NCBI GenBank assembly: GCA_963703285.1 | Contig: OY969807.1 | Span: forward strand, 1,728,001 to 1,792,000 | Direction of reading: 5' to 3' | DNA length: 64,000 bases | From: an uncultured Nitrososphaerota archaeon | GTDB taxonomy: Archaea; Thermoproteota; Nitrososphaeria; Nitrososphaerales; Gagatemarchaeaceae | Part shown: positions 1 to 64,000 of the stretch, piece by piece | Numbering within the stretch: position 1 is the first letter of the stretch | Layout of the letters: every line of letters starts with the position of its first letter | Program-made: the position numbers and the translations under genes | The notes under the pieces: model-generated | What the model saw: the letters and a program-made list of their open reading frames with translations, nothing else | What the model was told of the DNA's origin: nothing | The model's database searches: none

Positions 1-109
1 GGAGGCGGACTTTGATTCGACCATAAAACGGGAAGTTGGGTGGGACACCCTACCAGAAAAAAGACGGGAAGAGAGTCGGTTTAGGCTCTCTCTTTGAGAT
101 TGGGAATTG

Positions 110-268
110 CTATCCTCCAAGAAGGGCGAGGGCGGATATCACGAGGAAGATGATTCCGACGATAGCTAGGATTGCCACCACTGCGAGTGGAAGGTACGCC
201 GCGAATGCTACTGCTATGATCAAGAGAGCGACAGCCGCGATGATGACCCATGCGATCTCAGCACCCAT
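110..268 (-). CDS. small two-TM membrane protein (52 aa), not in ORF track
   Basis: Hand translation MGAEIAWVIIAAVALLIIAVAFAAYLPLAVVAILAIVGIIFLVISALALLGG*; SD-like GAGGTGAG at 276-283 (minus strand). Confidence 0.7.
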   Translation of the reverse strand: MGAEIAWVIIAAVALLIIAVAFAAYLPLAVVAILAIVGIIFLVISALALLGG

Positions 269-336
269 TGAGTTTCTCACCTCAACGGGAGTATGGTTAT
301 GCGACGTTTCTACCTCTAACCGGCTGAGACGTCCTC

Positions 337-837
337 TCAGCCATCCCGAGGAGTGGTCTCGGACTCTCCGAGAGGCTCTCTCATCTTCAGGGTTTCCTTT
401 GCGATACCTTTCCTCAGGAACGATATGACGAAATACATGACTAGTAGAACTACGCCAGTAATAAGAACCGTAATAGGGCTCAGAGCAAATTTGAAGGCGT
501 AATATTCGAACGCAGCGTAGACGTCGAGGACGCCGATCACTCCGATGACCAAGAGCAGGTAGTCTGGCAACCGCAAGTGGAGTATTGAATTCCGGCCCTT
601 TTGCGTCAGTCTGTATGCCGTTCCCGTCTTGGTTTGCTTCTCCTTGACATATCCGCCATCGATGAGTTTGTTGAGGTGCGGGTTGATAGACCCGTCGCTT
701 CGATATCCCATCTGCCTTCGGAGTTCCGCTTTACTCCCTCTGAACTTGGGGTTGATTGTGAGCCAATACAGAATGGCAATCTGAGTAGGAGGCAGCTTCC
801 TCTCCGGCTCAGGCTCGCCATCGCCCGCCTCGGACAT
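337..837 (-). CDS. winged-HTH transcription regulator with two C-terminal TM helices
   Basis: SKAELRRQMG..SINPHLNKLIDGGYV..YRLTQKG wHTH pattern followed by two hydrophobic segments. Confidence 0.75.
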   Translation of the reverse strand: MSEAGDGEPEPERKLPPTQIAILYWLTINPKFRGSKAELRRQMGYRSDGSINPHLNKLIDGGYVKEKQTKTGTAYRLTQKGRNSILHLRLPDYLLLVIGVIGVLDVYAAFEYYAFKFALSPITVLITGVVLLVMYFVISFLRKGIAKETLKMREPLGESETTPRDG

Positions 838-1038
838 GAGGCCGATGGACAGTGACTTGGTTATCAGGATTGCTGGTCGAAGAGGTCTGGAGAACAGAAT
901 TCAGTATGAAAATGGTTCACGGGGTGACTTGGGCTGAATTGAGTGAAACCGTTCCGGGCGAGTATGACTCATCATCCACCGGTTATCGACGCAGGCTCTT
1001 TCGTCCTTAAATTGCACGATTGATTCTCTTTTCATTTC

Positions 1039-1254
1039 GTGGAGGACTACTACAGGAAGCGTGCCCTGGAGTACGAGGAGGTCTACCACAGGAACGATCT
1101 CCGGCGAAAGGCTGAGCTGGAGAAAATCTCGAGCACCCTGCAGGAGAAGCTGGCTGGCATGGACGTCCTCGAGGTCGCCTGCGGGACGGGATACTGGACC
1201 CAGCTCCTCTCGCGCACGGCCAAGTCCATCACGGCCATCGACATCCTTCCGTGA
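1039..1254 (+). pseudogene. truncated class I SAM-dependent methyltransferase
   Basis: VLEVACGTGYWT motif I and ITAID; stops at 71 aa with no continuation seen. Confidence 0.7.
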
Positions 1255-1337
1255 CGAGGGAAGCATCATGGCTCTCTCTAGGGGCGGGCTCCGCTTACCA
1301 TCTCTGCCGTCTGCTGTCGACAACGCGCCGGGTCAGG

Positions 1338-2390
1338 TCAGAGCCTACCCCGCCTCACGAGAGTCTTCCCAACCACCGAGAACGACCCGGCTTTGGCCGT
1401 GAAGTTCACGCCCATGGTACGGACGCCGATTACGCCGGCCGAATTTGCGTTCTGCCCGTAACCATACTTCAGGAGGGGATTCAATCCTATCGTGACTGAG
1501 GATACGCGCCTGTTCTTTCCGGCGACCTCCTCGACCTTCTTTAAAGGAGCCGATGAGCGCGAACTCTTCGCCGACACGACCTCGCCCCCATCGAGCTCCA
1601 TCGTCCCGTCCGCTATCAACCCGAAGCGCGTCACGGTCGGTGACAGGGTGAAGGTGCCCGAGACCGACTCGGGCTCCACCTCTGCGTAGACGAACCCGGG
1701 GGGGATGTAGCAGACGTTGCTTTCGTTGGCCACGTCGTGCGCGTCGACAACCCCATCGTCCACCTCCGTGATGCCCGTGAATCGCAGCTTGAGGGATGAA
1801 CCCGGTGTTTTGATCGTTCCCGCGCTCTCTTTCCCGAGCGCCCCTACGATCTCCTTCGCCTTCCTTCCGATCGAACGGTAGTCTGCGAGCGATGCCTCCA
1901 ATTGGTGTGACACCAGGGCTTCCACGGACTTTCCCAGCACCCCCTCGGCTTCCGGCCCGATGTACCCGAAGGTCATCCTTACCCCACGCAACTTCGCCTT
2001 CGATGCGGCCTTGTACCAGGCTTCGTTGTATCGCGTTGACCTCACGACCTCTTCCCGGGTAAGCCTGTGCGAATACGAGCCGAGGACCGGGCCCGGGATG
2101 AAAACGTAAACGTCGCTCCGGGACAGTAGGGCGCGTTCCTGCTTGCCCATCTCCCCAACGGTGTCGTCGGGAGACTTCTTGACGCCCTCGACGTATGCGT
2201 CTTCGTCTTCGAAGACGGTGAGAGGAACCGCGCCCATCCTCCTCGCCTCCACGACCACATGGCGGGCGAAGGGCAGCCCTGTGTTCCAGGTCTCCACCGT
2301 AAGACACTCCCCCTTCTGTAGCGATAGCGACTCGTTCAGAACCTTGCGCGCCACCCTTGCGTAGAGCCCGTCCATCGATGATTCTTTCAC
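1338..2390 (-). CDS. M29 (aminopeptidase T-like) family protein, apparently lacking metal ligands
   Basis: SLSLQKGECLTVET, ARRMGAVP, IPPGFVY, TIGLNP resemble M29 fold motifs. Confidence 0.7.
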   Translation of the reverse strand: MKESSMDGLYARVARKVLNESLSLQKGECLTVETWNTGLPFARHVVVEARRMGAVPLTVFEDEDAYVEGVKKSPDDTVGEMGKQERALLSRSDVYVFIPGPVLGSYSHRLTREEVVRSTRYNEAWYKAASKAKLRGVRMTFGYIGPEAEGVLGKSVEALVSHQLEASLADYRSIGRKAKEIVGALGKESAGTIKTPGSSLKLRFTGITEVDDGVVDAHDVANESNVCYIPPGFVYAEVEPESVSGTFTLSPTVTRFGLIADGTMELDGGEVVSAKSSRSSAPLKKVEEVAGKNRRVSSVTIGLNPLLKYGYGQNANSAGVIGVRTMGVNFTAKAGSFSVVGKTLVRRGRL

Positions 2391-2483
2391 GGTCGTCCGT
2401 CAACCCTTCTTCACTTAATGCTTTGCGGGACGCTCACGACGATTAGATGGGTGGTGATGCCTCTAAGGTCCATGCCTTCGAGG

Positions 2484-2888
2484 TCATCCGCTTTCAGCCT
2501 CGTCTCTCCTCTCCGCGTCAGAAGCCACCGCGTCCATCAGCGTGGCGTAGAACTCCTTTGCCTCCCCGGGCATGAGGTCGAGGCAGCTCTCTATCGCCTG
2601 GAGCACGCGAAGCGTCGCGTCGGGAGTCGGCGCGTCCATGTCGAGGACGAACTCGTCCTTGTCGTTGACGGAGCCCTTGAACCTGATGGACGGGACGCCG
2701 CCCGCGTCGTTGGCCTTCCTCTCGATGATGTCGGACCACTCCACGAGGATTCGCGGGTCTTTCCCATATTGCAGCGCCGAGAGTTGGTCGAGGAAGTTGA
2801 AACCCCCTTCTGGAAGGCTCAATGTCTCACGGTTCTTCGAACACAGGCATCCTAATGAACCCTCGGGCGCATCGAAAATGCACGCCAT
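2484..2888 (-). CDS. hypothetical protein
   Basis: ATG start, GC3-biased codons, globular composition. Confidence 0.6.
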   Translation of the reverse strand: MACIFDAPEGSLGCLCSKNRETLSLPEGGFNFLDQLSALQYGKDPRILVEWSDIIERKANDAGGVPSIRFKGSVNDKDEFVLDMDAPTPDATLRVLQAIESCLDLMPGEAKEFYATLMDAVASDAERRDEAESG

Positions 2889-2983
2889 TCATTTGGGTTC
2901 TATATGTCTCCGGCGGGGAACCATGGATTTTGGTTCCCTCTTCTATTGGTCGTCCTTCCACACCGAGCGGTCCAACTAGAGGT

Positions 2984-3220
2984 CTAAACGATTCGCCTGA
3001 GGGCTCTTAATGAGACGACCAACAAGTACGGAGACGCGACCAGGAACATTCCCAGCTCCAGGTCGTGCTCGCCAAACGCATTCGTGAATATGATTGTCGA
3101 GTAGTTCCCCGTCGCTGATTGAAGGAGATATACGCCGAGCCAGAGAAAGTACGAGATCGCTATCATCAGGACTGAGAATGCGATGTACAGGTTCCGTATC
3201 GTTTGGAAGGCTTCTGCCAT
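2984..3220 (-). CDS. small two-TM membrane protein
   Basis: MAEAFQTIRNLYIAFSVLMIAISYFLWLGVYLL..; ATG at 3220 preferred over TTG at 3277. Confidence 0.6.
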   Translation of the reverse strand: MAEAFQTIRNLYIAFSVLMIAISYFLWLGVYLLQSATGNYSTIIFTNAFGEHDLELGMFLVASPYLLVVSLRALRRIV

Positions 3221-3304
3221 GACCGTCCTCGATCTCGTATTCTTCGTCGTCGTGGTAGTATCCTCCTCCGGCTGCAAGGCCGCACACCAGCTCGTTCAGA
3301 GCGC

Positions 3305-4036
3305 CTACCTCAGTGAGACGCCAGTCATCGGGTTGGGCCCAGGTGGCCATGCGGCCTGTTCAGAATCCGTCGCCTTCCCGACCATGATTTCGCAGAGATC
3401 ATTTCCCCTGGCGCAGCACTTGGTCTCACGCACATAGTGTGGGAAACCAAAGACGGTGTCCGCTATCCCCTTGCAGACTCCCGTGATGAAATAGCACTGG
3501 TCCTTCCGCTCGGCGCCTGGATTCCTGCTCCCGCAGAATATGCAGTCACGAACCCTGATGGTGATCTTGGACCCTTTCGCAAGGTCGCCCGTGAGGGAGA
3601 ACTTTCCCCAGCCGGCGGCCAGGCCCAGGTGCTCGAAGTACGATGCGACGTTCTCAGGGTCATCGGTGATGGACCGATAATCGAGGGCGATCGCGACGCC
3701 GTAAGCATTCCCCATCTCTGACAGCAGAGGCGATGCGCCCCTGAGGAAACGGGCGAGCAAGTCCTGTTCAATGAGACTCCACGCATGAGCGTTAATGATG
3801 AAGACGCGTTTGTTGGTGGGGGTAAAGACTATGGCTCCTTTCTGCTCGTCCCACCTGTAGAGCTCGGCCAAGCTTCCGGGTGGGCGCGCGGCGCTCAAGT
3901 GCTTCGCCGGGTTCAGATGGCTCGCAACCAGCAGTTCGATGAGTTCGCCGATAGTGACATTCTGCTCGGCCGCCATTTTGTTCAGCTTCTCGCGGTCTGC
4001 GTCTTCTAGCTCCACCGCGATGGGGATGCGCGTCAT
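3305..4036 (-). CDS. ribbon-helix-helix + V4R domain protein
   Basis: N-terminal IAVELEDADREKLNKMAAEQNVTIGELI (RHH); AGWG, C..F..G...G, RETKCCARGNDLCEI (V4R). Confidence 0.85.
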   Translation of the reverse strand: MTRIPIAVELEDADREKLNKMAAEQNVTIGELIELLVASHLNPAKHLSAARPPGSLAELYRWDEQKGAIVFTPTNKRVFIINAHAWSLIEQDLLARFLRGASPLLSEMGNAYGVAIALDYRSITDDPENVASYFEHLGLAAGWGKFSLTGDLAKGSKITIRVRDCIFCGSRNPGAERKDQCYFITGVCKGIADTVFGFPHYVRETKCCARGNDLCEIMVGKATDSEQAAWPPGPNPMTGVSLR

Positions 4037-4145
4037 CTTCGGGGCGGCTCGGACCTTTAGCTAATTGCTGCTATGTTTGCACAAGCCTTGGAGAAAGCGA
4101 GTTTCGTCGCAATCACATCACAATCGAACACAACAGAACACCTAA

Positions 4146-4694
4146 ATGCAAGAGGGCACTGATTCGGGTCTCATGCGGAGGAGCGTCACTAGGACGCTTA
4201 GGATTGACGAAGACCTGGACACGTCGATCCAGCGAATAGCGGCCGACGAGAACGTCACAATCAATTCTCTCGTGTGCAGGACCCTCACCAAGATGGTCGA
4301 GTGGGACCGCCCGGGGCAGAAGATCGGACTTGTCTCCACTCCATCTACTCTCCTCGGGAAGTTGCTCTCAGACAGGGATGATGGAAGCTGCGAGGAACTG
4401 GGCCGGTGGGCGGCGCGGGAGGTCTTCGTCCCGTTCATTCAATTCCTCTTCGGGGAGGTCTCGGTTACCAATGCGCTCCTCTTCTTCAAGAGAGCCTCGC
4501 GCTACGGTCAGTTCACCTTCGACGAGACCGGGGATTCCGGCAAGCACATCCTAATACTGAAACAAACGCACGGGCCGAATTGGACCTCCTACTATGGCGG
4601 CCTTATGAAGGAGATATTCCACGGCGTACTGGGAAAGAAATTTGCGGCGGAATACAGAAGCGATATGCTCATCGCGCAGCTCGATACATCCTGA
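4146..4694 (+). CDS. RHH-domain regulator with V4R-like C-terminal domain (Nitrososphaerota-type)
   Basis: SVTRTLRIDEDLDTSIQRIAADENVTINSLV..VEWDR; HGPNWTSYY. Confidence 0.75.
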   Translation: MQEGTDSGLMRRSVTRTLRIDEDLDTSIQRIAADENVTINSLVCRTLTKMVEWDRPGQKIGLVSTPSTLLGKLLSDRDDGSCEELGRWAAREVFVPFIQFLFGEVSVTNALLFFKRASRYGQFTFDETGDSGKHILILKQTHGPNWTSYYGGLMKEIFHGVLGKKFAAEYRSDMLIAQLDTS

Positions 4695-4698
4695 GCGT

Positions 4699-5205
4699 TC
4701 ATTTGATGAATGTGGTCGCCGGGAAGATGACGACGTCGTGCATTTCGATGAGTTCAACGATATCCCTCAGCAGCAGCGAAGAAAATCCCCCGTTTCTGTA
4801 GCAGCAAACCGCCGTCGCGTCCAGGTGCTCGGCGCGGTACCGCTCGTCCTTCATGACTATGTCGAAACTTTCATAGGCAAGGTGGGCCCAGTCCGCTATC
4901 CAGAGCCATTCGTCGAAGCCCTCCAAGACGAATTGTTCTCTGGCCTCGTCGAGGAGTTCGATGTAGCTCTGGAGTGGATCGGAGCCTGTCTTCACGAATA
5001 CCCGTGCATCCTGAACCAGCGTCTCAGCACTACTGGAGAGCTTCCTCTTCTCTTTACCGGGCTCCCCGCTCAGGATGCTCAGGAAGCCGTCGTCTCGCTC
5101 GCACGCCGTGATGTAGGGTTGCAGCAACCTCGAGCGTTCGGCATCGTTGAGGTATAGTAGCATGATGTGCGCCTTGTGCGGATCAACCGATTTTGCCCGA
5201 GGCAA
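4699..5205 (-). CDS. stand-alone MEDS (DcmR-like sensory) domain protein
   Basis: HIMLLY..ER, AVCCY, LIEMHDVVI pattern. Confidence 0.7.
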   Translation of the reverse strand: MPRAKSVDPHKAHIMLLYLNDAERSRLLQPYITACERDDGFLSILSGEPGKEKRKLSSSAETLVQDARVFVKTGSDPLQSYIELLDEAREQFVLEGFDEWLWIADWAHLAYESFDIVMKDERYRAEHLDATAVCCYRNGGFSSLLLRDIVELIEMHDVVIFPATTFIK

Positions 5206-5438
5206 GTTTCCGGATTGACAGACGCTGGCTTTTCAAGTTATCTCAGCGTCCAGACTTGCGCCGGTTCGGTCTACAGCCATTGAATTTGTTTCCATGACAA
5301 AAGAGTCTATGATATGCATTTGGGTTCGTTGCTCCTCCGCCGGGAAAACTACGAATTCAAATGATCGGGCTTTGCAAAGATGTCAAACAGAAAACGTGCT
5401 TCAGCGTGAGCATTAACGATTCTGTGCAAACGCGATTT

Positions 5439-5477
5439 CGAAAAATTTATATTTGCTATACAACTGATGGTTGTATA
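5439..5477 (+). promoter_or_regulatory. hsp20 promoter (BRE/TATA) with palindromic operator
   Basis: CGAAAAA-TTTATATT (TATA 5446-5453) followed by TATACAAC-N5-GTTGTATA (5457-5477). Confidence 0.7.
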
Positions 5478-5494
5478 CTGAGGTGGTGAATGCG

Positions 5495-6079
5495 ATGGAA
5501 AGCAAAATCACCAAAGCAAGGGACAAAGACAGCATTGTTCCTTCGGAGAGAAGGACGCGGATTGCAACCAGCGACGTGCCATCTTTGGCGACAAGCCTCG
5601 ATAATATCTTCGAGGACTTCCGTACCTCATTCAACGACCTCATGGCACCACTTCTAACCTCGCCACTGTTCACCGAGCCGTTCACACCATCGTTTCTTCC
5701 TTCGAGCCTGATGACCGCGCTACCAGAGACGCTAGCAGGCAGGTCCATGATCAGGTCCATGATCTTCGAGATGATGGACAAAGGGGACCACTACCAGGTC
5801 ATGGCCGAACTTCCGGGCTTCGACAAGGAAGACATCGATGTCCGCGTGGGCGAGGTTGCGCTGGAACTGAGAGCCGAGAAGAACGCGGAGAAGGAGACCG
5901 AGGACGACAAGTCTGAGGCTCGCGAGCGTGCCTACTCTGCGTTCCGCAGGGCCATTCGGTTCCCGGAACATGTCGTCCCGTCCAAGGTCGAAGGAACGAT
6001 GAAGAATGGTGTCCTCAGCCTGAGGATACCGAAGAAGGAGCCCACTTCGACTACTGTGACGAAGGTCTCTCTCAAGTAA
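5495..6079 (+). CDS. hsp20: small heat shock protein Hsp20
   Basis: AELPGFDKEDIDV, FRRAIRFP, MKNGVLSLRIPK alpha-crystallin motifs; GGTGA SD before ATG 5495. Confidence 0.95.
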   Translation: MESKITKARDKDSIVPSERRTRIATSDVPSLATSLDNIFEDFRTSFNDLMAPLLTSPLFTEPFTPSFLPSSLMTALPETLAGRSMIRSMIFEMMDKGDHYQVMAELPGFDKEDIDVRVGEVALELRAEKNAEKETEDDKSEARERAYSAFRRAIRFPEHVVPSKVEGTMKNGVLSLRIPKKEPTSTTVTKVSLK

Positions 6080-6100
6080 GGGAGTGGACTCCTCACACAA

Positions 6101-6107
6101 TTTTTTT
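6101..6107 (+). terminator. oligo-T archaeal terminator after hsp20
   Basis: T7 tract about 20 nt after the stop codon. Confidence 0.5.
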
Positions 6108-6395
6108 CGAAAAATCTCCTTCGAGGTGATCAATAATGAGTCGGATGCTCGCGAGGTGGGTCGCGAAACTTCGATCAAAACTGGGGGATCAAGAGGGATA
6201 CTACGTCAAGGGGAGTGGCCGGGTTTACGTACCTAGTGCCTAGACTAAACGAGATACCAACCGTCGTCAGCCAGTACCACGAGCTGGAGGTAGAGAGGGA
6301 GAGATACAAAGCGTGGTTCCGAAGAGTCTGATTCCGACAATTCTCAAGATCGAGGCGAGAACATATCCTTGGCAAAGAATTCCAGGCGATTCAAA

Positions 6396-7685
6396 ATGAG
6401 CATAACCTCAGAGACTATCGCTATTGCGAGGTCGTACACCTCACCAACCACGAATACGACTCTGGCGACAGTCGACAGTTCATCGTATGGGGAAGATCTA
6501 TTGTTTCGTTTTGTAATCATTGAGTCTGGAGAAATGCGATACCTTGGACTCATAGAGAATGTAAGCGTCGAACCCGAGATAGCCAGGCCCAGGAGAGATG
6601 AACCACTTCGAGAGATCTACCCTACCGTGCTGAGGATTAGGAATCTCCTCCATCGTAGAGGCAAAGGTCTCCCATCGATGGTGCGGAACCCGCCTAGACC
6701 TGAAGCAAAAGTGTATTTCGCATCAGATGAGGATCTGGTCAAGTTCTTCCCCCCTCGAGTCTCCTCACCGCCAGTCTATCTGGGCCATCTTAGGGACACC
6801 GGTTACCGTTTACCCCTGGATTCCAGCGTCCTCAGTTTTGCAAATACGGGCATCCTCGCAGGGATCGGTCATGGCAAGTCTCATCTGGCGGCACAGCTAG
6901 TACTCCAGTTGCATCTCGCAGGCAGGAAGGTCGTCGTCGTAGACCCTTCTGGGGAGTGGGCGTCGTTGCTGCGTGAACTGAGCGATAAGCTCGGTGGGGA
7001 GCTGAGATCGCGCATTTCAATATCGATACTCCCCTATTCTCTGGACTCCGAAAACTTGGAGGTGTTCGCAGGGAAAACAATTCAGGAATTCAACTCAGGA
7101 AATCTAACAATAATTGACGCGTCGCTCTTACAGCACCAAGGGTTGGCCGAGGATAAGATAAGAGCGCGATGCGACTTGGTGTATCAAATCCAGCAGAGAC
7201 TTATGGCCGAAGCTACGCGAAGTTATGACAAGGCCAAGTCCCTCTACGCCTACGATGGCTGCGTCGTGCTGGATGAAGCCCACGAGTTCATCCCATCTGT
7301 TCCCAACTTCGAGATACAGAAGAAGCTCAACACACTCTTCTCGATTTCGACAAAGGAATACAGGAAGTACGGCCTGGGCCTTATATTCATAGACCAGTCG
7401 CTCAGAGCGATTCACGAGGACCTGCAGGTCCAGGCGTATCTTCTTGGCATGACCGCAACGCCCGGAGATTTAGAGTTCCTGCGGGCGCGTCTTGGAGGCC
7501 ATGTCGCTGACGCCGTCCAGAGAACACGAAGGGCGGAGAATGTCTCGACGTGGGTTGCATATGGGCTTGCAACACCTTTCCCCGGAATCCCTTGGGAAAT
7601 CGTGTCCTTCTCAGATTCCAATGAAGGTCGGCTTCTCAGCACATCCTTCCTTCATATCAACCGGAAGCAACCTTGTCCGAAATGA
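6396..7685 (+). CDS. HerA/FtsK-superfamily ATPase (HAS-barrel + DUF87-like)
   Basis: RYLGLIENV barrel-like N-terminus, Walker A AGIGHGKS, VVVDPSGEW, Walker B VVLDEAHEF, KEYRKYGLGLIFIDQ. Confidence 0.85.
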   Translation: MSITSETIAIARSYTSPTTNTTLATVDSSSYGEDLLFRFVIIESGEMRYLGLIENVSVEPEIARPRRDEPLREIYPTVLRIRNLLHRRGKGLPSMVRNPPRPEAKVYFASDEDLVKFFPPRVSSPPVYLGHLRDTGYRLPLDSSVLSFANTGILAGIGHGKSHLAAQLVLQLHLAGRKVVVVDPSGEWASLLRELSDKLGGELRSRISISILPYSLDSENLEVFAGKTIQEFNSGNLTIIDASLLQHQGLAEDKIRARCDLVYQIQQRLMAEATRSYDKAKSLYAYDGCVVLDEAHEFIPSVPNFEIQKKLNTLFSISTKEYRKYGLGLIFIDQSLRAIHEDLQVQAYLLGMTATPGDLEFLRARLGGHVADAVQRTRRAENVSTWVAYGLATPFPGIPWEIVSFSDSNEGRLLSTSFLHINRKQPCPK

Positions 7686-7984
7686 GTTAGATGTAACTGG
7701 ACCTCGTTTGAGATTGCTGGCGTTTCACCTGAATCGGATACTCCTGTTCCAGAGACAAGAGTCACATTCCCTCGATTCATCACTGCGTTGACCGTAGCGT
7801 TAATCCGGATCTGAACCTGCGCCGAAGATTGAGAGGCCTGGAGGGACCGATAGTCGAAGGCCGACACGATGGGCGTGACGATTACTCCGAGCACCAGTAA
7901 TGCGGACGAGACTGCGACGACGAAGGAGACACGTAACACAATGTGGTGCTGCCGTAGATTCATTAGCGTTCTCACCACAAGCAT
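7652..7984 (-). CDS. putative secreted/membrane protein, possibly truncated
   Basis: Signal-like hydrophobic stretch VSFVVAVSSALLVLGVIVTPIVSA; 3' end overlaps the HerA gene. Confidence 0.45.
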   Translation of the reverse strand: MLVVRTLMNLRQHHIVLRVSFVVAVSSALLVLGVIVTPIVSAFDYRSLQASQSSAQVQIRINATVNAVMNRGNVTLVSGTGVSDSGETPAISNEVQLHLTHFGQGCFRLI

Positions 7985-8041
7985 ACCAATTGGTTGTGTA
8001 AAAGTCTATGCGTGTTTGCCCGCCCTTCGTCCGCCTCAACC

Positions 8042-8083
8042 TTACGAATTTAGTAACTTCGCCCTGAATAGTGCGCTAATATT
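8042..8083 (+). promoter_or_regulatory. 15-bp palindrome plus TATA upstream of small peptide gene
   Basis: TTACGAATTTAGTAA (8042-8056, 6 of 7 pairs); CTAATATT 8076-8083; ATG at 8104. Confidence 0.55.
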
Positions 8084-8103
8084 CGTCGCGGCACCCCGCG
8101 CCC

Positions 8104-8250
8104 ATGAGAATATCGTTACGGAACAACCGCTACCTCTGGGTTCCCGTAGTCCTCGGGTCAATCGCGATCGTCCTCGCGATTCACGGGCTCCACCCGCTCC
8201 ACGTCGGCGCCCTCGACGGAGACCCGATAGGACCCGGCGCGCCGACCTGA
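8104..8250 (+). CDS. 48-aa secreted peptide precursor (not in ORF track)
   Basis: MRISLRNNRYLWVPVVLGSIAIVLAIHGLHPLHVGALDGDPIGPGAPT*; basic N-region, hydrophobic core, short acidic Gly/Pro tail; GC3-rich codons; stop ends 4 nt from the convergent regulator stop. Confidence 0.7.
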   Translation: MRISLRNNRYLWVPVVLGSIAIVLAIHGLHPLHVGALDGDPIGPGAPT

Positions 8251-8254
8251 CAGG

Positions 8255-9352
8255 CTAAGAGTCATATCGCATCTTAGCGACTGAGAGGATGGAGGCAAGG
8301 GCCGTCTCCGAGTCGAAGACCCACCCTCGCTCATCGGTGAAGCTCTCGTACGGGATGGTATAGTGCATGCTGGTTGGGAGATCGAGGAGATAGGTCTTCC
8401 ACGGCGGGAGCGACATCTCCCCCAATCTGGCGTTCAGGAACTCCAGCGAACGGACTAGCTCCTGGACGGGGATTGCCTGGTCCGCTCTGTAGCTTCCGTC
8501 ATGGGACCCTGCCTCGTACCAAGCAAAGGGGAAGTTGTTGAACAGCAGCCTGACCTTCCCGAGTTGTGACCTGTTCAGGTGACTGAATCCGAAGGACACG
8601 CCGGCGACTCTCGCCGTGTTCGCTCCACGCGCCGGAATCCAGTGCACCCTGTGGTGAGAGATGATCGGCAGGACGTGTTTCCTGTAGTGCCACCTCAGCG
8701 TCACCGCGTTCATCTTGAGCTTCTTGGAAATCTGCGCGAGGTTTCTCAGCGAGCCAGCTTCAAGCTCTTTAATCAGCAGGAGGTCGCTCCGGTCGATTGC
8801 GGGTTTCACGCGTGGCTGGTCCACAGTAATCGGGGAAGGAGGAGCCTCGAGATTGGTCCCGACCTCCTCCCAGTCGATGTTCCAGCGCCCAGAGTCAAAG
8901 TCATAGTAGCGACACTTCAGCTCTGGGTTCCTGGCCCATTCCATCCTGTTGAGCTCCACGGCACTCAGGACTCCTTTATCAACGAGGCCTCTCATGAATG
9001 CCTGGAACTGGTCTTCCACGAGCACTGGGACCGCAAACAACCCGATATGCGCTGGTTCCAGGAGCATCCCGGAGCGATATGTCAGGAACCCCACATTTGC
9101 GAGTCTGTCGAGGATTGAGCTGGCATGCGGCAGGGCGTCGGGGGCGAATCTGATGATCGCAGAGTACCTCTGCAGGCCCAACTCACCCAGGTTGAAGACG
9201 GTCTCGACGCTCAGGTCGAGCTCGGGGAACCTCTTCTTGAGAGTGTACCTTATGGTCTCTTTGGGCATGCCCGTTGCGCGCGAAAGAGCCGCGACGTTCT
9301 TCATCCCGACGCGGTCTATCACCTGAATCAGGTCCGCAATCCTCGCGCTCAA
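8255..9352 (-). CDS. tandem HTH / Lrp-AsnC-like transcription regulator
   Basis: HTH1 NVAALSRATGMPKETIRY; HTH2 IDRSDLLLIKELE..LAQISKKLKMNAVTLRWHY; ferredoxin-like inter-domains. Confidence 0.85.
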   Translation of the reverse strand: MSARIADLIQVIDRVGMKNVAALSRATGMPKETIRYTLKKRFPELDLSVETVFNLGELGLQRYSAIIRFAPDALPHASSILDRLANVGFLTYRSGMLLEPAHIGLFAVPVLVEDQFQAFMRGLVDKGVLSAVELNRMEWARNPELKCRYYDFDSGRWNIDWEEVGTNLEAPPSPITVDQPRVKPAIDRSDLLLIKELEAGSLRNLAQISKKLKMNAVTLRWHYRKHVLPIISHHRVHWIPARGANTARVAGVSFGFSHLNRSQLGKVRLLFNNFPFAWYEAGSHDGSYRADQAIPVQELVRSLEFLNARLGEMSLPPWKTYLLDLPTSMHYTIPYESFTDERGWVFDSETALASILSVAKMRYDS

Positions 9353-9446
9353 CAGGAATGCTATTAACGAATACCCTAATAACGGCTCCTATCTTTGTGA
9401 AAGCTTTATTACCCAGATGTTATCATTTAGGCCATAGGAATTGTGA

Positions 9447-9812
9447 ATGCTGGCCCAATCGATAAGCACAGAGGGCGTCGAGTCGATGGTGAGGAGGTAT
9501 AGGCGGGGCTTGGTTAACTCCCTGCTCGAGTACCTGATACTGGACAACGCCGAAAGGCGAGACGTTTGCGGCTACGACATCATCGCGACGGTCTGCGTGG
9601 ACTTCCAGGTATTGCTCAGCCCGGGTCAGGTGTACCCCGTCATCGATGCGATGGAAGCCGGCGGCCTGATTACGAAGGTGAAGAAGATGAGGAGAGTCTC
9701 GCTAAGTTTGACCCCCCTCGGTTACGTCCTGCTCAAGGCGTGGAGAAACGAACTTGGTCTGATGCAGCTGCGTCTTAACAGCGACCCTCGCCCCATAGAG
9801 CATGTCCACTGA
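9447..9812 (+). CDS. PadR-family transcription regulator
   Basis: GYDII, LSPGQVYPVIDAMEAGGLI, SLTPLG. Confidence 0.85.
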   Translation: MLAQSISTEGVESMVRRYRRGLVNSLLEYLILDNAERRDVCGYDIIATVCVDFQVLLSPGQVYPVIDAMEAGGLITKVKKMRRVSLSLTPLGYVLLKAWRNELGLMQLRLNSDPRPIEHVH

Positions 9813-9839
9813 TTCTAGGCAGGTGTCCGATGAAGTAGC

Positions 9840-10169
9840 ATGATCAATTGGATGCAGTTCAGGATACGTTCGAAGTTGCTGAGCGCCAATCTGCAGTTGG
9901 TCATCCTGTCGGCTCTGCGCTGGCGGCCGATGAGCAATTGGGAGCTGTTGGATGAGATTTACAGCAGAACCGGCTTGATGCCGGAGGATGCAGAGCTCAA
10001 GCGAACCATCCGGCTTCTCGTTGACGGGGGGTTTGTGCAAGTCCCGAGCAAGGATTCACAGTCCCGGATGACCATCAACGCGCGCGGCATCGAACTGCTC
10101 TCAGAGCTGGCGGGGCTTCAGCAAGGGTACTTCGAGTCGACAAAAGCGTGGGATAGAAATCATGGGTGA
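9840..10169 (+). CDS. PadR-like wHTH protein
   Basis: VILSALRWRPMSNWELLDEI..LVDGGFV..INARG. Confidence 0.75.
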   Translation: MINWMQFRIRSKLLSANLQLVILSALRWRPMSNWELLDEIYSRTGLMPEDAELKRTIRLLVDGGFVQVPSKDSQSRMTINARGIELLSELAGLQQGYFESTKAWDRNHG

Positions 10170-10193
10170 ATTCGCTAAGCAATCGCGGATTGG

Positions 10194-10454
10194 TTGAGAA
10201 TGCGGTCTAATCTAACCCGGAGGAAGGAGTTGGCGGAAAGGATGTGCGTCCTCGCTGTGGGCTTGGGCGCGGTCTTGACCCTCGTTGATATCTGGGCCTT
10301 CCTCGCAGGATCCACCGGCCTCTTGCAATGGATGGAGATTCTTACATTTAGTGTCCTTATACCATTGACCGTCGCTGTTGGGGCCCTCGCTCCGGGCAAA
10401 GTTCCGAGGCTCTTTACTCGAGCCATGAGGGCCTTGCGCACCAGGAAATCGTAA
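10194..10454 (+). CDS. small two-TM membrane protein
   Basis: Two hydrophobic segments; co-directional with the PadR genes. Confidence 0.55.
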   Translation: MRMRSNLTRRKELAERMCVLAVGLGAVLTLVDIWAFLAGSTGLLQWMEILTFSVLIPLTVAVGALAPGKVPRLFTRAMRALRTRKS

Positions 10455-10466
10455 GGAGATGTTTCG

Positions 10467-10601
10467 ATGTATTCAGGCAGTGCCATTACCTGTGTGCGTA
10501 TTGCAGACACCTACAAGCTACGCGAGCTCAAGGACGGGTCGAAGCACCTCGTCGTGAAAGACCACCTCTCGAAGGAAGAACTGGTCCGCATGCTGCAGTG
10601 A
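10467..10601 (+). CDS. possible 44-aa protein or gene fragment
   Basis: MYSGSAITCVRIADTYKLRELKDGSKHLVVKDHLSKEELVRMLQ*; AAGGAG upstream. Confidence 0.3.
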   Translation: MYSGSAITCVRIADTYKLRELKDGSKHLVVKDHLSKEELVRMLQ

Positions 10602-10811
10602 AACAAGGTCGGGATCAAAGAAGAGGACGTGTTCTACGGTGAATGCTACTGGTTCTTGAGTTACCGGATTTGAAACGGCCAAGAAGATAACCAACCATGA
10701 GATGACCACCGAGCTCTCCCTAGGGGTAGCCAAAAGACTAGACACTAGGTGACGTAAGTTCTCCGTCGAGTTGAGGACGTGCGTAAATACGCTGAGGACT
10801 GAGATACGGCA

Positions 10812-12467
10812 ATGGAAAGCCGCCGTGAAGCAGCAGCCGTGTCCATCACGCTCTTCTTCCTCCTGCTCTCCCCCTTGTTCTCCGCAGCCTCTCCCGCCGC
10901 TTCTTCCCCCTTACCCCTTCCCTACCAGCTGGGCGTCCTCCTGTCCGGGTATTACGAGCCGATCCAGCTTAATGCGCCAGCGACGCCGACGACGGTCTAC
11001 TTCGCCGTGAGCAGCAACGCCACCCTCTCGACCGCTCTCATGACCAACTCGCAGGCGACCTCCTTCGGCTATGGAACGACGGACCTTGCCGACTCGCTCT
11101 ACGATGTGAACAGTAGCAGCGCCACGCACTCCATGAGCGTCTCTGAGGGGATCTACTGGCTCGTCTTCTTCGCCTACGGCTACAGCGCGAACGTCAGCTT
11201 CGCTCTCTCGACCGTTCCCACCAGCCCGTACGTCTACTACCCCCTCACCGCGCCCGAGCCCTCCGGGGTCGCTTCCTTCGGTCTGTACAACGACTCCGGG
11301 GTGGTGACATCGTACACGGTCGAGAGCAGCGACGTCCTCGGCGTCGCGGACATAGCCTCGCTCCAGGCCTACAACGGGTCGGCAGCGCGCTACGACGATG
11401 CGGTCTCGGGTGCCTCTCTCCAGCTGAACTCAATCCTCGTGGTCAACGAGGCGGGAGGCCGGCAGCAGAACTACTGGGTTCAGGACATTCCCGATTTCGT
11501 GACCGCAACTTCGACGGTCTCCTGGGCCGACAACATCTGGAACGCCAGCGTCTCGGGCTTCCTGAGCAACGGCACCGTCACCTCGACCGACGGCGGGTAC
11601 GTCTACTCGTTCCCGAACGGCCCCAGCACCGGGTACTACTACTCCTACCAGTCCTCGAACACCACGTATCGGCTGCCCCTGGATTTGGCCCTAATCATGA
11701 GCGAGACCGCCGTCCAAGGAGTCGGTGTCCGGGTCCAGATTGGCGTCCAGGAGATCGCCAGCGGGACCGCGGCTGCCAAGTCGATCGACTGGTTCGACAA
11801 CGCAACGATCAGCGACCCCACTGTGCAGAGCGCGTACTTCTACGTCGCGGGCAACGCGGCCGCGCCGAACGGGGAGTTCTATGACTCCGAGTTCGTCTTC
11901 GGCGGCGAGGGCAACGGAGAGTCCACCACCTTCACGCAGCTCACCGCTTCGCTCGGGCTGTTCTACGGGAATTCGGTCACCGGCGCCCAGACCGCCTACC
12001 CCTCCCTCTACAGCTTCGGAGGCAACACGGCCGAGGGCGCGTACAATCTGCACATCTCCTACGCGGGCGACGGGTTCTCCAGCGTATCGGTGGGCAGCCC
12101 CAACTATGTCTACCTGGGGCGGGCGTCAGGGTCCTATACGCTGCCTCCCGCAGGAACGCAGACGACGAGCTCCACGACGAGCTCGAGTACGGCGTCGACC
12201 ACGACCACAGTGACGAGCACGCTGCTGCTCACGACGACCGCGACGACGACCGCGACGCAAACCGTGACCGGACCGGTCACGACCGTGACCAACACCGCGA
12301 CATCGACGCAGACCGTAACCTCAGTAACGACGCAGCTTGGCCCAACAACAACGACGCAGACCTCCTCGTCTGTGCCGACATGGGCCTATGCAATCATGAT
12401 ACTCCTCCTGATAGCCGGACTTGCTGTAGGTTACGCCATCAAGAGACCATCAGTCAGCAAGCCTTAG
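10812..12467 (+). CDS. thermopsin-family (peptidase A5) protease, secreted, Thr-rich stalk and C-terminal TM anchor
   Basis: PSGVASFGL, GASLQLN, YWVQD, DNIWN, DSEFVFGGEGNG, NTAE motifs; signal peptide; Thr-rich linker; WAYAIMILLLIAGLAVGYAIKR. Confidence 0.9.
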   Translation: MESRREAAAVSITLFFLLLSPLFSAASPAASSPLPLPYQLGVLLSGYYEPIQLNAPATPTTVYFAVSSNATLSTALMTNSQATSFGYGTTDLADSLYDVNSSSATHSMSVSEGIYWLVFFAYGYSANVSFALSTVPTSPYVYYPLTAPEPSGVASFGLYNDSGVVTSYTVESSDVLGVADIASLQAYNGSAARYDDAVSGASLQLNSILVVNEAGGRQQNYWVQDIPDFVTATSTVSWADNIWNASVSGFLSNGTVTSTDGGYVYSFPNGPSTGYYYSYQSSNTTYRLPLDLALIMSETAVQGVGVRVQIGVQEIASGTAAAKSIDWFDNATISDPTVQSAYFYVAGNAAAPNGEFYDSEFVFGGEGNGESTTFTQLTASLGLFYGNSVTGAQTAYPSLYSFGGNTAEGAYNLHISYAGDGFSSVSVGSPNYVYLGRASGSYTLPPAGTQTTSSTTSSSTASTTTTVTSTLLLTTTATTTATQTVTGPVTTVTNTATSTQTVTSVTTQLGPTTTTQTSSSVPTWAYAIMILLLIAGLAVGYAIKRPSVSKP

Positions 12468-12523
12468 GATCAACGTGTAGGATCCACCCGTTTCTGTCAG
12501 TGGAGAGACCTACAGCGAAATCA

Positions 12524-12928
12524 TCAGAGAATCCGGCGAGATTCAGCAAGGGCGCGGTTCATCCGGTCAGTCCCCCTGATGTTGTGTATGATCACGTAGA
12601 CGAACGACGCGGCCAAGCTGACCAGCATGCTGTCTCCTAGGACCGTCCGAACGGTCTGAGCCTCGACCGGCATCGCGATGAGCGGAACGAGGTTGTAGGC
12701 GGCCGCCGGGAGGGCTATCACGAGTGCCAACTCGAGAGGGAAATACGCCATCGGGCCGTGCCTGGGGCCGAACCTCCGGAGGAAGTATCTGCAGAGCTGG
12801 TTCTTCTCGAACTTCCCTGCATCGCCGGTCATCCTGACCCCCAGCGACGCATGCCTCCAAGTGGTGAACTGGTCTCCAATGCACGCGAGGAGGGCCAGAC
12901 CCAGGAGAGCGGGATAGAACGGGAGCAC
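12524..12928 (-). CDS. membrane protein, DUF5658-like
   Basis: D..TT....G...E.N motif (GDQFTTW..LG..FEKNQ) and 3 TM segments. Confidence 0.55.
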   Translation of the reverse strand: MLPFYPALLGLALLACIGDQFTTWRHASLGVRMTGDAGKFEKNQLCRYFLRRFGPRHGPMAYFPLELALVIALPAAAYNLVPLIAMPVEAQTVRTVLGDSMLVSLAASFVYVIIHNIRGTDRMNRALAESRRIL

Positions 12929-12972
12929 GAATCGCCTGCGTTGCGGTTTCTAATAAATGGAACCTGAGCAGG

Positions 12973-13215
12973 TCAGGGGTCTATCCAATCCAGCCCCGTC
13001 TTGGCCCTCCTCCGGCGCGGCCTGTCCGAGTACTCGGAGAGGGGCGGCCTCGCCGAGACCTGCGACTCCGGGACCGGCTCCTTCCTGTAGGGATGCCCGG
13101 CGAAGTCATAGTCGTCGCAGATGGCCTGTGACGGCACGAAGTCCGCATTCTGCAGATGATTCGGGGACAGGTTCTCCGAGGGGATGAACCTGCCAAAGAT
13201 ACTCGCAGTAATCAA
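12973..13215 (-). CDS. hypothetical protein
   Basis: Co-directional ORF filling the gap between regulator and membrane gene; start uncertain. Confidence 0.35.
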   Translation of the reverse strand: MITASIFGRFIPSENLSPNHLQNADFVPSQAICDDYDFAGHPYRKEPVPESQVSARPPLSEYSDRPRRRRAKTGLDWIDP

Positions 13216-13244
13216 TCCACGGCTACGGATCTACAAACAAGCAG

Positions 13245-14447
13245 TTAACTTGCGGTTTCTAGACCTTCCTTTTTCGTCGGGCTTCCATTCTGTTTGGAGA
13301 CAACATTTCGGAGGGTTCGTTCGAAATTCTTCAGGACCTTTTGCTTGTCGTACCTCCACCTCTTCAGCTTCGGGTCGTACAAATCCTGCGGCAGGGTGTA
13401 GTTCCGGTCTTGGCGCTGGTCGAAAGTGAGGACCTCTAGCCGCTCGGCGTGGTGACCCAGGAGGTCCCTGATGAACACGAGCGTCTCGTTCCAGAATTCC
13501 ACCGGCGCGTAGAAGTCCGCTATGAATGACGTGCCTCCCCCTGTGACGGCCCAGATGAAGGGAAGTCTCTGCAGCTCCCTACTGATGAACTTCGCTTCCT
13601 CTGGTGTCACGTCCTTGACTATGAGCGAGATGAAGGCGTACGCGTGGCTTCGCGTCAATTGTAACGCTGCGTCGTTGAATTCCCTGGAGAACCACCTAAT
13701 CCGGTAGCCGGAGATCAGCTTCCTGTCTCGAACGTGGGCGTAGTGGAGGAGGGCGCTCTTGTACGAGATCTTCAGCTTCCTCGCGGTCTCGGCCACCGAG
13801 GCTCCGCCCGGCATCTGGAGCTCCGACGCGACCAGTATGTCGAGCATGTCGAACTTGGAAAGCTGGTGCAGCGACGGATGGTCCAGATCGGGGGGCGGGT
13901 CCTTCAGCGAGTTCCACTGAACTTCCCATTTCGAACTGACGAAGTCGTACTGTTCGGCGTGCATCGGGACCCTGTATATCCAGCCTACGTCGAACACCTC
14001 CACATCCGTGAAGAAGCGCAGCTTGTCCCTCAGGTCGCGCAGGGTCGACGCGAACTCCTCCTTCACATCCTCGGGGACCTCCGCGGAGACCAGCAGCCTG
14101 TCGTCCGGGATTGTCCGCTGGTAATGAACGACGGGCCAGTAGTCAGCCATCGCCATGAAGATCTGGTGAATGTATGGTCTGTACTCTTCCCTCACACGTG
14201 CCAGCGCGGTCAGCCTCTGTAGACCGAATCTGCCGTAGGCGGCGTCACCGATGATATTCATGCCCTTGTCTATTATCCTCTTCTTGTACAGGTACCTTGC
14301 CGTCTCCTTGAACAATCCTACCCTTCTCGAGATCTCATTGATGTTGGGACCCAGCTCTTCTATCCCTCTGACCAGGGCGGCCATCCGAGCCTTCTCGTCC
14401 TCGGATTTCGCTGCTCTCAGTCTCAGGACTTCACTGGATTTGCTCAT
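13245..14447 (-). CDS. tandem HTH / Lrp-AsnC-like transcription regulator (paralog of 8255-9352)
   Basis: GPNINEISRRVGLFKETARY; GLQR; YDFVSSKWEVQW; FDMLDILVASELQ..VAETARKLKISYKSALLHY; same motif order as paralog. Confidence 0.85.
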   Translation of the reverse strand: MSKSSEVLRLRAAKSEDEKARMAALVRGIEELGPNINEISRRVGLFKETARYLYKKRIIDKGMNIIGDAAYGRFGLQRLTALARVREEYRPYIHQIFMAMADYWPVVHYQRTIPDDRLLVSAEVPEDVKEEFASTLRDLRDKLRFFTDVEVFDVGWIYRVPMHAEQYDFVSSKWEVQWNSLKDPPPDLDHPSLHQLSKFDMLDILVASELQMPGGASVAETARKLKISYKSALLHYAHVRDRKLISGYRIRWFSREFNDAALQLTRSHAYAFISLIVKDVTPEEAKFISRELQRLPFIWAVTGGGTSFIADFYAPVEFWNETLVFIRDLLGHHAERLEVLTFDQRQDRNYTLPQDLYDPKLKRWRYDKQKVLKNFERTLRNVVSKQNGSPTKKEGLETAS

Positions 14448-14601
14448 CTCTGGTTTTCCTTCGGGTTGCGCGTTATCGCCTTGGAGCGTCTGACTGTTGA
14501 TAAGGTTTGACCTGTACCGTACCTCCGTGACTCCTGGGATAATCCATGGTATGAATTGCGCGGTCAGATTATATATTCAGTATGTTAGCTACCGCCATCT
14601 T

Positions 14602-14645
14602 GCATAACCTTTATGCCATTTAGCTTATGCAGATAGGCTTATATC
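14602..14645 (+). promoter_or_regulatory. 15-bp palindrome, extra half-site and TATA upstream of secreted peptide gene
   Basis: GCATAA-CCT-TTATGC (14602-14616), TTATGC (14625-14630), CTTATATC (14638-14645), ATG 14669. Confidence 0.65.
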
Positions 14646-14668
14646 CCGTAGGACGTCATGCTACGGCC

Positions 14669-14965
14669 ATGAACAAGACAGCTATCGCGGCTCTATTTGC
14701 GGCGGCAATGCTTATCCTGGTTCCAGCTGCGGCTCTCACTGCCTCGGCTGACGACGGTGCTGCTGGAGGTGGTGGAACCGGGGGCGGTGGTTCAACAAGT
14801 GGCGGTGTCACCGTAACAAGCACGGAAGGAGCCAGTCCGCCATCCTGCTACGTGCTATTGGTACTTGCTTGGGGTTGGGGAACTATAGGCCCCTTCATCG
14901 TCTACGGTCTGTTCCCTACTTTCGAGCAGGTGTGCACTTCATACCCCCCGCCGAACGTCGTCTAG
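14669..14965 (+). CDS. 98-aa secreted peptide: signal peptide, Gly/Ser linker, two-Cys hydrophobic C-terminal domain
   Basis: MNKTAIAALFAAAMLILVPAAALTASA|DDGAAGGGG..SCYVLLVLAWGWGTIGPFIVYGLFPTFEQVCTSYPPPNVV. Confidence 0.75.
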   Translation: MNKTAIAALFAAAMLILVPAAALTASADDGAAGGGGTGGGGSTSGGVTVTSTEGASPPSCYVLLVLAWGWGTIGPFIVYGLFPTFEQVCTSYPPPNVV

Positions 14966-14971
14966 ACCAAC

Positions 14972-15041
14972 ACCCTCGACGCAAAAACGAAGGGTCGTAC
15001 AGTCAGAGGTGCGGAGCAAAAACATCCGCATCTCTATGACT
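14972..15041 (+). other. tandem stem-loops sharing loop motif GCAAAAAC in the 3' UTR
   Basis: ACCCTCG..CGAAGGGT (14972-14995) and AGTCAGAGGTGCGGA..TCCGCATCTCtaTGACT (15001-15041). Confidence 0.55.
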
Positions 15042-15301
15042 CAGCCTTCAACCTTGACCCTAACGCATAATCAAGGAAGACCACTGACCTGGAAGTACGG
15101 TTAGCAGTTCGGGCGCAGCCTGAGGCGGCTCTACTTCTCTGCCAGGAGCTTTGGAGACATACTCCTCGAAGCATGGGTCGAATGTCCCCGTGGTCATCTC
15201 CCGGATTTGCCTGGCCTTCGGCTGCGCTCCTCTCTTGGTTCAGGGAGAGCGGGCTTGGTTTCTAAATCGCCGCGGCGATGACGAGGTAGCTCCAGGACTT
15301 T

Positions 15302-16525
15302 CTACTGTTCAAGTTTGGGCGCCTTCATCCTCCTCAGGAGAAGCACGCTAGTCAGTATAGCCGAGGCTGCGACCGCACCGATTATGGCGAAGGCCACGCC
15401 GGACGAGAGACCGAAGATGAGAGGTCCGTACGAGGCGGGTGTGCTGCCCGGCGTGTTCAGAGGCCCTATCAGCGTGGCAGACGTAATCGAGAGAGACAGC
15501 GGCTCTTGATAGGTGCTGCCTCCGACGGTCTCCTGAACGGCGAGAGTGTAATTGTTGGTGCCGCTCACGTCGCTTGAGCTCAGGCTGTTGCTCTCGTCGA
15601 CCCAGAAGTAGACCACCTGACCTGGTCGCAGCTGGAAGGTTGGCTGCTGAAGGCTGACCTGAACGCCGGCGGGCATGGGGCCGCTCTTCCCGCCATCCCA
15701 CGAGCCGACTACGCTCAGGCTGACGTTGACGGGAGCGCTGGGAGAGCCAGCCGAAGGGGCGTAGGCGATCAGGTACTCGTATGCAAGCGAGTTGCCCGTG
15801 GACGTCTGTAACGTTCCTGAGAAGAGCAAGGGGCCTGGAGAGCTGAGGACGTGGAGGTTCGCCAACCCGCCCTCCTCGCCCAGGAACTCTATGGGAAGTC
15901 CAGCGGTCGCCTCGAGACCGTTCGGGGACATCGCAGTCACGGGCAGGCTGACGTTCGCGATGGGGTTTGGCACGAAGGGCATCACAGCCCCGGCGATGGT
16001 AAGGTTGCTGTGTGCCGTCCCGCTCGAGTCGGTGGTCACTTCGGCAGGGCTGAACCCCGTCCAGATGGTGCCGTTGACTGCGCCCTCGGCAATCTGTTGG
16101 GCGGACTCTGAGGCGTGCCCCGTCTCGAGCGTAAAAGTGGTGTCCGGCGCCGCTTGGATCGTGACAGGGAAGACCTCGTATGCAGGTACCCCGACCCCGC
16201 CCTGTCCCGTTTCGCCGCACGCCTCGTCCCAGGAGGGCTCACCGACGGTCAACGTGACGGTCTCGCCGGCCGGCGAAGAGGCGACCGTGCCGTTGCTCTG
16301 GCTCGATTGAAAGCCGCAACTAATTTCGCCGGGTGGAGAAGGGGCGTTCGTCGTCTCTACCGTCGCCGACGACGAGCTGGAACTAGAGGAGACAGAGACA
16401 CCTTGATTGGTCGACGATACGGTCTGCCCAGATGTGGTGGGGAGCGCGGCGAGAGCTAGGAGCGCGACCAGCATAGCGCCGACTAGATAGGAGGGTGCTG
16501 ACGCTGACCTCGCTTTCACCCTCAA
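15302..16525 (-). CDS. secreted, C-terminally membrane-anchored surface protein
   Basis: Signal peptide, Ser-rich linker, beta-rich body with N-x-S/T sites, C-terminal TM followed by RRMK. Confidence 0.8.
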   Translation of the reverse strand: MRVKARSASAPSYLVGAMLVALLALAALPTTSGQTVSSTNQGVSVSSSSSSSSATVETTNAPSPPGEISCGFQSSQSNGTVASSPAGETVTLTVGEPSWDEACGETGQGGVGVPAYEVFPVTIQAAPDTTFTLETGHASESAQQIAEGAVNGTIWTGFSPAEVTTDSSGTAHSNLTIAGAVMPFVPNPIANVSLPVTAMSPNGLEATAGLPIEFLGEEGGLANLHVLSSPGPLLFSGTLQTSTGNSLAYEYLIAYAPSAGSPSAPVNVSLSVVGSWDGGKSGPMPAGVQVSLQQPTFQLRPGQVVYFWVDESNSLSSSDVSGTNNYTLAVQETVGGSTYQEPLSLSITSATLIGPLNTPGSTPASYGPLIFGLSSGVAFAIIGAVAASAILTSVLLLRRMKAPKLEQ

Positions 16526-16593
16526 CGACGCGGACCTGCATGAGAGTTCTTTGGTTGTCTTGATTAATAGTTTTGTCCGAACAGGGACACTCG

Positions 16594-16833
16594 CTACTCT
16601 TCGATGTCCCTTATTGGCAGCGAGGAGAACACCGACCGTATCCTGCCAAGCAGACTCTGCGGCTCTTTCTCGAAGATGGCGTCGGCCTTCCTCAGGATGA
16701 CCATGTCCCCCTCCACCATGATTATCATCTTCGTGCCGGGCTGGAGGTCGAGCTTAGCCCTCACCTCGTGGGGGATCTGGACTATCCCCTTCTGCGTGAC
16801 CCTCGCCACGGCGACCACGGGGTCTTCTTTCAT
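16594..16833 (-). CDS. AbrB/MazE/SpoVT-family DNA-binding protein
   Basis: VTQKGIVQIPHEVRAKLDLQPGTKM..VILRK. Confidence 0.9.
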   Translation of the reverse strand: MKEDPVVAVARVTQKGIVQIPHEVRAKLDLQPGTKMIIMVEGDMVILRKADAIFEKEPQSLLGRIRSVFSSLPIRDIEE

Positions 16834-16899
16834 CTCGCCTTCACCTGACTCGGAGCGGAACTAGGCAACGCACCCTGCCCGCGATACGGCCCGCCTCTT

Positions 16900-17757
16900 C
16901 TACCTTTTCCGGGAGACTCCGCCGAGGAGTTTCCTCCATCGAAGAGAACCATGGTAGGTGGCGAGACGTCGGTGGACGATTCCCGAAGGAACCCCGAGAA
17001 AGGGGACCCTAGAGGCCAAGAGAAGGATGGCGACGAGCAACACGAGCCAGTTGCTGAACAGGAACGCTCCGGCCCGGGCTCCGTCGAACGCCCGCCAGCC
17101 GAGATCGTTCACTCCTCCAGCCCAGAGGGCATCTATCACGTGCCAGGTCATGTCTTCAGGAGCGGAAGACCATAGAGCGAACTCGAAGGCCACGAGAATG
17201 GGAGCGGCGAACAGGGTTATGGAATCCTTGAGGGCGGTCCCGATTCCGCGGCCGGCGCCCAGGGCTGCGAAGCCGAGGGCTGCGAGTGAGAAGAAGAGCG
17301 TAGCCTGTGTCCCAGCGTCCCACGGGACGAATCGCAGGAAGTTCGCAGCATAAATCTCGCGAAGATACGGGTGCTCGGCCAGGCTCCAGCCGTAACCGTT
17401 GTAGCCGCCCAGGACGTCGGCGGTGGCCCAGAACCCGAAGTCGAACAGCCCAATGACCACCGCGAGGACGGCGGTGACCCGCGCCAGCCCCCTGACCTCG
17501 ATTCGCCCCTCCAAGAGGTGAGAGATCCTCGTAAGGCGCTCCGCTAACGACCTCCTGACAGGCTCCCAAACCACGGCCAGGAGCACGAAGGCTCCCACGC
17601 AGACCTCGGTTTCTGCCTGGAAGACGCGCGTGGGAGCCGCCAGCCCCACGGGAGGACGCGCTCCTAGCAGTATCTCGTACGCCACGAGCGAAGCGAGCAG
17701 AAAGCCTGCGGCGAAGACCGACCCGAACCTCAAGCTCATCTTCCACGCGTCCTGCAA
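16900..17757 (-). CDS. multi-pass membrane protein
   Basis: About 6 hydrophobic segments. Confidence 0.7.
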   Translation of the reverse strand: MQDAWKMSLRFGSVFAAGFLLASLVAYEILLGARPPVGLAAPTRVFQAETEVCVGAFVLLAVVWEPVRRSLAERLTRISHLLEGRIEVRGLARVTAVLAVVIGLFDFGFWATADVLGGYNGYGWSLAEHPYLREIYAANFLRFVPWDAGTQATLFFSLAALGFAALGAGRGIGTALKDSITLFAAPILVAFEFALWSSAPEDMTWHVIDALWAGGVNDLGWRAFDGARAGAFLFSNWLVLLVAILLLASRVPFLGVPSGIVHRRLATYHGSLRWRKLLGGVSRKR

Positions 17758-17883
17758 GAGGGAGAATAAACCGTAGGACAGAATTTAAGGTATCTACCCT
17801 TCACCGAGCCTGCAAGACCCGGCCGTCTCGACCGCACTTCGCAACTATGAAATATCAGGCAGGTCCCTCCGGCAGATGGAACA

Positions 17884-18660
17884 ATGCCCAGACTTCTCAC
17901 GGCCGACGAGAGGCAGTCCCTCAGGCAGCACGCGGCGAGGATGGAGCAGGTCGAGAAGGACCAGTCCGGTCTTGTCGAGGTCGGCTGGGCTTGGTACGAG
18001 AAGTCACGGGGAATTGTCGCCTGGGGCTTCCGCAACCTGGACTCGAGCCGGCGCAGCGTGATTCTCTTGAGGAACTCGTACTATTTCGGCGATGCGTACT
18101 GGTCTATCTACAACTCCAACAAGTCCTTCAGGTCATCCTTCCTCTACGGAGGAATCTCACCACCGCCCCTCTCCGAGCGGTCCGTCCCGCAGAACGCCCC
18201 TCCCCTCGGGCTCGTGCAGTTCGCAGACTTCCAGCGGACGCTCGTCTGTTTCGTCTTCACGCTCTCGCCAGGGCAGGCGTGGGCGATGCTGGAAGGGGAC
18301 TTCAGCCGGTACTCGCCCCCAACAGGGCTGGCGGTCTACGGCGCTACGCCCCTCTCGGGCGGCGACTTCTGCATCGGCTATGACCCGCAGGCCGTCAGGG
18401 ACTGGGACGACCAGACGTCCACGCGCCTGAGTGGCTACTCGCCGAACCCCTCGACGTTCAACACGTGGCTCTTCCAGGCCGAGGGGATCGCAACCTACCA
18501 GAAGCTCTTCTCGGGCGACTCGGTGATTGCGGGCGGGTGCACCCCCGAGGCGCAGATGCAGATGCAGCCGCCAGCCGAGCAGAGGGCGTCCTCGCAGGAT
18601 ACGAACGGGCTCTTCCCTCCGGTGTTCCCCGACGTCCTGCTGCCGCCCCTCAACCCCTAG
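17884..18660 (+). CDS. hypothetical protein
   Basis: 258-aa ORF with strong GC3 bias; no recognised motif. Confidence 0.75.
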   Translation: MPRLLTADERQSLRQHAARMEQVEKDQSGLVEVGWAWYEKSRGIVAWGFRNLDSSRRSVILLRNSYYFGDAYWSIYNSNKSFRSSFLYGGISPPPLSERSVPQNAPPLGLVQFADFQRTLVCFVFTLSPGQAWAMLEGDFSRYSPPTGLAVYGATPLSGGDFCIGYDPQAVRDWDDQTSTRLSGYSPNPSTFNTWLFQAEGIATYQKLFSGDSVIAGGCTPEAQMQMQPPAEQRASSQDTNGLFPPVFPDVLLPPLNP

Positions 18661-18719
18661 CGCGCCCTCAATGCCACGGGCCTAACGTTTACCTTGTGCG
18701 CGGAGCTACCTCGTGATGC

Positions 18720-19688
18720 TTGCCCCGACGCACCTGGCGGCTGTCCCATCAGGAGCGCTTCAGAATCCTCCCTGTCCCGCCCTACAACTTCGAGCTCACT
18801 GTCAGGAACCCCGCAGGGTGGGAGCTCTTCACCTCAGACGAGGTCTACGAGCGGGGGACCCTCTGGACGGGAATCCGGTTCGGGCGAAGGCTCATCGGTC
18901 TGCGGATCAGGTCCTCAGGCATGATAGACGCGCCGCGCTTGGATGTCTCCGCGTACACCAAGGAGAAGCTCCCGGGGGACGCCGTCGAGAGGCTCTCCGA
19001 GCTCGTCTCTCGCTCTCTCGGCGCGCACCAGGTCCTGACAGGGTTCTACGAGTTCGCCCGTCGCGACCCGATACTGAAGCATGTGGTGAAGGACCTCTAC
19101 GGGATGCACGACACCCAGAGCGTCTCTCTGTTCAACTCTGTCGTCCTGAGCATCTGCCTCCAGATGGCGAGGCTGAAGAGGTCCGACGAGATGATGGAAG
19201 CGATAGACAGGGAGTACGGGGAGACGATAGAGTTCGACGGGAGACGGATTCCCCTGAACCCCACCGCGGAGACCGTGGCGAAGCTCGACCCGAAGGTCTT
19301 CGCCCAGAGGTGCAAGCTCGGGTACAGGGCCAAGTATCTCGTCGCCTCGGCGAAGATGATCGCCGGAGCCTTCCCGACCATGCAGGAGATACACCGGATG
19401 CAGCCCGCCGAGGCGAGGGAGAAGCTGATGGAGCTCCCAGGGGTCGGGGACTACGCCGCAGACATCATCAACCCGCACGGAGGCTTCCCGATTGACGCGT
19501 GGTCGGTCGACGTCTTCGGTCTCCTCTTCTTCGGGAAGGAGCCCAAGGACAGGAGGGAGGCGATAGAGAAGGTCAAGGAGGAGGGGATCAAGCGGTGGGG
19601 CCAGTGGAGCTGGATGGCCTTCTTTTACGTCGCGCAGGACCTCAGGAACCTCTCAAAGAGGCTCGGCATCGAGTTGCGGCTGGAGTGA
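18720..19688 (+). CDS. HhH-GPD DNA glycosylase (AlkA/Ogg1-like)
   Basis: KLGYRAKY, LMELPGVGDYAAD, FPIDAW. Confidence 0.9.
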   Translation: MPRRTWRLSHQERFRILPVPPYNFELTVRNPAGWELFTSDEVYERGTLWTGIRFGRRLIGLRIRSSGMIDAPRLDVSAYTKEKLPGDAVERLSELVSRSLGAHQVLTGFYEFARRDPILKHVVKDLYGMHDTQSVSLFNSVVLSICLQMARLKRSDEMMEAIDREYGETIEFDGRRIPLNPTAETVAKLDPKVFAQRCKLGYRAKYLVASAKMIAGAFPTMQEIHRMQPAEAREKLMELPGVGDYAADIINPHGGFPIDAWSVDVFGLLFFGKEPKDRREAIEKVKEEGIKRWGQWSWMAFFYVAQDLRNLSKRLGIELRLE

Positions 19689-19690
19689 GA

Positions 19691-20254
19691 CTAGGCGACC
19701 GGCTCTATCCTCGAGCTGATGGGCCGGAAGCTCTCCGGGACCTGTAGCTCCTGCGTGCTGTGGATGCAGAACTGGGGCGAGGGGCCGAGCACGAGCTGGC
19801 GCCTCCAGAGGAGCGCCTTCCTTTCCCCGACCACCTTCGCGACTTCCTCGTAGTACGATTGGTAGGATGGCCCGATCGGCTTCTCGGCCCACGTGGCAAC
19901 CCGGGCCTCACGGAGGTTGAGGTCTCCCTGTACCGACCTGAGCACTCCTCCCGCCCCCTTCATGTAGTCCTTCGCTATCGCGTCGTGAGGCGTGCGCGTG
20001 TCCCCTTCGACGGCCGCGTCGTTGAGCGCACCCAGCGCGGCGAAGTTCTCCACCAAGTACCAGTCCTCGTACACGATTCCCTGTCTGGGGCTCCAGGGCA
20101 GGGCTTGGACCCTGAAGCTCAGGGCATCGACTAGCCCTGCAGGTCTCTGCGAGCTAAGGGAGCGGAGGAAGTCGGCCAGCTTCTTCTCGTAGATGTCCGC
20201 CGTTATCTCGGGGCGAGACTGATGCCAGAACACGTAGGCGAGGAGGTTGGGCAT
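19691..20254 (-). CDS. hypothetical protein (dimeric alpha-beta barrel-like)
   Basis: [24 protein letters not shown] conserved-looking motifs. Confidence 0.7.
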
Positions 20255-20288
20255 GGCGGCTCTTCAGCTTCTTCGGTAATAATGCGTT

Positions 20289-21539
20289 TTGTCGGAATCG
20301 CGTGGGGGCAATACGCTTTATTATCTCTCGGTGTCGCTCGGCCAGAGCTTGCCGTACCTACTTCCCCGTGGGCTGACCTCGAAGGGGCAGCTAGCGTTGA
20401 TTCTCGCCTTCGGCGACCTCTCTTACCTCGAGGCACGTACTGTATTACCCGAGAGGCTGTCGAGTTCCACGCGGCCCTGGGAGGACATCGCCCTGCTGCA
20501 GGTCAAGGATGGGGGAGGTTACGAGAGCCTCGCCGGAGTCCACAAGGTGGCGGTCTCGATCGCGCCGAGCCTGCGCGCCCGGCTGGATGACATCAAGGAG
20601 CTGGACGAATTCCTCGGCTGGTTCGAAGACGGCCTCAGCTTCTCGGTCAGCTTCTACTCTCCGGAGCCCACAGGGAAGGAGGAGTATGAGGAGGTCCTGG
20701 CTATCTTCCTCAAGGCCGTCAGGGACGCTGGTCTAAGGAAGGCCAACCTCGTGAGGCCGCGGAACGGCACGGAGGTCCTGTCGAGAGAGATATCCTCCCG
20801 GAGGATAGTCGACTTCGTCGTAATCAGAGTCGGTGAGAAGTTCTGGGTGGGCGCCACCGCGTTCGTGCCTGACGTCCAGCAGTTCCAGGTGAGGTCAAAC
20901 GAGAGGCCTGTGGTGAGCTCGCAGATCTCCATCCCGTCAAGGCTGGCGAGGTTGCTCCTCAACCTGAGCGGAGCGAAGAAGGGTGACGTGTTGCTCGACC
21001 CCTTCTGCGGGTCCGGGACGATACTCTCGGAAGCTCTCGTGTCGGGCGTGAGCTGCATCGGGGTCGACTGGGACAGGGACAGGATCGAGAACAGCAGGCA
21101 GAACCTGGAGTGGCTATCGAAGAAGACGAAATCACCGGTCCAGTATTCGTTGAAGGTGGGAGACTCGACGAGGCTCGAGAAGGTCCTGGGTGACGTTCGT
21201 GTCGACGCAATCGTGACAGAGCCCATCCTCCTCCCGAGAATCGACGCCGCCCCCACCGAGAGCAGGGCAAAGAAGCTCATCCGCAACTCGAGCAGGCTCT
21301 ACTCAGAAGCGCTCTATTCGATGGCCGCGGTTGTGCGCAAAGGAGGGAGGGTCGTCATAGTCACTCCTTCGCTGAGAACGCTCGGGGGGGAGGAGGTCTC
21401 GGTTCTCCTCGAGAACGAGCGCGAGGCAGGACTGAGGCAGTATCAACCCGCCCACGGGAGGCAGGAGTACCCGGTTAGGATCGCACACGAGAGCACGCGA
21501 TGGGTGGGGCGTCTGGTCTACGTCTTTGAGCGCGTCTGA
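20289..21539 (+). CDS. Trm11-like tRNA (guanine-N2) methyltransferase
   Basis: RLARLLLNL, LLDPFCGSGTIL, DAIVTEP. Confidence 0.8.
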   Translation: MSESRGGNTLYYLSVSLGQSLPYLLPRGLTSKGQLALILAFGDLSYLEARTVLPERLSSSTRPWEDIALLQVKDGGGYESLAGVHKVAVSIAPSLRARLDDIKELDEFLGWFEDGLSFSVSFYSPEPTGKEEYEEVLAIFLKAVRDAGLRKANLVRPRNGTEVLSREISSRRIVDFVVIRVGEKFWVGATAFVPDVQQFQVRSNERPVVSSQISIPSRLARLLLNLSGAKKGDVLLDPFCGSGTILSEALVSGVSCIGVDWDRDRIENSRQNLEWLSKKTKSPVQYSLKVGDSTRLEKVLGDVRVDAIVTEPILLPRIDAAPTESRAKKLIRNSSRLYSEALYSMAAVVRKGGRVVIVTPSLRTLGGEEVSVLLENEREAGLRQYQPAHGRQEYPVRIAHESTRWVGRLVYVFERV

Positions 21540-22237
21540 TGGGGCTTCTCCGGTATCGCCTTCGTCGCCTTCCGCATCAGGGAGATCAGCAGGCCGAGCT
21601 CCTTTCCGTCCAGCTGCGAGCGAAGCGCCATCCTTCTTGCGAGTCTCCTGAGCCTCTGCGCGCGGTGCTCCTGGACGCCTGCCGCGATGGCGAGCTCGTA
21701 CGCATACGTCGCGAACGCGTCCCGCTCACCCGTGCTGGGAATCTTCCTCCTCTCCATCCCTGATCTGGAGAGCACGTAGAGCAGTACGCCCACTGAGTGG
21801 CTGACATTGAGCGTCCTGTAGCCGGTCCCGGTTGTCAAGCTGGTCACGATGTCGCATCTGGCCAGCTCGTCGTTTCTCAGCCCCGTGGTGTCCCTTCCGA
21901 ACACCAGGGAAGCAGACCTCGAGGACGAAACGTAACCCGCCATCTCCTCCGGAGGCACCGTGAGCCTGTTCACGTTGGCCCTCTTCAGGGCCGCCACCGC
22001 GGTGGTCGCGACCAGGAGGTCGTGCCGACTTCTCAGCTCTTCGAAGCCTATCTCCTCGGCGTCCTCCAGCACGTCGGCCGCGTGGGCAGCGTAGACCGAC
22101 GCGACCCTGCGGTCGAAGTTCGGCTCGATCAGGTAAAGCTTCCGCGCGCCGAAGTTCTTGACCAACCTCGCGGTGTAGCCGACGTTGACCGGGAATTCCG
22201 GGCCGACCAGTGTGACAGTGACCTTCCCGAGCCTCAA
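21518..22237 (-). CDS. trmJ: TrmJ/LasT SPOUT tRNA methyltransferase
   Basis: NVGYTARLVKNFG, LVFGRDTTGL, YRTLNVSHSV. Confidence 0.9.
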   Translation of the reverse strand: MRLGKVTVTLVGPEFPVNVGYTARLVKNFGARKLYLIEPNFDRRVASVYAAHAADVLEDAEEIGFEELRSRHDLLVATTAVAALKRANVNRLTVPPEEMAGYVSSSRSASLVFGRDTTGLRNDELARCDIVTSLTTGTGYRTLNVSHSVGVLLYVLSRSGMERRKIPSTGERDAFATYAYELAIAAGVQEHRAQRLRRLARRMALRSQLDGKELGLLISLMRKATKAIPEKPHQTRSKT

Positions 22238-23037
22238 GCTCCCCCGGGCAGACCCCCGCTTCCTGATATGACCTTTTCACGGGTCGCCACCCGCTCCAGC
22301 ACGGCCCGGAAGTCCGAGGGGGAGAGGTCCTGGACCCTCGTAGAGAGGCGCCCTGCGTCCAGATTTTTGAACCCGAGGTGCAGCTGTTTGAGCGCGCTTA
22401 CAAGCTTCCTCCTCCTCTGGGAGAAGAGCTTCTTCACGAGCCCGATTTCCCCCGGGGAGAGAGTGCTCCTGGGCGTCATGACGACGACTACCGACGAGAC
22501 CCTGGGCTGAGGGACGAAGCATCCCCTGGGAACGAGGAGGTCCGGCCTGACCTCGGCCGAGAGTTGCGAGATCACCGATATCGCCCTATAGGCATCCTGT
22601 CCCGGCTTGGTGAGCAGTTTGTCGACGAAGTCCCTCTGCAACAGGACGACCGCCCTTTCATAGCGGTGCCTGCTCAACCATTCGACGAATCGGGAAGACT
22701 CCGAGTACGGGAGGCTGGAAACCAGTATGTCGAACTCTCTGGATTCCGCGAACGCATCTCCGAGGTGGAGCTCGACGCCGTCCAGGCCCGACTCCCTCGT
22801 CACAAGATAGTTACCCTCGTCGAGCTCGAACGCCTCGAGGTGGTCCGACAACCCCGCCAGCCTGGCAGTGAGCGCGCCCCTCCCCGTCCCAATCTCCAGG
22901 ACCCTGTGTCTCCGTTCAATCGCTGCGAGGTCGACCATCCTCTCGGCCACGGAAGAGTCGGTCAGGTAGTGCTGTCCTAGCGCCCTCCTCTTCCCTAGTC
23001 TTCTATGGGGCATCGTCCAGACTGCCTTTGGTGTCAC
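22234..23037 (-). CDS. rsmA: 16S rRNA adenine dimethyltransferase KsgA/Dim1
   Basis: LGQHYL, VLEIGTGRGALT, SSLPY; conserved operon position. Confidence 0.95.
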   Translation of the reverse strand: MTPKAVWTMPHRRLGKRRALGQHYLTDSSVAERMVDLAAIERRHRVLEIGTGRGALTARLAGLSDHLEAFELDEGNYLVTRESGLDGVELHLGDAFAESREFDILVSSLPYSESSRFVEWLSRHRYERAVVLLQRDFVDKLLTKPGQDAYRAISVISQLSAEVRPDLLVPRGCFVPQPRVSSVVVVMTPRSTLSPGEIGLVKKLFSQRRRKLVSALKQLHLGFKNLDAGRLSTRVQDLSPSDFRAVLERVATREKVISGSGGLPGGA

Positions 23038-23591
23038 TTCTTGACGAAGATGTTTATCCTCGAATCACCGGAGATCTCCTCCGTGATTCTCTTCGCTATC
23101 AGCTTGGCGGGGTCCCTCAGCCCCACCCGTTCCTGGACATCCTCGAACGAGGTGAACGGCTTCCTCTCCCGAAGGTCGACTATGGTCTTCATGAAGGTCT
23201 TGCCTATCCCTGGGATGAGCTCGAGCCCGTGGAGCCGCGGCGTAAGCGGCTGCAGCTCGTTGAAGTAGGCCACGTACTTCGCCTCGTTGTTCTTGACTAT
23301 CTCCTCGCAGACGCTCGGCAGCTGGAGCTTGGCATCCTGCGTAAGCTCCTCGTAGGAAAGCTTCCCGAGGACGCTCAGTATCTTGTCACGGCCCTCCCTC
23401 CCTATCCTGAGCCGCTCGCCTTGCTCGAAGTCCTGTTCATCCCCCGCAAGCAGCTCCAAGAGGGTGAGCCTCTCCTCCCCGATAGCCTGAACAATCGACC
23501 CCTCCCTGCCCTTTATCACGACGGACTTCCCTCCGGGAAGGAAATCGAGGACGTACGCGAATTCCTCATACCTCTTCTCGTTCGAGAGCAT
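23034..23591 (-). CDS. DUF655 putative nucleic-acid-binding protein
   Basis: YEEFAYVLDF, QAIGE, RLHGLELIPGIGK; conserved rpo4-DUF655-ksgA order. Confidence 0.95.
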   Translation of the reverse strand: MLSNEKRYEEFAYVLDFLPGGKSVVIKGREGSIVQAIGEERLTLLELLAGDEQDFEQGERLRIGREGRDKILSVLGKLSYEELTQDAKLQLPSVCEEIVKNNEAKYVAYFNELQPLTPRLHGLELIPGIGKTFMKTIVDLRERKPFTSFEDVQERVGLRDPAKLIAKRITEEISGDSRINIFVKK

Positions 23592-23763
23592 CTCTCGGGC
23601 ACCTCTCCTCTTTATCTCGTCAGACTCGCGCAGTAGCCTGGAGGACTCATGCGCGAGCGGGAACTCGTGAGCATGCCGTTCGAACCAGTGGGATTTGTAC
23701 GACGCCTTGCTATATAATCTTAATCCAGCCGGCGGGGCGTCTCCCGCGCGGGCGGAAGCGCCA

Positions 23764-24096
23764 TCAGCTTTCCTTGGCAGACTTCAGAATCTTCAACATC
23801 TTCTCGAGAATCTCAGTCGGAAGGAGCTTCCTCCATCCGGCCGTGAACGTCCGCAGCTCCTCTATCGACTTGGGCATGATGTTGATGACCTCGACCGCCT
23901 CCTCCGTGCTGAGGCCGCACTCGGACTCGAGCTGCTTGCGCAGCTTCTTCGCGCTCTCCACGGTGATTTTCGAGAACTTTGACGTGTAGTCCAGCGTCCG
24001 CTTCTGTATCTGATCGGCCTTCTCCACGTCGATTTTCTCGAGGATCTGGTGAGCTTCACTGAGCGTGAGTATCTTCTTCTCGCGTACCTCCGACAT
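23764..24096 (-). CDS. rpo4: RNA polymerase subunit Rpo4 (RpoF)
   Basis: QKRTLDYTSKFSK, INIMPKSIEELR. Confidence 0.95.
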   Translation of the reverse strand: MSEVREKKILTLSEAHQILEKIDVEKADQIQKRTLDYTSKFSKITVESAKKLRKQLESECGLSTEEAVEVINIMPKSIEELRTFTAGWRKLLPTEILEKMLKILKSAKES

Positions 24097-24380
24097 CAGG
24101 ACGCCTCCAAAGGTGCGATGTGGTCCTTCCTCGCGACGACCGACTTCACCTTGTCGCCCACCGGGACCTCAACCCTCAGTCCCCTGGCCCCTACCTCAGT
24201 GACGACCCCGACGAGGCCGTTGAACCTGCGGTGTGGCATCCCCTTGACCTGCGCCGAGTCTATCTTAATCACTACCTTCTGTCCGATGGAGTAGTCCCTG
24301 AGAATACGGCTCAAACCGCCCAGATTCTTCTTCTTCAGCAGAGCCCTCGTCCGCCTGCGGTACCCCTTAGATCTTCCCAA
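24096..24380 (-). CDS. rpl21e: 50S ribosomal protein L21e
   Basis: SKGYRRRTR, KGMPHRRFNG. Confidence 0.97.
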   Translation of the reverse strand: MGRSKGYRRRTRALLKKKNLGGLSRILRDYSIGQKVVIKIDSAQVKGMPHRRFNGLVGVVTEVGARGLRVEVPVGDKVKSVVARKDHIAPLEAS

Positions 24381-24620
24381 ACTCTACAATCAACTCGTCA
24401 GAGAAAGGGCTCCTGTTTTCCATCTTCATTAAAGCTTTTCCCGAAGAGCGCGAAACAGGCTGCCAAACGGAGACAGTTCTGAAACTCGAGACTGGACACC
24501 TCCGCGGCGCCCATCTAGTCTTACGCCGTTCCTTTTTTGTCGGACTACGAGAATCCTGTCGAGAAAGAGACTCCAAAATTGACAAACCGAGAAGAATCCT
24601 TCCTCGATTCGCCAACACAG

Positions 24621-25709
24621 TCAGAATTTGAGCTTCCCTGACTCCCAAACCCTGAGTATATCAAATCTTCGGCAGTCGAGGGGCGTCTTAAGGAGTTCGG
24701 CGAGCGAGAGCGAGACGGAGCCACCGCTCACCAGCCGCTTGACCGGGAGACCTCCGTCGAGCTTAATCTCAGCCACCAAGCCCGCCCCCCTCCTCTTGAC
24801 GCTCGCCGAATACACCTGCTTGTAGACGGTCTTCCCCTTGCTGTTCCTGAACTGAATCGACGAGGCCCTCAGCGCCTTCGACAGACCCGCCGGAATCGTC
24901 TCCACGCGTCCCTCCGGCTGGATGAAAGCTCTCGTCTTGAACGTGAACGAAGGGATCGACTTCGGTCTGCCTCTGAGGACCTTCAGTCCGACGACGTTCA
25001 TGATACCCTTGCCCGTCCTCGCCGAGATGCTCGAAGGCACTTCGCGTCTTCTCGCACCCTTGACCTCGGCTATGAAGGGGCGCCCCGGCGGGAAGACCCG
25101 GCTGGCAGGGTCCTCGCTCCCGAGCCAGGTGAACTTGGCCTTGGTCGAAAGGAGGACCCTCCCGAGCCTCTCCTCAAGGACCTCCTCCACGCTGACGTCC
25201 TTGCTGTACCCGGACTTGCATTCTCCGCAGCCCCTCCCGCCGCACTTCCCGCAGAGCTCCCTCCTCTGGGACACCCCTGGCGGCTTGGTGTACCTCCCAT
25301 ACACGAAGATCGACCTTGGCGTCACCTGGACCGAGCCCTGCTCGAGGTCGACCAGAATCGTGGCCTCGGGATGGTGGTGGTCGACCCTCCTCTTCGTCTC
25401 CCTCGCGATGGCCTCGGAGATGTCCCTCCCCAGCTGGGACTTGATGGTCTCCCTCCCGCGTATCTTGAGATCAGACCTCAACTGGTCCTCCCTCTCCTGT
25501 ATCCCCCTTGGGATGATGACGCCGATGGAAAACGTCCTGAAGTCATAGCGCCTCGCGCGCCCGACGACGCTCCGCTCTATCCTCGGGAAGCGCGACGTCA
25601 AGCCGCCGCAGATGAAGCAGTCCCTGCTCTGGACTACGTCGAAGTTTGCCCGGTCACCCTGTCTCGCGGCGCACGTATCGCAGAGCGGGAACTTCCCTCT
25701 ATCCGCCAA
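24621..25709 (-). CDS. pus10: tRNA pseudouridine synthase Pus10 (thaumarchaeal type)
   Basis: N-terminal CxxC..CxxC, YGRYTK, GSED, GRPF, DGGLPVKRLVSG; upstream of rpl21e. Confidence 0.9.
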   Translation of the reverse strand: MADRGKFPLCDTCAARQGDRANFDVVQSRDCFICGGLTSRFPRIERSVVGRARRYDFRTFSIGVIIPRGIQEREDQLRSDLKIRGRETIKSQLGRDISEAIARETKRRVDHHHPEATILVDLEQGSVQVTPRSIFVYGRYTKPPGVSQRRELCGKCGGRGCGECKSGYSKDVSVEEVLEERLGRVLLSTKAKFTWLGSEDPASRVFPPGRPFIAEVKGARRREVPSSISARTGKGIMNVVGLKVLRGRPKSIPSFTFKTRAFIQPEGRVETIPAGLSKALRASSIQFRNSKGKTVYKQVYSASVKRRGAGLVAEIKLDGGLPVKRLVSGGSVSLSLAELLKTPLDCRRFDILRVWESGKLKF

Positions 25710-27042
25710 GGGCTCCCTGCCCCCCGGCCCTTCTCAGCATCTGCCTGAACTCGCGCCCCTTGCTCGCCTTCATCAGGGTCTTGGTCTGCCTGTACTTTCC
25801 GAGGAGCTCCCTGACCTCCTTCTCGGACCTGCCGGAGCCCCTGGCGATGCGCTTTATCCTTACGCCGTTGAGCATCTCCGGGGTCTCCCTCTCCGCCTTG
25901 GCCATCGACTGGATGATGGACTTCCATGTCTTCATGTCCCTCTCCGCCTTCTCGAGGTCTTCGGCCTTCATGTTCCCCGCCAGTCCGGGTATCAGCTCCA
26001 GGATCTTCTTCAGGGAGCCCATCTTGTTGACCTGCTCGAACTGGAAGAGGAAGTCGTCCATGGTGAGCTTGCCCGAGGTCATCCGCTGGACCCTCTTCTC
26101 GTCGATCTCCGTCTCGAGCTGTTTGGCCATGTCGAGGAGGGACTGCAGGTCTCCCATCCCCAACAGCCGCCCCACGAAGCGCGTGGACGAGAACTCCTCC
26201 AGGTCGTCCACCCTCTCACCGGTCCCTATGTAGTAGATTTTGGCGCCGGTGGCCGCGACGGCGGCCAGCGCTCCGCCTCCCTTCGCCGCGCCGTCGAGCT
26301 TGGTGATGACGATCCCGCCCACCGGGGACGCCTTGTGGAAGGCCATCGCCTGGTTGTAGCACTGCTGGCCGATCGTCCCGTCGACCACGAGGAGGTTGAT
26401 GTCGGGCTTGACCTTCGAGGTGATGTTGTTCATCTCTTCCAGAAGGCTCTTCTCTTCCTTGTGCCGGCCGGCCGTGTCGATTATGATGAGGTTCTTGGAC
26501 TGCTCGAAGAAGCGCTTCCCGGCCTCGGCGACCTTGACCGAGTCCTTCTGCTTCTCGTCGCTGTAGACCTCTACTCCGACGCGCTCCGCCAGAGTCTTCA
26601 GCTGCGTGACCGCGCCCGGACGGAAGGTGTCCGCGGCCACCACGCCCACCTTGAAGCCCTTCTTCGTGTAGAACCTCGCGAGCTTCGAGACGGTGGTGGT
26701 CTTCCCCGAGCCTTGGACCCCCAGCATCACGATGACGTTCGTCCTGCCCTTGTCGAGCTTGAGTTCCTTCGTTCCGCCCAGCATCTTGTCGAGCTCCTCG
26801 TAGAGTATCTTGACGATTTGGTCCTTTCGCGTCATCCCTCCGAGCGGCTTCTCCTCGAGAGCCCTCTTCTGGACGCTCTCGGTCACCGACAGCACGAGCC
26901 TGACGTTGACGTCGGCTTGAATCAAGGCGCGCTGAAGATCACGGATAAAATCCTTGATTGCGGCTTCGTCGACCACGCCCGATTTCAGCAACTTCTGTAC
27001 GGCGTTGCGAAGTCCATCCCGAAGCGAATCGAGCATTTTCAA
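25699..27042 (-). CDS. srp54: signal recognition particle protein SRP54
   Basis: GVQGSGKTTT, DTAGRH, TKLDG, RLLGMGD, RIARGSG. Confidence 0.98.
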   Translation of the reverse strand: MKMLDSLRDGLRNAVQKLLKSGVVDEAAIKDFIRDLQRALIQADVNVRLVLSVTESVQKRALEEKPLGGMTRKDQIVKILYEELDKMLGGTKELKLDKGRTNVIVMLGVQGSGKTTTVSKLARFYTKKGFKVGVVAADTFRPGAVTQLKTLAERVGVEVYSDEKQKDSVKVAEAGKRFFEQSKNLIIIDTAGRHKEEKSLLEEMNNITSKVKPDINLLVVDGTIGQQCYNQAMAFHKASPVGGIVITKLDGAAKGGGALAAVAATGAKIYYIGTGERVDDLEEFSSTRFVGRLLGMGDLQSLLDMAKQLETEIDEKRVQRMTSGKLTMDDFLFQFEQVNKMGSLKKILELIPGLAGNMKAEDLEKAERDMKTWKSIIQSMAKAERETPEMLNGVRIKRIARGSGRSEKEVRELLGKYRQTKTLMKASKGREFRQMLRRAGGQGALGG

Positions 27043-27179
27043 AGGCGGCGGGATTCCGCCTGTTATTTAGTTATTCGAGTCTACCCGCATGACTGGGACT
27101 CTCCAGATTCGTCCCGTTAGGCGAGATTCCCTTCTTCAACAGAACCATTAAGAGAGTTGCAACTATCCCAACTCTCAGT

Positions 27180-27878
27180 ATGAAGGTTGCGGTTCTGTGG
27201 AGCGGAGGCAAGGACTCGGCTTACTCCGCGTTCCTCGCAAAACAGACTGACCATCTTGTATGCCTTGTTACGATATTCCCGTCGGCCGAGGGGTCGTGGA
27301 TGTTTCACTACCCAGCGGTCCAATGGACGAAATTACAGGCCCAGTCGGCACGCCTGCCACAGGTGATTGTTCCCACAGAAGGAGTCAAAGAGGAGGAACT
27401 GAGCGACCTTTCCCGGGGTCTTCAGACGGCCAAGGACGAATACGGGATTGAAGGCGTCTACACCGGGGCGCTGGCGAGCGTCTACCAAAAATCACGCGTC
27501 GACAGTATATGCTCGGACCTCGGATTGCAGAGCTTGTCCCCGCTATGGGGCATCGACCCTCGCGTTCACCTCACGAATATAATCAATCAGGGGTTCGATG
27601 TCATAATCACCGGGGTCGCCGCGCTCGGCCTGGATGAGAGCTGGCTGGGCAGGAGGCTGGACATGGGGATGGTCAAGGAGCTCGTCAATCTCCAGAGGAG
27701 ACACGGCATGCACGCGGCCCTCGAGGGCGGCGAGGGGGAGACCTTCGTGCTCGACTGCCCACTCTTCACCGAGCGGATTGAGATAGCTTCGGCCCGGAAG
27801 CACTGGGACGGGATGGCAGGCTACCTGGAGATACTCGAGGCCGGGCTCGTGCCGAAGGCGGCCGTGGACAAGGGATAA
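27180..27878 (+). CDS. dph6: diphthine--ammonia ligase
   Basis: SGGKDS, GALASVYQ, EGGEGETFVLDCPLF. Confidence 0.93.
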   Translation: MKVAVLWSGGKDSAYSAFLAKQTDHLVCLVTIFPSAEGSWMFHYPAVQWTKLQAQSARLPQVIVPTEGVKEEELSDLSRGLQTAKDEYGIEGVYTGALASVYQKSRVDSICSDLGLQSLSPLWGIDPRVHLTNIINQGFDVIITGVAALGLDESWLGRRLDMGMVKELVNLQRRHGMHAALEGGEGETFVLDCPLFTERIEIASARKHWDGMAGYLEILEAGLVPKAAVDKG

Positions 27879-27902
27879 ACACCACCACTCCTAGAGTCGT
27901 CC

Positions 27903-27968
27903 GGTCTAGATGACAGATCGGAAGAGCCGTCCGAGTACTACGATGAAGAAATCCGATGCGGATAGACC
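27903..27968 (+). ncRNA. candidate box C/D guide sRNA
   Basis: Terminal stem GGTCTA/TAGACC; C-like TAGATGA, D' CCGA, C'-like CGATGA, D-like CGGA; D' guide GGAAGAGCCG complementary to conserved LSU rRNA CGGCUCUUCC. Confidence 0.65.
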
Positions 27969-27978
27969 ACGAACGAGC

Positions 27979-28389
27979 TCAGCCGGAGCCCTTCACTCGC
28001 ATTATCTTGTTCTTCCCTAGCACGGTCCAGACCTCCACTTCGGCGCCCGGCACCAACTTCCCCTGAAGCTCTGGCTCCGTCGGGGTCGGGCTCTCCGTCA
28101 CCTCGAAGGTCGCAAGGTCCATCAACTGGACGCTGGTCGGGGTTGTGGAGACTATCTGGGCGGACCTCTTGTCTATCATGGGAACCTCGATGTGCGTGTC
28201 GACCGTGCCGATTATGGTCTTCTTGGAGCCTGTGAAGACGGAGATGGCGGTCAACCTGACCTTGGCGCTACCGTGCTTCCCCGGCTTGCTCTTCTCGACC
28301 TCAACGGTCTTACAGGGCTCGCCGTCGATTATGATGTAGCTCCCTTCCTTCAAACTACCGAGGTCTGCTGGCCTACTCAACCCAGCCAA
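27979..28389 (-). CDS. eif5a: translation factor aIF5A
   Basis: KSKPGKHGSAK hypusine motif. Confidence 0.98.
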   Translation of the reverse strand: MAGLSRPADLGSLKEGSYIIIDGEPCKTVEVEKSKPGKHGSAKVRLTAISVFTGSKKTIIGTVDTHIEVPMIDKRSAQIVSTTPTSVQLMDLATFEVTESPTPTEPELQGKLVPGAEVEVWTVLGKNKIMRVKGSG

Positions 28390-28491
28390 CGAGTTTTCAT
28401 TTCTCAGTAATTAAGCCTTGAACCTAAGGATCCGTGTCTCCGGGCGACAAATCCTTATCAGAAAGAACCGTCTCCATTTCTCTGACCTGGG

Positions 28492-28992
28492 ATGCAGTCT
28501 GGGGAGAGTTACCTGGGAGGTTTCTCGCATCCGGTAACGGACTACTACATCACCGACAAGAGGATATTCTCCGTCTTGAACCGAACTCGGCTTGCCTTCG
28601 CGTGCGGGTTCTTTGGTGGTACCGGGGTGTGGATAGCGCTAGTTGTTTTGATCGGCCTTGTTCCTTTCGTAAACCTTTATGCTGTGATACTCATCGTATA
28701 CGGCATCGTAACAATGAGTATCATGTACGGAAAGCCGATGCCTCGAGGCGCGGAGCGCAGGCCCTTCGACGAAGTTGTGCAGAGGCACAAGGTCTTCGAA
28801 TTGGGATGGAGCCACGCTAACACGATTAATCTCATTGATTCGACGACGCATTGGTACAAGTATAATCTACCATCCGTCTCGATTAAGGAAGCCACGGGTA
28901 GGGAACGGAAGTTCGTCGTCCTGAAACAGGAATGGCCGTCGGTAAGGCAGGTCGTTGGGAGCGTAACACCGTCGGGCGTGTCACCCCACTAG
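28492..28992 (+). CDS. hypothetical membrane protein
   Basis: YYITDKRI followed by two TM segments; lower-GC codon usage. Confidence 0.55.
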   Translation: MQSGESYLGGFSHPVTDYYITDKRIFSVLNRTRLAFACGFFGGTGVWIALVVLIGLVPFVNLYAVILIVYGIVTMSIMYGKPMPRGAERRPFDEVVQRHKVFELGWSHANTINLIDSTTHWYKYNLPSVSIKEATGRERKFVVLKQEWPSVRQVVGSVTPSGVSPH

Positions 28993-29269
28993 TCGAACTG
29001 ATTGGCGAGCAAACGACGAACTAGGGTATCGGGTGGGGCCTAAATGACGAGCAAGCTTGTCTCTCATCGCGATTCGTGTGCATCACCCTATAGCGTGCAG
29101 AAGATTCCGTCACCGAATCGTATATTATCCGAGGGCGCGAAGGTTTTAGTATCGGTCAATGCCAAACCATGTCCCGCTTCAGCCGTGAAGATGACCACCT
29201 AGAATGATGAGCGCTTCTTGAAGAGCACCTCCGGATTCGAAGACGCAATGTGACAGTGAACCTCAAGTT

Positions 29270-29761
29270 TTGAGCGAAAAGATTCACGTTCTCGACTCGA
29301 CGGCTTTCTTCAGGGGGATTCCCTTCCAGGGAGCAGGAAAGTACTACACAACCTACCACGTCATGGACGAGGTGGGGAGCAGAGGGATTGGCGCCCAGCT
29401 GATCCACTCCAGGGTCCAGGTTACCGAGCCTTCGAAGGAGTCGTTGGAGAAGGTCAGGCGCGTCTCCGCGAAGACGGGGGACCTGAAGTCTCTCTCCGAG
29501 GCCGACGCGTCGATAATAGCCGTGAGCCTGGATCTCGCCTCCGCAGGTCGAGACGTAACCTTGGTCACGGATGACTTCGCAGTAAGGAACGTCGCCGAGG
29601 TGCTCGGGGTCGGCCTCTCGGAGACAAACGTGAGGGGAGAATGGAAGCAGATCACCTGGATCACCTACTGCAAGGGCTGCGGGAAGCAGTACTCTGATCC
29701 GAAGGCGACCGTCTGCGACGTCTGCGGTACGAAGCTCTCGAGAAAGCCCAAGCCGTCCTGA
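29270..29761 (+). CDS. nob1: Nob1 PIN-domain endonuclease
   Basis: VLDSTAF, LSEAD, TDDFAVRNVA, C-terminal CKGC..CDVCG zinc ribbon. Confidence 0.95.
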   Translation: MSEKIHVLDSTAFFRGIPFQGAGKYYTTYHVMDEVGSRGIGAQLIHSRVQVTEPSKESLEKVRRVSAKTGDLKSLSEADASIIAVSLDLASAGRDVTLVTDDFAVRNVAEVLGVGLSETNVRGEWKQITWITYCKGCGKQYSDPKATVCDVCGTKLSRKPKPS

Positions 29762-29842
29762 CCTCTCAAGGGTTCTCCCGTCCGTCGCCAACGGCCCGAT
29801 TGCAATTTTAATAGGGCCTGTTCCGGTGGTTGCAATTCGAGT

Positions 29843-29937
29843 GGGCCGGTAGTTCAACCTGGTAGAACGCCCGCCTCGCACGCGGGAGAGAGCAAACGAG
29901 CTCCCCGTTGCCGGGGGTTCAAATCCCCCCCGGTCCA
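29843..29937 (+). tRNA. tRNA-Ala(CGC) with 21-nt intron at 45/46 (29889-29909)
   Basis: Cloverleaf with G3:U70; anticodon CGC 29877-29879; BHB CGGG/CCCG with bulges AGA and TTG; TATA TTTTAATA at 29806. Confidence 0.95.
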
Positions 29938-30024
29938 CTTCGTTTTCGCTCCTAAAGCTTCGGCTTCCGTTTATATCCTGATTGACCGCCAAATCCTCAG
30001 ACCTGCGGTCGGTGGTCTCCGTCT

Positions 30025-30831
30025 TTGATTGATTCGCCCGGGGAAAAGACGCGAGAGAGGGAATGGTACGTTCCCAGATTCGGGCCTCGAAGGTTCAGGC
30101 TGTTTGTCGGGATGACGCTCTACCCCTACACCGCGATGAACGTCAGCTATGCGGTGATTGGCTCGCTGCTCTCTCCCTCTCCTGTAAGCTGGGAAAGGGT
30201 CGGGGCGATTGCAGCTGTGTACCTCATCGCGGTCGGCATCTCTGCGCACGCACTAGACGCCATGGGGCCAAACAAACCGTGGGGGCAGCTCATGTCGAAC
30301 GGGCAGCTCTTGGTCCTCGCTCTCACCTCCTTCGTCGCTGCGGTGGCCATTGGACTCTACGCGATCACTGCAGCACCCTTGCTCTGGCTCGTCGGCCTCC
30401 CCGAGATTTTCTTCCTGTTTGCGTACAACCTGGAGCTCTTCGGCGGCTTCTTTCATTCCAACGGTTGGTTCTGTCTGAGCTGGGGGCTGCTCCCTGTGAT
30501 CGCGGGGTGTGTCATTCAGACGGATACCGCGGGCTTTCTCGCTGTGGTCGCCGGGACCTTTGGCTTCGCCTCCGCATGGGCAGAGATAGTCACTTCGAGG
30601 TCTTACAAGTCCATCAAGCGCGACCCATCTACAGCTCGCGCTCAACTCGCTCAGCGGTACGAGTCCACCCTGAAGGTTATCGTTGGAACCGTGGTCTCAC
30701 CAGCCACTGGCAGACGTTCGACTCTTGGAGTGCCAAGATTGGAGTGCGTCACGCCCGAGCCGACCGCCCTGGACCACACGCTCCTTCATGTGACACCCCG
30801 CAACGCCTTTATCGTCTGCTTCTCTCCTTGA
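30025..30831 (+). CDS. UbiA-like multi-pass membrane protein; C-terminus possibly disrupted
   Basis: PYT, SAHALD, AYNLELFGG..H, SWG..P; hydrophobic pattern lost after KVIVGTVV. Confidence 0.6.
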   Translation: MIDSPGEKTREREWYVPRFGPRRFRLFVGMTLYPYTAMNVSYAVIGSLLSPSPVSWERVGAIAAVYLIAVGISAHALDAMGPNKPWGQLMSNGQLLVLALTSFVAAVAIGLYAITAAPLLWLVGLPEIFFLFAYNLELFGGFFHSNGWFCLSWGLLPVIAGCVIQTDTAGFLAVVAGTFGFASAWAEIVTSRSYKSIKRDPSTARAQLAQRYESTLKVIVGTVVSPATGRRSTLGVPRLECVTPEPTALDHTLLHVTPRNAFIVCFSP

Positions 30832-30853
30832 GAAAGAGCGAGTCGAAAGCGCT

Positions 30854-32254
30854 TTGACTCTTGGTGGACTCGAAGAAAAGTTCGAAGGTTTGATTGCAGA
30901 TTCGATGTTGCGGGACCATGTGCCCGGGCTGAGCCTGGCAGTGGTCAAGGATGGGAAGGTTGTCTACGCCAGAGGCTTCGGAGCCAGAAACCTGAAGGCC
31001 AGCCTTCCGGCAACTCCAGAAACTCTGTACGGAATAGGTTCCTGTACAAAATCGTTCACGGCATTGGCCGTGATGCAGCTTCAGGAACAAGGAAAGCTGA
31101 ACGTAAACGACCCCGTCAGGAGGTACTTGCCCGAATTCAAAGTCGGTAGAGAGGAGAGTCCGATCACGATACACCATCTCTTGAGCCATTCCTCTGGCAT
31201 TCCTGACCTTGGTTCTGCAGATGTTGAAGTCAACAGGTTTCTCGAGGGCGATGAGAAGTGGGTGCCTCTTACCAGTTTTGATGACATGATGACTTTCGTC
31301 AACGGTGGGAAAGACATGGTGGCCGCTGAGCCCGGAAGCAAGTTCTTCTATCTGAATGAAGGCTATGCGCTACTTGGCAGGATAGTCGAGAAAATTGGCG
31401 GCATGCGCTATGAAGACTACGTCAGAGAGAGGATCCTGAAGCCTCTGAGGATGAGGAGGTCCGGCTTTCCTAGCAAAGACCTGGAGAAGGACTCCGACAT
31501 CGCGACGTCATACCTTGTGCAGAGAAAAGCGAACGCGTTTGTGGGCACTCCGTCGGCTTCTCCTCTTGGCAGCGTGGCCTATCCCGCAGGTGGCCTGGTG
31601 AGTTCCGTCGTGGAATTGGCGCACTACCTGACTGCCTACACGAGTGATGGAGTCTTCGAAGGCACAAGGATTCTGAGTTCTTCATCGCTGAAGGAGATGT
31701 GCAAGCCTCATATCGATACGGGATACTCGACATTTTTTGGAAAGAGATGGTATGGTTATGGGTGGCGTATAGACGACAACCTCTTCGGGCATGAATGCAT
31801 TGGTCACAGCGGCTCCGTCGTGGCTTCAGGCGCCGATTTGCGTTTCGTGCCAGACATGAACATCGGTGTTGCAGTCGCAAGCAACAATGGAATGGCAGAT
31901 TCGGTGTACATGATTGCCCCCGTTGTGTTGGCTCTGCTCATGGGCAAGGACCCTACGAAAGAGATTCCAACCTTTGAGATTGAGAGAAAGATGAGTATGC
32001 TGACGGGCGAGTACGAATCTTACAAAGGAATCGCGAAGGTGTCAGTGGTGAGGAAGGGCGGAATACTATTCGTGGAGTCGAAAGAAAAGCTGTCTGAACA
32101 GAGCCTTGCCTTGATACCTGAAAGCGACAGACTCGAGACCTTAAAGTTCTACACCCTTGCCGGAGGGATAAGGATGCCAGCGGAGTTCGCCGTAGACTCC
32201 TCGGGAAAGATAGACCTCTACACAGAAAGAAACCGATTTCACAAAATCAAGTAG
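30854..32254 (+). CDS. beta-lactamase class C-like serine hydrolase (Pab87-like peptidase)
   Basis: SCTK, LLSHSSG, YLN, HSG motifs plus C-terminal beta domain. Confidence 0.9.
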   Translation: MTLGGLEEKFEGLIADSMLRDHVPGLSLAVVKDGKVVYARGFGARNLKASLPATPETLYGIGSCTKSFTALAVMQLQEQGKLNVNDPVRRYLPEFKVGREESPITIHHLLSHSSGIPDLGSADVEVNRFLEGDEKWVPLTSFDDMMTFVNGGKDMVAAEPGSKFFYLNEGYALLGRIVEKIGGMRYEDYVRERILKPLRMRRSGFPSKDLEKDSDIATSYLVQRKANAFVGTPSASPLGSVAYPAGGLVSSVVELAHYLTAYTSDGVFEGTRILSSSSLKEMCKPHIDTGYSTFFGKRWYGYGWRIDDNLFGHECIGHSGSVVASGADLRFVPDMNIGVAVASNNGMADSVYMIAPVVLALLMGKDPTKEIPTFEIERKMSMLTGEYESYKGIAKVSVVRKGGILFVESKEKLSEQSLALIPESDRLETLKFYTLAGGIRMPAEFAVDSSGKIDLYTERNRFHKIK

Positions 32255-32444
32255 TTCTACACCATGCGGGGGTATGTCTTCGTGAGCTCGAAGGGGCAAA
32301 CCGTATCCCCCTCCATGACCACTACTTGCAAGCCGGATACAATCAAGGAGGAGGGCACGAAGAGGAGGATTGCAGAAGCGGCCTACGAAGGCGAATATGT
32401 CAGCATGGGCCGAGCCCCGCCGGGATTCATCTCAAATGCCCCCG

Positions 32445-32757
32445 TTACTTCTTGCCTTCGAACCCCGCTATGGCGGCGGGAAGCGTGTCGAGCACAACCC
32501 CCACCCCACAAACGTGGAGGTTCAGGACCACGGCACCGAGAACTTCATCCCCTTGTCGCGCCCGCTTTCCGCGCCATGGAGGCATGGTACTTCACGCCCC
32601 TAAGATTGCGGTTCGTGGTCTAGATTCCGATGTTGATCAGTTGCCTAGTCTTCGCATCTAGTCCCTTCACCGACCGCTGAGCCTCAAGGAGCTCGAGGTA
32701 CTTCGAAGCTAATTCTGGAAACTCCTTGTTGAACCGATCCTGTGAGTACTCGGCCAT
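32445..32757 (-). pseudogene. carboxymuconolactone decarboxylase (CMD/AhpD) family pseudogene
   Basis: LDAKTRQLINIGI*TTNRNLRGVKYHASMARKAGATR / DEVLGAVVLNLHVCG / VVLDTLPAAIAGF; one TAG and two frameshifts. Confidence 0.8.
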
Positions 32758-32909
32758 GGGGCGCGACGCAGGTTGTCTTCCCATAAGCTTGTCGCGTTTG
32801 GCAAGATTGTAGCATAATTCCTGATACGTCCATTCCTGTATGGTCAGGTCGAAAGGGCCGTGAGTCACGGCGGTTTCCTGAGAAAAACGTTCATGGGAAA
32901 GGGAGAGGC

Positions 32910-33082
32910 GCATCGTCCCGTCCATCGTTCCGACGCTCGGTATCTGAATCAAGTGGTCCATCACCCAGAAGCTGTCGAAACCACCCTCCTCGACACCGCG
33001 CGCCCTGGCGCTCAGCGTGTCGAAGACACCCCCTTCCCTCCCGTCGAAGGTGTAGTTCGGATGCTGTAACCCCGAATTTCAT
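32910..33082 (-). pseudogene. N-terminal fragment of LLM-class F420-dependent oxidoreductase
   Basis: MKFG/LQHPNYTFDG..GFDSFWVMDHLIQIPSVG after correcting one extra G; truncated at about 57 codons. Confidence 0.75.
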
Positions 33083-33136
33083 GCGCGGGCGCGCAGGTCA
33101 CTTTCTATAAGAGAGTGAAGATCGCCGAAGGTACCT

Positions 33137-33925
33137 ATGCCGATTCTGAGCGGAGTCACGGCCCTCGTGACAGGCGGTTCGAGCGGGCTCGGACGGGCGA
33201 TGTCGGACGCTCTGCTCCGCGCCGGCGCAGAGGTCGTTGTCACCGCCAGAGAGACCCCAAAGCTGGCAGGCGCATGCGAAGCTTGGCGCGACGAGGGCCT
33301 GAAGGTTCATCGCGTCGTGATGGATGTCAGACAACCCCAGTCCGTCGAGAGCGCTGTGAAGTGGGTCGAGGAGAACCTGCACAGGCTAGACATCCTCGTC
33401 AACAACGCCGGGATAGGGATGAGAACCGTCAACATCGAGTTCTTTACCAAGCCGAAGCCATTCTTCGAGGTACCTTTGGAGAAGTTTGAGGACCTCATCA
33501 GCACGAACCTTACGGGCTACTTCCTAGTCTCAAGCCGCTTCATGCGCATCTTCCTGAAGCAAGGACGAGGGCGCTTCGTCAACGTTTCGGTGAACCGCGA
33601 AACGATGGCAAGGAGGGGTTTTGTTCCGTATGGGCCGTCCCGGGCGGCATCGGAGGCGCTGAGCTACGTAATGGCGGAGGACCTGAGGCAGTACGGAATA
33701 ACCGTCAACATACTTTTGCCCGGAGGGAGCACTCTAACTGGCATGATTCCGGAACACGAGCGCACCCACGCAGGTCTGCTGAAGCCCGAGGTCATGGGAC
33801 CTCCAATCGTGTTTCTGGCGTCTGAGGAGGCGGAGGGGCTGACGGGACAGCGAATCGTTGCCACAGAGTTTGACCGCTGGCTCTCCACCTTTCGCGCTTC
33901 GCGCCCCAAAGAGTGGTTCCTCTGA
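33137..33925 (+). CDS. short-chain dehydrogenase/reductase
   Basis: TGGSSGLG, LVNNAG, YGPSR, VNILLPG. Confidence 0.92.
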   Translation: MPILSGVTALVTGGSSGLGRAMSDALLRAGAEVVVTARETPKLAGACEAWRDEGLKVHRVVMDVRQPQSVESAVKWVEENLHRLDILVNNAGIGMRTVNIEFFTKPKPFFEVPLEKFEDLISTNLTGYFLVSSRFMRIFLKQGRGRFVNVSVNRETMARRGFVPYGPSRAASEALSYVMAEDLRQYGITVNILLPGGSTLTGMIPEHERTHAGLLKPEVMGPPIVFLASEEAEGLTGQRIVATEFDRWLSTFRASRPKEWFL

Positions 33926-34119
33926 ACTCTTCGTAGGAACGAAATCGATGACAGAGCGAGGAGCCGCCAATTGCGCTTGCCAACCCCATCTACGGTTCCA
34001 CCCAACAACGCCAACGGCTGACTGTCTGTGGTACGCTGATTCACAAGACCTATATCACCAATCGAATGCAAAACGTCGCCTGCTTGGAACTTGGCGGGTC
34101 ATAATGAGGGTCGAACCTC

Positions 34120-34407
34120 GTGAAGATAGGAACCGCGTCCACACGTAGGGCCATCGACAGGTGGGAGAGCAGAGCGAGGGCCGAGACGGCCAAATTTCGG
34201 TCCAAGGGGCTGGCATCGGCGGCCCGGATCATCGTATCCCGGAGGCGAGGGAGGATTCTACTCGTCTCGCTGCTTATTGTCACCCTTTCGCTGAACTTTG
34301 CTGCGGTCGAGTTGCTCGTGCTGATGGTGACGGGCTTCCTCATTGCGAAGCTCCGTTGCTATCGGTTCATCAATTCCGTGGTGAAGCTCCTGCCGTTCAC
34401 TAGATAG
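34120..34407 (+). CDS. possible small membrane protein
   Basis: Hydrophobic C-terminal half; GTG start. Confidence 0.3.
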   Translation: MKIGTASTRRAIDRWESRARAETAKFRSKGLASAARIIVSRRRGRILLVSLLIVTLSLNFAAVELLVLMVTGFLIAKLRCYRFINSVVKLLPFTR

Positions 34408-34499
34408 ATAGGGAGCATCAACGTTCGGAGAAGAAAGGTCTTACCTGGAGGGGCGAAGCACGATCTTTACAGCCGCAGTCTCCCAATGCGCCCGGTAGC

Positions 34500-36206
34500 C
34501 TAGATGGCCCTCAGGGCAGGGGCTTGCAGCCTTTCGTGCTCAGCGCCATACGTAGCCGCCTTCTCCAGGTCCAGTCCTCCCTTTCTGCATACTGCGGAGA
34601 CGGCCTCCAGCATCACTCTCCCACCCAGAGCGATGAGTGCTGCCGTTCCAACTCTTGTCAGAAAGCTACCGCTGCTGTCCTTCACCGCATCCCTCGCCGC
34701 AACCTTGGCGAGATGGCGGTACGAGGCATGATAGACCGCCAATTGGGATGTGTCCATCATCTTCGGGCCGAATTTCCTGCTCTTCATCAGTCCGAGGGGA
34801 ACGTTCTGCATGGGCGTGACGGTGAACTCGAAGGGCCTGCCATCATCTAGCGTAGAGTTGCTCAGCCAGTTTATCAGGGCGACGGTCTCCCAGTTGTCCT
34901 CCGGCGTCTCGCCGGACTGTCCCACCTGGACCGTGAAGGCTGGCCTCCAGTAGTACTTGTTCATCGCATAGACACCCTGCCAGACTATCTCAGGCCAGGA
35001 ACCGTCAGGACCCATCCTTAGTGGAAGCGTCTTGTTCGGCATGTGAAGCCTCGCGAGCCTCTCGCTCCCAGTCTCGATCCCCACCTGCAGCCCTATCCAG
35101 TTGGACGGGCCCGCTCTGGCGATTATCGATAACTTCCTCACGAGGTCAGGGTAGGCCGCGGGTATGGAAATCCTCCCGTGGGTCGGGTTAGTTTGTGAAA
35201 CCCCCTTGACCGACATCACAGCCTCGAAGAGGCCAGTCAGGGCTTCGAAGTTGGGCTCGAATCTCCTGCCGTGCTGATAGGCGAAGACCTCGTCGCTGTG
35301 AAGCCAGGCGTTGGCGAAGCCTCCCTGCTTCACGTTCACCTCGATCTCCTTCTGAATTTTCTCGTAGGGGTAGTACCTGAGAGGTCTCAGAGTCACCTCG
35401 CAGAAGTCGCAGGCTATCCCACACCCCCGCATTATCTCGACCATCGACTTCGTCGTGGGCCTCCTTATCTCGGGGATTTCGTCGAGCGTCGGGGTCTGCT
35501 TGGAGAACCTCGCCCTGGTCAGGAACTTCCCGTGCTCGTTCCATGACTTGTGGAAGCTCGAGTCGAACGTCTGGAAACCAGAGAAGAGTTCCATCCCATG
35601 ACCATCCTTTGGCGACCCCCTGGCCATCTCCTCGAAGAGGTCGCATGCGATGTCATCAGCCTCCCCCTGGAAGGCGTAGTCCACACCCAGCCTGTCCAGC
35701 TCATCGGGCAGGACCGTGAACTCCCAGACTCCTGAGCCGCCTATGACAACCTTCGCCTTGGACCCGACCCTCGCTCTCGCCCTGTTTATCCTGAACATCA
35801 GTTCCTCGAACTCCCTCTTAGCCCAAGCCGTGTAGTCAGAGAAGTGGAAGAGCGTGGTGTACGACATGGTCAGGGGCCCGAGGCCAAGCGGGTCCATCGT
35901 GCTGACGGCGATGACCTCGGTTTCAGGTGTGATGAATCTCTCAATGTAGTTCTCGTGGGGCACTGCCACCTCTGTCTCTGAGAACTCTCTGAGCAAGGCG
36001 GCCTCCAGCTTCCTGACCGAATAGGGTGCGATGGCCGACTGGCCATCCTGAAGTGCAGGAGGGGGCTTCCCCTTCAAGAAGGAGTAGATGGGTCTCGGTA
36101 TCGCGATTGCAGGTGCGCAGGGCAGGAAGTCTAGCAGCGGGAAGTTCCTGTACTCGTGCGTCAGCGTCGTATCCGGCACTAGAACGTATCTCGGTCTCGT
36201 CGGCAA
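34500..36206 (-). CDS. B12-binding radical SAM protein, GDGT ring synthase (Grs)-like
   Basis: D.TL..EY..F, APYSVRKLEAAL, STMDPLGLGP, GGSGVW, EIMRGCGIACDFC, QVGIETGS.RL..HMPNK..P. Confidence 0.75.
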   Translation of the reverse strand: MPTRPRYVLVPDTTLTHEYRNFPLLDFLPCAPAIAIPRPIYSFLKGKPPPALQDGQSAIAPYSVRKLEAALLREFSETEVAVPHENYIERFITPETEVIAVSTMDPLGLGPLTMSYTTLFHFSDYTAWAKREFEELMFRINRARARVGSKAKVVIGGSGVWEFTVLPDELDRLGVDYAFQGEADDIACDLFEEMARGSPKDGHGMELFSGFQTFDSSFHKSWNEHGKFLTRARFSKQTPTLDEIPEIRRPTTKSMVEIMRGCGIACDFCEVTLRPLRYYPYEKIQKEIEVNVKQGGFANAWLHSDEVFAYQHGRRFEPNFEALTGLFEAVMSVKGVSQTNPTHGRISIPAAYPDLVRKLSIIARAGPSNWIGLQVGIETGSERLARLHMPNKTLPLRMGPDGSWPEIVWQGVYAMNKYYWRPAFTVQVGQSGETPEDNWETVALINWLSNSTLDDGRPFEFTVTPMQNVPLGLMKSRKFGPKMMDTSQLAVYHASYRHLAKVAARDAVKDSSGSFLTRVGTAALIALGGRVMLEAVSAVCRKGGLDLEKAATYGAEHERLQAPALRAI

Positions 36207-36221
36207 GCGTCTGATCGCCCT

Positions 36222-37853
36222 CTACTCCCTGTCCATCGCTTCCCTGATCAGGAAGTACGGGTTCCTTCCTCCGGTCTCCTGATAGATCACCTTGCTTGAC
36301 AGCTCCCCGAGCTCCTCTATCTCTTCCTTGGAGACCCCAGCCATGCCACCGGGGGAGGAGTACAGCCTGCGCGTCCTGGCAACCTGCTCCGGGAACCCCA
36401 GTACGTCCCTCAGGTACTCCGGGATCATCTTGAAGGTGAATTCCTGCGCGTTCAGCATCAGTTCCCGCTTCGGTCCCTTGGGCTTCCCCTCAGTGTCCCC
36501 CCTGAGCTTGCCCTTGAGCCAGTTCAGGACGTAGAACGAGTAGGTGCCGTAGAACTGGACGAGCTGTATGAGGGCGGGGTTGACCTTCGTCCTTACGACG
36601 GGCGTCGTTACGTCGTACTTGCTCCAGTCGAGCGTGAAGAGCTGGTCGTTCCGAAGAGCCTCGTTGAATATCCTCGTGCCAGGGAGGGGCGTGTATATCG
36701 TGAACTGTACCCCGTTCGCGCCCGCGTCCGCCAGGCGGTGGGAGAAGCGCACCGTCGCGATCATATCGCCGAGGCTCTCGTAGGGCGCGCCGAGCATCAT
36801 CCCGACGAGGACGATGACCCCGTTTTGGCTAAGGATTCTGACGGCCCTGACCGATTGGGGCATGAGGATCCCCTTGTGCATCCTCCTGAGCGTCTCCGGG
36901 CTCCCTGACTCGACGCCAAGGAAGGCGAGGCGCATCCCCGCCTCCGCTCCCCTCCTAATCAGCCGAGGATTCCTGGCGGTTACGTCCGCCCTCATCTGGA
37001 CGAGCCACTTGAACCTGTCGTAGCCGTTCTCTATCATGGCGTCGAAGAGGGCCATCCTCTGGTCGACGTTCGGGTAGACAACGAAGATGTCGTCGGTGAA
37101 GAATATCCAGTCGTAGCCGAGCCTTTTCGCGAGCTCAAGTTCCATGAGGATCCTCTTGTTCGACTTGTTCCTCCACCTGTGCCCCCACGTGGGAGTTACG
37201 GAGCAGAAGTCGCAGGCGTAGGGGCACCCCCTGGACGTCTCGAGGCAGACGACGCTTCCCCTGCCGAACAGCCTGGCCGTGTAGGGTTCCTTCCCGACCA
37301 GGTGGAGCGCCGGGAGCGCCAGGGAGTCAAGGTTCGGGATGAGGGCCCTGGGAGCTGTCCGGACGATGGTGGACCGTCCGTCTTCGTTCCTGTTGAAGAG
37401 GATACCGGGGATGTCTTCGAACCTGCTTCTGTCTCGCAGGGTGGTGGCTAGGTCGACTATCGTCCTGTCGCCCTCACCGAGCGCGACCACATCGAAGCCG
37501 TTCCGCAGGAGTTCGTAGGGGACGAAGGTCGCGTGGTGCCCTCCCGCGACGAGGAGGGTGTCAGGCCTTTCCTCCTTCACTCTCTTCGCAATCTCCGTCG
37601 CGGTCCCGTGGGAGGCGGTCGCGTGAATGGTGAGCCCGACGATGTCTGGGTCGTAGGTCGCCGCCTCCTTCACCACGTCCTCGACCGTCCTCTGGGAGTC
37701 AGCCTCCATGTCCAGGACCCTCACCTCAGAATCATCGAGGGTGAGCAGAGAGCCGGCGAGCTGGAGGAGGCCTAGAGGAACCGGCAGGAACCCGAACCTG
37801 GTTAGATAGGCGCTGCCCCCGGGGTTCGAGGGACGGATTAAGAGTGTCCTCAC
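36222..37853 (-). CDS. class B (B12-dependent) radical SAM enzyme, putative methyltransferase
   Basis: PLGLLQLA, VAGGHHATF, GEGD, ETSRGCPYACDFC, FTDD, GVESG, TPLPGT. Confidence 0.9.
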   Translation of the reverse strand: MRTLLIRPSNPGGSAYLTRFGFLPVPLGLLQLAGSLLTLDDSEVRVLDMEADSQRTVEDVVKEAATYDPDIVGLTIHATASHGTATEIAKRVKEERPDTLLVAGGHHATFVPYELLRNGFDVVALGEGDRTIVDLATTLRDRSRFEDIPGILFNRNEDGRSTIVRTAPRALIPNLDSLALPALHLVGKEPYTARLFGRGSVVCLETSRGCPYACDFCSVTPTWGHRWRNKSNKRILMELELAKRLGYDWIFFTDDIFVVYPNVDQRMALFDAMIENGYDRFKWLVQMRADVTARNPRLIRRGAEAGMRLAFLGVESGSPETLRRMHKGILMPQSVRAVRILSQNGVIVLVGMMLGAPYESLGDMIATVRFSHRLADAGANGVQFTIYTPLPGTRIFNEALRNDQLFTLDWSKYDVTTPVVRTKVNPALIQLVQFYGTYSFYVLNWLKGKLRGDTEGKPKGPKRELMLNAQEFTFKMIPEYLRDVLGFPEQVARTRRLYSSPGGMAGVSKEEIEELGELSSKVIYQETGGRNPYFLIREAMDRE

Positions 37854-37871
37854 GCGCGGAACACCATGCCC

Positions 37872-38315
37872 TCACTCGACTGACTTGGACATTCCCTCTT
37901 GGAGCTTCGCGAGAACTCTGCGGAGCGTCTCCTTTTCGTCCTCGCTCAGTGCGCTCAAGGAGTCGTGCATGAACTTCACGTACTTCGATGACACCCTGTC
38001 TTGAACAGATTTTCCCTTTGGGGTTAGCTCTATTAGCGTCGTCCTCCGGTCCTGGTCTTGTCCGGTCCTCTTCACGAGGCCCTTTGACTCGAGCTTGTCG
38101 ACGAGCCCGGTGATGTTGGCCCGGCTGACGAACATCTTCTCGCTTATGTCCTTCATCGCGATAGGGCCGTTGGCCACGCATCTCAGGGCCTGGAACTGAG
38201 CCCGCGTTACGCCCTCGTCGCAGAGTAGTTTCTCCGACTCGCGGAGAAGCGTCTTGTAGGTCGACGTGATGGCGTCGGTCACCCCGTTAGAATTCCGAGT
38301 CTCTTCCTTCGCCAT
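37872..38315 (-). CDS. MarR-family transcription regulator
   Basis: VTRAQFQAL, SRANITGLVDKLESKGLV, DRR..LTPKG; ATG 38315 lies about 25 nt from a TATA box. Confidence 0.93.
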   Translation of the reverse strand: MAKEETRNSNGVTDAITSTYKTLLRESEKLLCDEGVTRAQFQALRCVANGPIAMKDISEKMFVSRANITGLVDKLESKGLVKRTGQDQDRRTTLIELTPKGKSVQDRVSSKYVKFMHDSLSALSEDEKETLRRVLAKLQEGMSKSVE

Positions 38316-38331
38316 GGTATGAGAGGAACTG

Positions 38332-38360
38332 GTTAACGTATAAATACTTAACTTCTTAAC
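38332..38360. promoter_or_regulatory. bidirectional TATA inside an imperfect palindrome (candidate MarR operator)
   Basis: GTTAAcGTATaaATACTTAAC enclosing TATAAATA (38339-38346); third TTAAC at 38356-38360. Confidence 0.6.
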
Positions 38361-38431
38361 TGCATCGGCGCGATACGATGGTCTGCTGCCGAAGGTCACG
38401 GGCCCTTTCGAAGAACAGACGGCGAGCCTGA

Positions 38432-40261
38432 ATGGTTCGGTACAAGTGGGTCGCGCTCTCCAACACCACCCTCGGGGTGCTGATGGCCTCGATCAACTCG
38501 AGCATAGTTCTGATATCTCTGCCGGCCATCTTCCGGGGCATCGACATAGATCCCCTCACCTCGTTCCAGTATCTCCTCTGGGTCCTCTTCGGCTACATGG
38601 TTGTGACGGCCTCGCTCCTTGTGATGTTCGGAAGGATTTCGGACATGTATGGCAGGGTGAGGCTCTACAACCTCGGCTTCGCCATCTTCACGGCCGGCTC
38701 CATACTGCTTTACCTGACCCCCAACACCGGGGACCTCGGCGCCCAGGAGCTCATCGTATTCAGGATCATCCAGGGATTGGGAGCCGCTTTCCTCTTCGCG
38801 AACAGCGCGGCCATAATTACGGACGCGTTCCCATACAACGAACGCGGGAAGGCCCTGGGGATCAACCAGGTTGCTGCGCTCGTCGGCTCCCTCGGGGGGC
38901 TCATCCTGGGAGGGGTGCTTTCTGTGTTTGCCTGGCGGGACGTCTTCCTGGTCAGCGTGCCGGTCGGGATCTTCGGCACCGCTTGGTCCTACTGGAAGCT
39001 CAAGGAGATAGCGACGATAAGGAAAGGACAGAAGCTGGACATCTGGGGCAACGTCACCTGGGGCGCTGGGCTCACCATTTTGCTCATTGCCGCCACCTAT
39101 GGCCTCCTGCCATACGGAAGCTCGACCATGGGTTGGGGCAATCCCTGGGTCATAGCCGCGCTCGTCGCCGGGGTCGCTCTGCTGGCCGCCTTTCCATTCA
39201 TAGAGACCAGGGTCGAGGAGCCGATGTTCAGGCTCGGCCTGTTCAAGAACAGGATGTTCTCGGCCGCCAACTTCGCGGGCTTTCTGGCCTCCGTAGGGAG
39301 GGGAGGGGTCATGCTGATGCTGATCATACTCCTGCAGGGGATCTGGCTGCCGCTTCACGGGATCAGCTATCAGAACACTCCGTTCTGGGCCGGGATCTAC
39401 ATGATTCCGATGCTCGCGGGATTCGCGGTGATGGGCCCTATAAGCGGCTGGCTCTCTGACAGGTACGGTGCACGGGGCTTTTCGACCCTCGGCATGGTTA
39501 TAGTCGGCGTCATGTTTTACGCCCTTGCGGCTCTCCCGTACGACTTCTCATATCTTCCCTTCGCCGTGATCCTCTTCGTCATGGGGATAGGGAGCGGAAT
39601 GTTCGCTTCTCCGAACACGGCATCGATTATGAACTCCGTCCCCGAGGAACACCGGGGCGCCGCTTCGGGGATGCGCGCCACGCTGCAGAACACAGGCTCC
39701 ATCGCCAGCATGATGCTGTTCTTTACAATAGTCATCAGCTCGCTCGCCGGCAGCCTCCCCACTGCGTTCGTCTCCGCCTTCACGAGCGCCGGGTTGCCGC
39801 AGCTGGGGGCCGCGTTCGCCCAGGTCCCGCCCACGGGGGCTCTTTTCTCGGCCTTCCTTGGCTACAACCCCGTCGCGAGCATCATCACCCAGCTCCAGAA
39901 CAGCCCCCAGACGGCGCAACTGGTGGCGTCCATACCGGAGCAGACGATGAGCTACATCACCGGGACCTCGTTCTTCCCCCACGCAATTGCACCCGCGTTC
40001 ATGACTTCGCTCGCACTTGCATTCTACATAGGGCTCGGCCTTTCCTTGGCCGCCGCAGTTTCTTCACTGCTTCGCGGGAAGGTGTACATCTACGAGAAGG
40101 AGGCCGCGATCGCGGCGGCTTCTGGAACTCCCGTGCCGGTCACGGCTCCGGCGAGGGACGGGCCCAGCCCAACTTCCCAAGCAACAAACGCGGAACAGTC
40201 AGATCCGCTGGTGGGAAGCCTCGGCATTGTTTCTCAAGAAGAGAAGGAAGAAGGCAAATAG
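38432..40261 (+). CDS. MFS transporter, DHA2 (14-TM, EmrB/QacA-like)
   Basis: [38 protein letters not shown]. Confidence 0.93.
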
Positions 40262-40548
40262 GCGGCTAGTAGTGTACCGTCGGGTAAATTCGCGACTTCC
40301 TATGAATGAATCCACCGCGTACGATGGCGTATCCCGACTGATTGTCCGTGGCTTGGAACTCGTGTCCGAGCGGGCATTGCATTTGCATTGATTTCTATCC
40401 AGAGCAGGGGTTGGACCTGTTAAAGTGAGTGCAGATCGATTGCGACAAAGAGTACTCTATCGTTCATGCCCTTTGAATTGACGTGTTTCTTCATTAATCT
40501 CGGTCATGGTGTCAGTTCAGTTAACAGCCTTGAGCGCGACCCTTTAAG

Positions 40549-40986
40549 TTACCAGAACCGCAAGGGGCCTTGCAGCCTTGCTATCTGGGTGGATACAGTG
40601 TCCACGTATTCTTTCAGGGTGGCAATCACCGTCTTGGACGTTATCACACCGATCACCTTTCCATCCCGAAGAACGAGAACCCTCCTGATTCCCCTCTCTG
40701 CCATGAACTGAGACACCTGCTCGATCCCCCAGTCGGCGTCCACGGTTACCAAGTTCACGCTCATCACTTCCTTCAGCTTCACATTCGCTGGATCTTTGCC
40801 TTCAGCGGCTATCTTCGAGATGTAGTCCCACTCTGTCACTATTCCAATCGGTTTGCCTTCCCCCGAGGCTATGACGACAAACCCATGCTTCCTCTCTCTC
40901 ATGAGCTTCGCGGCTTCGAACGCATTCACGTCTTCACTCACCGAGATGAAATCCTTCTCTACGATGTCCCTGGCGAAGAGCACCAT
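40549..40986 (-). CDS. CBS-pair protein
   Basis: MVLFARDIV.., GIVTEWD, IRRVLV..GVIT; true start ATG 40986. Confidence 0.9.
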   Translation of the reverse strand: MVLFARDIVEKDFISVSEDVNAFEAAKLMRERKHGFVVIASGEGKPIGIVTEWDYISKIAAEGKDPANVKLKEVMSVNLVTVDADWGIEQVSQFMAERGIRRVLVLRDGKVIGVITSKTVIATLKEYVDTVSTQIARLQGPLRFW

Positions 40987-40999
40987 GAAATCATCCCTC

Positions 41000-41906
41000 C
41001 CGCCCTGGTACCTTCCAGGGAGATTATAATCTCGAGCCTGATCACCCTCTTCAGCTTTGCAAGTTTGACGATCGGTGTCCTGAGCTCCATCCAGAGTGTG
41101 ATTGCCAGCATGATGTTGGCTAGAACCCACATGCTGTACTGGATGACGGACAGCATCGGGTAGAACAGTCGGACCGTATAGTTCGTGCTCGTGGTCTTCG
41201 CTTTGACCTGGTTCTGCACCGCGTATCCGGTCTCGATTCCCCATCTTCTCCTGTACTCGTCGGGTATCTGAGGGAAGAGCCTGAACGCCTCCCGGTACCA
41301 CGTGTTCGTGGCGAAGACGATGTACCTCTCGTGGACTGGGTCCATCTCCTTGGCTCCCTTCCCGGGATAAATCTTCGGCCCGAAGAACGCCTGCTGCTCG
41401 AATGCGTTCCTGATGGAGAACTTGACCATGCTCGGGATCATGCCGTTGTGATGCTCCTCTATCGCCCGCTTGATCCGATCGTTCTTTATCGCTGGCCTCA
41501 GATACCTCACCCCGAGCTCGTCCGGCTTGTTCATCACGTCCACGGAGTAGAATCCTCTGTCGATAAGGAGAACCCATATCCTGACCCCTCTTTCTTTCGC
41601 AGCCCTGACGAGCCCCTCGACTGTCGAGGCGTGGATCAGGATAGTGGTGGGAACGCGTTACCGCACAATTCTTCCCCTGTTCGCTTCAGCAATTCCCAGA
41701 TGGTCTTTGTTGACCTGCGGACACAGGAGACGCTCACGTTCAACGAATTTTATCAGGCCTGCCGTGAACTGAGTTCTCTTGTAATCGCATTTGGGGTCAT
41801 TAGGGCTCATTTCGAATTGGTGCTGTGGAGAAGGAGATTGGCCTATTACGGGCGGCTCACGAATAGCCTCTGAATTACCCACCATGACTAAGAAGGATGA
41901 GGTCAT
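41000..41906 (-). mobile_element. ISH3-like (IS4 superfamily) DDE transposase remnant
   Basis: LLIDRGFYSVDV, YRRRWGIETGY, KTTSTNYTVRLFY; central catalytic region missing; ends not defined. Confidence 0.75.
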
Positions 41907-42009
41907 GTGTCACGCAGCGCGGCCCGAGAAAGCATCGTAGTCGCGGATCGGTCGGATTGAAGCATTTCGTATCCCCTCCCAGCAGCATTAACGCAACTTA
42001 TACCCCCGG

Positions 42010-42042
42010 TCCCTAAATCGCCTAATATGAGTCTTTTAGGGA
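42010..42042. repeat. 8-bp inverted repeat in AT-rich intergenic DNA
   Basis: TCCCTAAA-N17-TTTAGGGA. Confidence 0.5.
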
Positions 42043-42119
42043 TAAAATAGGGTCAATATAAGGTTAATTGGGCTAAAGACAGCAAGAAGGAAGCCGGATG
42101 ACCAAGACGAATCTGAGGA

Positions 42120-43496
42120 CTACGGGCTCGACGGGGCTCGTCCTCGTGCAGTTTCCAAAACGGATTTGGTCGAATTGCCATTCCTCATGCTTAGGAGAAG
42201 AAAGAGCGAAGAGAATGCCGCCAAGATTGCAACGACCGAAAAGCCGAACGCGGGAGAGATAGCTACTATGAGTATCCCGATCAGCGCGCTCGAAGTGAAA
42301 TCACCGACGCCATTCACGGTCTGAAGCACGCCGAATCCGGTGCCTTTGGGCGACTGACCAAGAATCTCAGAGGCGTACGTCTTCTCTACAGTGTCGACTA
42401 TGGCGGATTGCAAACCCGCTAGCACAAAAATCGCTCCAAGAATCAGATAGTTGGCCGACTCGAATATCGAAGCAACGCAGGCCAACGCGAACACAAAGTA
42501 GCCGAGGGCCAGCAGGTTCCTCTTCGACACCTTATCAGCGAAGTAGCCGGCCGGATAGCATCCGACGGCATAGATTACGTTCAGCACGACGTACAAGAGA
42601 ACGGCGAGCTCGGTCGCTTGTGATTGTCCGAGAGAGGGCTGAAGGACTTGTTCTGCCCGCAATGTGAAAAATACGTTAGAGAAATTTGCGATGCCGAACA
42701 GACCTACGCTTATGAGAAGCAGCCTGAAGTTCTTGGGCAGGGCCCTTACCATCAGTGAGAAGGACGGTGTACCACCTTTGTTCAAATCCGACCCCTTCTT
42801 CAGCACCTCTCTGACGAGCAGGAAGAGCACTGCGACGCAGACCGCAGCCGGAATGGCCGAAACAAAGAAGATCTTAGAAAATGGAAGGTACGGTATCAAC
42901 AGGAGGACTATCGCCGGTCCGACCACCGCTCCGAGAGAATCGAGCGCCCTTTCGAAACCAAACGCCTTCCCGATTGAAGACGGACTGACAGAATCGGTCA
43001 TGAGCGCGTCTCTCGGCGGCCCCCTGGCACCCCTTCCTGTCCACGCTCCCACCCTCAACAGGAAGACCTCTGCGAGATTCGTGGCAAAGCCGATGGCGGG
43101 AATCAGGATTCCGGTCGCGAGATAGCCCAGATACATGATTGGCAATCGCTTTCCTGATTTATCGGAATGATAGCCGGAATACGATTTGAACAGACTCGCA
43201 AGTCCATCTGCCGACCCTTCGATAAGTCCCACAGCTGCCGCGTTCCCGCCAAGGGTGAATATCACAAAGAAGGGCAGAATCGCGGTAGCCATCTCATGGC
43301 TCATGTCCGAGAACAAGCTGGTAAGGCCGATGCCCAGTACGTTACCATTCAGCCAGGCGCGGTCGGGTGTCGATGAAGGAGTGGATGGGACCTTTCTGTC
43401 TTCGGTATCGGCCACGTTGGGGCGTTCGCGTCGCCGAGTCTTAGAGGTTTGGATGAGAAACGGACGAGACAATCGCATAGCATCACACCAGTTCAC
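42120..43496 (-). CDS. MFS transporter (12-TM); true start probably downstream
   Basis: SLFSDMSHEM, SDKSGKR, GRGARGPPRDAL, GKAFGFERALD. Confidence 0.9.
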   Translation of the reverse strand: MNWCDAMRLSRPFLIQTSKTRRRERPNVADTEDRKVPSTPSSTPDRAWLNGNVLGIGLTSLFSDMSHEMATAILPFFVIFTLGGNAAAVGLIEGSADGLASLFKSYSGYHSDKSGKRLPIMYLGYLATGILIPAIGFATNLAEVFLLRVGAWTGRGARGPPRDALMTDSVSPSSIGKAFGFERALDSLGAVVGPAIVLLLIPYLPFSKIFFVSAIPAAVCVAVLFLLVREVLKKGSDLNKGGTPSFSLMVRALPKNFRLLLISVGLFGIANFSNVFFTLRAEQVLQPSLGQSQATELAVLLYVVLNVIYAVGCYPAGYFADKVSKRNLLALGYFVFALACVASIFESANYLILGAIFVLAGLQSAIVDTVEKTYASEILGQSPKGTGFGVLQTVNGVGDFTSSALIGILIVAISPAFGFSVVAILAAFSSLFLLLSMRNGNSTKSVLETARGRAPSSP

Positions 43497-43562
43497 CGCG
43501 CAAATCCAGACCTAGCTCTTGAAGCGATACAGTTTTGTCCGAACGTTAGAATCTCCACGGAT

Positions 43563-43877
43563 TCACGATTCTGGAACCGATCTGAGTAGTCTTTTCGCAG
43601 CGTATACCCCCCGGTCCACTTTTTGCACATCGTCCTCCTCGTATTCACAAATTTTATCGCAAGTTTCCTTCAGGGCAGTGACAGCCGATTCAATCGCTCG
43701 AAGCTTAGATTCTATCTCAAGGTCTCTTGCATCTATTCGTGCGCAGAGGCGGAACAGCACGATATGGTCGACCTGTTCGTATACCAATTCCAACGGCACT
43801 CCTATCGGTCGGCTTCGTCGGACTCGGTACTTTGTAGACGCACGAGCTATTGTGAAGAAGACTTTCTGCTTCGCCAC
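43563..43877 (-). CDS. hypothetical protein
   Basis: Helical acidic ORF, weak support. Confidence 0.35.
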   Translation of the reverse strand: MAKQKVFFTIARASTKYRVRRSRPIGVPLELVYEQVDHIVLFRLCARIDARDLEIESKLRAIESAVTALKETCDKICEYEEDDVQKVDRGVYAAKRLLRSVPES

Positions 43878-44060
43878 CAGCGTAGCAGTAGTTCATGAGG
43901 GGTGGTGTGACGTGTGTAGTGGTCAGACGGGAGCCTCCTCCCGATTACGTTTGCGATGACTGCGAGCGCGACGACGACGGTGGAGAAGTAGTTGCGTGCG
44001 GAGCTGCAAGCCGCGCCGAAGGAAAGACTCATGATGGGCGCACCAGGGGTCGAATGAGTC

Positions 44061-45098
44061 ATGACTGTGTTGAGTAGGACCGTCGTAATCGTCGTGCTGC
44101 TCCTCATTGTCGCGCTCGCTTCTGTAGTCGTCTTGTCTGGGCCTCTGACGGGGACGCAATCGTCCACAGAGACATCGACCCAAAGCTCCTCCGAATCGGC
44201 TACCGGGACAGTGACACAGACGTCGACGGCATCGAGTAGCCAGTCCTCCGGGGCGAGCCCGATACAGCACGTCATAATCATCCTGATGGAGAACGAGGAG
44301 TACAGCAGCGTGATAGGGAATCCCTCAGCTCCCTACGAGAACCTCCTGGCCTCTCGCTACGCGCTCGCAGGGGAGTATTTCGCGGTCTCCCATCCATCGC
44401 TCCCCAACTACATCGCGCTGATTGCTGGGAGCACGTTCGGTGTCACGAGCGACTGCCTTCCCGCCCAGTGCAGCGTGAACTCATCGAGCATAGTCACCCT
44501 CCTGCAGAGCCACAATCTGACCTGGGAGGAGTACGCGGAGTCCATGCCGACGAACTGCTCACAGTCGGTCAGCCCCGACGGCCTGTATCAGCCGAAGCAC
44601 AACCCGTTCGTGTACTTCTCTAGTATCACAGGAAACAACGGCACGGGACAGACCTCAGAGTACTGCGACTCGCACGTAGTTCCCATGTCTCAGTTCTGGA
44701 CCGATTTAGCGGAGAACGCTCTTCCAAACTATGCGTTCATAACCCCGAACAATTGCGACGACGCGCACAGCTGCCCCCTCTCAACGGGAGACCAATGGCT
44801 CTCAACCGTCGTCCCGAGGATAATCAACTCGAGCTCCTTCTCATCGACCGCCCTCTTCATTACGTACGACGAGGGGAGCACGAACTCGGGCTTCGGATCC
44901 AACGCGGGCGGCCAGGTGACGTGCATCCTCATCTCTCCCTTTGCGAAGCAGGGATACACTTCGGATGTGCAGTACTCCCACTACTCGCTGCTAGCGACGG
45001 TGGAGGCCATATTCAAGCTCGGGAGCCTAGGGAGGAACGACGCCGAAGCCCCACCCATGACCGACCTCTTCTCCCAGCAGGTCTTCCCGCTCGGATAA
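44061..45098 (+). CDS. secreted phosphoesterase (acid phosphatase / phospholipase C family)
   Basis: HVIIILMEN, HPSLPNY, KHNPF, DDAH, ITYDE, SHYSLL; N-terminal TM and Ser/Thr linker. Confidence 0.9.
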   Translation: MTVLSRTVVIVVLLLIVALASVVVLSGPLTGTQSSTETSTQSSSESATGTVTQTSTASSSQSSGASPIQHVIIILMENEEYSSVIGNPSAPYENLLASRYALAGEYFAVSHPSLPNYIALIAGSTFGVTSDCLPAQCSVNSSSIVTLLQSHNLTWEEYAESMPTNCSQSVSPDGLYQPKHNPFVYFSSITGNNGTGQTSEYCDSHVVPMSQFWTDLAENALPNYAFITPNNCDDAHSCPLSTGDQWLSTVVPRIINSSSFSSTALFITYDEGSTNSGFGSNAGGQVTCILISPFAKQGYTSDVQYSHYSLLATVEAIFKLGSLGRNDAEAPPMTDLFSQQVFPLG

Positions 45099-45228
45099 GA
45101 CATCCAATCTCCAAGTCCGGCGAGACCCAAGGGATTTCATATCCCTTTCCAGCAGCGTTGACGCAGCGTATACCGCTGGTCGACTCCATTTTCGCTGCTA
45201 AACTTGGCCTTTAGATACAACGTGAAAG

Positions 45229-45978
45229 TCAGAACCCTCCCAGCCCATAGAGAACCAGGAATGAGGAGAGATTCAGCACATAGAAGACGACGACCATCAC
45301 CATGGCGGTTACGATTACGCACGCGAAGACCCTGCTCGCCGGGGCCCTGAGAACAATCCCGAGGCCCACGTACAATATGTAGAGTCCATAGAGGGACCCT
45401 AGCAGGAGGAATGCCAGGACGAGGATGCCCGCAAAGAGGCTAACAACGTTTACTATCGCAACGAGGAATACAGGGGTGTAAACATAGGACACGAGCATCA
45501 TCGCCTTGTTCGGATCCGCTATCGATGCGAACCTGGGAGCAAGCCTCCACAGAGTCAAACCCACAATTGCTACGCTTACGATATCAAAGACGTAGGCCAG
45601 CACGAGACTCTCGACGAAGTGTGCATAAGCGCTCGAAGTTGCGCTGACGAACAACAAGTCTCCGATGAGCGCGGAAGCCACGGGAATGAGGGCGAGAACC
45701 GCGACGTAGCCAACGATTGTCGACCTGAGAGAAGGAGCTATGTCCGCTCGCAGTTCCATGAAGGCCCTCGGATTCCTTACAAGGGCGATAGCGTCTCGGA
45801 ACGTCTCCGCTATGCCTGTCCTTGATGGTGCGCCGCCTTGTGCACCCGGCTTGGCGAGCAATCCCGGTGACCTCGCCAGTCCGGGAAAGGAAGAAGGATC
45901 AGGTTCAATATTGGTCCCGCAAGGAGCGCAGAATGCGGCGTTCTCGCCATTCACCGTCCCACTCTTGGGACAGAACAA
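45229..45978 (-). CDS. zinc-ribbon + Yip1 domain membrane protein
   Basis: MFCPKSG..FCAPCG (one Cys replaced by Ser); LVRNP, YVYTP, LYGLYILYVG. Confidence 0.8.
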   Translation of the reverse strand: MFCPKSGTVNGENAAFCAPCGTNIEPDPSSFPGLARSPGLLAKPGAQGGAPSRTGIAETFRDAIALVRNPRAFMELRADIAPSLRSTIVGYVAVLALIPVASALIGDLLFVSATSSAYAHFVESLVLAYVFDIVSVAIVGLTLWRLAPRFASIADPNKAMMLVSYVYTPVFLVAIVNVVSLFAGILVLAFLLLGSLYGLYILYVGLGIVLRAPASRVFACVIVTAMVMVVVFYVLNLSSFLVLYGLGGF

Positions 45979-46173
45979 GGCCCTTTTTCTAGGAGGGCTG
46001 TCTAATTAATGATTGTAGGACCCCGGCACTCTGGATAGTCCTCAATCCCGTGATTAAGCTGAAGGGCTATCCCGAGCAGGCGCGCGACCACCTTGACGAG
46101 CCGGCAGGCGCGGAAGCGCGGTGAGTCGCTCCAGATGAGCCAGCCGATAACACGACCGTCTGGACTTGCGCAG

Positions 46174-46947
46174 CTATCCGACGAAGCAGATCTCGGGCGT
46201 CCTCTTCTTGTGGAATGAGGAATCGAAGCGGGCTATGACGCCTTCGACCTTCGCCTGATTCCTCTTCACCATCACCGAGATGGAAGCCGCATCGAGACCG
46301 CGGTCGAACCTCAGCTTGAGTATCTGGTCCGTCGTGTCGTAGTCCATGCCTGCCTCCAACTTGGAGCGCGTCGCCCACACCCTCGCCGTTCTCTTCTTCG
46401 CGACTATCCTCCTGTTAATCCCCAGGACCTCGCCGAGTTTCCTCACCTCCGTCTTGTAGAGGTCGCCTATCGGCAGTATGTCCACTCCCCCGTTGCCGTA
46501 CTTGGTGAAGTGCCCCGGCAGAATCTCCGATTTGTCCAAAGACCCCGCCACGAGCCTGTTCGAGAGGTTCGCCTCGTAGTAGAGTATCGACATCCTGATC
46601 CTCGCCGCGAGGTTCTCTTCGGCCACCCTGTTGCCCTCCAGGACCCTTGCGAACGCTTTGTGGATGGGCGCGATGTCGAACCGCCCGACGTCGAGGCAGA
46701 GCTCGTTAGCCACTATCTTCGCGTCGGGCACGTCCTACTCCGCGGCCGTCCGAAGGTCCGACATTATCAGCCCCATCACCCTCCTACTTCCCAGGGCCTC
46801 CACGCAGAGATGTGCCGTCACAGCGGAGTCAACCTCGCCGTCGAGCGCGACCAGCACGCCATCGGTCTGCGACTCCTCTACCTCCGACCTGATGAAGTGG
46901 GTGATTTTCCGCTTGACGTCGGAGAGGTCCAGCTCGGCTCTTTGCAA
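46174..46947 (-). pseudogene. nadE: NH3-dependent NAD+ synthetase, disrupted
   Basis: NLAARIRM, FTKYG, PIGDLYKTEV, HK; in-frame TAG at 46735-46737; SGGxDS degenerated to DGEVDS. Confidence 0.85.
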
Positions 46948-46986
46948 TGCCGTGGAGTGGTTCTCTCATTCGAGAAATACTTTTTC

Positions 46987-47150
46987 GGTTCCGTCAAGTC
47001 TTAGTTTGGTGACTTGGCTTCGAGGCATCGACTCTGAGGATTACCTGCTGTCTCCCGCCTTCAGGGTTCCCCTTCACAGCTTCACCTACCTCGCCTTTGC
47101 TTGACTGGTCGAACCTCAACCAGCCCCTGCGCGAGATGTTGAGAACCGCA
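46987..47150 (-). ncRNA. putative omegaRNA scaffold overlapping the tnpB 3' end
   Basis: Inferred from TnpB family architecture; low-complexity C-terminal tail follows the RuvC-III motif. Confidence 0.45.
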
Positions 47151-48220
47151 ACCAGATCACGGTCCATCCACCTCTGGCATTTCTGGCACCATAGTTGTCG
47201 ATGATGTGCTGAATCACCGAGGACTGGCTCTTGGAGTCTCTCCCCGCATCGAGCGCAATCCATTGTAGTGCCTCTTGTCTCGCCTTTGCTCAGGGTGATT
47301 ACAGGTACACCCTCCCACGCTGCCTTGTACTCCACCTGACGCTTCAGCTCGCCGAACGGCCATCGGTTCATCCGTCCTCTGAAGTTTCGACCTTGGCCAT
47401 TCCCCTTGCGATACAACTTTCTGATGTCCTTGATGTTTTCGAAGATGATACACTGTCTGTTCTTCCTGGCGCCTCTGACCACGTTAGTCGAGACGCGATG
47501 AAGTATCTGTCTGACTCGTTCTTGCTTCCTCTGCCCATATTTCATGGCTAGCTTCTTCCTGATTCTGATGTCGCTCCTCTTGAAAGAGCGAATTACACTC
47601 CTCGTATTCTCACCTATCTCAACCACCTTGGATACGTCGTAGTACGTGACCTGTGCTTCGTTTCCCACAGTTACGTTTCGAAGGTTCCTGTCAACTCCCA
47701 CCGCACTTTTCACGCGCTCCATTAACTCTACCGTCTTTGCGATGCAGAGTGAGAGATAACCCTCTGTTATTGTGAAGGAGCGCACATTGATTCCCGATTC
47801 CGACGATAGGATAGCCAGAGTGTGAGAGTTCAACGACACTTCTTGGAAACGACGTTCGCCAAGAGGCAGGAAGAGAGATTCATCCCTGATTTTGAAGCCG
47901 TAACAGGATAAGAGGAGTTGCTTAGAGACATAAGGTCGCTTGGTGGGGAAGCCGCGCTTCATGGATTTCCTTCTTGAAGAGAGTACGCCGGCTGCCTTTG
48001 ATATGGCGCAGAGACGATAATAAGAAGGAACCTCATCATATCGATCTCTCAGCTCTCGGTAAGCAAGGAAAGAGAGTCGTTTCATGGTATGTACGTCGTT
48101 CGCTAGTCCCAACCTGATACAGTCGTTAGTCATCAGTCTGAATTTCTCCATGAGTTCGAGAAGATCGGGAGTCGGCTGGAACCGCTGCTTGACCGACTTC
48201 CGCGCGAGAATGTTTGGCAC
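46994..48220 (-). CDS. tnpB: RNA-guided endonuclease TnpB
   Basis: RuvC-I GVDRNL, RuvC-II IFENI, CARC..CQKC zinc finger, RuvC-III DRDLVAVLNI. Confidence 0.93.
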   Translation of the reverse strand: MPNILARKSVKQRFQPTPDLLELMEKFRLMTNDCIRLGLANDVHTMKRLSFLAYRELRDRYDEVPSYYRLCAISKAAGVLSSRRKSMKRGFPTKRPYVSKQLLLSCYGFKIRDESLFLPLGERRFQEVSLNSHTLAILSSESGINVRSFTITEGYLSLCIAKTVELMERVKSAVGVDRNLRNVTVGNEAQVTYYDVSKVVEIGENTRSVIRSFKRSDIRIRKKLAMKYGQRKQERVRQILHRVSTNVVRGARKNRQCIIFENIKDIRKLYRKGNGQGRNFRGRMNRWPFGELKRQVEYKAAWEGVPVITLSKGETRGTTMDCARCGERLQEPVLGDSAHHRQLWCQKCQRWMDRDLVAVLNISRRGWLRFDQSSKGEVGEAVKGNPEGGRQQVILRVDASKPSHQTKT

Positions 48221-48327
48221 AGCATCATAGGACGAAGAGTCGATTTAAGCCCCAATGCTGAAGAAGGTATCTAACCCGACGAAGAACTCAGCAACTTTTT
48301 CTATGGGACGAATCTGTCACGGCGACA

Positions 48328-49548
48328 ATGAAGCGTCGCGACCTCCCTGACCGTCTCTTCTGGATGGCTGATGAGGACGAGATCAAGAGCGCCGAGACTA
48401 CCGACGTCTACTTCAACAACACGAAGGAGGTCTTGGCCAAGAACGGAATCGACTCCGAGGTGGTCATGGAGGTCTTCGCGAGGGACCTTCCGTACCCCGG
48501 AATCTGGGGTGTCCTCACCGGGGTCTACGAGGTCGCCAAGCTCCTGGAGGGTGTCCCGGTCGACCTCTGGTCCTTCGACGAGGGTTCGATATTCCTCGCG
48601 GACGCGAGGACGACCTTCTACGAGCCGGTCATGACGATAACTGGCAGGTACCGCGACTTCGTCGAGTACGAGAACCCGCTGCTGGGCCTGCTCTCCTCAT
48701 CGACGAGCATCTCGTCCAAGGCCGCACGCTTCAGGGCCGCCGCGGGGGAGAAGACTCTGATCAGCTTCGGGACCCGGAGGGTCCACCCTGCACTGGCTCC
48801 CCTCGTCGAGCGGAGCTGCTACGTGGCCGGCTTCGACAGCGTCTCGAACGTGCTGGGCGCGAAGCTGCTGGGCCTCGAGCCAGCGGGGACAATGCCGCAT
48901 GCGCTCGTGCAGGTCCTGGGAGACCAGGCGGAGGCGTGGCTCCTCTTCGACAGGACGATTCCCAAACGGGTCCCGAGGATAGCGCTAATCGACACCTTCT
49001 GGGACGAGAAGTCGGAGGCCATAAAGGCGTTCGAGACCCTCGGCAGCGACCTGTGGGGCGTCAGGATAGACACCCCGAGTTCGCGCAGGGGAGACCTTCG
49101 GAAGATAATCGAGGAGGTCAGGTGGGAGCTGAACATCAGGGGAGGGAAGGACGTCAAGATAATCGTCTCCGGGAGGCTGAGCGAGGAGAACATTGTACAG
49201 CTGCGCGACCTCGCCGATGGCTTCGGGGTCGGGACGGCCGTGGCATACCCTCCCGTCATCGACTTCAGCGCGAAGATTGTGGAGGTGTTCGATAAGGGGA
49301 AGCGCAGCTTCAGGGCAAAGCGCGGGGGCCTCGGCGGACGCAAGGTCGTCTTCAGGACGAAGGGATTCAGAGATACGGTAGCGCTCGAAGGGACCCCGCC
49401 CCCCAAGAAATCCGAGATGCTACTGAGACAGGTCATGAGCAAGGGAAAGATCATCTCGGAATTCAAGCCGCTCGCCGCAATCCGCGCTCAGACCCTGTCG
49501 GACATCAAGGCCATCGGCGAATCAGAGCCTCAGCTCGGCTGGATGTAG
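48328..49548 (+). CDS. pncB: nicotinate phosphoribosyltransferase
   Basis: TTDVYF, SFGTRR, GTMPHAL, LIDT, VRIDTP, FGVGT. Confidence 0.95.
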   Translation: MKRRDLPDRLFWMADEDEIKSAETTDVYFNNTKEVLAKNGIDSEVVMEVFARDLPYPGIWGVLTGVYEVAKLLEGVPVDLWSFDEGSIFLADARTTFYEPVMTITGRYRDFVEYENPLLGLLSSSTSISSKAARFRAAAGEKTLISFGTRRVHPALAPLVERSCYVAGFDSVSNVLGAKLLGLEPAGTMPHALVQVLGDQAEAWLLFDRTIPKRVPRIALIDTFWDEKSEAIKAFETLGSDLWGVRIDTPSSRRGDLRKIIEEVRWELNIRGGKDVKIIVSGRLSEENIVQLRDLADGFGVGTAVAYPPVIDFSAKIVEVFDKGKRSFRAKRGGLGGRKVVFRTKGFRDTVALEGTPPPKKSEMLLRQVMSKGKIISEFKPLAAIRAQTLSDIKAIGESEPQLGWM

Positions 49549-49551
49549 ACC

Positions 49552-50121
49552 TTGCCTAAGGCGCTCATCGTCGTAGACCTCCAGAGAGACTTCCTACCGG
49601 GCGGTGCCCTGCCCGTGAGGGGAGGGAACGAGGTGATAGAGCCGGTCAACGCGCTGATTGAACGCTTCAGCGCGGAGCGCGCCCCCATCTTCTTCACGCG
49701 GGACTGGCACCCGGACGACCACGGCTCGTTCAGGTCGCAGGGGGGGACCTGGCCGCCCCACTGCGTGAAGGGCACCCCGGGAGCCGAGTTCCCCTCCTCC
49801 CTCCACGTCCCCAGGGGAGCGGCGATAATCAGCAAGGGGACACGCAGCGACGTCGAGGCGTACTCGGGCTTCGAGGGGACCGACCTGGCGCACCGCTTGA
49901 CGGGCGTGGGCGCGAAGGAACTCTACGTAGTCGGGGTGGCGACCGACTACTGCGTCAAGAACACCGTGATTGACGGGCTGAGGGAAGGGTTCAGCGTCAC
50001 CCTCGTGAGGGACTGCGTGAGAGGCGTCAACCTCAGGCGCACAGACTCGGCCTCGGCGTTCAGGTCCATGATGGCGCACGGAGCAAGGACGACGACCAGC
50101 GGGCGACTCCTCGGGTCATGA
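49552..50121 (+). CDS. pncA: nicotinamidase
   Basis: VDLQRDF, DWHP, WPPHCV, YSGF, VATDYCV. Confidence 0.95.
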   Translation: MPKALIVVDLQRDFLPGGALPVRGGNEVIEPVNALIERFSAERAPIFFTRDWHPDDHGSFRSQGGTWPPHCVKGTPGAEFPSSLHVPRGAAIISKGTRSDVEAYSGFEGTDLAHRLTGVGAKELYVVGVATDYCVKNTVIDGLREGFSVTLVRDCVRGVNLRRTDSASAFRSMMAHGARTTTSGRLLGS

Positions 50122-50123
50122 GA

Positions 50124-50256
50124 GGACGCGTGGCGGTTTGGTCTTCATCCTGACTCGCGTCAGTCCAGATCGCCCGTCGAAGCACGCCACGCGTCCGGCG
50201 GCCCGAGGGTTCCAGAGCGCTCTTTTACTTATCGGGATGAAGCGCTCTCGCGGCCG
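50124..50256 (-). ncRNA. candidate structured ncRNA with kink-turn and GNRA-capped stem
   Basis: Perfect 12-bp stem 50124-50135/50185-50196; minus strand reads GGA-CTGAC-GCGA-GTCAG-GAT-GA; second 8-bp stem 50214-50221/50241-50248. Confidence 0.5.
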
Positions 50257-50343
50257 TGCCGCGCCTTCAACGCGCGCTATGGTTCGCCCGGCTGAGCCGG
50301 ATAACCGTTAATTACCCGTTCCAAGGTTTGGACGGAGAAAAAC

Positions 50344-50787
50344 TTGCAGCGAGACGACGAGCCCCTCGGCTGGCAGGACGCCCTCGCCCGAGACCCAGAG
50401 TACTACATGAACACCAAGCAGGGCCAGGAGGAGCTCGCCCAGATGATAAGGCGCGAGTCGGAGAGGCTCCTCGAAGAGATCGGCAAGTCCGTCAAGAAGA
50501 CCAAGGAGATCATCTGGCTCTCTCGGTACTGCACCTCCTGCAAGTTCTACTCGAAGGAAGGGTCAAGGATGACCTGCCAGAGGTGGCACGTGAGGATAGT
50601 GAAGCCGTTCTACGGACGTCCGGTATGGGAGTCGAGGCCGGTCAAGGGAAGAGAGAGCGAGAAGGAGAGGGTCGTGGCGAACATAGACTGGACGAAGAAG
50701 TGGAAGGAGATATCAAACAAGATAGTCGAGTGGGCCGTGGACAAGGTCAACGGCGGCTTCCCTTACTTCTGCTACACGCGAGACTAG
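50344..50787 (+). CDS. hypothetical Cys-motif protein
   Basis: YCTSCKFY..TC..YFCY; GC3-biased codons. Confidence 0.75.
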   Translation: MQRDDEPLGWQDALARDPEYYMNTKQGQEELAQMIRRESERLLEEIGKSVKKTKEIIWLSRYCTSCKFYSKEGSRMTCQRWHVRIVKPFYGRPVWESRPVKGRESEKERVVANIDWTKKWKEISNKIVEWAVDKVNGGFPYFCYTRD

Positions 50788-50822
50788 GAGACCACCTGCT
50801 TCGACCAAGCCGAGTTTGCGAT

Positions 50823-51731
50823 TCAGACCCTGACGACCACACGCTCTCTGGTGTGATCGTACCAGGCCCTGCCCATAGCCTCCGTGTTGAAGGCGGACCC
50901 TACCCTTCCCTTCAGGTCTACTGTAACTATTCCGGCGCTCCTCCTCCCGCTACGCCTGCCGATGAACGCGATCGAGCTCTCGGCCGCCCTAGCAGCGTCG
51001 ACCTCCTTCAGGAACTCGCATGCATTCCAGCAGAGCGCGCACTTGATGATGTCCTCGCCAGTCCCCGTGGCGCAAGCGGCACCCGCTTTTCCGTCGGCGT
51101 AGAGGCCGGCACCGAGCACGGCCGAGTCACCAACCCTGCCTGGCAGCTTCATCCACATTCCTCCGGTGCTCACGGCCGCGGCTGGGACACCATCAGAATC
51201 GATTGCTACTGCGCCAACGGTGTTTCCCTCCTGGATCGACCTGAGCATGGCGAAGTTGAGCTTGTGCTCTCTCCGCATCACGGCCTTCATCGCCGCGAAG
51301 CGTTCCGTTGCCCTCGATGAAGGCTGGAGACGACATGTCCGCAAGCCAGCGGCCTTGGCGAACCGCAGACAGTCTGGCCCGGCGATGAGCACGTGCTCCG
51401 TCTTCTCCATGACGGCCCGCGCCAGCGAGACGGGGTTGAACGTGCACTCGCAGACTCCTATCCCCGCCCCCCTCAGGCCCTTGCCCTCCATCACGGCAGC
51501 GTCGAGCTGGACCGTGCCTTCGGCCGTGAGACAGGCGCCCCTTCCAGCGTTGAACTCGCCGCAGTTTTCCATGTGCCTTACGGCTGCCTCAACGCCATCG
51601 AGAGACGAGCCCTTCTTCAAGGCTACCATCCCCTCCTCGACGGCTACCCGTAGTTCCACGAACCTTCTGTCGCCTTTCGGGAAACGTCCGCTTCCCGCAC
51701 CCCCGTGGATGATCATGGCGCGACGCGACAT
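50823..51731 (-). CDS. isoaspartyl peptidase / L-asparaginase (Ntn hydrolase)
   Basis: IIHGGAG, FNAGRG, NTVGAVA (Thr nucleophile), STGG, GRVGDS, TGTGE. Confidence 0.95.
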   Translation of the reverse strand: MSRRAMIIHGGAGSGRFPKGDRRFVELRVAVEEGMVALKKGSSLDGVEAAVRHMENCGEFNAGRGACLTAEGTVQLDAAVMEGKGLRGAGIGVCECTFNPVSLARAVMEKTEHVLIAGPDCLRFAKAAGLRTCRLQPSSRATERFAAMKAVMRREHKLNFAMLRSIQEGNTVGAVAIDSDGVPAAAVSTGGMWMKLPGRVGDSAVLGAGLYADGKAGAACATGTGEDIIKCALCWNACEFLKEVDAARAAESSIAFIGRRSGRRSAGIVTVDLKGRVGSAFNTEAMGRAWYDHTRERVVVRV

Positions 51732-51857
51732 AAAGAGAGGACAGAATCATGTCGCCCGGACAGGCTATTTAGCTGGTTTCTTCCACCGACCGTGAACTCT
51801 TCCCGATGACCCCATCTGTGCTCTTCTTGGCCAAGCCCCCTCTTGCCGCAACAGTGA

Positions 51858-54158
51858 TTAGTAGAATGAGACTATCCATCCCTGCTGCCCGTCGTAGGTC
51901 CCGTACACCCCACCCCATCCCTGTAGCATCGGAGGCGGCACCTCACTCTGCGGGCCCGCGAAGAAATAGCTGGTGTAGGGAACGCCATAGATGGTACCGC
52001 CCGGCGCTAGCCAGGTGTTCCCGAACGCATCCGTGTAGCTAGCGCCCACTGGCACGAAGACTCCTCCGGCCGTGCCAGGGAGAGGAGGGACTACTGTCAC
52101 GGTATCGCCGGGCGAGCAAGCGCTGCCCGGGGAGTGCGCAGAGTCCGTCACCTTGTAATAGTAGGTGTTGTCAAATGTCAGGGCGCCTGTGTCGTAGGTG
52201 GAGGATGTCGCTCCCGATACCGGAGAGGTGCTGCAGTCGGATGACGTGTACCACTGATAGCTGTATGAGCCGGTGCCGCCCGAAGGGTTGGCGGTCAGGG
52301 TCACCGACGCCCCACTCTGAATCACTGGAGACGAGGGCGTGGTTGGTCCCGCCTCTAGGGCAGTGTTGACCGCTACGCTGCCAGAGGAAGAGGTTACCGT
52401 GTTCGAAGCGCCGTCCGTGACCTGCAATTCAAACAGCCAGGTTCCAGCCGTGGTAGATCCGGTGGTCACGAACGAGGCCGACGCCGGCGAGCTGCAGGAG
52501 GAGGCGCCGCCGAGGGCGCTGAAGGAGCCCGCGCCGGGTGCCTCCATTAGCCACTGGCAGGTGTAGGGCGAGGTGCCCCCGCTGAACGCGGCCGAGAGGG
52601 AGGACGTCTGGCCTTGGTCGACCGTCGGCGGCGTGCCGGAGGGCGCGCTCACGAGAAGCGCAGGGTCGACCGTGAGGGCCGCGGTATTGGAGCTCGCCAG
52701 GTTGTTCGCGTCACCGGGATAAGAGGCCTGTATCGTGGCACTGCCCACGGTAGAGCCTGTAGCGGTGACCGAACAGCTCTCGGGCGATCCCGACAGGTCG
52801 CACGAGGCGAGAGAGAAGGAGACGCCCCCCGTACCTCCCGTCTGCGACCAGGTAATCGCCTCTCCAGTTATCGAACCGCTCTCACCCGTCAGGGTGGCCG
52901 TGCAGGTGGAGGAGGAGCCGACATCAACTGTATTGGAGGGAGAACAGGTGACAGCCACACCGGGAGTGGCGGGAGGAACTACTCCATACTCGACGATCCG
53001 GTTGTTCCCGTACTCTGTGACCCAGAGGTTCCCTGAGGAATCGAAGGTCACGCCATCAGCCCAACAATCACCAGTCCTAGTGGTCGTGCACGCAGTGCCG
53101 CTTAGGCTACTCTGGCCCAGCGCAGTCGTGAATGACTCCCCGCTCGAGAACGGCGTGGTATATTCCACAACCTCGCTGTTTGAGAAGACAGCGACCCAAA
53201 GATTGCCGCTGGAATCGAACGCGAGGTTGACGGGACAGCAGTACAGCGACGTGCCACTGCCACCCAACGTCAGCGCGATGTTTTGACCGTTCGGGGGGGA
53301 CCCTATGGAGTAATGAGAGGTGCTGTCGGGAGTTGTGACCCACGCAGAGCTCACCGTAAGCGTGTTGACCGTGTTCGAGCTGACGGTTCTGGACTGGCCA
53401 GCGCCTGTCCCAGAGGTTATCGTGACGACGAAATTGTGCCACTGGTTCGCGGTCCACGTCTTCGTCGTGTCCTGCAGAGTCGAACCGGTCTGCGAGCCGG
53501 TCGCTGTCCCGCTCGCAGCAAACTGGTACTCGTAGACCAGCGCGTTGTTTTGGTCAGCGACCCACAGGTCTCCTGAGGCGTCAAACGCAAGCCCTGAAGC
53601 GCCGCTGAACGGGGAGTGCGAATTGGTGACGAAGTTGCTCTCCCCAATGACAAAGCTGGCCGATTCGCTGCAGGTGAATCCGCTGCCCTTCAGATACTCG
53701 AGCACCCTGTTGTTGCCGTAGTCGGCTACCCACAGGTTGCCCGACGAGTCGAACGCAAGCCAGTGGGGATGAGTGAGGCTGGACGCGGTCGGCGGACTCG
53801 GGCCCGCGGCTGTATTGTACGCGCAGCTGCTCTGTCCTATCTCGAGGCTGGCGGACATCCCGTCACAGAACTGACCGGCAGGGCATCCGCTGGAGCCTGG
53901 CACGTACTCAAGTACTCTGTTGTTGCTCTGGTCGGCGACCCAAAGGTTGCCGTGGGAATCGAAGATTGCCTGAGTGGGGGTATGCAGCCCGCTCGCTCCC
54001 GAACCGACGGTGTTTGTGGTGTAACCCGGCTGTCCGATGACGATGCCGGCGGCCTCCCCGGTCGTCATCGCGTTAGAAGCGGGTGTGCTGATGGTCAGGA
54101 GAACGAGAATGACGGCCGTGCAGGCCGCAACCCAAAGTCTCCTAGCCCGATTGACCAT
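51858..54158 (-). CDS. secreted NHL-repeat beta-propeller + Ig-like domain protein
   Basis: Signal peptide; five FDSSGNLWVAD-type repeats; SGGTxPYxYQW Ig/PKD-like repeats. Confidence 0.9.
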   Translation of the reverse strand: MVNRARRLWVAACTAVILVLLTISTPASNAMTTGEAAGIVIGQPGYTTNTVGSGASGLHTPTQAIFDSHGNLWVADQSNNRVLEYVPGSSGCPAGQFCDGMSASLEIGQSSCAYNTAAGPSPPTASSLTHPHWLAFDSSGNLWVADYGNNRVLEYLKGSGFTCSESASFVIGESNFVTNSHSPFSGASGLAFDASGDLWVADQNNALVYEYQFAASGTATGSQTGSTLQDTTKTWTANQWHNFVVTITSGTGAGQSRTVSSNTVNTLTVSSAWVTTPDSTSHYSIGSPPNGQNIALTLGGSGTSLYCCPVNLAFDSSGNLWVAVFSNSEVVEYTTPFSSGESFTTALGQSSLSGTACTTTRTGDCWADGVTFDSSGNLWVTEYGNNRIVEYGVVPPATPGVAVTCSPSNTVDVGSSSTCTATLTGESGSITGEAITWSQTGGTGGVSFSLASCDLSGSPESCSVTATGSTVGSATIQASYPGDANNLASSNTAALTVDPALLVSAPSGTPPTVDQGQTSSLSAAFSGGTSPYTCQWLMEAPGAGSFSALGGASSCSSPASASFVTTGSTTAGTWLFELQVTDGASNTVTSSSGSVAVNTALEAGPTTPSSPVIQSGASVTLTANPSGGTGSYSYQWYTSSDCSTSPVSGATSSTYDTGALTFDNTYYYKVTDSAHSPGSACSPGDTVTVVPPLPGTAGGVFVPVGASYTDAFGNTWLAPGGTIYGVPYTSYFFAGPQSEVPPPMLQGWGGVYGTYDGQQGWIVSFY

Positions 54159-54541
54159 ACCAATCCGTCGAGAAGAGATTCAACAAGTGCCTATTTACGG
54201 TACGTGAGAGTTCCCTAGACAAATGGGTCAATTAATGTGTGAAATCTCTAACTCGCGCAGATTCGATGCGAGAAGGACCAGAGGAGCCGAAATTGCACGT
54301 GCATATGACACAGGGTGGAGGACTAGGCTCCGGAAAGGGATTGCACTTGATGTCGCAGAAAGTGCGCTCGTCGGGAATCCGAGGATGTACAGACCCCTCA
54401 CGCGGCACTCCCGATAGTTATGCCACAGCCGGACTCGGCCGTCCTGCTAGGCGGTTCGGCGGAATCAGCCCTCTGCACTTTTCTCGGCCGAAGCCAATAA
54501 CCAATTCTTATATCTTGAGGACAAAGAGGCCCGCAACGATT

Positions 54542-54663
54542 GGCCGCGGTGGTGTAGTCGTCTCTCGAGATGGGTGACGGCACAACTTGGTTAGCATTGG
54601 GCGCTGTGGAGGAATCAGACCTCAGATACGCCTCGACCGTGGGTTCAAATCCCACCCGCGGCC
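54542..54663 (+). tRNA. tRNA-His(GTG) with encoded G-1 and two introns (15/16: 54558-54585; 37/38: 54610-54627)
   Basis: G-1:C73; acceptor GCCGCGG/CCGCGGC; anticodon GTG 54606-54608; BHB GTGT/GCAC and relaxed CTGT/TCAG; TATA CTTATAT at 54507. Confidence 0.92.
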
Positions 54664-54811
54664 CCTTTTGCTCAATAGAGGTCTTAACCACCCTTATTTA
54701 GGACAAAAAGACGATACCTGATTTTTGATGTTGTTTAGAATGTAGAACAAAATTCACCCAAAGATTCGATTCGCGGCACTCCCTCTTTGTTAAAAGGGCC
54801 GTCTTGTCTCC

Positions 54812-56593
54812 GTGATTCCCGTAGCGATGAACTTCTGTCAGAGCTGCGGGACTCGCATCAAGCTCCCCAGAGGCGGCAAGCCGGTAAAGTTCTGCCCGAG
54901 GTGCGGCGCCAGCGTGACGGGAGGTGAGGATGGTTTCCCCTTCAAGAACAAGAGACCATCGCAGCAGGAGGTCATGGACCAGATCGGTGCCGCCCTCTCG
55001 CAGTCTAAGAGGTTCATCATACTCGAGGCGCCCGTGGGGTTCGGCAAGTCCGCGATCGCGGCCTGGCTGTGCAACCGCCTGGGGTCTGCCTACCTCCTGA
55101 CGTCCACGAAACAGCTCCAGGACCAGTACTCCCTGGACTTCGGTTTCCCCGTCGTGACGGGCAAATCCAACTTCACGTGCCTGGTCCCCACCTCTTCAGG
55201 AAGGTTCCTCCCGTGCAGCAAGGGAAGGTGCGAGGTTGACTGGAGGCTCTCCGAGTGCCCGCACTACCTCACGTTCGAACAGTACGACGAGCACAAGCGG
55301 GGGCTCTGCGGGAAGTCCTCGAAGTGCCAGGGCCTCAAGGACAAGAAGCTGTGCGCGTACTACGAGCAGAAGTGGGACGCGTTCAGGGCGCCCGTCGCGG
55401 TCGCCAACTACCCATTCTTCCTGACAGAGTTGAGACACACCGACGACATCAAGAGGAGGAGGGTCCTGGTCTGCGACGAGGCTCACGACCTCGAGAGGCA
55501 GATGGTCGACGCGGCCTCCTTCTCGCTCGCGAGGTCGGTGATGGAAAGCTACCGACTGGCGAGCAGCCCCCGATCAGCCATCCCCAACAGCGGCCTCGAA
55601 CGGGCGGCCGCTTGGAAGGAGCCCCTGAGCGCGGAGAAGCGCGCTCTCGAGCTCTTCATCGACGCCAACCTCGGCGACAGGACCATGCAGGACCGCGTGG
55701 CCTCCTGCAGGAACGTCCTCGATTCCCTGGAGCGATTCGTTGAGGACCTCGAAGCCCACTCCGACAACTGGATCGTGAACAGCATCAGGGAGGCGGCCAC
55801 TATAGACGGCGAACCGACTGTCGAGGAGGTGGTCTTCCGGCCGTTGGAGATTGGTGCGTACACGTCGTCGCTCTTCGAGACGGCAGAGACGGTGCTGCTG
55901 ATGTCGGCAACGGTCTTCTCGAGCGAGGCGTTCTGCAGGACCTTGGGGATACCGGAGAAGGAGTGCTGCTTCATCAGGGTGAAACAGTCCTCGTTCCCGG
56001 TGGAGAACAGGCGAATCTACGCGATGAACACGGCTCGCCTCAACAGGGCCTCGATGGGTGCCTCCATGGAAGCGATAGCGCAGGCCGTCGACGAACTCAT
56101 GACGCGCCATTCGGGGGAGAGGGGGGTGATTCACACGACCTCCAACTGGCAGGCGAGCTACATCGTGGACCACGTCTCAGAGCCGAACAAAGCTAGGCTC
56201 TCGAGCACGGAGAATGCTTCATCGCGATCGGCTCTCCTCAGGGCGCACGCCTCGACAGAGGAATCGGTGCTGATATCTCCGAGCATGTTCCTTGGCGTGG
56301 ACCTCAAGGACGAGCTGTCGCGGTTCCAGGTCGTCGTCAAGGTCCCGTATCCCGACCTCTCTGACAGGAGGACCAGCATCAAGAGCAGGAGCGACCCCAC
56401 GTGGTACGACTGGCAGACCGCGCTCAGGCTCGTGCAGACCTATGGTCGGAGCGTGAGGAGCGAGACCGACCACGCCGTGACCTACGTCCTTGACTCGAAC
56501 TTCGCGACGTTCGTCCAGAGGAACCGCAACCTGCTTCCAGACTACTTCATCGAGGCAATAGAAGGAGTGGGGAATAGCCGCCGCGACGGCTAG
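54812..56593 (+). CDS. XPD/Rad3/DinG-family helicase with N-terminal zinc ribbon
   Basis: EAPVGFGKS, LQDQY, DEAH, LMSAT, KVPYP, QTYGRSVRSETD. Confidence 0.92.
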   Translation: MIPVAMNFCQSCGTRIKLPRGGKPVKFCPRCGASVTGGEDGFPFKNKRPSQQEVMDQIGAALSQSKRFIILEAPVGFGKSAIAAWLCNRLGSAYLLTSTKQLQDQYSLDFGFPVVTGKSNFTCLVPTSSGRFLPCSKGRCEVDWRLSECPHYLTFEQYDEHKRGLCGKSSKCQGLKDKKLCAYYEQKWDAFRAPVAVANYPFFLTELRHTDDIKRRRVLVCDEAHDLERQMVDAASFSLARSVMESYRLASSPRSAIPNSGLERAAAWKEPLSAEKRALELFIDANLGDRTMQDRVASCRNVLDSLERFVEDLEAHSDNWIVNSIREAATIDGEPTVEEVVFRPLEIGAYTSSLFETAETVLLMSATVFSSEAFCRTLGIPEKECCFIRVKQSSFPVENRRIYAMNTARLNRASMGASMEAIAQAVDELMTRHSGERGVIHTTSNWQASYIVDHVSEPNKARLSSTENASSRSALLRAHASTEESVLISPSMFLGVDLKDELSRFQVVVKVPYPDLSDRRTSIKSRSDPTWYDWQTALRLVQTYGRSVRSETDHAVTYVLDSNFATFVQRNRNLLPDYFIEAIEGVGNSRRDG

Positions 56594-56621
56594 CGACGCG
56601 CTGTCTTCCTTATATAATCCG

Positions 56622-57215
56622 GTGAGACTTCTTACACGAGAAGAGTTGCTCGAGACAAGGGTCGGCGAGATCGCCAACAAGAATCTCGTGACCATCGATG
56701 AGGATGAGTTCGTAGTCTCGGCAGTGAAGCTCATGGTCGAGAGGAACATCGGCAGCGTCATCGTCACGCGCAACAAGCTGCCCGCCGGCATAGTCAGCGA
56801 AAGGGACCTCCTCAGGAAGATTCTCGCCACCGGCAGGTCCATCGAATCGACGAAGGTCGGCGAGATAATGACGCCCGACCCTATCATGATCGAAGAGGAC
56901 CGGCCCCTCGGCGAGGCGATCGACCTGATGGGGAGGAAGAAGACTAGGAGGCTCCTCGTAAGCAAGGAGGGGCAGGTGGTAGGGATCCTCACCCACAGGG
57001 ACGTCCTCAACCTGAACAGGCTCTGCCTATACTGCGGCAAGGAGGTCAAGTCCGTGCTGGAGTTCGGGGAGGCAGCCGAACCCTACATCGAGTGCCAGTG
57101 CGGCTCGAGATACCACGGGAGATGCGCGAACAGCATCGTCAACTGCGTCGACTGCTCCAGGACGCTCGTGGCCAACGTGGTCTACCCCGAACCCTCGGAG
57201 ACGCTGAGCGGTTGA
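56622..57215 (+). CDS. CBS-pair protein with C-terminal Cys/His zinc finger
   Basis: GIVSERD, GILTHRD; CLYC..CQC..H..C..CVDC. Confidence 0.85.
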   Translation: MRLLTREELLETRVGEIANKNLVTIDEDEFVVSAVKLMVERNIGSVIVTRNKLPAGIVSERDLLRKILATGRSIESTKVGEIMTPDPIMIEEDRPLGEAIDLMGRKKTRRLLVSKEGQVVGILTHRDVLNLNRLCLYCGKEVKSVLEFGEAAEPYIECQCGSRYHGRCANSIVNCVDCSRTLVANVVYPEPSETLSG

Positions 57216-57283
57216 ACGACCCTGCATCGCCTACGGGCGCGATTCAAAGTCCATCATCTATAGCGGTCCGCCCAGGTTCGTCC

Positions 57284-58462
57284 ATGGACAAGGCGACCAT
57301 CGTCACCTACCCCGACGAGTTCTCGAAACGGGAGATCACCGAACTCGCCGCGGCTGCTGGTTACTCTGTCCAGGCGCTCATCACCCAGAAGCGCGTCGTG
57401 AAGTCGGAATTCGGCGTGGGGGTGGGCAAGGCCGAGGAGCTGAGGGAGATAGTCAGGGAGAACGGCTCGAAGACCCTGATAATCGACGAGACCCTCACCT
57501 CGGCCCAGGCGTACAAGCTCGCGACCGTCACGCGAGTCGAGATCGTGGACCGCGACAGGCTCGTCCTGAACATCTTCGCGAAGAGGGCCAAGACCACAGA
57601 GGCAAAGCTCCAGGTCCAGCTCGCCGAGCTCAAGTACGAGATGCCTCGGGCGCGCGACGCAGTGCGCTACTCCGTCAATGGAGAACGGACCGGTTTCATG
57701 GGGCTGGGAGAGACGCTCGTGGACACGAAGTTCAAGGCGCTCAAGCGCCGCATGACCACGATCAAGGAGAAGCTCGCGAGGGCCCAGTCGAGCCGCTCAC
57801 TCCACAGGGTCGAGAGGAGGAAGCTCGGGATGCCCCTCGTCTCCCTCGCCGGGTACACCAGCAGCGGGAAGACGACACTCTTCAACAAGCTCGCCTCCGA
57901 GTCGAGGGAGGAGTCACCGAACCTCTTCACCACGCTGACAACGACCACGAGGGCCGTCAGCTTCTCAGACCCGAGAAGGCGGGTCATGCTCTCCGACACC
58001 GTGGGTTTCGTCTCCAGGCTGCCAACCTACATGGTGGAGTCCTTCAAGTCCACCCTCGAAGAGCTCACCTACGCCGACCTCGTGCTTCTCATGCTAGACG
58101 TGAGCGAGGATGCTGAGAGCGTGAGAATCAAGCTCGGAAGCTGCCGTGAGACGCTCGCCGAGCTCAACGTCGATTCGAGCAAGATACTCCTCGTGTTGAA
58201 CAAGATAGACCTCCTCAAGGACGGCAGCGCGAGGGGGATAGAGTCGCTCCCGCTCTTCGGCGAATTCGCGGCGATCAAAGTCTCAGCCCTGCGGGGAGAC
58301 GGTCTTACACAGCTGAAGAATCGGATAATGCAGACGACTTACTCGAGCGACGGCCTATCGCGGAAGCCCCTGGAGGAGAAGGAACGGGTCCAGTCCCAAG
58401 CGATAAACCCCGTGTCTATCGTCGAGGGCGACCAATCGGGCTCACCAGCGTCGGGAGACTGA
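57284..58462 (+). CDS. hflX: GTPase HflX
   Basis: GVGKAEE, EAKLQVQLA, GYTSSGKTTLFN, LFTTL, DTVGF, NKID; ATG 57284. Confidence 0.95.
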   Translation: MDKATIVTYPDEFSKREITELAAAAGYSVQALITQKRVVKSEFGVGVGKAEELREIVRENGSKTLIIDETLTSAQAYKLATVTRVEIVDRDRLVLNIFAKRAKTTEAKLQVQLAELKYEMPRARDAVRYSVNGERTGFMGLGETLVDTKFKALKRRMTTIKEKLARAQSSRSLHRVERRKLGMPLVSLAGYTSSGKTTLFNKLASESREESPNLFTTLTTTTRAVSFSDPRRRVMLSDTVGFVSRLPTYMVESFKSTLEELTYADLVLLMLDVSEDAESVRIKLGSCRETLAELNVDSSKILLVLNKIDLLKDGSARGIESLPLFGEFAAIKVSALRGDGLTQLKNRIMQTTYSSDGLSRKPLEEKERVQSQAINPVSIVEGDQSGSPASGD

Positions 58463-58524
58463 CATCAGCACGGCAGATCGCCCCGGTGGTCTTCAAAAAG
58501 ACGCCGGAGATTCAATCTTGCCGA

Positions 58525-58998
58525 ATGAAAGCGGTCACCCACTACCTCTTCTCTGCTGGCGTGTCGCTGGGGCTGTTATCGCTATCGCGCTCCCTGAACC
58601 TCGGGACCGCCATCCTGGCTCTTTGGCTCTCGCTGTCGATCAACTACATCGTCGACGCGTTGGGGCATGTCTCCCGTGACGGCAACCCGACGAGGACGTG
58701 GCTGACACACTCCATCGTCACCGCGCCCCTATGGGGGGCCGCCGTCGCGGTCGCCTCGATCACCGTCCTCTCTCAGGCTTCCGGTTCGTCGACGCCCTGG
58801 AACGCGCTGGCCCCCTGGACGGCCATGGGCGCCCTCATCTCGGCGGGGCACCTCTTCCTAGACAGTCTGACACAGGCGGGAATCTACTCGTTAAGGAGGC
58901 GGATAGCGATCGCACACTTCCGCTACGACAACCTGGCCCTGAACCTGGGATTCTCCCTCCTCGGGGCGCTTCTGCTCGCGCTCACATTGGGACTGTGA
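58525..58998 (+). CDS. DUF1286 / YdjM-like membrane metal-dependent hydrolase
   Basis: THY, DALGH, RTWLTHS, HLFLDSLT..G. Confidence 0.8.
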   Translation: MKAVTHYLFSAGVSLGLLSLSRSLNLGTAILALWLSLSINYIVDALGHVSRDGNPTRTWLTHSIVTAPLWGAAVAVASITVLSQASGSSTPWNALAPWTAMGALISAGHLFLDSLTQAGIYSLRRRIAIAHFRYDNLALNLGFSLLGALLLALTLGL

Positions 58999-59017
58999 TT
59001 CAACGCGGAGACGCTCA

Positions 59018-59557
59018 GTGAATTCACAACAGACTTATCCTGATTCGGCGAACCTCCCGAGCACGTTGAAAGACACGAAGCTGGACGTCGAGATACGGCG
59101 CAACGCCGAAGTCAAGCTCTTCCCCTTCACCGACTACTTCGTGGGCTTCGAGAAGGTCGCAGCGGTGAGGTCGCTGTTCGGCGCGAAGACGGCGAGGGTC
59201 CTGAGGGACCTGAAGGTGGAGTTCTTCTCCCAGCGGTTCGGGTACATGAGCGTCAGCGACGACGACGGACACCTGGTGGTCAGCACCCATCACCTGAAGA
59301 ACGCCGAAGAGAAGGTGCTCTATCTCGACGTAGTCCACGAGCTGTTCCACGTGAAGCAGTTCATGGAAGGCAAGAATCTCTTCCAGAGCGAATTCGAGTA
59401 CGTTGACAGCCCGATAGAGGTCCCTGCCTACAAGTTCACCGTCGAGGAGGCGAGGCGAATCGGGATGAAGTCTGACGAGATTATCGAGTACCTGAAGGTA
59501 GAGTGGGTCACCGAGGAGCAGCACGCCCGCCTTCTGAAGACGCTGGCGCTGTCATAA
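59018..59557 (+). CDS. HExxH zincin-like protein
   Basis: VVHELFHVKQ..EVPAY. Confidence 0.75.
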   Translation: MNSQQTYPDSANLPSTLKDTKLDVEIRRNAEVKLFPFTDYFVGFEKVAAVRSLFGAKTARVLRDLKVEFFSQRFGYMSVSDDDGHLVVSTHHLKNAEEKVLYLDVVHELFHVKQFMEGKNLFQSEFEYVDSPIEVPAYKFTVEEARRIGMKSDEIIEYLKVEWVTEEQHARLLKTLALS

Positions 59558-59655
59558 CCACCGCAACCTGTTTGGGTTCCCGCGTCTCGTCGGAGAATCC
59601 GGCACCGGGCGCCTAGCTAAAAAGGAGGGCGCTGGAGGTCTCCGGCGAGCTGAAC

Positions 59656-59877
59656 TTGAAGAACCAGAGGGACGCATACAGAGATGCCATAGACAGGGTC
59701 CGCTCGGCGCACCGCGACTCCGTCGCCTCGGCGCACAGCACCATGGTGTGCCCTCGCTGCAGGACGAAGCAGGTCATCAACGACGTCCCGGGCCAGCGTA
59801 CCTGCCTGAGGTGCGGCTACGAGTTCAGGCCGGCCACGCGGGCGAGCGGGGGACCCTCCTCCGGGCTCCTCAGATAG
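59656..59877 (+). CDS. small zinc-ribbon protein
   Basis: CPRC..CLRCGYEF. Confidence 0.65.
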   Translation: MKNQRDAYRDAIDRVRSAHRDSVASAHSTMVCPRCRTKQVINDVPGQRTCLRCGYEFRPATRASGGPSSGLLR

Positions 59878-59917
59878 GCTATTAGCCACGGCAGGGACAA
59901 TTCTGCGGAGGCTTCAG

Positions 59918-60241
59918 GTGACTGGGTTGACGAAGTCATGGACATCGGGGGACAAGGGCTCGGAGGCCGTCGACAAGCTCAGGACACAGGTCACAGAGAT
60001 CGAGAGGAAGCTGGAGGAGCTGGTCGAGAAGAACGAGCGGCAGGTGTTCGACTGGGCGTCGTTCGTCCTCGGGTCGCCCACGGCCCCTGCGACTGTGAGG
60101 AACCTGCGCGACCATCAGGCGAGCCAGGAAATCAAGGATGTCATCGCTCTCTACGACCTCCTGAGACAGCAGTTACTTGACAAGGAGGCCATGCTCAACG
60201 AGAAGCTGGACGAACAGGCTCGGTACGATTCTCTCGGCTAG
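59918..60241 (+). CDS. coiled-coil hypothetical protein
   Basis: Heptad-like Leu/Glu/Lys pattern, GC3 bias. Confidence 0.6.
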   Translation: MTGLTKSWTSGDKGSEAVDKLRTQVTEIERKLEELVEKNERQVFDWASFVLGSPTAPATVRNLRDHQASQEIKDVIALYDLLRQQLLDKEAMLNEKLDEQARYDSLG

Positions 60242-60321
60242 CCGACCGAAGAGATTTCGGGGACGCAGCCGTGAATAGCCGCCTGCGTCCGCGCGCTGAA
60301 GCGCCGGGTCAAGCCGCGTGC

Positions 60322-60552
60322 CTAGCGGCCCTTCCAGGCCTTGGCCCTCTGGCAGAAGGCTTGCATCTCATCCTCCGTCCGAGGGCAGCTCTTGTAGTGG
60401 AGGGAGATCTCCCTGATGGCCTCTTCGATGGGCGTCGGCGCGCCCGGACACCAGGCATCCAGTTGCGAACGGATTTCCGTCAGGTATTGCCAGATGTCCG
60501 AAGGTATCACCACAGAGACGCCTGTCTTGCTCGTCTTCATGTTCCTGCTCAC
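60322..60552 (-). CDS. small hypothetical protein (RHH-like N-terminus)
   Basis: VSVVIPSDIWQYLTEI strand-helix pattern. Confidence 0.55.
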   Translation of the reverse strand: MSRNMKTSKTGVSVVIPSDIWQYLTEIRSQLDAWCPGAPTPIEEAIREISLHYKSCPRTEDEMQAFCQRAKAWKGR

Positions 60553-60614
60553 AACACGGGCTTATTTCTGGCTTTGGTGGGACCCGCCCACCGGTCCCCC
60601 CGTCGCATGCGGCG

Positions 60615-60938
60615 CTAGTGCATCTGCTGAGCCGGTGTCTTGGGTCTCTCGGCGATGGAGGCAAGGACGACGCCGATGATCGAGATGACGACCAATCCGG
60701 CCGTGTACTGGACGGGCAGGATGATGAAGGTGGACAGGACCGCCACTATGATTCCGAATCCGACGTCATAGAGCCTGTCCCTTCTGTTGGCGAAGGCGAC
60801 CCCGAACGCGATGGCCCAGAGGCCACCCAGGAGCAGGACCAGCGAAGCCGACTGCGCGACGTCGACAACACCGAACAGGAGGAGCGCGAGCGGTATCAGC
60901 ACGCAGAGAAGCAGGCCTATCCCAAATCCAACCCTCAA
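60615..60938 (-). CDS. four-TM membrane protein
   Basis: Hydrophobic throughout. Confidence 0.7.
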   Translation of the reverse strand: MRVGFGIGLLLCVLIPLALLLFGVVDVAQSASLVLLLGGLWAIAFGVAFANRRDRLYDVGFGIIVAVLSTFIILPVQYTAGLVVISIIGVVLASIAERPKTPAQQMH

Positions 60939-61017
60939 ACTTTCTCGTCCCTGCCTGCGGAAAAGACTCCTTCCGGTATTTAGGCGATGCGGCTCGGCCT
61001 CCTTGCCGGGGCGGAGG

Positions 61018-61230
61018 TCATCCGGCGACCGCGTAGCGCCTGAACTGGCCCCTGATCCAAGGCCTGCCGAACATGAGCGCCAAACCGATGATTATCAGGA
61101 GGAAGGCTATGACGAGGCCGAGGATGCCGACGAGGGCGACGATCACCTGGACGAGAAGGTGTCTCAGCACGAACAGGAGGAGCAGCCCTGCTATCAGGAA
61201 CACAACCCCGGCCACCTCCGACGCTCGCAC
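61018..61230 (-). CDS. small membrane protein
   Basis: Two long hydrophobic segments, basic C-terminus. Confidence 0.65.
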   Translation of the reverse strand: MRASEVAGVVFLIAGLLLLFVLRHLLVQVIVALVGILGLVIAFLLIIIGLALMFGRPWIRGQFRRYAVAG

Positions 61231-61329
61231 ACGTTTTTCTCGGGCAATCGCTATTTAGTGCTTCTGAGGGCTTAGTCTCCCGGCCGCCTGACAAGGTTAT
61301 CAACAAGTACGGCGCGACAAGCGAAGTCG

Positions 61330-61707
61330 ATGGACCCGACCCGGCGCAAGTTCTACCTCACAACGATAGCCGTCTTCGTGGCCATAGGGCTCTTCGTGGC
61401 CGCCTCATTCGTCTACACCGACTACAGCTTTGTGGGCATCGAGATCACCGGCTCGAGCCGCGCATACTTCGTCCTGTCCTACGATTCGACGAACACCACC
61501 ATCCATTACTCCCAGAACGTCACCGTCGACGTCCTCCCCCACGTGGACGTAACGATAGCTGCGTATCTCAATTCGTCCGTCACGCTCTCCAGCTGGCGGG
61601 TCTCCGGGGCCGAGGTCGTGGGAACGGGCAACGACACCGTCAGCCTCCTGACCGGCCAGGGAGGCGGCACCGTCAAGGTCACGGCCATCCTGACGACTGG
61701 GTCCTGA
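61330..61707 (+). CDS. N-terminally anchored extracellular beta-sandwich protein
   Basis: RRK + TM followed by beta-rich domain with N-x-S/T sites. Confidence 0.7.
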   Translation: MDPTRRKFYLTTIAVFVAIGLFVAASFVYTDYSFVGIEITGSSRAYFVLSYDSTNTTIHYSQNVTVDVLPHVDVTIAAYLNSSVTLSSWRVSGAEVVGTGNDTVSLLTGQGGGTVKVTAILTTGS

Positions 61708-61732
61708 CTCCTCGGGCAGACCGATGCCGCGC

Positions 61733-62299
61733 CTAGGGCTCGGCGAGCATGCTCGAGTACTTCTTCCTGAGCTTTGCGACCTTCGGGGCTATAACGAACA
61801 TGCAGTAACCCCGTCCAGGGTTCTTCTCGTAGTACCCCTGATGGTAGTCCTCGGCCTTGTAGAAGGTCGCCAGCGGCTTGAGCTCCGACACGATCGGGGC
61901 TCCCCAGACCTTCTGTGAGTCGAGCTCGCGCATCACGTCCTCGGCGACGGCCTTCTGTCCTTCGTCGAGGTAGAATATCACCGACCGGTACTGGGTCCCC
62001 ACGTCGGCTCCCTGCCGGTTCGGCGTCGTAGGGTCGTGGAAGGCGAAGAAGACCTCGAGTAGCTGCCTGTACGATATCACCTTCGGGTCGTAGGTGACCT
62101 TCACAGTCTCGGCGTGTCCCGTGTCTCCCTCGCAGACCCGCTCGTAGGTCGGATTGGGCACGGTCCCGCCGGAGAAACCCGATTCCACGCTCTTGACACC
62201 CCTGAGCCTCGAGAAGATTGTCTCGAAACACCAGAAGCAGCCGCCGCCGAGGTAGGCCGTCTCCGTGTGAGAGTCGCCTGTCTCTTGCTTCGCCATCAC
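61733..62299 (-). CDS. msrA: peptide methionine sulfoxide reductase A
   Basis: GGGCFWC, TGHAE, HDPT, QYRS, AEDYHQ. Confidence 0.97.
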   Translation of the reverse strand: MMAKQETGDSHTETAYLGGGCFWCFETIFSRLRGVKSVESGFSGGTVPNPTYERVCEGDTGHAETVKVTYDPKVISYRQLLEVFFAFHDPTTPNRQGADVGTQYRSVIFYLDEGQKAVAEDVMRELDSQKVWGAPIVSELKPLATFYKAEDYHQGYYEKNPGRGYCMFVIAPKVAKLRKKYSSMLAEP

Positions 62300-62399
62300 G
62301 CTGTCTTCGCGATCCCCCGGAGCCCTATAAACGCTTGGAGGGCCGTGGACGCCCTTTTAGGCGCCCTAGGTTAAGTACGGGACCGGGCTTCTTCTTATC

Positions 62400-63377
62400 G
62401 TGGCAGCCCTAGCGGTGTACATCGTTCTCGTCGTGGCCGCTGTCCTCTCGTTCACATCGGCCCTGGTGGAGGCGACCTACCTCTCGGTGAAACAGGTCTC
62501 CCTCTTCTCGATGCAGCAGGACGGCTCGAGCAAGGCGAGGGCGGCGCTCAGGATAACCAACGAGAAGACCAAGCTCGTCAGCGTCACGACGCTCATCGGC
62601 ACCATCTCCAACGTGGCTCTCGCCACCACGGCGGCAATCATCCTCTCGGAGGCGTTCGGGCCGGTCGGGTGGCTCGTGAGCGTCGTCCTCGGCTCGATCA
62701 TCATAATGATCTTCCTCGACCTGGTTCCCAAGACGATAGGGATCGAGGACCCCGTCGGGAAGGCCATCTCCCTCGCATCAGGTGTTGCCGGCGCAGAGAG
62801 GGCCCTCTCTCCCATAGCCCAGCCCCTCATGAACGCATCCAGAAGGATAGCCACCTCGCTCAGCGGGAAGCCCACATACAGCGTGGAAGACATATCCGAG
62901 GAGCTCGAGAGCAGGATCGAGATGCTGGAGGCGGACGGGCGAATTGAACCCGACGCCGGGCGGATTCTCAGGACGACGCTCGCGTCGTCGAAGTACGACG
63001 TCAAAGACGCGGCCACCCCCATCGAGAAAGTCACCGCGGTGGACTCCGAGACGACCGTGCTGGAGGCGCTCAAGGCCATGGGGTCTTCGCGCCACCCCTG
63101 GATTCCCGTCTTCGGGAGGGACACCGGGGAGTTCGTGGGGGTTGTAACCTTCCGCTCCCTCACCAGGGGGCTGACGGAGGGGAGGCTCGACCAGCCCATC
63201 TCGGGTTCGGTCCACCAGGCCGCGAGGGTCGACGCCGACGAGTCGATAGCCAAGGTAGCCGATAGCATGAGCAGACAGGGCGCGACCATAGCCTTCGTCT
63301 ACCGGCAGGGGAAGATGATAGGAGTGATAACGTTCAGCGACCTCCTGGAGCGGATTCTAGGGTTCAAGGCCGCCTGA
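62400..63377 (+). CDS. CNNM (DUF21) + CBS domain membrane protein
   Basis: SALVEATYLS, LIGTISN, DLVPKTIG, CBS pair, DLLERILG. Confidence 0.88.
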   Translation: MAALAVYIVLVVAAVLSFTSALVEATYLSVKQVSLFSMQQDGSSKARAALRITNEKTKLVSVTTLIGTISNVALATTAAIILSEAFGPVGWLVSVVLGSIIIMIFLDLVPKTIGIEDPVGKAISLASGVAGAERALSPIAQPLMNASRRIATSLSGKPTYSVEDISEELESRIEMLEADGRIEPDAGRILRTTLASSKYDVKDAATPIEKVTAVDSETTVLEALKAMGSSRHPWIPVFGRDTGEFVGVVTFRSLTRGLTEGRLDQPISGSVHQAARVDADESIAKVADSMSRQGATIAFVYRQGKMIGVITFSDLLERILGFKAA

Positions 63378-63447
63378 CCCGCAAGAGGCTCCTGCCGCCA
63401 GGGCCACCGGGAAAACCAATAAAGTGCACATCGTCACGTCAAACCTC

Positions 63448-63579
63448 GTGCCCATCTGTCCGAAGTGCCGGAAGCTGATCAGCCCCAAGAACTACGCGAG
63501 GCACCTCAGACGGTGCGGCGTCACCCACAAGCGCCCGCCGACCAGCCTCGACCAGTCCGAGTTCTTCATGAGGATCTGA
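63448..63579 (+). CDS. 43-aa C2HC zinc-finger protein (not in ORF track)
   Basis: GTG start; PICPKCRKLISPKNYARHLRRCG..; AATAAA about 28 nt upstream. Confidence 0.7.
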   Translation: MPICPKCRKLISPKNYARHLRRCGVTHKRPPTSLDQSEFFMRI

Positions 63580-63731
63580 CCCGAGCTTCTCCGAGCCTGC
63601 CGCCGCACGGCGGCGAGCAACGGGCGCCTCCAGGGTTTGCCGACGATATGGCTTCGACCACAACATACCTGTTGGTGAAGGGATTTTCACAAGCGACAAC
63701 ATAACCCCCGGACGACCCAAAGTCGTCGGTC

Positions 63732-64000
63732 ATGTCACAATTCTCCGACAACTGGGACTCGAAGAAGGCTCCCGGGATAGGAAGCAGAATAAGGGGAAGA
63801 TTCAACAATCCGGGACCCCTCAAACCCCGACTGGACGATGCGACCCGTCAGATACAGGGCGTCATGGCGAAGCTAGACGCGACGATATTCAAGCTCAGGG
63901 AGAGGGACACCTTTCTCTTCAACAGGATAGTTTCTTCGGTGCAGAAGAGGGACTCCCAGAGAGCCTCGATGTTCGCAAACGAACTCGCCGAGCTCAGGAA
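63732..64000 (+). CDS. cdvB: CdvB / ESCRT-III (Snf7) family protein, runs off the window
   Basis: Hand translation MSQFSDNW..PGPLKPRL..KLRERDTFLFNRIV..RASMFANELAELR; specific paralog not determinable. Confidence 0.88.
   Translation, partial: MSQFSDNWDSKKAPGIGSRIRGRFNNPGPLKPRLDDATRQIQGVMAKLDATIFKLRERDTFLFNRIVSSVQKRDSQRASMFANELAELR

Follow-up and report, generated by a model that had tools for sequence, protein, structure and literature searches.

The regulator gene RegA and the adjoining micro-peptide gene pepA may represent one copy of a widespread archaeal module in which a regulator is paired with its cognate peptide ligand. They lie in a 64,000-nucleotide stretch of contig OY969807.1 from an uncultured soil archaeon of the Nitrososphaerota, referred to here as the window. 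The module would resemble the RRNPP and Rgg systems in its action without belonging to them, a tentative reading to which we give a probability of roughly 45%. The analysis established the regulator's fold, showed that the peptide gene is real and conserved and that the two have stayed paired one to one through paralogue expansion, and found a conserved promoter specific to the peptide gene. The features involved are as follows.

8255-9352, minus strand: RegA, a 365-aa fused double Lrp/AsnC-type protein of the type-2 clade
~8843-9352, minus strand: N-terminal half of RegA, wHTH and RAM-like domain
~8258-8800, minus strand: C-terminal half of RegA, wHTH and RAM-like domain
8104-8250, plus strand: pepA, a conserved micro-peptide gene (type 2) of 48 codons, convergent with RegA
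8044-8103, plus strand: pepA promoter region, conserved over 14 type-2 loci
13245-14447, minus strand: RegB, a 400-aa double Lrp protein, paralogue of RegA in a peptide-less clade

RegA and RegB are paralogous single-chain double Lrp/AsnC proteins, each comprising two wHTH and RAM modules. The original prediction had described the 365- and 400-residue proteins as paralogous, double-HTH and Lrp/AsnC-like, and pairwise comparison (25% identity, E 1e-25), family profile and AF2 model agree with this. The N-terminal and C-terminal halves form an internal repeat (E 0.004). Neither protein, searched singly, matches Pfam or NCBIfam, no Pfam threshold being reached, so the Lrp/AsnC ancestry is visible at the profile level only. 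A family profile built from 106 sequences matches the archaeal Lrp structures 2efo (E 2.9e-11) and LrpA 1i1g (E 4.8e-11) over profile positions 190-321, the whole C-terminal half, and 80 of the 106 members match PF13404 (HTH_AsnC-type). The AF2 model (pLDDT 95.2, pTM 0.92) consists of two repeats of a wHTH and an alpha/beta domain; in Foldseek it comes closest to NirDL, a protein of fused double-Lrp build (E 7e-10, TMq 0.51, TMt 0.58), and after that to single Lrp/AsnC regulators.

Archaeal Lrp/AsnC proteins such as P. furiosus LrpA (1i1g) and S. tokodaii ST1022 (2efo) share the homologous wHTH and RAM module, but they are dimerising monomers of 150 aa whereas RegA and RegB carry two modules in one chain of 365-400 aa, with an extra conserved Trp-containing segment after each RAM domain (W157, W344). 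Free amino acids are the ligands known for Lrp proteins, whereas a dedicated micro-peptide gene accompanies the RegA family. Among solved proteins, NirDL/AhbA-AhbB (4ch7, 4czc) alone is known to have this fused double-Lrp architecture; identity is 11-13% and rmsd over 10 A, and it is an enzyme of haem metabolism for which no peptide partner is known. The clustered loci of family members showed no haem-pathway context. A word search of a 2010 review finds none of “tandem”, “fused” and “duplicat” in it (PMC2995911).

pepA is a real gene. As predicted, the ORF is convergent with RegA and signal-like. Its N-terminus is basic, a hydrophobic stretch comes next, and after H-G there is a tail of 20 residues with the Pro/Gly core G-D-P-I-G-P-G-A-P-T at its end. 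Its stop lies tail-to-tail with that of RegA at a distance of 4 nt, its GC3 of 0.78 is like that of the real genes of the neighbourhood, and its dN/dS is 0.35-0.50. The frame is still open in a diverged second genomic copy, where the changes are conservative, and the gene is conserved and convergent beside the RegA orthologues of the loci L040-L047. Residues M1, P14, H27, G28, H33, G39, G43 and P47 are invariant in the type-2 alignment (A2). The promoter contains a conserved block, TTAGTAAC (8050-8057) ... ATAGTGCGCTAATA (8068-8081), and a TATA-like TAATATT (8077-8083) 27 nt ahead of the ATG. This block is kept across the 14 type-2 loci while its flanks diverge, and the composite motif occurs twice in the 2.25-Mb genome, both times at a pepA copy. 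The element is a candidate operator of the regulator. A search for RNA runs that cover the locus found none.

The micro-peptide genes have 156 database relatives, every one named hypothetical, and fall into three architectures that share a C-terminal Pro/Gly core, D-P-x-G-x-x-G-P, in 1-5 tandem copies (1, 2 or 3 in type 2; 1 to 5 in type 3). The ten residues of the core are identical inside one precursor and different between genomes, and the core is retained in type 3, where the hydrophobic leader is lost. The core is the unit under selection. Type-1 peptides have a presequence of 25 aa in 33 of 34 cases and a tail of 13-20 aa; G25 is invariant, and 33 of 34 have A, T, S, G or V two positions ahead of it, a pattern read as a signal peptide by a hand rule on residues. 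In 35 of 42 type-1 genes the ATG is preceded, at 26-33 nt, by a TATA-like box. Within the peptide frame dN/dS is 0.10-0.50 across the peptide genes; the two remaining frames of the same stretch give 0.67 and 2.45.

The pairing was surveyed in 104 unique family members from 41 genomes, i.e. the organism’s own and 40 relatives. A convergent homologous micro-ORF adjoins 58 of the 104 (HMM E<=0.01) and a further 6 carry the leaderless type-3 form, with stop-to-stop distances between regulator and peptide ORF of -22 to +144 nt. Small ORFs are enriched beside the regulators: under one generic criterion a convergent small hydrophobic ORF lies beside 53/104 family members versus 86/1145 other long ORFs, a sample that is not independent because the relatives are kin. 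In the whole of the organism’s own genome, all four peptide-HMM matches and the one type-3 ORF adjoin family members, and 5 of the 10 regulator paralogues thereby have a peptide ORF. Approximately 40 of the 104 members, including RegB and four other paralogues of the same genome, have no recognisable peptide; they retain all 18 residues conserved at >=85% in both groups, with three columns alone differing, so the conserved protein core is not peptide-specific. Outside the order, just 9 of 60 sampled family members have a convergent small ORF as judged by eye.

The three peptide architectures track the regulator clades. In a quick tree, type 2 corresponds to one clade (support 99) with a peptide in 13 of 13 members, RegA included; types 1 and 3 account for 49 of the 54 members of another clade, and type 3 is nested within type 1 (support 100), where its sister peptides already end in ...L-D-P-x-G-x-G-P. 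One-to-one pairing has been kept through paralogue expansion, and the survey supports a pairing that takes in the greater part of the regulator family and diversifies together with it. Neighbouring genes do so even when their products never touch.

The original prediction had placed a second regulator-peptide pair at RegB, with a 15-bp palindrome ahead of each peptide ORF. The features on this side are two.

14602-14616, no strand: 15-bp palindrome GCATAA-N3-TTATGC between RegB and the ORF at 14669, candidate Lrp-type operator
14669-14965, plus strand: “pepB”, a 98-codon orphan ORF divergent from RegB, coding status uncertain

The RegA/pepA half of this claim stands as a conserved dedicated cassette, and the RegB half does not. 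The ORF is present and divergent from RegB as described, with a signal-like N-terminus ending in A-S-A, a second hydrophobic stretch near its C-terminus and TTATAT 30 nt before its ATG. No homologue was found in the 40 relatives or in the fetched loci, GC3 is 0.54 (atypical codon use) versus 0.74-0.84 in most neighbouring genes, and 0 of 10 members of the RegB clade have a peptide; RegB and “pepB” were rejected as a second pair on these grounds. Likewise, the palindrome was found upstream of 14669 and is absent upstream of 8104, where just two elements turned up: 6-nt arms (ACGAAT/ATTCGT) spaced by 31 nt, and the AATATT that belongs to the TATA-like box. An additional TTATGCA (14625-14631) lies in the RegB/14669 intergenic region. 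Archaeal Lrp boxes have half-sites of this style, the basis for reading the palindrome as a candidate operator and a further likeness to archaeal Lrp/AsnC proteins. RegB is most likely an ordinary local Lrp-type regulator acting at the palindrome in its own upstream region.

The genes between the two regulators had been proposed to form a circuit around a surface protease. The features of this region, with the extent of the duplicated cassette as a whole, are the following.

9447-9812, plus strand: PadR1, a small wHTH protein, PadR-like, encoded divergently from RegA; syntenic with the cassette
9840-10169, plus strand: PadR2, second small protein of the cassette, putative PadR, syntenic
8039-10277, no strand: extent of the duplicated cassette, with a second copy at genome positions 2160475-2162713
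10812-12467, plus strand: membrane-anchored thermopsin (A5 peptidase), between RegA and RegB

The thermopsin itself is as described (PF05317, E 8.4e-57; Ser/Thr-rich linker and C-terminal hydrophobic tail), and it has a paralogue elsewhere in the genome at 88% nucleotide identity. In the eight orthologous loci (L040-L047) the cassette is accompanied neither by the thermopsin nor by the remaining “secreted” genes, so a circuit around the protease is unsupported. Two PadR genes had also been named, which holds in part. PadR1, which adjoins the RegA orthologue in 8/8 of these loci, matches PF03551 below threshold (E 3.4e-5; 24.2 bits against a 27-bit cut-off), whereas PadR2, syntenic in 8/8 at 31-63% identity, has no Pfam match, its best match being PDB chain 3elk (E 0.27), and no likeness between the two proteins was detectable. 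The cassette copies are 97.8% identical over 2241 bp. Their 67 differences are confined to the two edges, with 27 in 8041-8184 and none between 8185 and 10169.

Under the ligand-module reading, a RegA-type protein, with its two wHTH and two RAM-like domains, would form a pseudo-dimer within one chain and bind the element conserved in the promoter of the peptide gene. The C-terminal core (about 10-20 residues, D-P-x-G-x-x-G-P) would be its cognate ligand, sensed via the paired RAM domains. The N-terminal segment of types 1 and 2 (25-29 residues) may act as a Sec-type signal through which the core would reach the outside of the cell; a precursor holding 2-3 cores would have to be cut further by proteases. 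Oligopeptide transporters might then re-import the core, and this re-uptake would make the circuit autoinducing. Gagatemarchaeaceae are described as encoding several peptide and oligopeptide ABC transporters (PMC10640624). Within 1.5 kb of the clustered loci, on the other hand, there is no conserved transporter, protease or modifying enzyme, a point against this reading. Type 3 lacks an export signal, so the extracellular route is not general; here the same core would be made leaderless, as with leaderless communication peptides. Co-folding lends weak support to binding of PepA by RegA. The pair scored an ipSAE of 0.32 (runs 0.32, 0.36, 0.28) versus 0.04 for the best of three controls, a mark reached by 58/80 solved complexes and 2/110 mismatched pairs, with just 7/80 solved complexes but both passing mismatched pairs passing at <=0.60. 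A pass of this weak class proves wrong in more cases than right, unless the guess was a likely one to begin with; the runs share at least 70% of their contacts, partner pLDDT is at least 41, and no interface was returned.

Some shp genes are convergent with rgg, as pepA is with RegA. In the RRNPP(A) systems of Bacillota and their phages (Rap-Phr, PlcR-PapR, NprR-NprX, PrgX), a cytoplasmic DNA-binding receptor adjoins its own peptide gene, many private pairs occur per genome, and the precursor has a signal-like segment at its N-terminus and the active part at its C-terminus, a division that is predicted here. Export, processing, re-import and binding are putative in the RegA family. RRNPP(A) receptors are TPR proteins, whereas the RegA family has the unrelated Lrp/RAM fold and belongs to another domain of life. 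RRNPP-type propeptides may hold cores duplicated in tandem, as here (PMC11343458). In the Rgg/SHP and RopB-LCP systems of Firmicutes, signal-less short peptides are described as intercellular signals with an adjacent cytoplasmic receptor (PMC10518010). Type-3 peptides resemble those of RopB-LCP in having no classical signal sequence, but their cores are repeated up to five times and the Rgg/RopB receptor is not homologous to the RegA family.

Most commonly, Lrp-type regulators are local ones encoded next to the gene that they control. The peptide could be a small secreted or membrane effector whose gene is controlled by a double-Lrp protein that senses an amino acid or other metabolite instead. 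A membrane modulator or a metal-binding peptide would be examples of such effectors. The conserved dedicated promoter elements, the retention of all conserved residues in peptide-less paralogues and the weak co-fold support fit this explanation, which we regard as somewhat unlikely: it leaves unexplained a private peptide for each paralogue, a core multiplied 1-5 times that survives loss of the hydrophobic segment, and a tail-to-tail layout held within a few nucleotides. The peptide might also be an uncleaved single-pass membrane tether or anti-regulator whose cytoplasmic N-terminus (M-T-x-D-E-K-V-R-Y in type 1) holds or releases the regulator. The first 9-10 residues of type 1 are conserved as well as the tail, with K6 nearly invariant, and the hydrophobic stretch of ~17 residues could span a membrane. 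However, type 2 has unrelated N-termini, and type 3 keeps and multiplies the core with neither motif nor hydrophobic stretch, which makes tethering improbable.

Slightly less probable again is a cis-acting switch, in which translation of the micro-ORF or convergent transcription (antisense or transcriptional interference at the 3' end of the regulator) matters and the peptide does not. Peptide genes that abut or overlap the regulator stop and cores rich in Pro and Gly would suit such a switch, but the constraint is at the amino-acid level, as the dN/dS values above indicate, the signal-like geometry is conserved, and the core repeats are identical as protein. Multi-core precursors are typical of RiPPs, and the best structural match is the enzyme NirDL; the double-Lrp protein could then be a peptide-binding or modifying protein, like the Lrp-fold enzyme siroheme decarboxylase. 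This is very improbable, as no conserved modifying enzyme, protease or transporter was found within 1.5 kb of 101 clustered loci, the profile matches DNA-binding Lrp regulators, most members have an AsnC-type HTH, and the distant likeness to NirDL reflects the common fused architecture. Read as a ligand module, the pairing of RegA-type regulators with micro-peptides looks like an undescribed, putative peptide-and-receptor unit in archaea.

The pair formed by RegA, a fused double Lrp/AsnC-type protein, and pepA, a micro-peptide gene convergent with it, is a real and conserved module. The genes around it are listed below; plain coordinates are window-based, the window being positions 1728001-1792000 of the genome, and those marked "genome" are whole-genome.

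8104-8250 (+): pepA, 48-codon micro-peptide ORF convergent with RegA
8255-9352 (-): RegA, double Lrp/AsnC-type regulator
9447-9812 (+): PadR1, small protein of the RegA cassette
9840-10169 (+): PadR2, small protein of the RegA cassette
10812-12467 (+): thermopsin
13245-14447 (-): RegB, paralogue of RegA
14669-14965 (+): 98-codon ORF beside RegB

RegA (365 aa) and RegB (400 aa) share 25% identity (BLAST, E 1e-25). BLAST also pairs the N-terminal half of one with the C-terminal half of the other in a further segment (E 0.004), which reveals an internal duplication. Neither protein scores above threshold against the Pfam and NCBIfam models (with the HTH_AsnC-type model PF13404, RegA gives E 0.25 and RegB no match), a PDB sequence search found no match to either, and a word-indexed homologue search from RegB returned RegB alone. 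Since no model is matched by the two proteins singly, the Lrp/AsnC-like label of the original prediction could be tested only at the level of the family. An exhaustive HMMER search identified at least 277 cluster representatives at E<=0.001, 50 of them at E<=1e-30, and a family profile was built from 106 of these representatives. The profile matches the archaeal Lrp structures 2efo (E 2.9e-11) and LrpA 1i1g (E 4.8e-11) over the whole C-terminal half, HTH and RAM included, with profile positions 190-321 aligned to residues 2-125 of the LrpA chain and position 190 falling on residue 1 of both 2efo and 1i1g; PF13404 is matched by 80 of the 106 members. When supplied with the family alignment, AF2 models RegA with a pLDDT of 95.2 and a pTM of 0.92 (pLDDT 34 from the single sequence) as two successive units, each made of a three-helix wHTH and a beta-alpha-beta-beta-alpha-beta domain and followed by a short extra beta segment that holds the near-invariant W157 or W344. 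The top Foldseek match is the siroheme decarboxylase NirDL (4ch7, E 7.3e-10, TMq 0.51), followed by whole single Lrp/AsnC chains that each cover one half (TMt 0.57-0.67). Profile, model and structural matches, together with the internal repeat, thus confirm that both proteins are tandem Lrp proteins.

By descent the regulator is a fused variant of the Lrp/AsnC (FFRP) family and not a standard member. The AsnC-type wHTH and the C-terminal RAM effector domain of these regulators are both found in the double-Lrp family; the standard protein is a single module of about 150 aa that forms homodimers or octamers and binds an amino-acid effector at the RAM interface, whereas RegA and RegB carry two modules in one chain of 365-400 aa. 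NirDL (AhbA/B) is the one solved fused double-Lrp protein and has this double fold in common with RegA. The siroheme-decarboxylase family is absent from the 25 families (of 47) most often matched by the 106 members, and there are no haem genes among the conserved neighbours of family members. Database names are limited to "AsnC family protein", "Lrp family transcriptional regulator" and "hypothetical protein". Among named sequences, the closest relatives of RegA come from MAGs that carry the labels Candidatus Gagatemarchaeum, Nitrososphaerales, Nitrososphaerota or Thaumarchaeota and derive from bog, palsa and soil; they point to the acid-soil archaea without ammonia oxidation that PMC10640624 describes.

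The stop codon of pepA lies 4 nt from that of RegA, and its product is MRISLRNNRYLWVPVVLGSIAIVLAIHGLHPLHVGALDGDPIGPGAPT. A TAATAT box stands 27 nt before the ATG, inside a promoter stretch of about 45 bp that is conserved in 14 loci, and the pepA leader is therefore likely very short or absent. In the whole 2.25-Mb genome the composite promoter motif occurs at the two pepA copies only. The GC3 of pepA (0.78) is like that of neighbouring genes. Just downstream of RegA orthologues that are 45-82% identical, an intact convergent ORF of the pepA kind is present in 7 of 8 loci from named MAGs; in the remaining locus (L046) it is broken, apparently through a frameshift. Sequencing runs listed as containing 7800-10300 comprise only five soil DNA runs from two studies, with no RNA run listed.

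A second line of evidence comes from a duplication. The segment 8039-10277, with pepA, RegA and two small wHTH genes, recurs at genome 2160475-2162713. The central 1985 bp (8185-10169) of the two copies are identical, and the edges differ at 27 positions (8041-8184) and at 40 positions, a pattern that resembles recent gene conversion acting on a duplication of greater age. The diverged left edge covers the first 27 codons of pepA, and the frame remains open: there are eight amino-acid changes, mostly hydrophobic for hydrophobic, while the other two frames change freely (dN/dS over this stretch 0.35 in the pepA frame versus 0.67 and 2.45 in the others). The left boundary of identity coincides with the H-G junction between the hydrophobic segment and the tail of pepA. 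Orthologous loci, dN/dS and promoter conservation together establish the small ORF proposed beside RegA as a real conserved gene. A 15-bp palindrome had been proposed at each peptide promoter; it is present near the 14669-14965 ORF, but a sequence search found none at the pepA promoter, where it was rejected.

PadR1 and PadR2 are syntenic with RegA orthologues in all eight loci and both belong to the RegA cassette. Their assignment as two PadR genes stands only in part: PadR1 is PadR-like below threshold (24.2 bits against PF03551, cut-off 27; weak PDB PadR matches at E 0.005-0.6), but PadR2 matches neither PF03551 nor any other Pfam family. The thermopsin, predicted to be membrane-anchored, is genuine (PF05317, E 8.4e-57, 193 bits, profile positions 4-256 of 256), but it is found in 0 of 8 orthologous loci; it was rejected as part of the module, and the idea of a circuit built around a surface protease is not supported. 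Its stretch 10917-12130 has a paralogue with 88% nucleotide identity at genome 678366-679579. Several smaller genes lie close by. At 7652-7984 (-) lies an ORF of 110 aa whose N-terminal segment is hydrophobic. A paralogue with 46% identity adjoins the second copy of the cassette (L010), and locus L041 has a relative; this may be a secreted protein with loose linkage. The ORFs 10175-10510 (-) and 10194-10454 (+) overlap on opposite strands, and both have matches in loci L040 and L042; the + strand ORF resembles a two-helix membrane protein. A HerA/DUF87-type ATPase gene at 6369-7685 (+) has a GC3 of 0.58, compared with 0.74-0.84 for most nearby genes, and GC3 is also low at 7652-7984 (0.57) and 14669-14965 (0.54). 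From composition, these three may be recently acquired DNA.

RegB had been proposed to form a second regulator-peptide pair with the 14669-14965 ORF. That ORF begins with what looks like a textbook signal (...A-S-A) and also has a Gly-rich stretch, a C-terminal hydrophobic segment and, upstream, a plausible promoter and the palindrome. Forty related genomes contain no homologue of it, it is missing from the loci of RegA orthologues, and the RegB clade, which includes four other paralogues of this genome, has 10 members and no peptide. The second cassette was rejected on these grounds and on the low GC3; at best, the ORF is a lineage-specific gene that RegB perhaps controls from the palindrome.

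Pairing with a peptide gene extends well beyond RegA. Every one of the 24 genomes sampled from the same taxonomic family has at least one family member, as do 6 of 16 from other families of the order, and the present genome, a single contig, encodes 10. Flanks were taken for every full-length match, which gave 104 unique family proteins, and pairing was defined as a convergent adjacent ORF at E<=0.01 with peptide HMMs built from the first peptides found. Such an ORF adjoins 58 of the 104 proteins, and six more have a peptide of a third type described below. Three extra HMM hits fall outside the 58: one beside the second copy of RegA, which is identical, one beside a regulator that is split (L084), and a frame in L031 that overlaps the 3' end of the regulator beyond the distance limit used. 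A six-frame HMM scan of the whole genome returned exactly four hits, all beside family members, so that with the type-3 ORF five of five peptide genes adjoin one. An enrichment of small hydrophobic ORFs beside family members was also recovered with a generic definition (a convergent ORF of 25-90 aa with a hydrophobic 15-mer and its stop within -60 to +150 nt), which applies to 53 of 104 family members versus 86 of 1145 other long ORFs of this genome, a comparison whose p-value is not to be taken literally because the relatives are kin. A TFB (transcription factor B) paralogue adjoins the double-Lrp gene in 17 loci (six with type 3, nine with type 1, two without a peptide), among them L003 at genome 638310-639350.

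Architectures of the micro-ORFs adjoining double-Lrp genes

Type 1 (45 loci): about 40 aa; conserved beginning M-T-x-D-E-K-V-R-Y, and a hydrophobic stretch; example from this genome MTQDEKVRYGLIALGGASLVFAALGIHGHPSPLEFMGTAGSA
Type 2 (13 loci, RegA clade): basic N-terminus unlike that of type 1; H-G invariant; 16-residue units, one to three per peptide
Type 3 (6 loci): no hydrophobic segment; Met, 4-5 residues and the core [DE]-P-I-G-G-F-G-P-S-Y in one, three or five copies

In type 1, Gly is invariant at position 25, and A, T, S, G or V stands two residues earlier in 33 of 34 peptides; [LVI]-H follows, and then a tail of 13-20 residues of the form P-L-[DE]-x-x-G-G-x-G. Public protein sets contain 156 relatives of type 1, none with a name other than "hypothetical", and median dN/dS within the type is 0.32 (74 pairs). 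A type-1 regulator of this genome lies at genome 852721-853896. Half-sites are enriched in type-1 promoters; TGCAA, for example, occurs at -60 to -30 in 12 of 42 against a shuffled mean of 1.2. This enrichment is suggestive only, since the promoters come from related genomes and the motifs were picked once the data had been seen. Type-2 units end in G-D-P-G-G-x-G-x-P-N (G-D-P-I-G-P-G-A-P-T in pepA), and their 10-residue cores are identical within a precursor and different between genomes. The type-3 peptide of this genome, MNTQTEDPMGGVGPSN, is encoded by an unannotatable ORF of 16 codons at genome 636973-637023 with one core copy, convergent with a paralogue at genome 637044-638228 at a stop-to-stop distance of 21 nt. 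A Pfam search with four peptides found no family at E<=1. On a quick IQ-TREE ML tree of 103 regulators, type 2 forms a single clade (support 99; 13 of 13), another clade of 54 has 49 members of types 1 and 3, and type 3 branches from inside type 1 (support 100). The type-1 tails adjoining type 3 in the tree read ...P-L-D-P-T-G-P-G-P-L-T and ...I-L-D-P-I-G-G-V-G-P. Nesting and core-like tails thus indicate that type 3 derives from a leader-bearing form by N-terminal loss and tail multiplication, which is the main argument that the C-terminal Pro/Gly core is the functional unit.

Relatives of the regulator reach beyond the order. The family profile is matched at E<=1e-10 in 129 of 301 sampled genomes of the phylum, with many weak matches being ordinary single Lrp proteins, and the full-length double form is present in many taxonomic families. 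Beside 9 of 60 full-length members from other families, a convergent small ORF was recognised by eye. These comprise a family of 44 aa found in two genomes, another of 45-58 aa in five, a single ORF of 26 aa and one repeat ORF. In one of these loci (L115, G238:C54), a convergent ORF of 69 aa lies about 94 nt past the regulator stop and consists of five G-G-P-I-G-I-P-V-P-L repeats, apparently a separate instance of a double-Lrp gene flanked by a multi-core Pro/Gly peptide. Look-alike clusters of 350-415 aa in the ESM Atlas come from Nitrososphaerota, Bathyarchaeota, Thermoproteota and Thermoplasmatota.

The observed components are a fused pseudo-dimeric Lrp-type protein, a private tail-to-tail micro-peptide gene under selection, a dedicated conserved promoter and a multiplied core. 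A proposed signalling mechanism for them is plausible: the regulator would bind the conserved pepA-type promoter and sense the core peptide. Sec signals have an n/h/c layout with small residues at -3 and -1, and the 25-29-residue presequences of types 1 and 2 share both features, so that their core would leave the cell and have to be taken up again. Several oligopeptide ABC transporters are reported for Gagatemarchaeaceae in PMC10640624; multi-core precursors have a precedent in Rap-Phr systems (PMC11343458) and leaderless peptides in RopB-LCP (PMC10518010). A co-fold of RegA with pepA scored 0.32 against 0.04 for the best control, with a partner pLDDT of 41-43, returned no interface and is of the weak class. 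Of 80 solved complexes 58 attain the mark, as do 2 of 110 mismatched pairs; yet scores of 0.60 or lower account for only 7 of the 80 and for both mismatches that passed.

Several observations weaken the reading of the peptide as a ligand or signal sensed by the regulator. Roughly 40% of the family lacks a peptide and nevertheless retains all highly conserved residues; a comparison for peptide-specific regulator residues gave three weak columns only (K39, E207, L219), and no pocket emerged. Co-diversification would also result from adjacency by itself. No accessory gene (transporter, protease or modifying enzyme) is conserved within 1.5 kb of family loci. For these reasons the ligand reading is given a probability of about 0.45, and a plain regulator-target pair, in which the peptide gene is simply what the regulator controls, is judged less likely; it accords with the dedicated promoter. 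Membrane-tether, cis-switch and RiPP or enzyme readings share the rest. A wider form of the ligand reading is doubtful as a whole, namely ribosomal-peptide communication in archaea, with the fused double-Lrp protein as a new class of cytoplasmic peptide receptor without TPR repeats. Its RAM pseudo-dimer would bind a Pro/Gly-rich pheromone of 10-20 residues. This would be cut from a precursor that is encoded tail-to-tail with the receptor and is exported in types 1 and 2 and leaderless in type 3; each paralogue would be a private channel, with up to five pairs in this 2.25-Mb genome, and the module would be ancient and spread over several archaeal phyla.

In design the module resembles RRNPP(A) signalling, in which a small propeptide gene adjoins its receptor in many private pairs (here 58+6 of 104 are paired). 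The RRNPP(A) propeptide is exported and matured; here there are a (-3,-1)-type geometry in type 1, multi-core precursors and, in type 3, no leader. The mature RRNPP(A) peptide acts by binding its receptor and altering its activity, a step for which the counterpart here is the weak-class co-fold of RegA with pepA. The RRNPP(A) receptor is built of TPR repeats, whereas the double-Lrp family has the Lrp/RAM fold, with no TPR family among the matches listed; lacking the defining receptor, the module is therefore RRNPP/Rgg-like by design and not a member. No description of peptide-based signalling or of a peptide-sensing transcription factor in archaea was found in open-access full text and bioRxiv, and within these sources the RegA-pepA module is undescribed in print. 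In the 2010 Lrp review (PMC2995911), a word search found none of "tandem", "fused" and "duplicat".

The module is compact, comprising one soluble 365-aa protein, one promoter of about 60 bp and one peptide, and many private pairs of this kind occur in the abundant, uncultured archaea of acid soil and peat, with relatives of the regulator in other archaeal lineages. Under even the minimal reading, a micro-protein family that had no annotation is defined, and with it a new family of fused Lrp proteins that domain libraries miss. Should the peptide prove to be the ligand, the effectors of the Lrp/RAM fold would extend from free amino acids to gene-encoded peptides, and archaea would possess an analogue of the Gram-positive RRNPP systems that works through an unrelated fold.

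Follow-up and report, generated by a model that had tools for sequence, protein, structure and literature searches.

A selected decapeptide unit encoded by an unannotated small gene of a Nitrososphaerota archaeon, and its candidacy as a peptide signal

An open reading frame (ORF) of 48 codons, in the genome of an uncultured Nitrososphaerota archaeon, is, judged by its pattern of substitution, a real gene that has escaped annotation, is under strong selection, and belongs to a new family. The window, the whole stretch of DNA that we analysed, is 64,000 nucleotides long (contig OY969807.1, positions 1,728,001 to 1,792,000 of the forward strand). The selected product of the gene, as shown by selection acting on its sequence, is a unit of ten residues; within a precursor its copies stay the same, and between lineages they differ. 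The gene has a fixed neighbour, encoding a protein predicted to have a tandem Lrp/AsnC fold. We consider the cassette that contains both genes to be a credible, but unproven, candidate for an archaeal peptide signal. Coordinates of all features are listed in Table 1.

Table 1. Features of the locus, with positions counted from the first letter of the window.
Feature	Position	Strand	Remarks
Four-gene cassette, 2.24 kb	8039..10277		Second copy at genome positions 2160475-2162713
Conserved promoter/operator-like element, TTAGTAAC-N-CTGAATAGTG-CG-CTAATATT	8050..8083	+	34 bp; TAATA from 8077
Small pre-peptide gene	8104..8250	+	ATG start; 48 aa; stop codon included in span
Residues 1-10, basic (three Arg), then residues 11-29, hydrophobic	8104..8190	+	Read from the sequence
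Decapeptide unit GDPIGPGAPT (residues 39-48)	8218..8247	+	Strongest selection; proposed released peptide
365-aa tandem Lrp/AsnC-fold protein	8255..9352	-	Two HTH and RAM-like modules; convergent with small gene
121-aa PadR-like winged-helix protein	9447..9812	+	Divergent from regulator; present in 19/19 loci
109-aa second small cassette protein	9840..10169	+	Conserved in 19/19 loci

Our first concern was whether the small ORF is a gene at all. The encoded pre-peptide, MRISLRNNRYLWVPVVLGSIAIVLAIHGLHPLHVGALDGDPIGPGAPT, has three arginines within residues 1-9, followed by a hydrophobic stretch (approximately residues 11-29), the sequence HPLHVGA, and finally LDGDPIGPGAPT. Between its TGA codon (8248-8250) and the CTA that ends the convergent 365-aa gene (8255-8257) there are 4 nt. 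The ORF, and this spacing, are exactly as the original prediction had claimed. A length of 48 aa is, on its own, unremarkable; there are 65 ORFs of 30 aa or more in 5.5 kb. With frames of similar size so common, and the regulator stop so near, the ORF might have arisen by chance in a conserved non-coding region, kept for the 3' end of the regulator gene (as untranslated or antisense sequence) or as an RNA element. The pattern of substitution, which is specific to one frame, argues otherwise. The two copies of the small ORF in this genome differ at 20 nt, in 14 codons between codons 7 and 27, and there is no indel. Six of these codons are synonymous and the other eight are conservative replacements (e.g. 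I/V, V/L, L/A, and S/V). Changes at codon positions 3, 1, and 2 number 10, 7, and 3, respectively. When the same copies are compared in other frames, radical changes accumulate. Similarly, among the six closest sequences, pS is 0.36 and pN is 0.17 in frame 0, compared to pS values of 0.23 and 0.19, and pN values of 0.21 and 0.23, in the other two frames. The N-terminal sequence MRISLR recurs in six of six close orthologues, one of which has Leu in place of Ile. Hence, because the ORF is conserved, and purifying selection acts in its own frame and no other, it is not a product of chance.

We also considered a longer ORF, of 129 aa, that overlaps the gene in a different frame (7869..8258). This was rejected since its ends are not conserved and there is no purifying selection in its frame. 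In the second genomic copy, where the start differs, the overlapping ORF is 89 aa long. Searches of Pfam and NCBIfam with the small protein found no match. An Rfam scan of positions 7700-8500 was also without a match, at E values up to 1, which speaks against an RNA element. A look-up of an 80-aa orthologue in the ESM Atlas returned unnamed bacterial clusters, with a best score of 0.80, and gave no lead.

The strongest evidence for translation comes from the C-terminal ten residues. Note that the protein encoded here carries a single such unit. In distant orthologues, with regulators that are 44-46% identical to ours, the small protein is 60-82 aa long. It has an N-terminus of the same kind and then 2-3 tandem decapeptides, homologous to the last ten residues of our protein. 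One such protein ends ...HVAGDPGGPGAPN-SHMGVS-GDPGGPGAPN-FRMVVS-GDPGGPGAPN. The argument from multiple copies is therefore borrowed from these orthologues, because our own protein has only one unit. For 15 pairs of units within the same protein, drawn from seven multi-unit genes, we counted 85 synonymous and 0 non-synonymous differences (pS 0.67, pN 0). For the six-residue linkers preceding units, in the same genes, pS is 0.73 and pN is 0.48. Put another way, units of one protein have identical amino acids written in different codons, with synonymous sites near saturation. Since 85 synonymous changes stand against none that is non-synonymous, and the units are kept identical in amino acid sequence, the frame is very probably translated. 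Of further relevance to the chance explanation, both start and stop are kept at 16 of 17 orthologous loci, and gene callers of several sources have predicted homologues as proteins. We conclude that the chance ORF reading is, for practical purposes, refuted, with a negligible residual probability. An unannotated gene of 48 codons has thus been validated by synonymous divergence between internal repeats, and the family shows the strength of this approach.

Units are also uniform across the family. We collected 48 distinct family proteins, and 30 have more than one unit. In 28 of these 30 all units are identical. In the two exceptions a single position differs (S/P/S). There are 19 variants of the decapeptide across the family, and each begins G-D-P and has Pro as the second-to-last residue. 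The last residue of the unit co-varies between internal and terminal copies, so that ..GGPD occurs twice in one case, ..GEPS twice in another, and ..GGPT twice in a third. Because the last residue changes together in internal and terminal copies, the boundary of the unit coincides with the C-terminus of the protein. The original prediction had proposed a Gly/Pro tail of roughly 12 residues as the product. The part that stands is selection on a short C-terminal Gly/Pro peptide; a product of 12 residues is not general and the conserved unit is the last ten. A further claim, that so short a product would be unfolded, agrees with an AlphaFold2 model of an 80-aa orthologue (from an alignment of 8 rows). 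This has a helix at residues 3-35; the tail (residues 33-80) is without secondary structure and its pLDDT is below 50.

We next consider where the gene is found. When 40 relatives were searched for the peptide, open, full-length matches came from genomes of the same genus, each convergent to an orthologue of the regulator. Loci were also retrieved, by means of the regulator, from a collection of species-representative genomes; there are 17. The small ORF is intact, and convergent (tail-to-tail) with the orthologous regulator gene, in 16. Conservation of the frame at orthologous loci, a corollary of the original prediction, is thus borne out. In the exception, locus L042, two frameshifts break the small ORF and the regulator gene is fragmented too. 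Family members range from 40 to 82 aa. A profile of 17 members was compared to 1.84 billion representative proteins, and 16 matches were found at E values up to 0.001. Fifteen of these are family members (43-77 aa) and one is a protein of 2624 aa, which we take to be spurious. A word-indexed search found 21 relatives, which their sources call hypothetical proteins or leave without a name. Of the 23 genomes of the genus, many of them incomplete, 13 have a match to the small-peptide profile, as do 2 of 80 other genomes sampled evenly across the order. Related records are metagenome-assembled genomes labelled Nitrososphaerales or Thaumarchaeota, and one Candidatus Gagatemarchaeum stordalenia. In a maximum-likelihood tree of 15 regulators, with one paralogue as the outgroup, sequences cluster by peptide type; the sister regulators of loci L030 and L038 have an identical peptide unit, as do those of L032 and L037. 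Such co-diversification is expected if neighbouring genes are inherited together and is, therefore, no proof of interaction.

The partnership extends beyond two genes. The genome, a single contig of 2.25 Mb, has two copies of a block that are 97.8% identical over 2241 nt (blastn). Exactly four genes make up this block: those for the peptide, the 365-aa regulator, the 121-aa PadR-like protein, and the 109-aa protein. Positions 8200-10149 are identical between copies. All differences are at the two edges, and the left edge of divergence falls within the small ORF. This looks like an old duplication with a core that has recently been homogenised. The same four-gene cassette is present at 19 of 19 loci. 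Across these 19 loci, the conserved cassette contains no dedicated protease, transporter, modifying enzyme, or immunity gene. A thermopsin gene (10812-12467) was considered as a cassette-linked protease and rejected, since it is outside the duplicated block and not beside the cassette at other loci. Genes for a membrane protein (MASE3-like) and for a DUF835-like protein adjoin the peptide gene in 6-7 distant loci. They were rejected as universal parts because queries with these proteins had no match in our genome.

The 365-aa protein has little to connect it to known families by sequence. It has no Pfam family above threshold and no NCBIfam match; HTH_43 appears at an E value of 0.018, below the cut-off. 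PF13404 is precomputed on some of its homologues. In a comparison of its sequence profile to the PDB, the second HTH alone was marginally Lrp-like (E 0.04-0.6), and no NirDL/Ahb chain was among the matches at E values up to 1. Structure prediction was more informative. The AlphaFold2 model (mean pLDDT 90.1, pTM 0.88) has two HTH and beta-alpha-beta-beta-alpha-beta modules in tandem. Hence, the HTH-then-RAM order of the Lrp/AsnC fold is found twice in the model, and the curated profiles give no such assignment. The best full-length match in Foldseek is NirDL (4ch7; E 8.9e-10, TMq 0.53). The next matches, to single modules, are the Lrp/AsnC regulators ST1022, PH0140, LrpC, and AsnC, with probability 1.00. 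Identity as a NirDL/AhbAB siroheme decarboxylase was rejected, since there is no sequence relation beyond the shared fold; identity with NirDL in the structural alignment is 10-11%. Homologues of the 365-aa protein number 66, and the few source names are Nitrososphaerales or Thaumarchaeota. There are ten matches in our own genome, which argues against a housekeeping enzyme. We found no TPR family in the protein using Pfam. Assignment to the Phr/PapR (RRNPP) class, suggested by the original prediction, therefore fails, because the regulator has a tandem Lrp/AsnC fold in place of TPR. To our knowledge, the ligands of Lrp/AsnC RAM domains are amino acids and other small molecules, and not peptides. 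A complex prediction, for the L032 regulator and residues 33-80 of its peptide, scored 0.01 against a mark of 0.32, which, with control pairs left out of the folding, speaks neither for nor against binding. Turning to the remaining cassette proteins, the 121-aa protein scores 24.2 bits with Pfam PadR, where the cut-off is 27, and the L032 orthologue scores 34.8 bits. The 109-aa protein matches nothing in Pfam or NCBIfam.

A conserved DNA element precedes the small gene. The 17 loci could be aligned across it without gaps, in every case, to give TTAGTAAC-n3-G-n-CCTG-n-ATA-n-T-nn-G-n-TAATA, with 16 of 42 columns invariant. Within our genome it is confined to the two copies of the cassette. The TAATA box begins 27 nt before the ATG here, and 27-28 nt before it in 14 of 17 loci; L037 also fits if the second ATG is used. 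In archaea, the TATA box is approximately 26 nt before the transcription start site. Because the spacing between TAATA and ATG matches this distance, we suggest that the mRNA of the small gene is leaderless, with a start site deduced from the spacing. The additional conserved bases upstream of the TATA box look like an operator.

Pairs of the same kind are found elsewhere. In our genome, two further paralogues of the regulator have convergent ORFs, of about 41 aa, that are alike in build: MT.DEK.RYG, a hydrophobic segment, H..P.., and a Gly-rich end. A scan of 700 nt beside each of the other six paralogues found no small hydrophobic ORF convergent to the regulator. The peptides of about 41 aa form a second subfamily, present in all 23 genomes of the genus. 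At all 12 loci examined the gene is convergent to that of a regulator paralogue. In this subfamily, conservation is stronger in the N-terminal motif (MTLDEKVRYG...) than in the tail. More widely, the regulator profile matched in 25 of the 81 genomes that we sampled across the order. It had no match in five families that, going by the size and number of their genomes, we suspect to be ammonia oxidisers. Other families of the order have a convergent small hydrophobic ORF at 12 of the 28 regulator loci with room downstream, compared to 1 of 28 in a same-strand control. Tails of these ORFs include SPLDEVGGGVSI and LPLEEVGGALPL. Note that the scan used only ATG starts and a hydrophobicity threshold; because this filter is crude, 12 of 28 is a lower bound. 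These pairs, in the second subfamily and across the order, meet the expectation from the original prediction that paralogous peptides would be found beside other regulator copies.

We now turn to export. The N-terminal basic and hydrophobic segment is a candidate export signal or membrane anchor, as read from its composition. Signal peptidases require a small residue at position -1, and a small or aliphatic residue at -3. Residues V34 and A36 of our protein conform, two residues upstream of the decapeptide; the residue immediately before the decapeptide (-1) is Asp. Across the family, compatible residues occur directly before the first unit in 14 of 48 proteins. In four distant homologues an A-x-A sequence directly precedes the unit (..AAFA|DPGGPMPW, ..PAFA|GD.., ..PVFA|GD..). 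The original prediction was right about the basic N-region, the hydrophobic core, and HPLHVGA; its V-G-A cleavage site is not general in the family. In archaeal class III (type IV pilin-like) signals, a short charged N-terminus ends with Gly or Ala at -1, before the hydrophobic stretch. We rejected this type, since our sequence is ..RNNRY|LWVP.., with no Gly or Ala at that point, and there is no match to a pilin or archaellin family. The genome has three matches to archaeal signal peptidase I, and four to SBP_bac_5 (the oligopeptide-binding type), above cut-off. In addition, extracellular peptidases and oligopeptide ABC transporters have been reported in this archaeal family (PMC10640624). As evidence for release of the unit, the A-x-A homologues, the signal peptidases, the oligopeptide-binding proteins, and the reported peptidases and transporters are permissive.

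What the analysis shows is that the gene is real, that its unit is under selection, and that its partnership with the regulator is fixed; the topology, cleavage, diffusion, and sensing that follow are proposed from there. Transcription of the small gene would be driven by the conserved TATA-type promoter, whose box begins 27 nt ahead of the ATG, and would probably give a leaderless mRNA. From the distribution of charge, the basic N-terminus would be cytoplasmic, the hydrophobic segment in the membrane, and the last 19 or so residues outside. Selection on the 1-3 tandem copies of orthologues marks GDPIGPGAPT as the functional unit. Signal peptidase, another protease acting at the linkers, or both, might then free the unit by proteolysis. 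Once free, the unit would be a diffusible signal specific to each lineage. The Lrp/AsnC-type regulator and the two small proteins would be linked to its production, its perception, or both. The signal may be re-imported, as in RRNPP systems. In short, an exported and processed pre-peptide would supply a C-terminal unit that acts as a lineage-specific extracellular signal, coupled to the cassette regulators in an RRNPP/Phr-like manner. This is the reading that we favour and, in our judgement, the chances that it is correct are evenly balanced. We propose a more specific form tentatively, and think it less likely than not: an archaeal, ribosomally made, peptide pheromone. Here, a Sec-exported precursor would free 1-3 Gly/Pro decapeptides, to be sensed by the RAM domains of a tandem Lrp/AsnC-fold receptor of a new class. 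There would be several channels per genome, and a spread through those lineages of the order that we suppose not to oxidise ammonia.

Several points count against a signal. Residues compatible with cleavage precede the unit in only 14 of 48 proteins, the hydrophobic stretch may be an anchor, the N-terminus is the best conserved part of the second subfamily, and the cassette has no protease or transporter. For these reasons, the main rival is a single-pass protein that is never cleaved, with its N-terminus in and Gly/Pro tail out. It could be a partner, or co-sensor, of the cassette, or a multivalent ligand displayed at the surface. As a membrane partner, its tail would bind something outside and its short cytoplasmic N-terminus would talk to the regulator. 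The hydrophobic stretch, of around 19 residues, is long enough for a stable membrane anchor, and the model of the orthologue has a single long helix through this region. Moreover, N-terminal motifs are conserved within each subfamily (MRISLR and MTLDEKVRYG) and there is strict synteny with a cytoplasmic protein of DNA-binding type. In particular, the conserved, and presumably cytoplasmic, N-terminus of the second subfamily suits a membrane-resident partner at least as well as it suits a disposable signal. Conversely, the cytoplasmic stub is only about ten residues long and is not conserved between subfamilies, and the canonical A-x-A in four homologues is at the very place where a released unit would begin. 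Tandem identical units typify multi-copy peptide precursors, such as yeast alpha-factor and those of plants and animals, rather than sensors. Identical decapeptides in tandem, with variable linkers and a unit that ends at the C-terminus, are the hallmark of such precursors. On balance, we think an uncleaved membrane protein unlikely.

The peptide might, alternatively, be exported and bioactive without being a signal. It would then be RiPP-like or antimicrobial, with 1-3 cores, and the neighbouring regulators would only control its expression. Identical repeated cores with variable spacers do recall multi-core RiPP precursors, and the sequence of the unit varies by lineage. Furthermore, the unit has a G-D-P start and a penultimate Pro, and extracellular S09X enzymes, of the prolyl-oligopeptidase family, are reported for this archaeal family (PMC10640624). 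However, the conserved cassette has no modifying enzyme, immunity gene, or transporter. The unit is without Cys, clusters of Ser/Thr, or other usual targets of modification, and the leader is hydrophobic instead of being the kind that binds a recognition element. Several paralogous pairs of peptide and regulator per genome also suit channels for signalling better than toxins. We regard a non-signal product of this sort as distinctly improbable.

Which reading is correct matters for different reasons. If the released unit is a signal, archaea came to peptide signalling independently and by way of another receptor fold. Furthermore, abundant, and apparently uncultured, archaea of acid soils would communicate in a code that can be read, in which at least 19 variants of the unit occur. 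If the small protein is a membrane partner, a large family of archaeal regulators has a widespread small-protein partner that has not been described. The archaeal signals named in the passage on this subject in a 2025 paper on Haloferax quorum sensing are a carboxylated acyl-homoserine lactone, diketopiperazines, and an unidentified small molecule, with no peptide among them (PMC12240190). Our own search of a full-text literature collection, at the level of titles and abstracts, found no archaeal peptide pheromone, no peptide partner for Lrp/AsnC-type proteins, and nothing on this family. The signal reading can be tested with few parts: a synthetic decapeptide, one recombinant regulator, and the conserved 34-bp DNA element.

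Comparison with known systems places the cassette near several of them. Like Lrp/AsnC regulators, and the fused NirDL/AhbAB proteins, the 365-aa protein is predicted to have two HTH and RAM-like modules. It differs in its sequence, which is marginally Lrp-like in the second HTH and has no match to NirDL, in its ten matches in one genome, and in its coupling to small peptides. Multi-core RiPP precursors include PatE of the cyanobactins and those of the fungal dikaritins. As in the cyanobactins, repeated cores with variable flanks are seen in 30 of the 48 family proteins, and are identical within 28 of these; our own protein has one unit. The differences are the lack of a modifying enzyme, protease, or transporter in the conserved cassette, and a leader that is hydrophobic and not soluble. 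Eukaryotic multi-copy precursors, such as yeast MFalpha1, plant CLE proteins, and cyclotide precursors, join an export signal to tandem identical peptides with variable spacers. Here too, copy number varies among relatives, copies change together, and the peptide is rich in Pro and Gly, as is CLE. Our family differs in having no sequence relation to these precursors and in being prokaryotic, and our own gene has a single unit.

RRNPP systems offer another parallel. By the definition given in a published account, these have a propeptide of 10-100 aa, with a signal for export by Sec (or PptAB), and a TPR receptor of 250-500 aa, encoded by adjacent genes; the mature peptide binds this receptor and alters its activity (PMC10075063). 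Rap-Phr, PlcR-PapR, NprR-NprX, and AimR-AimP, from Firmicutes and their phages, are systems of this type. Our propeptide, at 48 aa, is within the size range and runs from a basic N-terminus through a hydrophobic region to a short C-terminal part. Its neighbour is an HTH protein of 365 aa, which is within the range for receptors, and the two genes lie side by side at 16 of 17 loci. As in RRNPP systems, there are several paralogous pairs per genome and the peptides differ between lineages. As a possible export signal, there is a basic N-region with a hydrophobic stretch of about 19 residues; V34-G-A36 fits the cleavage rule, but a fit directly before the unit is seen in only 14 of 48 family proteins. 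In contrast, the candidate receptor has the tandem Lrp/AsnC fold instead of TPR, the host is an archaeon, and the two genes converge, leaving 4 nt between their stops. In addition, orthologues have 2-3 mature units in tandem, and two further small proteins, one of them PadR-like, are part of the cassette. We found no homology to any RRNPP component. Hence, because propeptide size, receptor size, and gene adjacency agree, but the TPR receptor does not, we consider the cassette RRNPP-like in its working and not a member of the group. We propose that the logic of a propeptide and its regulator was here built independently, from other parts.

The four-gene cassette, comprising genes for the 48-aa peptide, the tandem Lrp-fold regulator, the 121-aa PadR-like protein and a 109-aa protein, is present in two copies. 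These are located at window positions 8039-10277 and genome positions 2160475-2162713. Comparison of the copies revealed zero differences across the cassette core (window 8200-10149), with both edges having diverged by 10-20%. Since an identical core is flanked by diverged edges, these alignments suggest recent gene conversion between old cassette duplicates. The surrounding features are listed in the table.

Features within and around the cassette, and at regulator paralogues elsewhere in the genome
Feature	Position	Strand	Size	Details
V4R-domain protein	window 3305-4036	-		38 bits
Hsp20	window 5471-6079	+		73 bits
HerA/DUF87-type ATPase	window 6369-7685	+		34 bits
Regulator/PadR-like gene divergent region	window 9353-9446		94 nt	well conserved in five closest loci
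Thermopsin-family acid protease	window 10812-12467	+	551 aa	Pfam PF05317, E 8.4e-57
Further tandem Lrp-fold regulator paralogue	window 13245-14447	-		regulator match, genome 1741329-1742390
112-aa ORF	window 14627-14965	+	112 aa	divergent, adjoining paralogue of 13245-14447
Second small-peptide subfamily ORF	genome 853903-854031 (outside window)	-	~41 aa	convergent to regulator paralogue
Second small-peptide subfamily ORF	genome 266285-266410 (outside window)	-	~41 aa	convergent to regulator paralogue

Within the cassette, the regulator and PadR-like genes are probably served by two back-to-back promoters in the intervening DNA. Here, the stretches conserved in the five closest loci are GGTAATAAA..TTTCAC..AA and TTATTAGGGTATTCGTTAA, unlike the conserved element of the peptide gene. 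Note that, at one related locus (L042, 3500-4000), the small ORF is split across three frames and the regulator is broken into four or more fragments. Either the cassette is decaying there or the long-read assembly contains indel errors.

The thermopsin gene begins approximately 500 nt past the cassette. It is not part of the duplicated block, and other loci do not conserve it next to the cassette. Its product has a Ser/Thr-rich stalk and a hydrophobic C-terminal end. Upstream of the cassette, the HerA/DUF87-type ATPase, Hsp20 and V4R-domain genes have no evident link to it.

Among loci with more diverged regulators, the upstream flank of the peptide gene spans about 3950-5300 (L032 coordinates). 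At L030-L034, L036 and L043 this flank encodes a conserved 164-aa protein, with no assigned function, and a multi-pass membrane protein of 262 aa that matches MASE3 weakly, its 28 bits falling short of the cut-off. A DUF835-like protein is also encoded at L032. Together, these proteins could be a membrane sensor. Searching the window's genome with them as queries found no counterparts.

Small ORFs also accompany some regulator paralogues. The start of the 112-aa ORF resembles a signal peptide (..AAALTASA) and precedes a Gly-rich stretch. Members of the second small-peptide subfamily have MT.DEK.RYG, then a hydrophobic segment and a short Gly-rich tail. This subfamily is present in all 23 of the 23 genomes of the genus.
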